Assembly (NCBI GenBank): GCA_001304315.1
Contig: LJUW01000063.1
Location: 1 to 12,595, forward strand
DNA: 12,595 bases
Direction of reading: 5' to 3'
Source: a candidate division Zixibacteria bacterium SM23_73_2
GTDB lineage: Bacteria > Zixibacteria > MSB-5A5 > SM23-73-2
Below, one piece after another: positions 1 through 12,595 of this stretch. The notes under the pieces were generated by a model. That model was given only the letters and a program-made list of their open reading frames with translations, ran no database searches and was not told the origin of the DNA. The translations under genes and the position numbers were made by a program. How positions within the stretch are numbered: the first letter of the stretch is position 1; the number at the start of each line of letters is the position of its first letter.

Positions 1-207
1 ATCGGAATCGAGCTTTCCACTTTGATGGGACATAAGGATAGCCACGTCATCTCCAGTGGAGCTTATGTAGAAATCCTTGATCAAGCCCTTGCCCAGCCCC
101 TCGGTTTTGACATGTTCCCAAACAGCTTCTTTCAATTTCTGGCTGGGTTTGATATGCCCCCCGATACTCCCAATATCCGCCTTGATAATGCTTAAGGTGA
201 TTTTCAT
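1..207 (-). CDS. Fructose-1,6-bisphosphate aldolase/phosphatase (FBPase class V), N-terminal 69 aa; the CDS continues beyond the left edge
   Basis: Reverse-complement translation from the ATG at 207..205 gives MKITLSIIKADIGSIGGHIKPSQKLKEAVWEHVKTEGLGKGLIKDFYISSTGDDVAILMSHQSGKLDSD. The MK.T.S.IKADIGS.GH start and the DYYI..GDD....M.H..G.LD block are the hallmark N-terminus of the bifunctional FBP aldolase/phosphatase. An RBS GGAGG (revcomp of 212-216) lies 4 nt upstream. The ORF track misses it because it is truncated by the window edge. Confidence 0.8.
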   Translation of the reverse strand, partial: MKITLSIIKADIGSIGGHIKPSQKLKEAVWEHVKTEGLGKGLIKDFYISSTGDDVAILMSHQSGKLDSD

Positions 208-534
208 AAATCCTCCTTTGAAATTGAAATATTAACTACTTGTGAAATTCTGTCTGAATGTTATGCAACAATTAAGAATATGTTGTGGAATCCCCCATCT
301 TATTTTATCGGTTATAAACGGAAAAGGTGAAAGGGCTGTGCAAAAAATTGAAAATTCAATCTTTAATTAATCTTCAACCTAAAGATAGTAATTTTCTTGT
401 TTATAAGATTAGATGCTATTCTGGGAATCTATGTACTTTTTTATAAATTTCACAAAAAAATAGTAAAGGTACAAGGTATCCACCTTTTTATATTAGATAC
501 AGGTAGGTCGGATCTCCAAATCTGACTACAGGAA

Positions 535-585
535 AGTCGATTTTAGAAAATCGATCCAAAGGATCAATCCTTCGGATCGACCTAC
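535..585. repeat. Left copy of a 26-bp direct repeat (AGTCGATTTTAGAAAATCGA + CCTACT), interrupted by a 22-bp hairpin insert (555-576)
   Basis: An exact 20-mer AGTCGATTTTAGAAAATCGA (535-554) recurs at 767-786. The 10-mer TCGACCTACT recurs at 576-585 and 783-792. With 555-576 removed, the two copies are identical over 26 nt. The 20-mer contains the inverted repeat TCGATTTT-AG-AAAATCGA. The insert TCCAAAGGATCAATCCTTCGGATCGA can fold as a nested hairpin (TCGATCC..GGATCGA outside, AGGAT-CAA-TCCT inside), and TCGA is duplicated at its edges. Confidence 0.6.
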
Positions 586-604
586 TATGATATTTTGCTT
601 ACCA

Positions 605-652
605 CGCCAGGTCAGCCTACTCCTGGCCAGGGGGTGACCTGGTGGGCACAAG
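605..652 (+). ncRNA. GC-rich extended hairpin motif, copy A (GCCAGGTCAGCCT ... GCACAAG); candidate structured RNA or REP-like element
   Basis: CCAGGTCA (607-614) pairs perfectly with TGACCTGG (635-642). Inner pairs are CC/GG and CCT-GGCC-AGG. The region is about 70% GC against an AT-rich background. The 13-mer GCCAGGTCAGCCT (606-618) and GCACAAG (646-652) both recur at 8647-8704. A T5 run follows at 656-660. Confidence 0.3.
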
Positions 653-664
653 CTGTTTTTCGTT

Positions 665-694
665 AGTGCAGGAATTGGAATTCCTGCACTTTTT
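665..694 (+). terminator. Rho-independent terminator, plus-strand orientation (AGTGCAGGAATT-GG-AATTCCTGCACT + TTTTT)
   Basis: A perfect 12-bp stem (665-676 / 679-690) is followed directly by T690-T694. The minus-strand complement has no U-tract, so it reads on the plus strand only. Confidence 0.65.
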
Positions 695-695
695 A

Positions 696-726
696 AAACA
701 GGTGGGGGAAATAGATTTCCCCCACC
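696..726 (-). terminator. GC-rich hairpin GGTGGGGGAAA-TAGA-TTTCCCCCACC with a U-tract on the minus strand; convergent partner of the 665-694 terminator
   Basis: An 11-bp perfect stem (701-711 / 716-726) has loop TAGA. On the minus strand it is followed immediately by UGUUUUAAAAA (complement of 690-700). On the plus strand the nearest T-run (737-743) is 10 nt away. Confidence 0.4.
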
Positions 727-766
727 AACTAATAAGTTTTTTTGTTCAAATTTTGAACAGTAATAG

Positions 767-792
767 AGTCGATTTTAGAAAATCGACCTACT
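767..792. repeat. Right, uninterrupted copy of the 26-bp direct repeat (AGTCGATTTTAGAAAATCGACCTACT)
   Basis: Exact match to 535-554 plus 577-585. The arms GTCGATTTT/AAAATCGAC form a 9-bp inverted repeat. It lies 232 bp downstream of the left copy. Confidence 0.6.
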
Positions 793-810
793 GAAATAAT
801 TATTTTTACA

Positions 811-838
811 TTGACATCTCCGTTATAACCCTTATAAT
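811..838 (+). promoter_or_regulatory. Sigma70-type promoter for pspC (TTGACA - 16 nt - TATAAT)
   Basis: TTGACA at 811-816 is followed by a 16-nt spacer and TATAAT at 833-838, about 88 nt upstream of the ATG at 926. The RBS AAGGAG is at 915-920. Confidence 0.55.
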
Positions 839-925
839 AAAATCAAGAAATAATCTTTTCTTGAATCCTTGGCAGGACTTCTTCGTAAAGAGAGTTGAAA
901 AGGAAATAAAAATTAAGGAGCATTT

Positions 926-1309
926 ATGGCTAAAAAACTTTACCGCTCGAAAACAAATTCGATGATCGCCGGGGTTTGCGGTGGATTAGCCGAGTATTTC
1001 GACATCGACCCGACCATAGTTCGGCTGGTTGCGGTGCTTTTGATACTGGCTCAGGGAGTCGGAGCAATAGGCTACATCATAGCCTGGATAATAGTTCCCC
1101 AGAGAAAAGAGGGTGAGGAAGCAGAAGCAGCCGAGGTGAAGGTTGAGGGAACTACCCCCTCTCAAACTGACACCCGACTTCTCCCCGGTCTTATATTGAT
1201 CGTGGTGGGAATCGTCTTCCTTCTGAACAACTTTGTGGCCTGGTTTTCCTTCGGCATATTGTGGCCCCTGGTCCTGGTAGTTCTGGGAATTTATATCCTG
1301 ATAAGGTAA
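926..1309 (+). CDS. pspC: PspC-domain membrane protein (phage-shock protein C family) with a C-terminal LiaF-TM-like hairpin
   Basis: The N-terminus LYRSKTNSMIAGVCGGLAEYFDIDPTIVRLVAVLLIL is the canonical PspC domain. The C-terminus GIVFLLNNFVAWFSFGILWPLVLVVLGIYIL carries the LLNN..W..WP..LGI motif that is shared with the N-terminus of the next gene. RBS AAGGAG is present. Confidence 0.85.
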   Translation: MAKKLYRSKTNSMIAGVCGGLAEYFDIDPTIVRLVAVLLILAQGVGAIGYIIAWIIVPQRKEGEEAEAAEVKVEGTTPSQTDTRLLPGLILIVVGIVFLLNNFVAWFSFGILWPLVLVVLGIYILIR

Positions 1310-1321
1310 AAGGAGCTTTTT

Positions 1322-2227
1322 ATGAATATATCCAGGGTCAGGAACGGAGTCCTTTTTATCTCAATTGGAGCAGTTTTACTTTTGAATAACCTGGACTACG
1401 TCAGCTGGTCGGTGTGGGTGAAGATACTCTCCTTATGGCCGGTTCTTTTGATTGCAATCGGAATCGAGCTGATTTTCAAGAAGACCCTTCTTTCTTTTCT
1501 TACCATCCTCTCGCCCATTTTAATATTTTTAGCGATCTTAGGTCCGGTCTGGACAGACTATACCGAGTGGAGGGTGGATTATCAGGTTGAAGGATACAAA
1601 TGGACTGAGCCTCTGGATCAGAAGATAAAAAAAGCTTACCTGAGAATAGACTTAAAAGCTGGAGATTTGAATGTTTCCTCGGATTCAGTTAACCTGATAA
1701 ATGCTGATCTGGATTACTGGAGCCAGAAGCCTTATACCAGCTACAGGTATTCTGAGGAGGACAACCTGGCTCTTTTGAGGATCAAGGAGTCAAGAAGGGA
1801 CTGGAAAGACTGGGTTTGGAAAGGATGGAGAAAAAAAAGATGGGGAATAAATCTTTCCAACCAGGTTCCATTCGATCTCAAATTATACTCCAAGGCTTCC
1901 AATGCCTATCTTTATCTCTCCGACATTTTAGTGGACGACCTTTTTCTGGATTTGAAAGTTACCGATTTGAAGCTCAAATTGGGCAAGCAGGATTACATAA
2001 AAGTCAAAATAGAATCGGATGCTTCCAAGATAAGGATTCAGATACCATCTGAGAGCGGGATAAAAATCAACTCGGATGCTAAACTTTCATCCACCCAATT
2101 CTCCGGAGATATCTCCATCTATTCCGAGGGTGACAGGTACGAGTCCTTAAATTACCAGAGCTCGCCTTACAGGATAGATTTGCAGCTGGATGGTGCAGTT
2201 TCCAAGCTTGTGGTGGAGACCTACTGA
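1322..2227 (+). CDS. LiaF-like membrane protein: N-terminal LiaF-TM hairpin (LLLNN...W..WP..IGI) plus a C-terminal beta-rich toastrack-like (DUF4097/DUF2154-type) domain
   Basis: The N-terminus GAVLLLNNLDYVSWSVWVKILSLWPVLLIAIGIELI matches the PspC C-terminal motif. The C-terminal half is rich in alternating beta-strand patterns (KVTDLKLKLGKQDYIKVKIESDASKIRIQIP...). RBS AAGGAG is 7 nt upstream. It follows pspC after a 12-nt gap. Confidence 0.6.
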   Translation: MNISRVRNGVLFISIGAVLLLNNLDYVSWSVWVKILSLWPVLLIAIGIELIFKKTLLSFLTILSPILIFLAILGPVWTDYTEWRVDYQVEGYKWTEPLDQKIKKAYLRIDLKAGDLNVSSDSVNLINADLDYWSQKPYTSYRYSEEDNLALLRIKESRRDWKDWVWKGWRKKRWGINLSNQVPFDLKLYSKASNAYLYLSDILVDDLFLDLKVTDLKLKLGKQDYIKVKIESDASKIRIQIPSESGIKINSDAKLSSTQFSGDISIYSEGDRYESLNYQSSPYRIDLQLDGAVSKLVVETY

Positions 2228-2297
2228 GGATTCTGTTTTCACTTAAAGAGTTTAAATCATAAATCGGGGTTTAGTTCTATCTTTTCTGCAAAAACAG

Positions 2298-2326
2298 TTG
2301 CATAGGATAAAAATTAGAATTATATT
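2298..2326 (+). promoter_or_regulatory. Candidate sigma70 promoter for hutU (TTGCAT - 17 nt - TATATT)
   Basis: TTGCAT at 2298-2303 is followed by a 17-nt spacer and TATATT at 2321-2326, about 100 nt upstream of the hutU ATG. Confidence 0.45.
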
Positions 2327-2338
2327 GTTTTGGAGGAA

Positions 2339-2359
2339 GTCACGAGCAAGACTCGTGAC
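2339..2359. promoter_or_regulatory. Palindrome GTCACGAG-caaga-CTCGTGAC at +5 to +25 of the hutU promoter; member of a 3-copy GTCNNGAG-N4/5-CTCNNGAC family (candidate operator or RNA hairpin)
   Basis: Perfect 8-bp arms. Same arm architecture as 4194-4213 and 4223-4242. It sits immediately downstream of the predicted -10, the classic repressor-operator position. Confidence 0.4.
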
Positions 2360-2429
2360 CTATCTTCTGGAGTGAATATTTAATAGATAGCGCTCCAGTC
2401 TTGCTGGGGCATCTTTCAGGAGGGTTAAA

Positions 2430-4139
2430 ATGGAATACAAGCCGATTAAAGCTCCCATAGGGGATAAGATATCCTGCAAATCCTGGCATCAGGAGGCAGC
2501 CTTGAGAATGCTTCAAAATAACCTGGATGAAGAGGTGGGGGAAGATCCGAAAGAATTGATAGTTTATGGAGGAACGGGCAAGGCTGCAAGGAACTGGAAA
2601 TGTTATCATGCTATTGTGGAAAGCCTGAAAGGATTGGAAAACGATGAGACCCTTTTGGTTCAGTCGGGAAAGCCGGTTGGCATTTTCAAAACCTACGAGC
2701 ACGCTCCCCGGGTTTTGATCTCCAACTCGATGATGGTCCCTGCCTGGGCTAACTGGGAGAAGTTCAGGGAGCTGGAGAGGTTGGGGCTTATCATGTACGG
2801 TCAGATGACCGCTGGAAGCTGGATCTATATCGGAACCCAGGGGATACTTCAGGGAACCTACGAGACTCTGGCATCGGTTGCCAAAAAACATTTCGGAGGA
2901 GACCTTTCCGGAAGGTTCGTCCTGACCGGAGGAATGGGGGGAATGGGAGGTGCTCAGCCCCTGGCTGTCACCATGAACGGTGGAGCGATTTTGGATGTGG
3001 AGGTGGACAGGAAAAAAATAGAGAGAAGGATTAAAACAGGCTATTGCGACCAGATGACCGAAAGTTTGGATGAGGCTTTGGGTTGGGTTTTAAAAGCAAA
3101 ACAGAAGAAAAAAGCAGTTTCGATTGGTCTTTTGGGAAACTGTGCCCAGACCCATCCGGAGATTTTGAAAAGAGGGATAATCCCGGATGTGGTCACAGAC
3201 CAGACCTCAGCTCACGATGAGCTTAACGGTTATGTTCCGGCTGGGATTTCTCTGGATGAGGCTTTGAGATTGAGAAAAGATAATCCAGAAGAATACATCA
3301 AAAGGTCAATGGAGTCGATTGCAATTCATGTCCAAGCAATGCTGGGCTTTTTAAAAGCCGGAGCAGTGGTATTCGATTATGGCAACAACATCAGGGGTCA
3401 GGCACAAAAAGCCGGGATATCGAATGCTTTTGATTTTCCCGGATTCGTTCCCGCATACATAAGACCTCTTTTCTGTGAGGGAAAAGGACCTTTCAGATGG
3501 GCAGCTTTATCCGGCGATCCTGAGGATATTTACCTCACCGACAAGGTGGTCAGAAAGGAGTTCAAGGAGGATGAACCTCTGGTCAGGTGGATAAAACTGG
3601 CTGGCAAGAAGGTGAAATTCCAGGGATTGCCCTCAAGGATCTGCTGGCTTGGTTATGGTGAGAGGGCTCATTTCGGCGAGATAATCAACCGGATGGTTAA
3701 AAGGAAAAAGATAAAAGCTCCCATCGTTATCGGAAGGGATCATCTGGACTGTGGTTCAGTTGCCTCTCCTTACCGGGAGACCGAGGGTATGAGGGATGGC
3801 TCCGACGTTATCGCTGACTGGCCCATCTTAAACGGTCTTTTAAACGCAGTTTCAGGAGCATCCTGGGTCTCGGTTCATCATGGTGGCGGAGTGGGGATAG
3901 GCAACTCCATCCATGCTGGAATGGTTATCGTTGCTGACGGCTCCAAGGAGATGAAAAAGAGATTGGAGAGGGTTTTGACCAATGATCCGGGAATTGGTGT
4001 AGCAAGGCATGCAGATGCTGGATACGATAAAGCTATAAAGGTTGCTCAGGAGAAAGGGATAAAGATACCGATGCTGAAGAGTGAGTTTAAAGTGAAAGAC
4101 AAGCCAGTTCCAATTCTGAAATCGTCTGAAGAGAGCTAA
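2430..4139 (+). CDS. hutU: Urocanate hydratase (urocanase)
   Basis: The 569-aa product matches full-length urocanase from the N-terminus ([42 protein letters not shown], and the C-terminal [23 protein letters not shown]). RBS AGGAGGG is 6 nt upstream. Confidence 0.95.
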
Positions 4140-4193
4140 TTCCATTTACAAATAAATGAAAATATTTTTTGATTAAAAAAGTTATTTTGTGCT

Positions 4194-4213
4194 GTCGGGA
4201 GTTACCTCCCGAC
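4194..4213. promoter_or_regulatory. Palindrome GTCGGGAG-TTAC-CTCCCGAC in the hutU-hutI spacer
   Basis: Perfect 8-bp arms with a 4-nt centre. No U-tract follows, so it is not a terminator. Same family as 2339-2359. Confidence 0.4.
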
Positions 4214-4222
4214 GGTATAAGC

Positions 4223-4242
4223 GTCAGGAGGAAACTCCTGAC
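4223..4242. promoter_or_regulatory. Palindrome GTCAGGAG-GAAA-CTCCTGAC in the hutU-hutI spacer
   Basis: Perfect 8-bp arms with a GAAA centre. Its start is 29 bp from the previous copy. No U-tract follows. Confidence 0.4.
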
Positions 4243-4275
4243 ACCACCAAAGAGAAAACTTTTGTTCAAATGTAA

Positions 4276-5532
4276 ATGAAAGCCTCTTTACTCATAAAAA
4301 ACGTTAGGCAACTTCTGACTCTTTCATCAAACATAAAAGGTCCCCGGATTGGAAAGCAGATGGAGGATTTGGGGATCATCGAAAATGGTGCAGTAGCGGT
4401 GAAAGGGGAAAAGATAATTGCTGTTGGAAAAACAGAGGAAGTTTTAGCAAAAATCAAAATTGATAAGAATTCTAAAGTTATTAATGCTAAGGGAAAAGTT
4501 TTATCACCCGGTTTCGTTGATCCACATACCCACCCCGTTTTTGCCAGAACAAGGGAGGAGGAGTTCGAATTAAGAATCAGGGGTAAAAGCTACAAGGAAA
4601 TTGCCCAAGCTGGAGGGGGAATCAAATCTTCGGTAAGAGAGTTGAGAAAGAGAACCGAAGAAGAGTTGATTGAATTGACATTACCAAGGCTGGATAACTT
4701 TCTATCCTACGGAACGACCACTATTGAAGCCAAATCCGGTTATGGTCTATCTTTGGAGGATGAGATAAAAACCTTAAAGGTTATAAAGAGATTAAATAAA
4801 CTCCACCCCATTGATCTGATTCCCACTTTCTTGGGAGCGCACGAGGTTCCGGATGAGTATCGGGATAAAAAGTATAAATACATAGATTTAATTGTTAACA
4901 AAATGATCCCGGAGGTAGTCAGAAGGAAATTAGCGGTCTTCTGCGATGTTTTCTGCGAGGAGGGGGTTTTCGATTTAAAGGAATCCGAGAAAATATTAAA
5001 AGCAGCGAAAAAATTCGGGTTGAAACCGAGGATCCATGCCGAACAGCTATCGTCATTCGGCGGTGCTGAGTTAGCCGGAAAGGTCAAAGCCATCTCAGCC
5101 GATCATCTTGAACAGGTATCGGATAGAGGAATTGAGGCAATGAAAAAATCTAAAGTTATTGCCATACTTTTACCCGGAGCCACCTTCGGATTGGGATTGA
5201 AAAAATATGCACCTGCCAGGAAAATGATAGAGTCAGGTTTGCCCCTTGCACTGGCAACCGATTTCAACCCCGGCTCTTCCATGACCGAATCGATGCCCAT
5301 GATACTCTCCTTAGCCTGTGTGATGATGAGGATGACCCCGGCTGAGGCTATTTGCGCCTCCACCATAAACTCAGCCTATGCCGTAGACAGGGGAAAGGAT
5401 TCAGGAAGCCTGGAGGTTGGGAAAAAAGCTGATATAATATTGTGGGATGTAAGAAATTATAAAGAAATCCCCTATCATTATGGGATGAATCTGGTCTGTA
5501 AAGTGATAAAAGATGGTAAGGTAGTGAGATGA
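4276..5532 (+). CDS. hutI: Imidazolonepropionase
   Basis: The 418-aa product has GFVDPHTHPVF, the RIHAEQLS metal-binding region and ALATDFNPGSS, and is typical HutI/amidohydrolase across its full length. It directly follows hutU. Confidence 0.92.
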   Translation: MKASLLIKNVRQLLTLSSNIKGPRIGKQMEDLGIIENGAVAVKGEKIIAVGKTEEVLAKIKIDKNSKVINAKGKVLSPGFVDPHTHPVFARTREEEFELRIRGKSYKEIAQAGGGIKSSVRELRKRTEEELIELTLPRLDNFLSYGTTTIEAKSGYGLSLEDEIKTLKVIKRLNKLHPIDLIPTFLGAHEVPDEYRDKKYKYIDLIVNKMIPEVVRRKLAVFCDVFCEEGVFDLKESEKILKAAKKFGLKPRIHAEQLSSFGGAELAGKVKAISADHLEQVSDRGIEAMKKSKVIAILLPGATFGLGLKKYAPARKMIESGLPLALATDFNPGSSMTESMPMILSLACVMMRMTPAEAICASTINSAYAVDRGKDSGSLEVGKKADIILWDVRNYKEIPYHYGMNLVCKVIKDGKVVR

Positions 5533-6041
5533 TAAAAAAAGAATATCTTTTGATATTTTTAATTTTCATAAGCTGTGGATATTATTCCTTTACCGGAGAG
5601 TCTTTGCCCGGAATCAAAACCGTAGCCATACCCATGTTTGAAAACCAGACCTTGGAATACGGAATTGCTGAGAGCCTGACCGATTCCTTGGTGAGCGTTT
5701 TTGTATCGGATAATACCCTTAAGGTCGTTGATGAGAAGGTGGCCGATTCTATCCTTCGTGGTAGTATAAAAGAATACCAGAGAATTGCCCACACCTATGA
5801 CCAGGACGAGGAGGTGAAGGAATACAAGGTAAGGATTTTCGTGGACGTGACCTTTGAGGCTAAAAAGAAAAAAGAGACCATCTGGGAAAAAAAAGATATG
5901 GAGGGTTGGGGAGTGTATTCGGCGATTCCGTTGACAACCTCTGCTGGATTGGACTCGGTTGAAACCGAGGATTCAGGAAAGGCAAGAGCAGTAAAGAAAC
6001 TGGCAGATGATATATTGAACAATATCGTGAAGGGCTGGTAA
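5529..6041 (+). CDS. Lipoprotein, LptE-like (LPS-assembly lipoprotein family fold suggested); translationally coupled to hutI
   Basis: The start overlaps the hutI stop (ATGA at 5529-5532). It has a signal peptide with lipobox-like FISC, then IKTVAIPMFENQT...LTDSL...KVVDEKV-ADSILRGSI, resembling LptE/RlpB architecture. The assignment is from motif memory only. Confidence 0.45.
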   Translation: MIKKEYLLIFLIFISCGYYSFTGESLPGIKTVAIPMFENQTLEYGIAESLTDSLVSVFVSDNTLKVVDEKVADSILRGSIKEYQRIAHTYDQDEEVKEYKVRIFVDVTFEAKKKKETIWEKKDMEGWGVYSAIPLTTSAGLDSVETEDSGKARAVKKLADDILNNIVKGW

Positions 6042-6140
6042 GAGCTTATCTAAATAGAGGATATACAATTTATCGGATTCTCTTTTTGAATCGAGATCGA
6101 TTTGAGCGTCGCATTCGATTATACCAGGGAAATAAATCGG

Positions 6141-6169
6141 TTGACAGATAAAGAAATAATCGGTATTTT
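6141..6169 (+). promoter_or_regulatory. Candidate sigma70 promoter (TTGACA - 17 nt - TATTTT) for the PorV-like gene
   Basis: TTGACA at 6141-6146 is followed by a 17-nt spacer and TATTTT at 6164-6169, about 25 nt upstream of RBS AGAGGAAAAG and the ATG at 6192. Confidence 0.45.
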
Positions 6170-6191
6170 GCGTAAATAGAAAGAGGAAAAG

Positions 6192-7130
6192 ATGGCAAAG
6201 AAAAGCATTCTTTTTACTGTTTTTTTATCAGTTTTTTTAACCGCATATTCACAAGCTGATGACTCCAGGGTTGGAACCACTGCCTATAATTTCTTGAAAA
6301 TAGGTGTGGGTGCCAGATCACAGGCTATGGGAAGTGCCTTCGTGGGGTTGGCTGACGATGAGACCGCATTGTTTTTCAATCCTTCCGGTATCGTGCAGAA
6401 CGATAAAAGAAGCTTTTCCATCTCCTACAACAACTATCTCACTGATATACAATCCGGATTTTTAGGTTACATTCATCCCTACAGCGAGAAAATCAATTTC
6501 GGAGCATATATAAGTTACTTCAATTACGGCTCCTTTGACGAAGTCGATAAAGAGGGAAACAATTTGGGCACCTTCGGAGCAGGGGATTTGTCCCTGGGAT
6601 TAGCTTATGCTCAGAGATTCGGGGAATATTTAAATCTGGGTACCTGCTTTAAGGTGGTTTACGGAACCATCAAGGATTACTCCTCGGACGCAATAGCTGT
6701 GGATCTGGGAGGATTATTTAAATTAAAAGACAACCGAACCAGGATGGGTTTTTCCTTGAGAAACTTAGGGATTCAGCTCAAGGGGTACACCGAGTCTCAC
6801 ACCGATCCCCTTCCCACCATTTTTGAGGTGGGTTTCTCACACAGCTTAAGGGGCCTGCCTTTGCTTTTCACCGTTGACACGGCCAAGCCCTTTGATAACG
6901 ACATCTTCTTCGATCTGGGAGGCGAGCTTTACGCTCTAAAGCCGCTTATTCTCAGGGCAGGTTGGAGCTCCTTTGGAGATAATTTCAAAACCGACTCGGA
7001 TGGGGATAATTGGGCCGGGCTGACCCTGGGATTCGGTGTTTTGTGGAAGGTTTACAGGTTCGATTATGCTTTTTCCTCCTATGCTGATCTGGGAGGAGTT
7101 CATCGGATCTCCGTTTCCGGGACATTATAA
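6192..7130 (+). CDS. Outer-membrane beta-barrel protein, PorV/PorQ-UPF0164-like (FadL-like fold)
   Basis: It has a signal peptide (FLSVFLTAYSQA). The motif GTTAYNFLKIGVGARSQAMGSAFVGLADDETALFFNPSGI is the conserved N-terminal signature of the PorV/UPF0164 family. The rest is rich in amphipathic Y/F/G beta-strands and ends in an aromatic residue region. Confidence 0.55.
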   Translation: MAKKSILFTVFLSVFLTAYSQADDSRVGTTAYNFLKIGVGARSQAMGSAFVGLADDETALFFNPSGIVQNDKRSFSISYNNYLTDIQSGFLGYIHPYSEKINFGAYISYFNYGSFDEVDKEGNNLGTFGAGDLSLGLAYAQRFGEYLNLGTCFKVVYGTIKDYSSDAIAVDLGGLFKLKDNRTRMGFSLRNLGIQLKGYTESHTDPLPTIFEVGFSHSLRGLPLLFTVDTAKPFDNDIFFDLGGELYALKPLILRAGWSSFGDNFKTDSDGDNWAGLTLGFGVLWKVYRFDYAFSSYADLGGVHRISVSGTL

Positions 7131-7153
7131 AATTTGCATATTAAGGGCTTGAA

Positions 7154-7357
7154 GTGAATATCTTCGATTTCTTCCAGGAGAGGTTGAAAAGTTTCTCGAT
7201 CTGGGATGTAAAGCTTTTGCAGTTCTCTGCGATTTTTATGATTTTAGTCATTGCGAAGTTAATCCCGTCGATCCTCCAAATAGAAATCTGGTGGTTTGTC
7301 CTATTGTGGATTTTAGTCACCCTGAGACCTGCCTACTTGATCTTCATTAAAAAGTAG
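7154..7357 (+). CDS. Hypothetical small membrane protein (67 aa, GTG start, about 2 TM helices)
   Basis: The ORF has a GTG start with AAGGG 6 nt upstream and a strongly hydrophobic product (FMILVIAKLIPSILQIEIWWFVLLWILVTL). No homology is recognised. It could be spurious. Confidence 0.3.
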   Translation: MNIFDFFQERLKSFSIWDVKLLQFSAIFMILVIAKLIPSILQIEIWWFVLLWILVTLRPAYLIFIKK

Positions 7358-7376
7358 CTTCAAAAAATTCAATTAA

Positions 7377-7404
7377 AATCCCAAATTCATTATTTTGGAT
7401 TTTT
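7377..7404 (+). terminator. Weak AT-rich intrinsic terminator (AATCCCAAA-ttcatta-TTTTGGATT + TTTT)
   Basis: An imperfect 9-bp stem with one mismatch is followed by TTTTGTT. It lies between the small ORF and the SPFH promoter. Confidence 0.3.
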
Positions 7405-7405
7405 G

Positions 7406-7433
7406 TTGACATCTTCTTTTATATGGATAATTT
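7406..7433 (+). promoter_or_regulatory. Candidate sigma70 promoter for the SPFH gene (TTGACA - 16 nt - TAATTT)
   Basis: TTGACA at 7406-7411 is followed by TAATTT at 7428-7433. The RBS GGAGG and the ATG at 7481 follow about 45 nt later. Confidence 0.4.
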
Positions 7434-7480
7434 AATAAAAAAGATGGTTAGGAACTTTTAAAAGATAGGAGGTAAAGAGA

Positions 7481-8281
7481 ATGAGAAAAACTTATTGGCT
7501 TTTTTTGGTTCTGCTTTCCCTTCTGGTTGTGGGATGCGGAACCGGCATACCATCTGGTCACAACGGGGTGAAGTATTTCAGGTTCAAGGGTGGAACTGAG
7601 ATGGGCAAAATCTATGGTGAAGGTTTTCAATGGCATCTACCCTGGAACACAATTTTTGTTTACCAGACCCAGATGCAGGACCGCAAGGAGGTTCTGCAGG
7701 TTCTATCCGCTGACGGAGCCTCGATCGAGCTGGAGACCTCAGTCTGGTATCGACCTATGGTCCAAAGACTTGATAGCCTTCAGATTACCATAGGTCCTGA
7801 TTATTATGAGGTAGCTATAGGTCCAGCCCTAAGAGGTGAAGCCAGAAGCATTGTGGGAAGATACAAACCGGATGAGATCTACTCAACCAAGAGGGAGATA
7901 ATTTCCCAGGAAATACGTGAATCGATGATGAAGCTGATGAAAGAGAAGTTTATCGAAATTCAGAATGTTATTATCCGGGATGTGAAACTTCCGCTGAAAA
8001 TAACCGAGGCGATCAATTTGAAATTAGCCGCTGATCAGGAACAGCAGAGAATGCAGTTCGTGTTACTGAAGGAAACGCAGGAGGCGGAAAGAAAAAGGAT
8101 CGAGGCTAAAGGTATAAGGGATTTTCAGGCAACTGTTACTCAGGGTCTGAATAAAAATCTACTCTTGTGGAAGGGGATTGAGGCCACCGAGAGATTAGCC
8201 CAGAGCTCTAATACCAAGATAGTTGTTATTGGCAGCTCCGAATCAGGACTGCCTTTGATCTTAGGGGGAGAAGGCAAGTAA
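7481..8281 (+). CDS. SPFH/band-7 (prohibitin/HflC-like) domain lipoprotein
   Basis: It has a signal peptide with lipobox LVVGC. The SPFH core (VLSADGASIELETSVWYR...YYEVAIGPALRGEARSIVGRYKPDEIYS.REIIS.EI) is followed by a coiled-coil region (AADQEQQRMQFVLLKETQEAERKRIEAKG). RBS GGAGG is present. Confidence 0.8.
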   Translation: MRKTYWLFLVLLSLLVVGCGTGIPSGHNGVKYFRFKGGTEMGKIYGEGFQWHLPWNTIFVYQTQMQDRKEVLQVLSADGASIELETSVWYRPMVQRLDSLQITIGPDYYEVAIGPALRGEARSIVGRYKPDEIYSTKREIISQEIRESMMKLMKEKFIEIQNVIIRDVKLPLKITEAINLKLAADQEQQRMQFVLLKETQEAERKRIEAKGIRDFQATVTQGLNKNLLLWKGIEATERLAQSSNTKIVVIGSSESGLPLILGGEGK

Positions 8282-8299
8282 AACTAAAGGAGGTTTAAG

Positions 8300-8557
8300 A
8301 TGCCGGAGGAAGAGGTTGGAAAGATTTCCGATTACTTCGCCAAGATCGGCGTTGCCGCGATCGAGTTAACCGGGACTCTATCCGTTGGCGATACCATTCA
8401 CATCAAAGGTCATACCACCGATTTCACCCAGAATGTGGATTCGATACAGATCGAGCACCAGCAAGTTGAAAAGGCCAATCCCGGCGATTCAATCGGAATC
8501 AAAGTAAAGGACCGGGTAAGGGATAACGATATCGTTTACAAGGTGACCGAGGAGTAA
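8300..8557 (+). CDS. Small standalone beta-barrel protein resembling translation-factor domain II (EF-Tu D2-like)
   Basis: The 85-aa product has VGDTIHIKG...VDSIQIEHQQVEKANPGDSIGIKV...VRDNDIVYKV, which follows the G.V..G....GD...I......V.SI......V..A..GD..G..L pattern of EF-Tu/IF2/SelB domain II barrels. RBS AGGAGG is present. It starts 18 nt after the SPFH gene. Confidence 0.5.
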   Translation: MPEEEVGKISDYFAKIGVAAIELTGTLSVGDTIHIKGHTTDFTQNVDSIQIEHQQVEKANPGDSIGIKVKDRVRDNDIVYKVTEE

Positions 8558-8618
8558 AAGCTTTAGAATTATTGATTTTAACTTTTGTTTACACTCCAAT
8601 GTTATCTAAGTGCCTGAC

Positions 8619-8704
8619 GAGTCACCCGACTCGAGAGGGTTCGTCCGCCAGGTCAGCCTGCCCCAGGTCGGGCAGGCCGGTCAGGGAAACCTGGGGAGCA
8701 CAAG
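8619..8704 (+). ncRNA. Structured GC-rich leader, copy B of the GCCAGGTCAGCCT...GCACAAG motif, upstream of the 8731 CDS
   Basis: It contains hairpins CGAGTC-ACCC-GACTCG (8619-8634), GCCTGCCC-caggtc-GGGCAGGC (8656-8677) and UCAGG-GAAA-CCUGG (8681-8694). It shares the 13-mer GCCAGGTCAGCCT (8647-8659) and GCACAAG (8698-8704) with 606-652. It ends 26 nt before the ATG. Confidence 0.3.
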
Positions 8705-8730
8705 ACCGAAATTGTTAAAAAAGGCTAAAG

Positions 8731-9237
8731 ATGATTAATTTGGATGACCTTTCCCGCAAACAGCTTGTCGGGATGCTGGATGATTTTGCCAAAAACTGGC
8801 TGGCTCACGATGGCTTGTGGTTTCAGGCGGTGGAGAAAAGATACGGGATGGATGTCGCCATCCAGTGCGACAGAGCTGCCTGGGAACACTTTACCGTTAT
8901 CGAGGCGAAAAGGATAATGAAACGCCATAACATACCCCAGGGAAGCGGGCTTTCCGGATTGAAAAAAGCTCTGGGATACCGGCTTTACAGCAGATTGAAC
9001 AAGCAGGAGATAATCGAGGAGAAAGAGAGAAGTTTTGTCTTCAGAATGAACGACTGCCGGGTTCAATCCGCACGCAAGAGAAGGGGACTTCTCGACTTTC
9101 CCTGCAAGCCAGTGGGAATAGTCGAATACAGTGAATTTGCTCGGGCGATCGATCCCAGGATCCGCACCACCTGCCTTAACTGCCCCCCGGATGAGCACCC
9201 GGATGAATTTTACTGCGCCTGGTTGTTTGAGATTTAA
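8731..9237 (+). CDS. Hypothetical cytosolic protein (168 aa) with a C-terminal Cys/His cluster (C..C...C.PPDEHPDEFYC)
   Basis: It has protein-like composition and runs into the bidirectional terminator at 9323-9358. The antisense ORF 8725-9240 is judged a shadow. No confident family assignment is possible. It resembles small DUF proteins with the WLAHDGLWFQAVE motif. Confidence 0.55.
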   Translation: MINLDDLSRKQLVGMLDDFAKNWLAHDGLWFQAVEKRYGMDVAIQCDRAAWEHFTVIEAKRIMKRHNIPQGSGLSGLKKALGYRLYSRLNKQEIIEEKERSFVFRMNDCRVQSARKRRGLLDFPCKPVGIVEYSEFARAIDPRIRTTCLNCPPDEHPDEFYCAWLFEI

Positions 9238-9261
9238 CAAGCGAATTCAAAGCAAAGATTA

Positions 9262-9311
9262 CCTCACCCCTTGCCCCTCTCCACTTGTGGAGAGGGGAAA
9301 CAGGGGTGAGG
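9262..9311. other. Compound GC-rich hairpin (about 22 bp: CCTCACCCCTTG/CAGGGGTGAGG outside, CCCCTCTCCA-cttg-TGGAGAGGGG inside)
   Basis: A perfect 10-bp inner stem (9274-9283 / 9288-9297) is stacked on an 11-12 bp outer stem (9262-9273 / 9301-9311) with a small internal loop. No U-tract lies on either side. Confidence 0.5.
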
Positions 9312-9322
9312 ATAAAAAGATA

Positions 9323-9358
9323 GGCGCAACCTTCCCGGAAGGGGCAGGTTGCGTTTTT
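9323..9358. terminator. Bidirectional rho-independent terminator between convergent genes (CGCAACCT-tcccggaaggggc-AGGTTGCG + TTTTTCTTT)
   Basis: An 8-bp stem (9325-9332 / 9346-9353) has an inner CCC/GGG extension. It is followed by T9354-T9358 on the plus strand and by UAUCUUUUU on the minus strand. It lies between the stop at 9237 (plus) and the stop at 9361-9363 (minus). Confidence 0.7.
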
Positions 9359-9360
9359 CT

Positions 9361-11574
9361 TTAAGGGCACCCTGGTTTTGGTCCTCCCTTTAAATGATAA
9401 TTAGCTAAATAGATCGCATCCGCTAACTCAAATTTACCGTCGCAGTTGACATCCCCTGAACCCAGAGGACAGGGTGCTGTTCCTGATTTCAAAAGATAGT
9501 TGGCTAAATAGATGACATCGGATAGATCGATTTTGCCGTTATCCTGCATATCCCCCATGGCATAGAGATATTCGAAAGCTCCGATATCGATTCTTCTTCC
9601 TGCACTATCTGGAAAATCATACCAGGGATCTCCTGCATCGATGCAGGCTGAGCTGCAAAGAAGAGCATAATTTATGGTATCGGAGACAATAGGATCTCTT
9701 ATTATGTTGTAAAAACTATCGCATGGGATTCCATTGAAATTAGTGCCCCAGGTGGTATCACCGATTCCTATAACATCGATAAAATTCTCTCCATTGCCCC
9801 ACACATCGTTGAAGAACACAGAAGGCAGAGCATTCCACTCACAAACTATCCCCGATTCATCGTTTTTGGCAATGATGTTATTTTTTATATCCGGGTTTGA
9901 TTCTCCAAAACAATAGATCCCAGTCATCAGAGCATGATCTGGATCAGAATAATTATAGGCAATAGTATTATTTGTGATCTTTGGTGAGGAGTTGTTTATG
10001 CAGTAAATCCCTGCTCCCCAGGTAGGTGCCTCGACCCAGTAGGAGAAATTATCATATATGATATTTCCAATGATTTCCGGTGAACTCGAATTGCAGTGGA
10101 TCACTCCTCCATCATCGAGTATCGTGTTTGACCTTAAGATGTTATGTTTTATGGTGGGTGAGGAGTTTTTACACCAAACTCCCGGTCCCGCACCGCTCCC
10201 CGCTCTTCCATTCTGAATGGTAAATCCCTGAATTATGGAATTTGAATCCTCCCCGGTTGTACAGGAAACCACCATACCAGATCCTCCTGCGTCTATGATA
10301 GTCGATTTTATGGAATATGGATCGAGGTCAAAAATAAAACCACTTGCTACACATATGTGCTTGCCTTTAAAAGTAATATTCTCGTAATAAGTTCCAGATA
10401 CCGCCAGGATAGTATCCCCCTCAATTGCCTCATCGATTCCTTTCTGGATCGTTCTGAATGGGTTGTCTTGAGTTCCATTGCCGGTTGAATCATCGCCGGT
10501 TATGGAAACATGCAGTATTCCCGGTAGAAGATGGCAGCCCATCCCAAAGGCTCCCATATCCACACCTCCCTGTCCGGCTCCAACACAGGGAGAGATCAAG
10601 TTTAGATAAAAGTTTTCAGCTTCTGAATCGCAGAAAAGAGGATCTGCGGATATGCAACCTTGGCTTGGGTTTACCCCCTCATAATTGGAGGGATTGTTGT
10701 TCCAGACGTCGTTGTATCCGATCAGGGGAGTGGTTGATTCCTCGAGATATATTCCCGCACCGGAATCAGAATCTACTACGATGTTGTTAAGCACGGTGGA
10801 AGAGCCGGTATAGTATATACAGATCCCTCCTCCATATGCTGCACCGTTTTTTACGATGGTATTGTTGATCACCTTATTGTTATACCCCTCCTGTCCTGCT
10901 ACCAGGACTCCTCCCCCGTGACTGGAAGTGCTGTTTTTGAGGATGAGGTTGTTTTCAATTTTGGTACCTTTACAATGTAACAGGTGGATACCAGCGCCAT
11001 TTGCAGCTTGGTTTAATGCAATCAGATTATTTCTGATCAATGCGTCACAGTTTCCTAGAAAAATTCCTCCTCCGCAAAACAGGGCCTGGTTACTCAGGAT
11101 AACATTTTCTTCCAGAACAGGATGACCCGAATGACAGAAAATACCAGCCCCGTGCCCAAGGGATCTGGTCTTATTTTCCCGGATGATGTTGTTTTTTATC
11201 CTGGGCGAGGAATTTTGGCATTTAATCCCCCCACCCTGAAAAACATTGTGGGCGCCAGTGACGGTGAAACCGTCCAGAATCGAGGAGGTATCCTCACCCG
11301 AGGTAAATATTACTATGCTGAGACCATCCTGCGCCTTAGTTATGGTAGTGCTCTCTGGCCCAGCCTGGCTTTTGACCAGTATCGCCTTACCTATAAAGTT
11401 TATGTGCTCGTAATAGGTTCCCGGAGCTACCAGAACGGTATCCCCATTTACTGCCCCATTTATCCCCGCCTGAATGGTGGATGAATCAGCCGGAACGTAG
11501 ACGATATTTGCTTTAACGGTAAATGGAACCAGAAATAAAAGGGAAAAAAGTAAAAGCATTTTTAGTTTGACCAT
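9361..11574 (-). CDS. Secreted right-handed parallel beta-helix (pectin-lyase-fold, NosD-like) repeat protein with an internally duplicated module and a C-terminal dockerin-like tandem repeat
   Basis: It has a signal peptide (MVKLKMLLLFSLLFLVPFTVKA). Two homologous N-terminal modules are seen (NIVYVP..DSSTIQAGINGAVNGDTVLVAPGTYYEHINFIGKAI versus ILHVSITGDD...TIQKGIDEAIEGDTILAVSGTYYENITFKGKHI). Many NN.I..N beta-helix repeat rungs follow. The C-terminus GDMQDNGKIDLSDVIYLANYLLKSG...GDVNCDGKFELADAIYLANYHLKGG consists of two dockerin-type Ca-binding repeats. RBS GGAG is present. Confidence 0.8.
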   Translation of the reverse strand: MVKLKMLLLFSLLFLVPFTVKANIVYVPADSSTIQAGINGAVNGDTVLVAPGTYYEHINFIGKAILVKSQAGPESTTITKAQDGLSIVIFTSGEDTSSILDGFTVTGAHNVFQGGGIKCQNSSPRIKNNIIRENKTRSLGHGAGIFCHSGHPVLEENVILSNQALFCGGGIFLGNCDALIRNNLIALNQAANGAGIHLLHCKGTKIENNLILKNSTSSHGGGVLVAGQEGYNNKVINNTIVKNGAAYGGGICIYYTGSSTVLNNIVVDSDSGAGIYLEESTTPLIGYNDVWNNNPSNYEGVNPSQGCISADPLFCDSEAENFYLNLISPCVGAGQGGVDMGAFGMGCHLLPGILHVSITGDDSTGNGTQDNPFRTIQKGIDEAIEGDTILAVSGTYYENITFKGKHICVASGFIFDLDPYSIKSTIIDAGGSGMVVSCTTGEDSNSIIQGFTIQNGRAGSGAGPGVWCKNSSPTIKHNILRSNTILDDGGVIHCNSSSPEIIGNIIYDNFSYWVEAPTWGAGIYCINNSSPKITNNTIAYNYSDPDHALMTGIYCFGESNPDIKNNIIAKNDESGIVCEWNALPSVFFNDVWGNGENFIDVIGIGDTTWGTNFNGIPCDSFYNIIRDPIVSDTINYALLCSSACIDAGDPWYDFPDSAGRRIDIGAFEYLYAMGDMQDNGKIDLSDVIYLANYLLKSGTAPCPLGSGDVNCDGKFELADAIYLANYHLKGGPKPGCP

Positions 11575-11644
11575 AATAATCTCCTTTTTAGAGATTTAAG
11601 TTCTGTCTATATACAAATTACTATTTTCACTGAGTTTCACTATT

Positions 11645-11673
11645 AATTTACATTAAAGAAGCGATTTTGTCAA
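11645..11673 (-). promoter_or_regulatory. Candidate sigma70 promoter for the beta-helix gene (minus strand: TTGACA - 17 nt - TAAATT)
   Basis: The revcomp of 11668-11673 is TTGACA. A 17-nt spacer follows, and the revcomp of 11645-11650 is TAAATT. This lies about 70 nt upstream of the ATG at 11574. Confidence 0.4.
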
Positions 11674-11695
11674 CCAGTTTTTTTGTCTAAAACTG

Positions 11696-11723
11696 TTGAC
11701 ATTTTTCTTTTTTTGGGTAAATT
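11696..11723 (+). promoter_or_regulatory. Candidate sigma70 promoter for the yifB-like gene (TTGACA - 16 nt - TAAATT); its -35 is in an inverted repeat with the divergent promoter's -35
   Basis: TTGACA is at 11696-11701 and TAAATT at 11718-11723. TGTCAAC (11668-11674) and GTTGACA (11695-11701) form an inverted repeat. Confidence 0.35.
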
Positions 11724-11766
11724 GGGGAAAATAGTAAGATAAGAAGGGTTTAATCAAAAGGATTAT

Positions 11767-12595
11767 ATGCTCGCCAAGGTTTTATCCTCAGCTGTTTTGG
11801 GAATCGATGCTTATGTGGTTGAAGTCGAAACCGACCTTTTCCCCCAGCTTCCCTCCTTTGCCATAGTGGGTCTTCCTGATAATGCGGTGAAGGAGAGCAA
11901 GGAGAGGGTTCAGTCCGCCATCAAAAACTCAGGATTTTATTTCCCTTCTAAAAAAGTAACCATAAATTTGGCTCCTGCGGATATAAGAAAGGAGGGCTCC
12001 TCCTTTGACCTTCCCATCGCAGTGGGAATATTGGCTGCCACCGGTCAGCTGAAAAGGCAGGAATATGATGAATATATAATGTTGGGAGAGCTATCCCTGG
12101 ATGGCAGCTTAAGACCCGTTCACGGCTCTCTGCCCATGGCGCTTTCTGCTCAGAAAAGCAAGAAAAAAGGGATGATCTTACCCAAAAAGAATGCCAAAGA
12201 GGCTGCCATGGCAGAGGATCTTAATATCTATCCGGTTGATTCTTTATCTAAAGCAGTTGAGTTTTTAGAGGATAGTGATACCGTCAAACCTTTTAAGATC
12301 GATATCGCAGACGTTTTTGAGAAAGCTCTGGAGTATCAGGTTGATTTCTCCGATGTCAAAGGTCAACAGCATGCCAAACGCTCCCTGGAGGTAGCAGCAG
12401 CGGGTGGTCACAATATTATTTTAATAGGTCCTCCGGGCTCAGGCAAAACCATGCTGGCGCGAAGGATGCCCACAATTCTTCCCAATCTGACCCTGGAGGA
12501 GGCTCTGGAGACCACCAAGATTCACTCGGTAGCTGGGGTCTTGCCCTCTGATGCTGCTTTGATCGCCACCCGACCATTTAGATCACCTCATCATA
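11767..12595 (+). CDS. YifB/ComM family Mg-chelatase-like AAA+ ATPase, N-terminal 276 aa; continues past the right edge
   Basis: It has MLAKVLSSAVLGIDAYVVEVETDL...FAIVGLPDNAVKESKERVQSAIKNSGFYFPSKKVTINLAPADIRKEGSSFDLPIAVGILAA and the Walker A motif GPPGSGKTMLA. No stop codon falls in the window. Confidence 0.9.
   Translation, partial: MLAKVLSSAVLGIDAYVVEVETDLFPQLPSFAIVGLPDNAVKESKERVQSAIKNSGFYFPSKKVTINLAPADIRKEGSSFDLPIAVGILAATGQLKRQEYDEYIMLGELSLDGSLRPVHGSLPMALSAQKSKKKGMILPKKNAKEAAMAEDLNIYPVDSLSKAVEFLEDSDTVKPFKIDIADVFEKALEYQVDFSDVKGQQHAKRSLEVAAAGGHNIILIGPPGSGKTMLARRMPTILPNLTLEEALETTKIHSVAGVLPSDAALIATRPFRSPHH

Follow-up and report, generated by a model that had tools for sequence, protein, structure and literature searches.

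GTAG repeats and their transposases

The REP elements of the GTAG super-family were surveyed by Di Nocera et al. (2013, PMC3733652), whose text describes units with a stem of 5-13 bp, a loop of 2-20 nt and an unpaired GTAG tag, occurring predominantly as HH dimers and in mosaic intergenic clusters, with several families per genome and an association with RAYT genes. The survey text records GTAG REPs in Proteobacteria, Cyanobacteria, Chloroflexi and the PVC superphylum, and does not name Zixibacteria among their hosts. In the E. coli REP/BIME and TnpA_REP system, the 'REPtron' (PDB 4ER8; PMC3479197), extragenic repeats carrying GTAG 5' of an imperfect hairpin form inverted pairs, and a single Y1/HUH transposase gene, whose product has the active-site residues Y115, N119 and H123, is flanked by them. 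In Pseudomonas fluorescens, an inverted REP pair with a short spacer constitutes the replicating unit (REPIN), singlets are read as remnants, and a long-term association between REPIN and RAYT has been described (PMC3116915, PMC3337134). Recognition of a single-stranded hairpin and an adjacent tetranucleotide by a Y1 HUH enzyme is also a feature of IS200/IS605 elements, which involve a 4-nt guide and subterminal hairpins.

The repeat described here, the 26-mer AGTCGATTTTAGAAAATCGACCTACT, lies upstream of pspC in a 12,595-nucleotide stretch of DNA (hereafter the window) from Zixibacteria bacterium SM23_73_2, and is, with a probability of about 0.9, a single unit of a GTAG-REP/REPIN family that has a RAYT of its own. 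The features of the GTAG super-family given in the survey text fit this family, whose sequence is not among GTAG-1 to GTAG-24 as judged from that text (PMC3733652). With the E. coli system it shares the placement of GTAG 5' of an imperfect hairpin, extragenic copies, inverted pairs and a single Y1/HUH transposase gene with the repeats on its flanks. The Zixibacteria units are rich in AT, and their 9-bp stem is perfect and carries a loop of 2-4 nt, whereas the E. coli REPs are GC-rich with bulged stems, and the host is a Zixibacteria MAG rather than E. coli. As in P. fluorescens, the inverted pair with its short spacer is read as the replicating unit and singlets as remnants, and the long-term REPIN-RAYT association has its counterpart in diverged RAYT homologues that carry the same repeat family; unlike the P. 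fluorescens REPINs, the Zixibacteria doublets are heterodimers, in which the loop-proximal stems differ (GGATTTCCAAATCC versus ATTTTAGAAAAT). In contrast to IS200/IS605, the repeat contains no internal transposase and consists of 24-nt units, not of the ends of an IS element. RAYT-linked GTAG REPs are already well described, and a case in Zixibacteria would not surprise a specialist; it extends RAYT-associated GTAG-REP/REPIN systems to a candidate phylum known from metagenomes alone.

Repeat units upstream of pspC

The window encodes the proteins KPL01553-KPL01561 (locus tags AMJ90_07645 to AMJ90_07690). A gap of 718 nt separates a divergent FBPase_3 gene (1-207, - strand) from a pspC-liaF-like operon starting at 926, which is followed by hutU, hutI, lptE and a porV-like gene. 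A consensus sigma-70-type promoter of this operon, TTGACA-16-TATAAT, is located at 811-838 (+ strand), outside the repeat. The initial annotation had placed two copies of the 26-mer at the boundaries of a module of about 230 bp, one of them uninterrupted and the other split by a hairpin. On re-reading, the uninterrupted copy at 767-792 proved exact and, as had been noted, an inverted repeat with 9-bp arms (GTCGATTTT/AAAATCGAC), while the split copy is present as 535-554 (AGTCGATTTTAGAAAATCGA) and 581-586 (CCTACT), ending at 586 rather than at 585. That such a repeat lies beyond chance was also borne out, with no further match at up to three mismatches in the window, and none in 200 dinucleotide shuffles.

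The uninterrupted 26-mer is an intact singlet REP unit on the - strand, with GTAGGTCGATTTTCTAAAATCGAC at 791-768, and stops 19 nt short of the -35 box. The split copy is the right unit of a REPIN-like doublet (536-585, - strand), composed of GTAGG-TCGA-[22-nt palindrome]-TCGA-TTTTCTAAAA-TCGAC. A third, diverged and inverted unit at 503-526 (GTAGGTCGGATCTCCAAATCTGAC; + strand), overlooked in the initial annotation, consists of a GTAG tag and the hairpin GTCGGATCT-CC-AAATCTGAC, and aligns with the left units of 12 doublets elsewhere. Because it is inverted with respect to the split copy, 503-586 forms a head-to-head doublet, with the spacer TACAGGAAA at 527-535, a position that in other copies is A-rich and 7-16 nt long. 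The copies at 503-586 and 767-792 are two separate repeats in a repeat-rich intergenic region, and not the ends of one element.

A unit of this family consists of the GTAG tag and, after it, a hairpin whose 9-bp stem has GTCGA/TCGAC at its base, and two such units commonly stand head to head with their GTAG tags outward, separated by a short A-rich spacer, giving a REPIN or HH-dimer doublet of ~56 nt. The repeat at 503-586 is a doublet whose right unit acquired a 22-nt palindrome in its stem, and that at 767-792 a right unit alone.

Position 503, the edge of the doublet, is exactly where one ENA contig of the same population (L001) leaves the window sequence and continues into a different left flank; the contig may have been mis-joined through a repeat, or the DNA may truly have been rearranged at one. 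Contigs of the SM23_73_2 population break or switch flank exactly at the repeats, so this family probably accounts for MAG fragmentation and mis-joins in the lineage.

Distribution and structure of the repeat family

The family was traced with exact 20- or 24-mers, so the unit counts given here are lower bounds, and the invariance of the right unit is partly a matter of ascertainment. In a scan of one genome per species, the 20-mer common to both window copies was found in five contigs of one Zixiibacteriota MAG, CSMAG_2715. Matches to the 20-mer in two Gammaproteobacteria MAGs, a Bacillales MAG and Saccharicrinis were accompanied by neither a GTAG/CTAC tag nor a partner unit, and these four off-taxon matches were therefore set aside as unrelated or due to chance. 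The 24-mer GTCGATTTTAGAAAATCGACCTAC was found in 23 metagenome contigs with ~17 distinct flanks, originating from sediment and subsurface samples, and occupies ~20 unrelated extragenic sites in Zixibacteria contigs. The SM23_73_2 population contains at least eight units (two in the window, two at the RAYT gene, and those of loci L023, L027, L031 and L033). None of the 29 exact units falls within an ORF of 100 aa or longer, and many are found 5-45 nt beyond the 3' ends of genes.

The unit is usually found as the right half of a doublet of ~56 nt, GTAGGTCG..CGAC-spacer-GTCGATTTTAGAAAATCGACCTAC, or in full GTAGGTCG(G/A)nATTCCAATnnCGAC, an A-rich spacer of 7-16 nt, and GTCGATTTTAGAAAATCGACCTAC. 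The right half corresponds to GTAGGTCGATTTTCTAAAATCGAC on the opposite strand, and the doublet therefore consists of two head-to-head GTAG-tagged hairpins with the tags outside. Thirteen distinct doublets with GTAG outward were collected, including the window copy at 503-586, and in left and right units alike the stem measures 9 bp around a loop of 2 nt, or 8 bp if the loop is taken as 4 nt. GTAG is invariant in the left units (13/13), and CTAC closes the right unit in every copy, the latter being ascertained, as CTAC formed part of the search pattern. Across the 13 doublets, 97-99% of stem cells are paired, and three of the nine left-unit pairs show compensatory changes, with A-T, G-C and T-A swaps on both sides, by which the hairpin is preserved. 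The covariation score was not equalled in any of 500 shuffles, a control that kinship of the sequences can inflate, so that the point is carried mainly by the pair types.

These features bear on a reading of the palindromes as operators, at which a dimeric transcription factor would control a wider regulon or just the divergently oriented fbp and pspC-liaF genes. The 9-bp-arm palindrome of the singlet ends just upstream of a perfect -35 box, and a second, diverged pair is found farther upstream, as might be expected of operators. However, most other copies lie just past stop codons, on either strand relative to their neighbours; the same repeats flank the RAYT gene; and relatives retain the promoter and lack this unit, a member of family A (the family of the 26-mer). 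Further, the unpaired GTAG is invariant while the stem bases covary, which fits recognition of a hairpin better than readout of bases in a duplex. An operator function is accordingly very improbable.

A REP-associated transposase in the same genome

A motif search of all retrieved loci (HUH and Y-x2-NP) yielded one ORF, of 170 aa, present in three loci (L026, L030 and L036). The ORF scored 143.5 bits (cut-off 80, E 4e-42) against NCBIfam NF047646 REP_Tyr_transpos, the REP-associated tyrosine transposase equivalog, and only 33 bits (cut-off 55) against the IS200 equivalog model, and it matches Pfam Y1_Tnp. It aligns nearly full-length with E. coli TnpA_REP (PDB 4ER8, E 2e-24), its HFH corresponding to the E. 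coli HMH, and its Y-x3-N-x3-H to the active-site residues Y115, N119 and H123 (PMC3479197). The catalytic HUH, Tyr, Asn and His of the E. coli enzyme are thus retained in the Zixibacteria RAYT, which is known here from its sequence.

In the Zixibacteria bacterium SM23_73_2 MAG, the gene is AMJ90_06540; it was deposited as 'hypothetical protein', had no annotation, and can be assigned a putative function as a RAYT. It lies between two family-A doublets in direct orientation, one ending 17 nt before its start codon and the other starting inside its stop codon. The RAYT gene and the window are in the same MAG, the membership of the RAYT contig resting on binning (the AMJ90 locus-tag prefix is common to both), and the two loci co-occur in the same ENA samples. 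Variants of the family-A unit likewise flank RAYT homologues with 60-63% identity on other contigs (L047 and L049), consistent with a long-lived RAYT-REP association.

By analogy with E. coli TnpA_REP, the SM23_73_2 RAYT would mobilise the REP units: as an HUH/Y1 enzyme, it would bind the folded single-stranded hairpin together with the GTAG tag, and would cut and rejoin single-stranded DNA, so that units spread and are rearranged over evolutionary time. We also infer that the units beside the pspC promoter could have a local effect, as an insulator, a terminator, or protective or stabilising RNA hairpins.

Apparent turnover of repeat units at orthologous loci

The upstream regions of orthologous pspC genes were compared in four relatives. 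In none of the relatives recovered is fbp adjacent to pspC, and the proposed alignment of fbp-pspC intergenic regions could be carried out for the pspC-proximal ~230 nt only. Within this segment, the promoter at 811-838 is conserved in all four (L022, L043, L044 and L045). Together with the hairpins at 667-695 and 701-726, it is conserved in L022 and L045 (about 77% LiaF identity), and less closely in L043 and L044 (83% LiaF identity); L022 and L045 in particular keep the hairpin at 701-726, which is more loosely conserved in L043.

The promoter-proximal site is occupied by family A in the window and by a family D GTAG-REP (GCACGAATAAATTCGTGCCTAC) in L022 and L045, in the same orientation and 12 nt farther from the promoter, while L043 and L044 contain at this site an apparent decayed remnant of a family D unit. 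The family-A singlet is missing from all four orthologous regions (4/4), in a comparison that is between relatives and not within one species. In L022, at least five GTAG-hairpin families make up a mosaic across the whole upstream region, with two family-A doublets among them. Judged from these alignments, the comparison shows what appears to be a turnover of REP units on a conserved scaffold, and annotation should treat the intergenic DNA upstream of pspC as a repeat-family mosaic over a conserved promoter and two older hairpins, rather than as a regulatory module or a mini-element. Within the SM23_73_2 population, four full-length contigs are 100% identical across the intergenic region, and for this reason no clean filled-versus-empty pair for the family-A unit was found within one species.

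The 26-mer is thus neither unique to this locus nor fixed in synteny, and the idea of a mobile repeat survives for the 26-mer; it does not survive for the module, as the interior at 587-766 is never repeated together with the 26-mer. A BLAST search with the 718-nt intergenic region against the retrieved loci returned only REP units, plus the promoter and hairpins in the orthologues.

Interior hairpins and other readings of the intergenic region

The interior features listed in the initial annotation, namely a GC-rich hairpin, a convergent terminator-like pair and a palindrome at 743-759, were all found. The GC-rich hairpin (601-652, + strand) belongs to a second dispersed motif, which is made up of two hairpins and of which it forms the 3' half (..CCGCCAGGTC-loop-GACCTGGCGG-GCACA..), here with an enlarged loop; a complete copy of this motif is present at 8609-8700 in the window, upstream of a DUF6125 gene, and more copies are found in L011, L014 (three copies) and L022. 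The first terminator-like hairpin (667-695, + strand), GTGCAGGAATT-GG-AATTCCTGCAC followed by TTTTT, is ancestral to the locus and outside the REP family. The second (701-726, - strand) is formed by GGTGGGGGAAAT..ATTTCCCCCACC, followed by the - strand T run TGTTTTAAAA. The palindrome at 743-759, TGTTCAAA-T-TTTGAACA, aligns with the left unit of L011, and may represent a left REP unit in decay or else a local sequence of greater age; TGTTCAAAATTTGCACA also occurs in L043 and L044, both of which are without a family-A unit.

A different view of these hairpins, compatible with the REP explanation, is that the region contains small RNA genes in which the repeats serve as structural RNA modules. 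A + strand transcript would run from the doublet through the GC hairpin to the 667-695 terminator, and a - strand transcript from the singlet through the palindrome at 743-759 to the 726-701 terminator. Both strands fold far better than shuffled controls (z -6.6 and -7.3), the terminator-like hairpins face each other, and REPs elsewhere are often transcribed according to the survey text (PMC3733652). However, any REP cluster is expected to fold strongly, neither putative RNA has a convincing promoter, and a fixed promoter is doubtful, because the upstream flank differs in L001. The whole window gave no match to Rfam families at the gathering threshold, and a search at E up to 10 of the segments 150-1000 and 8540-8760 gave nothing credible, the best E-values being 0.29-0.48, far under gathering scores; a tRNA/tmRNA scan found none. 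Small RNA genes are therefore an unlikely addition to the REP reading, though the most plausible of the alternatives.

The least credible proposal takes 535-792 as a MITE or mini integrated element of ~230 bp, with the 26-mers as its target-site duplication or its att-like ends: the direct copies are 232 nt apart and exact over 26 nt save for the insert, but the unit occurs alone or as the 56-nt doublet at ~20 other extragenic sites, never with the interior; the hairpins at 667-726 are kept in orthologous loci without the right-hand 26-mer; the left copy has an inverted partner in the unit at 503-526; the supposed duplication is identical at ~20 sites, where the definition of a MITE wants a target that differs between copies; and the 24-mer has no match in viral contigs. 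Of the architectures initially put forward, the REP-like one is thus retained, and a long target duplication or att-like boundaries are not; the 26-mers do not bound a 230-bp mobile module, and represent a fresh example of a known bacterial repeat type.

The 22-nt insert and nested palindromes

The interruption of the split copy, TCCAAAGGATCAATCCTTCGGATCGA (555-580), is 26 nt long, and comprises a 22-nt near-palindrome, TCCAAAGGAT-CA-ATCCTTCGGA (555-576), within the stem of the right unit, and a second TCGA. Because TCGA is duplicated (551-554 and 577-580), the position of the insert is ambiguous by 4 nt. On the - strand, the insert-bearing unit reads GTAGG-TCGA-(TCCGAAGGAT-TG-ATCCTTTGGA)-TCGA-TTTTCTAAAA-TCGAC, retaining the tag and the first stem bases, with a new 14-bp-arm hairpin adjoining the tag and the old hairpin after it.

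The insert is outside what the REP model itself explains. The suggestion that it is a second, even smaller mobile hairpin is unproven: a search at up to four mismatches found no second copy in ~170 kb of related loci, and viral contigs contained no match. The sole related sequence is a short REP variant, GTAGGTCGATCCGAAGGATCGA, in L032, with which the insert has its first 19 nt in common (GTAGGTCGATCCGAAGGAT, - strand), making an origin by fusion or slippage possible and an independent mobile element unnecessary. The insert may accordingly have arisen from REP variants fused or slipped at their common TCGA, followed by extension of the palindrome, as far as the sequence similarity indicates. 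REP variants with enlarged self-complementary loops are on record in the survey text (PMC3733652).

A broader idea is that Zixibacteria hairpins and REP units are targets for palindromic insertions of 15-22 nt, with junctions that are ambiguous or duplicated over 1-4 nt. We regard this as rather improbable. The 22-nt insert would then be one case, and a 15-nt GC palindrome, (G)CCTGCCCGGCCAGG(G), a genuinely multi-copy second. If such insertions were real and were moved by a hairpin-directed single-strand DNA enzyme (e.g. the RAYT), no smaller mobile DNA units would have been described in bacteria. Nested palindromes are a small curiosity here, and the only part of these observations that might lead to something new. 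The 15-nt palindrome has six occurrences where none is expected, and is nested in five different host hairpins, which lends some support to nesting in Zixibacteria, not to the case of the 22-nt insert. One of the hosts is the stem of a family-B REP, and in L022 the palindrome occupies the loop of the hairpin orthologous to that at 667-690, which is empty in the window.

Dispersed hairpin elements

Alongside family A, the GTAG-tagged REP family of the window, no fewer than six other families of GTAG-tagged hairpins are present in the Zixibacteria contigs L011, L014, L015, L018, L022, L026, L030, L034 and L037. Examples include GTAGCAGAGCCTTTACGGCTCTG paired with GTAGCGGAGCTTTTATAGCTCCG, GTAGGGACAGGTCTTAAGACCTGTCT paired with GTAGGGACCCATATGGGTCC, GTAGGCACGAATTTATTCGTGC, and GTAGACCCACGTTG..CAACGTGGGT, and several of these families form head-to-head doublets.

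A second dispersed motif of about 75 nt, comprising two hairpins, is present in the window, L011, L014 and L022, and has the order GTGCC, the hairpin CTGTCGnGTC-CCCT-GACnCGACAG, and then CCGCCAGGTC-loop-GACCTGGCGG-GCACA. The window carries a full copy at 8609-8700, within a DUF6125 gene's 5' leader, and the 3' half of the motif at 601-652, both with enlarged loops. Other copies lie at ~575-645 in L011, at ~515-600, ~740-770 and ~930-990 in L014, and at ~1795-1875 on the minus strand of L022. Some base pairs of the motif show compensatory changes, and a comparison with Rfam gave no match.

Hairpins in these loci also serve as hosts for a 15-nt GC palindrome, (G)CCTGCCCGGCCAGG(G), which occurs six times with at most one mismatch in ~170 kb of Zixibacteria loci, compared with zero occurrences in 50 shuffles. 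The copies (one in L011, four in L014, and one at ~1486-1514 in the pspC upstream orthologue L022, corresponding to window 667-690) are nested within five different host hairpins, a family-B REP stem among them. The window hairpin GTGCAGGAATT-GG-AATTCCTGCAC corresponds to the L022 host hairpin in its empty state, lacking the palindrome.

Variation at repeat sites

REP content varies between strains, as L032 contains an extra REP variant, GTAGGTCGATCCGAAGGATCGA, that L031 and L035 lack. These contigs represent two related populations (L032 versus L031 and L035) at one singlet REP site, where the right flank is common and the left flanks differ. In the ENA contig L001, a pspC locus identical to that of the window is joined to a wholly different left flank. 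L001 1-63 is unlike window 440-502, and the junction falls exactly at window 503, where the REP doublet begins; this flank switch reflects either an assembly error through a repeat or a genuine rearrangement at that site. Four Logan contigs of this locus all begin at window position 666, directly before the hairpin at 667-695.

Other genes and RNAs

A 737-aa ORF on the minus strand of the window (9361-11574) contains an internal 67-nt direct repeat (9374-9440 versus 9473-9539, 72% identity), and shows repeated-domain similarity to ORFs adjoining REP units in L011, L012, L014, L031 and L035; it appears to be a member of a repeat-domain protein family. The MAG loci also include a cobalamin riboswitch (L014 4982-5162, minus strand) and a tRNA gene (L011 7784-7854, plus strand). 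In another locus, L042 (~95-150), a singlet REP lies at most ~20 nt from the 3' end of an apparent tRNA gene, on the opposite strand.

Follow-up and report, generated by a model that had tools for sequence, protein, structure and literature searches.

A short palindromic intergenic repeat, a candidate of REP/REPIN-like type, in an uncultured Zixibacteria lineage

Introduction

REP elements are palindromes of about 20–40 nt that are strictly extragenic, occur in tens to hundreds of copies per genome and carry a GTAG or GGAG head. REPs and REPINs are mobilised by RAYTs, the REP-associated tyrosine transposases (Nunvar 2010; Bertels and Rainey 2011; PMC3116915, PMC3337134). The REPIN layout combines conserved ends with a middle of variable length, and REPINs and RAYTs are pictured as lineage-specific, vertically inherited repeat populations (PMC3337134). 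Other described systems that place hairpins in bacterial spacers are the MITEs (Correia, Nezha and RPE), the subterminal hairpins of IS200/IS605 elements with the PATEs derived from them, and riboswitches and other leaders.

The present study concerns a GC-rich hairpin found twice in the window, by which we mean the whole 12,595-nt stretch of DNA from the uncultured Zixibacteria lineage SM23_73_2 that was analysed. An earlier note on this DNA had offered three readings of the hairpin, namely a riboswitch or leader, an sRNA, or a REP-like genomic repeat, and it is the last of the three that our results favour. We give a probability of about 0.55 to the reading that the two copies, named A and B, are a short (48–59 nt), lineage-specific, palindromic intergenic DNA repeat resembling REPs and REPINs. 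Like these elements, A and B are short GC-rich imperfect palindromes confined to spacers, with conserved ends, a middle that varies in length and an inverted-doublet layout that is seen in A but degraded in B; their sequence is specific to a lineage, with turnover between related genomes; and other palindromic families lie in the same spacers, RAYTs with REPs of their own being present in related Zixibacteria. They differ from them in four respects. REPs number tens to hundreds against the two copies known here; no GTAG or GGAG 5' head is found at either end of A or B, GTAG being present only inside A, on the minus strand, at a position where B has GCAG; no cognate RAYT was recovered from SM23_73_2, and none is known that is flanked by A/B sequence; and A and B end in a conserved single-stranded 3' tail of 10 nt, nGrGCACAAG, that lies outside the palindrome. 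With no GTAG head, two known copies and no cognate RAYT recovered, the repeat would, in the strict sense, be a candidate REP only.

Results

Two related copies in the window

A window search found the 13-mer GCCAGGTCAGCCT exactly at 606–618 and 8647–8659, both times on the + strand as the earlier note had it; the shared exact word is in truth a 14-mer, CGCCAGGTCAGCCT, that starts at 605 and 8646, again on the + strand. The heptamer GCACAAG, which had been placed 40 or 51 nt downstream, is indeed there: its only two occurrences on either strand of the window are at 646–652 and 8698–8704, starting 40 nt (A) and 51 nt (B) past the start of the 13-mer. Copy A (605–652, +) is a unit of 48 nt made of CGCCAGGTCAGCCT, an 18-nt middle and ACCTGGTGGGCACAAG, and copy B (8646–8704, +) is a unit of 59 nt made of CGCCAGGTCAGCCT, a 29-nt middle and ACCTGGGGAGCACAAG; the common ends are CGCCAGGTCAGCCT and ACCTGGnGrGCACAAG. 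A covariance model built from the + strands of A and B (model R1) scored them at 71.3 and 87.9 bits, respectively.

In an alignment of A with B, 39 of 48 columns were identical, with one 11-nt indel. Their Smith-Waterman local score was 38, to be compared with a mean of 22.1 (sd 2.2) and a maximum of 33 when the rest of the window was shuffled 300 times with dinucleotide frequencies kept; an extreme-value extrapolation, corrected for the all-against-all search, gave a rough p ~ 0.01. The pattern CAGGTCAGCC-N(10–40)-CCTGGNNNGCACAAG matched A and B only in the window and was found in 0 of 200 shuffles. Because neither this score nor the joint pattern was reached by the shuffled sequences, A and B are related copies, beyond chance, and the preference of the earlier note for a real family over a coincidence was well founded.

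These figures bear on the idea that A and B terminate transcription or protect 3' ends and look alike by convergence or chance, GC-rich stems having a limited vocabulary in an AT-rich genome. Many hairpins of this genome do share a GTC...GAC stem base, the fold z-scores given below are modest, and a repeated 14-mer alone is expected an estimated 0.6 times or so in a window of this size. However, the similarity extends over the 39 columns, the unpaired GCACAAG tail included, and neither the 300 score shuffles nor the 200 pattern shuffles reproduced it. Furthermore, neither A nor B was reported by the terminator scan, and both fail the intrinsic-terminator pattern because no U-run is adjacent to the stem: a T-run is found 12 nt past the stem of A, and B has none. 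We thus hold a convergent origin to be very unlikely.

Both copies are non-coding and lie in AT-rich spacers, as had been noted, with no plausible ORF, in keeping with the extragenic nature of REPs and REPINs. A coding remnant as the source of A and B was rejected; there is no open frame. Four CCWGG sites are found in A and three in B, spaced by about 15 nt. Base composition predicts about 16 CCWGG sites for the whole window, where 49 were observed; the seven of A and B are among these.

Anatomy and folding of the two copies

As read from the sequence, the left 13-nt unit of A (CGCCAGGTCAGCC, 605–617, +) pairs with 632–644, which on the minus strand reads CACCAGGTCACCC. This reverse complement agrees with the left unit in 11 of 13 positions, which makes A an inverted doublet. 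The unit measures about 13 nt, and the two units are separated by 14 nt centred on CCTGGCCAGG. The minus strand of A itself matched model R1 (22.1 bits, E = 0.005). The perfect 8-bp stem described earlier for A is present, with CCAGGTCA (607–614) paired with TGACCTGG (635–642), and it extends to 10 pairs, one of them G·U, between 605–614 and 635–644.

Copy B can be read as this left unit followed by two more units, of the degenerate form CCAGGTC(R)G, and by an inverted right unit that is degraded, matching the left one at 8 of 11 positions and having AACCTGG as its right arm. Its outer stem has 6 bp, that is, six of the ten pairs of A are retained. An inner 8-bp hairpin (8656–8677, +) is formed by GCCTGCCC (8656–8663), the loop caggtc and GGGCAGGC (8670–8677), and a GAAA-capped stem, CAGG-GAAA-CCTG, is found at 8682–8693. 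These two stems had been reported before and do exist. The inner hairpin does not, as was then proposed, share its position with anything in A, being made partly of the 11 nt that are missing there. The GAAA-capped stem is an alternative to the outer stem common to both copies, with which it competes, and the minimum-energy fold does not contain it. Both copies are, as REPs are, short imperfect palindromes able to form a hairpin, with a stem of 8–10 bp in A and an outer stem of 6 bp plus an inner one of 8 bp in B.

On the two-sequence alignment, seven of the pairs of A are invariant in B, three are broken and none covaries. Compared with shuffles of matched composition, the fold energies are only modestly better, by 1–2.5 sd (on the + strand, z = -1.1 to -1.9). 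Copy A folds better on the + strand (-26.5 compared with -22.9 kcal/mol on the minus strand) and B on the minus strand (-34.5 compared with -29.3 kcal/mol on the + strand). Strand asymmetry of folding was rejected as a sign of RNA-level selection, A and B being in disagreement.

The surroundings of copy A

Copy A is located in the 718-nt divergent spacer at 208–925, 274 nt upstream of the pspC ATG. A terminator-like hairpin on the + strand (665–697; a 12-bp stem at 665–690, then TTTTT) follows 13 nt after A, and a second one, on the minus strand (726–701), lies between A and pspC. Further downstream of A is a perfect sigma-70 consensus promoter for pspC (TTGACA-16 nt-TATAAT, 811–838, +). Because the terminator-like hairpins and this promoter come between A and the gene, A is not in the pspC leader. 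The fold of the 111 nt at 590–700 has a z of -5.4, mostly owed to the 665–697 terminator.

The perfect sigma-70 promoter, about 90 nt upstream of pspC, is found here in a host whose phylum belongs to the FCB group. The same spacer also holds GTAGGTCG(G)AT heads at 503–514 (+), 574–585 (-) and 768–791 (-), combined with palindromes at 537–554 and 768–787 that read GTCGATTTT-ag-AAAATCGAC; the GTAGGTCG heads at 503 and 585 form an inverted doublet just upstream of A. These heads resemble the GTAG head of classical REPs, such as GTAGGCCGGAT... in E. coli.

The position of A matters for the view that the repeat is a DNA operator, in which a DNA-binding protein, dimeric or oligomeric, would recognise the quasi-palindrome CCAGGTCA...TGACCTGG, with a CCWGG site every 15 nt or so, and thereby regulate the neighbouring genes jointly or organise the nucleoid. 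It would account for the near symmetry of A on its two strands, for the four and three CCWGG sites of A and B with their spacing of about 15 nt, and for the location of both copies upstream of genes. Yet B, with AACCTGG for a right arm and two or three of the pairs disrupted, has lost the symmetry, the spacing of the arms differs by 11 bp between the copies, and two terminator-like hairpins separate A from the pspC -35 box, which is found about 160 bp downstream of it. The absence of conservation in relatives also argues against an operator, and the window-wide over-representation of CCWGG (49 against 16 expected) makes the clustering less special. We regard this view as highly improbable.

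The surroundings of copy B

Copy B ends 27 nt before the start codon of a DUF6125 gene whose protein is 100% identical to AMJ90_07685. It is part of a GC-rich island (8611–8707) that also contains an upstream hairpin, CGAGTC-accc-GACTCG (8619–8634), and to which nothing in the spacers of relatives corresponds. Of the DUF6125 spacer, only a conserved, promoter-like segment of about 45 nt at 8558–8601 is alignable with the related contig L008. As B lies downstream of this segment and before the start codon, it is probably transcribed in the DUF6125 leader.

Directly upstream of DUF6125, in the window (8300–9237) as in L008, L011, L061 and L062, a gene encodes a protein of 85 aa that weakly resembles domain 2 of EF-Tu; the two form a conserved gene pair across the Zixibacteria relatives.

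Copy B is identical in 10 of 10 near-identical strain contigs (at least 99.9% identity), a set too close to the window to inform on polymorphism. Several strain contigs from independent assemblies (L077–L081) stop in or just past the spacer of B, which is consistent with repeats breaking assemblies.

The repeat is absent from related Zixibacteria

We compared the window with six related contigs, five of which (L008, L061, L062, L011 and L013) carry DUF6125, the sixth (L073) carrying pspC and hut genes. The gene order of L008 is the same as that of the window (pspC, liaF-like, hutU, hutI, lptE, porV, the 85-aa gene, DUF6125). The DUF6125 protein is 83% identical to that of the window in L008, 84% in L061 and L062, and 77–84% over the five relatives; across Zixibacteria and Marinimicrobia the protein is conserved at 70–84% identity. 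The motif was absent from all six contigs, whether exact words, fuzzy matching or the covariance model was used, L073 being judged by reading its spacers only. Upstream of DUF6125, where the spacer is orthologous, it was missing in five of five (L008, L061, L062, L011, L013), and it was equally missing before pspC in L008 and L073; these two spacers follow a different upstream gene and so are not orthologous in the strict sense. The spacers of the relatives carry GC-rich palindromes of other sequence.

Because the motif is absent in the relatives, the reading of a conserved leader, or of a riboswitch, finds no support for either DUF6125 or pspC; a conserved DUF6125 leader, in particular, was rejected on the five relatives that lack the motif. 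A MAFFT alignment suggested a clean insertion of B, but in a pairwise test the 3' half of the spacer was not significantly alignable. We therefore do not claim a clean insertion, and state that the GC-rich island of B has no counterpart in the relatives. On the contigs compared, the repeat is specific to the SM23_73_2 lineage.

A rival reading is that of a functional RNA restricted to this lineage. It would be read from the + strand, B acting as a structured 5' leader of DUF6125 and A as part of an sRNA ending at 665–697, with the hairpin and the single-stranded GCACAAG as a binding or processing site. Several features are in line with it: A and B are on the same strand as the genes that flank them, A is followed after 13 nt by a strong hairpin with a T-run in a divergent spacer, a place where a terminator would imply an independent transcript, B lies between the promoter-like 8558–8601 segment and the start codon and is probably transcribed, and conserved ends around a variable middle are what a hairpin with a variable apex would show. 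Against it stand the lack of any Rfam match (see below), the absence of the motif before a DUF6125 gene whose protein is 77–84% identical in five relatives and before pspC in L008 and L073, the zero covariation with 3 of the 10 stem pairs of A broken in B and uncompensated, fold energies barely better than those of shuffles with B folding better on its minus strand, and the fact that the two downstream genes are functionally unrelated, A being outside the pspC transcript. The orientation of both copies, which is that of the downstream genes, is expected of a transcribed functional element and is weak with n = 2. Overall, we consider a functional RNA of this kind unlikely.

Searches for known families and further copies

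Rfam 15, run on the window at gathering thresholds, gave no match, and at E values up to 10 the two loci returned noise only, at 22 bits or less and far below the cut-offs. Rfam found nothing either on contigs L063, L067 and L072, from the same population or sample, and a tRNA/tmRNA scan detected no genes. By eye, and against consensus sequences, a sigma-54 promoter, an attC site, a dif site and a tRNA-like T-arm were considered, and none fits.

A pattern scan of GTDB representative genomes gave four matches, all in high-GC coding DNA of unrelated phyla and at about the chance expectation; metagenome contigs gave 45, chance-like, on high-GC contigs and with the AAG tail in none of them; viral contigs gave none. 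The metagenome scan did not return the JGI contigs L075 and L076 (3300002052 and 3300027901), which bear B. Since these were missed, the source population evidently lies outside the scanned collection, and the negative results therefore set no limit to the number of copies in the genome. A search baited with the dockerin tail of a protein encoded in the window yielded the SM23_73_2 contigs L063 and L067 (and overlapping ones), and L072 from the same sample. Model R1 found no third copy in about 124 kb of Zixibacteria loci, of which about 28 kb came from further contigs of this population or sample. The known copies are thus two, both within the 12.6-kb window.

Other palindromic families and RAYTs

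At least four other families of palindromic hairpins were found in the spacers of the window, three of which were met again on further contigs from this population or sample. Family Y is a double hairpin, TGTGCTGTCGGGAG-ttac-CTCCCGAC ... GTCAGGAG-gaaa-CTCCTGACACCAC, in the hutU-hutI spacer (4187–4246); it recurs almost identically, in the same genome and after an unrelated gene, at L069 722–786 (also L067 2730–2793), with a score of 89 compared with 17.6±2.2 for shuffles. Family Z (2340–2407) is an inverted doublet with a REPIN-like layout, CACGAG-caaga-CTCGTG followed by CTATC...GATAG and then CCAG-tcttg-CTGG, and recurs downstream of a different gene in L072 (1951–2018; score 57 compared with 18.1±2.8). 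Family W is a nested palindrome, CCTCACCCCT..CCCCTCTCCAC-tt-GTGGAGAGGGG..AGGGGTGAGG, located at 9262–9311, where the DUF6125 and beta-helix/dockerin genes converge; a copy that has diverged from it, with compensating changes, is present at L063 5645–5697 (score 34 compared with 18.1±2.4, maximum 32).

Family X, of 110–140 nt, consists of four hairpins closed by GGAGTGT...ACACTCC and has no Rfam match. Its copies are at L067 2860–2968 (+) and L063 11556–11415 (-), with a short one at L063 11413–11354 (-), and they show compensatory differences (AAACCC/GGGTTT and AAATCC/GGATTT; GTTAGCCT/AGGCTAAC and GTCAGCCT/AGGCTGAC). The word CCAGGTyAGCCT is common to the A/B repeat and Family X, with p ~0.02–0.04 against L063 and no significance against L067; a link between them on this basis is marginal and was not relied on. 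A GTC...GAC stem base is common to many otherwise unrelated hairpins (GTCGGGAG, GTCAGGAG, GTCACGAG, GTCAAGCT, GTCAGGC, GTCAGCCT, GTCGATTTT).

Genes for RAYT-type Y1 transposases (PF01797) are present in the related Zixibacteria contigs L008, L011, L060, L061 and L073. L060 was retrieved, by way of homologues of a relative's RAYT, in the search for a RAYT of SM23_73_2 itself, and proved to come from another assembly. The RAYT regions, often beside the hut/DUF6125 block, are at L008 17650–18400, L011 12840–13660, L061 5500–6500 and L073 9850–10570. These RAYTs are flanked by REPs of their own that differ between lineages and are unlike A and B (for example GTAGGGGTCGCATTCATGCGACCC..., GTAGCCGCAATCTTCAGATTGCG... 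and CCCCACCTTGTGGGCAAGGTGGGG), an arrangement that, as analysed here, fits the REPIN-RAYT picture outlined in the Introduction.

Discussion

Among the described systems other than REPs and REPINs, MITEs resemble A and B in being small, non-coding, intergenic and hairpin-forming, and in being present or absent between related genomes. Unlike MITEs, A and B have no terminal inverted repeats, their inverted repeat being subterminal with the 10-nt 3' tail, GCACAAG included, outside it; no target-site duplication is seen, the flanks being ACCA|...|CTGT for A and CGTC|...|ACCG for B; and at 48–59 nt they are shorter than most MITEs. The subterminal hairpins of IS200/IS605 elements, and the derived PATEs, come close in another way, since they too combine a hairpin with a conserved single-stranded segment at a fixed distance from the foot of the stem, and copies of such ends keep the same orientation on one strand; in contrast to them, A and B have no tnpA or tnpB nearby. 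The view that a single IS200/IS605-like element has A as its left end and B as its right end was rejected because the intervening 8 kb is syntenic housekeeping DNA in L008, which lacks the motif. With riboswitches and leaders the likeness concerns B only, which is structured, rich in GC and close to the gene that follows it; the differences are the unrelated downstream genes and the lack of an Rfam match, of conserved orthologous leaders and of covariation. The riboswitch or leader option of the earlier note, which is further weakened by the separation of A from pspC, is not supported.

The reading we prefer remains that of a REP/REPIN-like DNA repeat. Its basic unit would be a word of about 13 nt, C(G/A)CCAGGTCA(G/C)CC, the hairpin arising from an inverted doublet as in A, with a variable middle and the conserved 3' tail GCACAAG. 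The repeat would have spread as DNA within the SM23_73_2 lineage, most likely moved, in the manner of REPINs, by a RAYT-type (IS200/IS605-like Y1) transposase that takes the hairpin in single-stranded form as its substrate; recombination among the repeats may be an alternative. After insertion the copies would be transcribed passively, B in the 5' leader of DUF6125 and A in a short unit ending at the 665–697 terminator, and the hairpin, once transcribed, may have incidental effects on the stability of the RNA or on read-through. It would not be a sensor of ligands or proteins dedicated to the genes downstream.

We also considered a bolder proposal, in which the hairpin and GCACAAG together are an RNA or single-stranded DNA recognition module specific to the Zixibacteria lineage, either a processing or binding site common to an sRNA (A) and the DUF6125 leader (B), or the substrate of a non-canonical RAYT that would use the 3' tail and not a GTAG head. 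We think it quite unlikely; if true, the GTC...GAC hairpin families would be a single co-evolving system, undescribed in this phylum.

The GC-rich hairpin in front of DUF6125 resembles a riboswitch candidate, and it is the comparison with relatives that points to a lineage-specific insertion and so avoids a mis-annotation. In the literature searched we found no description of REP/RAYT systems in this phylum. The A/B repeat is ordinary in kind and is added to the class of short palindromic intergenic repeats. It belongs to an uncultured Zixibacteria lineage whose spacers are packed with several palindromic repeat families that turn over fast. Repeat systems of this sort affect the assembly of MAGs, are natural markers for strain typing and offer material for the study of REPIN-RAYT co-evolution outside Proteobacteria.

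Follow-up and report, generated by a model that had tools for sequence, protein, structure and literature searches.

Why two strong hairpins should face each other between genes that have no use for a terminator is the question raised by positions 665-690 and 701-726 of the window, the whole 12,595-nt stretch of DNA that was analysed. The hairpins lie in the 718-nt intergenic region that separates fbp from a pspC-family gene. These genes point away from each other and, as the first-pass annotation recognised, neither needs the hairpins as terminators. That annotation took the pair to imply at least one unannotated small transcript. We conclude instead that hairpins 665-690 and 701-726 very probably constitute an inverted REP doublet (BIME- or REPIN-like) of a Zixibacterial REP-RAYT system.

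Gene context and folds of the hairpin pair

The 5' part of fbp occupies positions 1-207 on the minus strand, based on a Pfam FBPase_3 match (class V FBPase) that was obtained on contig L005 and mapped onto the window, and the gene runs leftwards from 207 as originally described. The pspC-family gene (127 aa; gene call at 926-1309, plus strand) is followed by a LiaF/Toast_rack protein, hutU, hutI, lptE, porV, and others. The promoter previously assigned to pspC at 811-838 (plus strand; TTGACA-16-TATAAT) was recovered by a promoter scan as a perfect match (12/12). Homologues of the 301-aa LiaF/Toast_rack protein of the window are annotated as Zixibacteria, which, together with the Zixibacteria labels of MAGs that carry the repeat described below, implies that the window is Zixibacterial. 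A search for tRNA and tmRNA genes found none. A 50-aa ORF at 642-794 (plus strand) spans the hairpin doublet, and its 3' part has been called as a 42-aa gene on Logan contigs; this ORF is almost certainly repeat sequence and not a gene.

Folding confirmed two hairpins that face each other. Hairpin H1 (665-690) has the sequence AGTGCAGGAATT-GG-AATTCCTGCACT, hairpin H2 (701-726) has the sequence GGTGGGGGAAAT-AG-ATTTCCCCCACC, and each folds into an 11-bp stem with a 4-nt loop. Predicted energies are -16.3 kcal/mol for H1 on the plus strand (z -5.2) and -20.7 kcal/mol for H2 on the minus strand (z -4.2), where in each case 0 of 200 shuffled sequences folded as well. The perfect 12-bp stem previously ascribed to H1 is indeed a strong stem, but one of 11 bp, because in both hairpins the twelfth "pair" would close a loop of 2 nt, which is not feasible. 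The T5 run placed after H1 was likewise sustained only in part: a short U-run is present, but T690 is the final base of the stem, and the full stem is followed by UUUU only and then by AAAA. A terminator scan listed H2 on the minus strand with the tail TGTTTTAAAA, in agreement with the U-tract claimed for it there. By contrast, H1 is missing from the plus-strand listing, because just four U follow the full stem. The spacer between the units (690-700) reads T5-A4-CA, so that either hairpin is followed, in its own direction, by a short U-run (UUUUA... and UGUUUU). A kissing interaction between an H1 loop UUGGAA and an H2 loop AUCCAA was considered and dropped; the H2 loop of the window is AUAGAU, and the UUGGAA/AUCCAA complementarity arises because two related units stand in inverted orientation.

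In the reading of the first-pass annotation, the hairpins are dedicated terminators of hidden transcripts, namely a plus-strand sRNA that ends at about 694 and perhaps carries a hairpin at 605-644, and possibly a minus-strand RNA that starts within 727-810. This reading draws on the strength of both stems, each followed by a short U-run, on the listing of H2 by the terminator scan, and on the surrounding stretch of 300 nt, which is highly structured (z -8.5 and -9.9). The hairpin at 605-644 does exist (-26.5 kcal/mol), with a z of only -2.0. However, H1 fails the scan on the strand on which the sRNA would end, and the promoter scan found no promoter-like site on the plus strand in 208-810 and none on the minus strand in 727-810. 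Therefore, with both flanking genes pointing away and no promoter-like site to feed the hairpins, the pair does not mark the end of a transcription unit, as an intrinsic terminator would. Rfam searches, at the gathering threshold over the whole window and at E <= 10 over 380-930 and 8540-8740, returned only noise (snoRNA and miRNA models at 12-22 bits).

An oriented repeat family and its transposase genes

The hairpins belong to a repeat that recurs at many other loci. The 24-mer of H1 with its loop left free (GTGCAGGAATNNNNATTCCTGCAC) was matched in 18 metagenome contigs. About nine MAGs supplied 21 stretches that contain GTGCRGGAATTSSAATTCCYGCAC, and several of these MAGs have 2-5 copies on separate contigs. 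Nearly all of the MAG labels for GTGCRGGAATTSSAATTCCYGCAC are Candidatus Zixiibacteriota, and the rest are two "uncultured Ignavibacteria" and one Chloroflexota bin. When the window was compared with the repeat-bearing loci by BLASTN, only about 656-740 aligned, which comprises H1, the spacer, and H2. The best matches to the window doublet, in L028 (87%) and L016 (84%), keep both the GGTGGGGG-type partner and the T/A-rich spacer, and partner units of this type are found in L016, L028, and L052. The first-pass annotation had stated that its proposal would fall if the hairpins proved to be a multi-copy repeat lacking transcription, and the multi-copy part of that statement holds.

The units are oriented, about 30 nt long, and conform, when read in the orientation of the loop, to the consensus (T)nGTGCrGGAATTCCAATTCCyGCAC-nAAC. 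The inner GGAAT-TCCA-ATTCC and the 3' AAC (A32, A33, and C34 in alignment A1) are at least 90% conserved, whereas the outer stem varies and covaries, with the alternatives GTTCG, GATCG, GGTCG, and GTGGG each accompanied by the matching complement. Changes on both sides were seen in 7 of the 12 stem pairs, and 91.8% of cells in the family alignment are paired, compared to 27-49% when the partners are slid, although this covariation signal is partly circular for the seed units, about half of which were retrieved by a pattern that forces outer-stem pairing. The partner units were retrieved through the core motif only and are unaffected by this circularity. Together, these patterns of substitution suggest that the hairpin structure of the family is under selection.

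A covariance model (R1) was built for the units and searched against 285 kb of sequence, including the 8-kb stretches fetched around them. It found about 58 oriented units, so that the fetched stretches contain further units beyond the exact 24-mer matches; the units score 45-58 bits on their proper strand and 15-39 bits on the other strand. Unit 1 of the window (658-695, minus strand; stem-loop 665-690) reads AAAAA-GTGCAGGAATTCCAATTCCTGCAC-TAAC on the minus strand and scores 55.2 bits there and 23 bits on the plus strand. Unit 2 (696-733, plus strand; stem-loop 701-726) reads GGTGGGGGAAATAGATTTCCCCCACC-AAC, has the variant loop ATAGAT in place of ATCCAA, and scores 42.6 bits on the plus strand, compared to 25 bits on the minus strand. 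The (-)(+) arrangement of these two units is also that of the family, in which 13 of 15 doublets are so arranged, with spacers of 4-15 nt and AAC flanks that point outwards, and each such doublet joins two different stem types. The spacers of the other doublets are AAAAACT, AGATT, GGGCGT, or TTCAAGTTA; inner T/A runs like those of the window occur only in its closest copies, L016 and L028, and most family members lack the T-run that follows H1.

The units are intergenic, and many of them lie 1-60 nt past a stop codon. A crude, ORF-based census gave 43 clusters, 27 of which could be classified by the orientation of their neighbours (21 co-directional, 5 convergent, and 1 divergent); the 16 unclassifiable clusters are at contig edges (9) or overlap a predicted ORF (7). 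The divergent setting of the window doublet is atypical, with 1 weak case among the 27 classified clusters, and this would allow that something local is transcribed, as the hidden-transcript reading supposes.

In the Ga0214474 contigs (L011:1396-1667, L021:3404-3569, and L027:1043-1394), the unit forms part of a longer repeat (about 170-190 nt), which is 95-97% identical between otherwise unrelated contigs. This suggests a larger composite or MITE-like element in that organism.

Transposase genes were sought by tblastn with E. coli RayT and IS200 sequences, which served as probes only. The IS200 probe gave nothing significant. The RayT probe led to ORFs that adjoin the hairpins, and these ORFs were validated independently with Pfam and NCBIfam. 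The ORFs at L044:3420-4040 and L015:2773-3378 score 91.6 and 83.8 bits, respectively, on NF047646 ("REP-associated tyrosine transposase"; cut-off 80), also match Pfam Y1_Tnp, and have family units on both sides. The L044 protein has 51 homologues, whose names include RayT (JGI) and "transposase [Zixibacteria]" (NCBI). Three further RAYTs, P0144, P0131, and P0121, are above the NF047646 cut-off and have R1 units on both sides. All five RAYT genes are thus bracketed by family units, and their NF047646 scores range from 81 to 92 bits against the cut-off of 80. The RAYT clusters from the homologue search comprise 1-7 contigs each, where contigs and not copies per genome were counted. The alignment of P0131 to E. 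coli TnpA-REP (PDB 4ER8) covers the HUH motif and the DYI(Y/H)xNP segment, and the similarity is weak (E 6e-4).

Contigs that carry P0131 come from ERZ27275847, ERZ27275859, 3300028823, and 3300027888, which are the same four samples as those of the window locus. On the basis of this co-occurrence, P0131 is probably the RAYT of the window organism itself. Composition adds little to this assignment: the tetranucleotide correlation of the P0131 contig (L057) with the window (r = 0.855) is the lowest among the Zixibacteria-like loci compared, and the contigs with sister copies of the doublet (L016, L028, and L025) reach 0.93-0.96. Directly downstream of P0131, at L057:3676-3968, is a tandem array that repeats about every 85 nt, in which GGTGGCGGAAATCCAAyTCCGyCACCAAC units on the plus strand alternate with GTTGGTTGGGCAATTGGATTTGCCCAACC units on the minus strand; a 97-aa ORF that the gene caller placed over this array is probably spurious. 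NF047646-class RAYTs of other clades were found at L021:4237-4824 (98.3 bits) and L033:7054-7704 (84.6 bits) and have no unit of this hairpin family immediately beside them. The MAGs that carry them may have more than one REP-RAYT system.

Judging from its homology to E. coli TnpA-REP and the IS200/IS605 enzymes, a RAYT encoded by a single-copy gene (an HUH/Y1 enzyme) would act in trans and would recognise the hairpin and its flank in single-stranded DNA, with its own gene bracketed by the same units. Units mobilised in this way would accumulate in intergenic DNA, and the intergenic region of the window is a synteny breakpoint (see below). Accumulation of REP units at a breakpoint would explain a doublet at this site, and a local transcript in need of termination would not be required.

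The conservation of the unit could also be attributed to binding. E. coli BIMEs bind IHF and gyrase, and by analogy the hairpins might be protein-binding or structural DNA sites, for a nucleoid protein, for gyrase, or for a regulator of pspC or fbp, that are conserved for this purpose. In agreement with this notion, the inner GGAAT-TCCA-ATTCC is conserved far beyond what a hairpin alone needs. However, the units adjoin unrelated genes across many genomes and hence are not a gene-specific operator, and the combination of a conserved core, an oriented flank, and bracketing of RAYT genes fits recognition by a transposase. We therefore consider binding sites of this sort a quite unlikely explanation. 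The functions proposed for REP sequences have been summarised (PMC3479197).

The palindrome cluster upstream of pspC

The doublet is part of a chain of at least seven hairpins at 503-792 (plus strand, z -8.5; minus strand, z -9.9), which the first-pass annotation missed as a whole. At its left edge (503-529, plus strand) is a GTAG-led palindrome, GTAG-GTCGGATCTCCAAATCTGAC-TAC, that has the classic REP layout of GTAG plus hairpin and coincides with the point at which contig L001 diverges. At its right edge (768-791, minus strand) is an uninterrupted GTAG-led palindrome, GTAG-GTCGATTTTCTAAAATCGAC. A second copy of the latter, at 536-588 (minus strand; GTAGGTCGAT...TTTCTAAAATCGAC), is broken by a 26-nt hairpin, GATCCGAAGGATTGATCCTTTGGATC, that has TCGAT on both its sides, so that this copy equals the one at 768-791 plus the 26-nt insert. 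The hairpin at 605-644 (plus strand; CCAGGTCAGCC...GGTGACCTGG) is flanked by CGCCAGGTCAGCC (5') and CCTGGnGnGCACAAG (3'), and these flanks recur at 8646-8704 around a different G+C-rich hairpin. The recurring elements at 605-652 and 8646-8704 gave no Rfam match. The element at 8646-8704 lies in a 173-nt spacer before a DUF6125 gene and looks like an inserted member of a second repeat family, because the two corresponding genes are only 15 nt apart in L053 and L054. Outside the window, the GTAG-type palindromes and the 605-644 motif are absent from the other fetched loci, except for one loose match in L028. The termini GTAGGTCG ... CGACCTAC and the L001 junction at 503 suggested that the whole of 503-792 might be a single mobile element; this idea is unproven, as homology to other loci covers just about 656-740.

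In relatives, the order pspC-liaF-hutU-hutI-lptE-porV is conserved, and the gene upstream of pspC is different in every relative examined, which makes this locus a synteny breakpoint, with the palindrome cluster located at it. In L050 and L051 (301-aa protein 83% identical), DNA homology begins at window position 787 and runs to 925, and the pspC promoter and the whole 5' UTR (window 811-925; L050:5478-5617) are 78-84% conserved. The pspC leader seems long and conserved for a small membrane-protein operon. The stretch 503-786 is not conserved upstream of pspC in L050 and L051. To the left of 787, two features survive in these loci: the palindrome TTGTTCAAATTTTGAACA (742-759), and a degenerate H2-like hairpin (GGTGGAGATAGACTCCAC). 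In the window, this palindrome separates the REP doublet from the pspC promoter and lies about 50 nt before the -35 box; in L050 and L051 it retains 18 of 19 bases amid unrelated DNA. It may be an operator of the pspC-liaF operon.

The orthologous loci also complete the case against a small-RNA gene, for which neither a promoter of its own, nor conservation at orthologous loci, nor membership in a known family was found. Moreover, a dispersed repeat with a cognate transposase accounts for the hairpins without any transcript. The small transcript that the first-pass annotation regarded as implied is therefore not supported, and we consider it very unlikely indeed that the hairpins are terminators dedicated to hidden RNAs.

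Another possibility concerns the use of the doublet and not its origin. A domesticated REP pair might be kept as a two-way insulator that prevents read-through into the pspC promoter and into the region upstream of fbp, and would be a leftover from an ancestor that had a plus-strand gene upstream; this proposal is compatible with a REP origin and adds present-day selection for termination. Several observations are in line with it. The contig of L052 (301-aa protein 77% identical), which aligns more weakly with the window (L052:1-234; window 702-925; 69% over 237 nt), opens within a canonical H2 unit whose placement with respect to the promoter matches that in the window, and L050 and L051, in which the gene upstream lies on the plus strand, have a degenerate H2-like hairpin there. 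An H2-type unit is therefore old at this site, and might have been retained for a function. In L001, the sequence from 503 onwards is joined to the 3' end of a plus-strand ORF. The near-identical sister copy in L028, which has the same inner T/A runs, is located between convergent genes, where each polymerase first meets a hairpin with its own U-run, such that the doublet could plausibly terminate both. There is also precedent in Pseudomonas: for REP doublets that adjoin A/T runs, co-option for the attenuation or termination of transcription has been proposed (PMC3337134). Against these points stand the shortness of the U-runs, the lack of T-runs in most doublets of the family, and the arrangement in L050 and L051, which are without H1 and have a conventional terminator after the plus-strand upstream gene. 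On balance, retention of the pair as an insulator is a possibility that we regard as somewhat doubtful. With respect to the preferred reading, an inverted REP doublet, the T5A4 spacer found in this lineage would supply each hairpin with its short U-run. The doublet might serve as a portable barrier or insulator that blocks transcription in both directions ahead of the pspC promoter.

The repeat also affects the assembly of this region. The identical pspC locus is present on ten public contigs, and four Logan contigs (k=31) begin exactly at window position 666. The 30-mer at 666-695 is identical in L016 and L028, which diverge from the window at 696, and a shared 30-mer is the k-1 overlap at which a k=31 graph is expected to break; breaks at 666 would be expected if another copy is present in those samples. 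The ENA contig L001 matches the window exactly from 503 onwards and has unrelated DNA to the left (L001:1-62 versus window 441-502). Its left part ends a plus-strand ORF (...IGRKRS*), and the switch occurs at the 5' G of the GTAG-led palindrome. This junction reflects either a rearrangement between strains at the palindrome cluster or a chimeric join through a repeat. A search made in connection with this junction for homologues of the 155-aa upstream gene of L050 found one, which is distant and not from the species of the window.

Relation to known REP systems and significance

The family shares its principal characters with the REP/BIME sequences and RAYTs of E. coli and other Gammaproteobacteria: short, imperfect palindromes that form stem-loops, have an oriented conserved flank, and are extragenic, mostly after stop codons. 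As in E. coli, single units are found alongside inverted pairs that combine two stem types (like the Y and Z REPs of BIMEs) and tandem arrays (L057), and REPs flank the gene of their own NF047646-class tyrosine transposase on both sides. The family differs in its host phylum, the Zixibacteria (FCB group), and in its flank, in that the conserved 3' nAAC, which is 5' GTTn on the other strand, stands where classical REPs have GTAG. It differs further in that conservation is highest in the loop and inner stem (GGAATTCCAATTCC), whereas the outer stem varies.

The predominance of inverted doublets and the A/T runs that adjoin the units are likewise seen in the REPINs of Pseudomonas fluorescens SBW25 (PMC3337134). 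In contrast to those REPINs, the spacers here are 4-15 nt and not 43-71 bp, and the window doublet folds as two separate hairpins instead of one long one, because its units have different outer stems. The doublet also resembles bidirectional intrinsic terminators, in that two G+C-containing stem-loops each have a U-run in their own direction and the L028 copy lies between convergent genes. Unlike such terminators, the window doublet has short U-runs and no transcription unit that ends at it, and it is a member of a repeat family, most members of which are without U-runs, and not a locus-specific structure.

REP-RAYT systems have been studied so far mainly in Gammaproteobacteria. They are well known (PMC3116915, PMC3337134, PMC5581495, PMC3479197), and the literature searched contained no description of a REP-RAYT system in Zixibacteria, for which "palindromic" was mentioned in connection with CRISPR only. 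The family described here extends REP-RAYT systems, with a clear doublet and array architecture, to an uncultured phylum of the FCB group. In annotation, pairs of intergenic hairpins in Zixibacteria should be checked against this REP family before they are read as terminators or sRNAs, and the consensus and covariance model provided here allow units to be counted. The units also break short-read assemblies, as illustrated by contigs that start at 666 of the window locus and inside the H2 unit of L052.

The window doublet is a candidate case of co-option of a REP pair as a two-way terminator. A bolder and, in our view, unlikely extension is that in this Zixibacterial lineage the doublet has acquired an internal T/A run and become a portable bidirectional terminator or insulator that is spread by the RAYT, and that the palindrome clusters mark, and perhaps cause, synteny breakpoints, as would be exemplified by the junction at 503 and by the variable gene that precedes pspC. 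If this were true, a domesticated transposase would distribute transcription punctuation and reshape gene order in an uncultured phylum.
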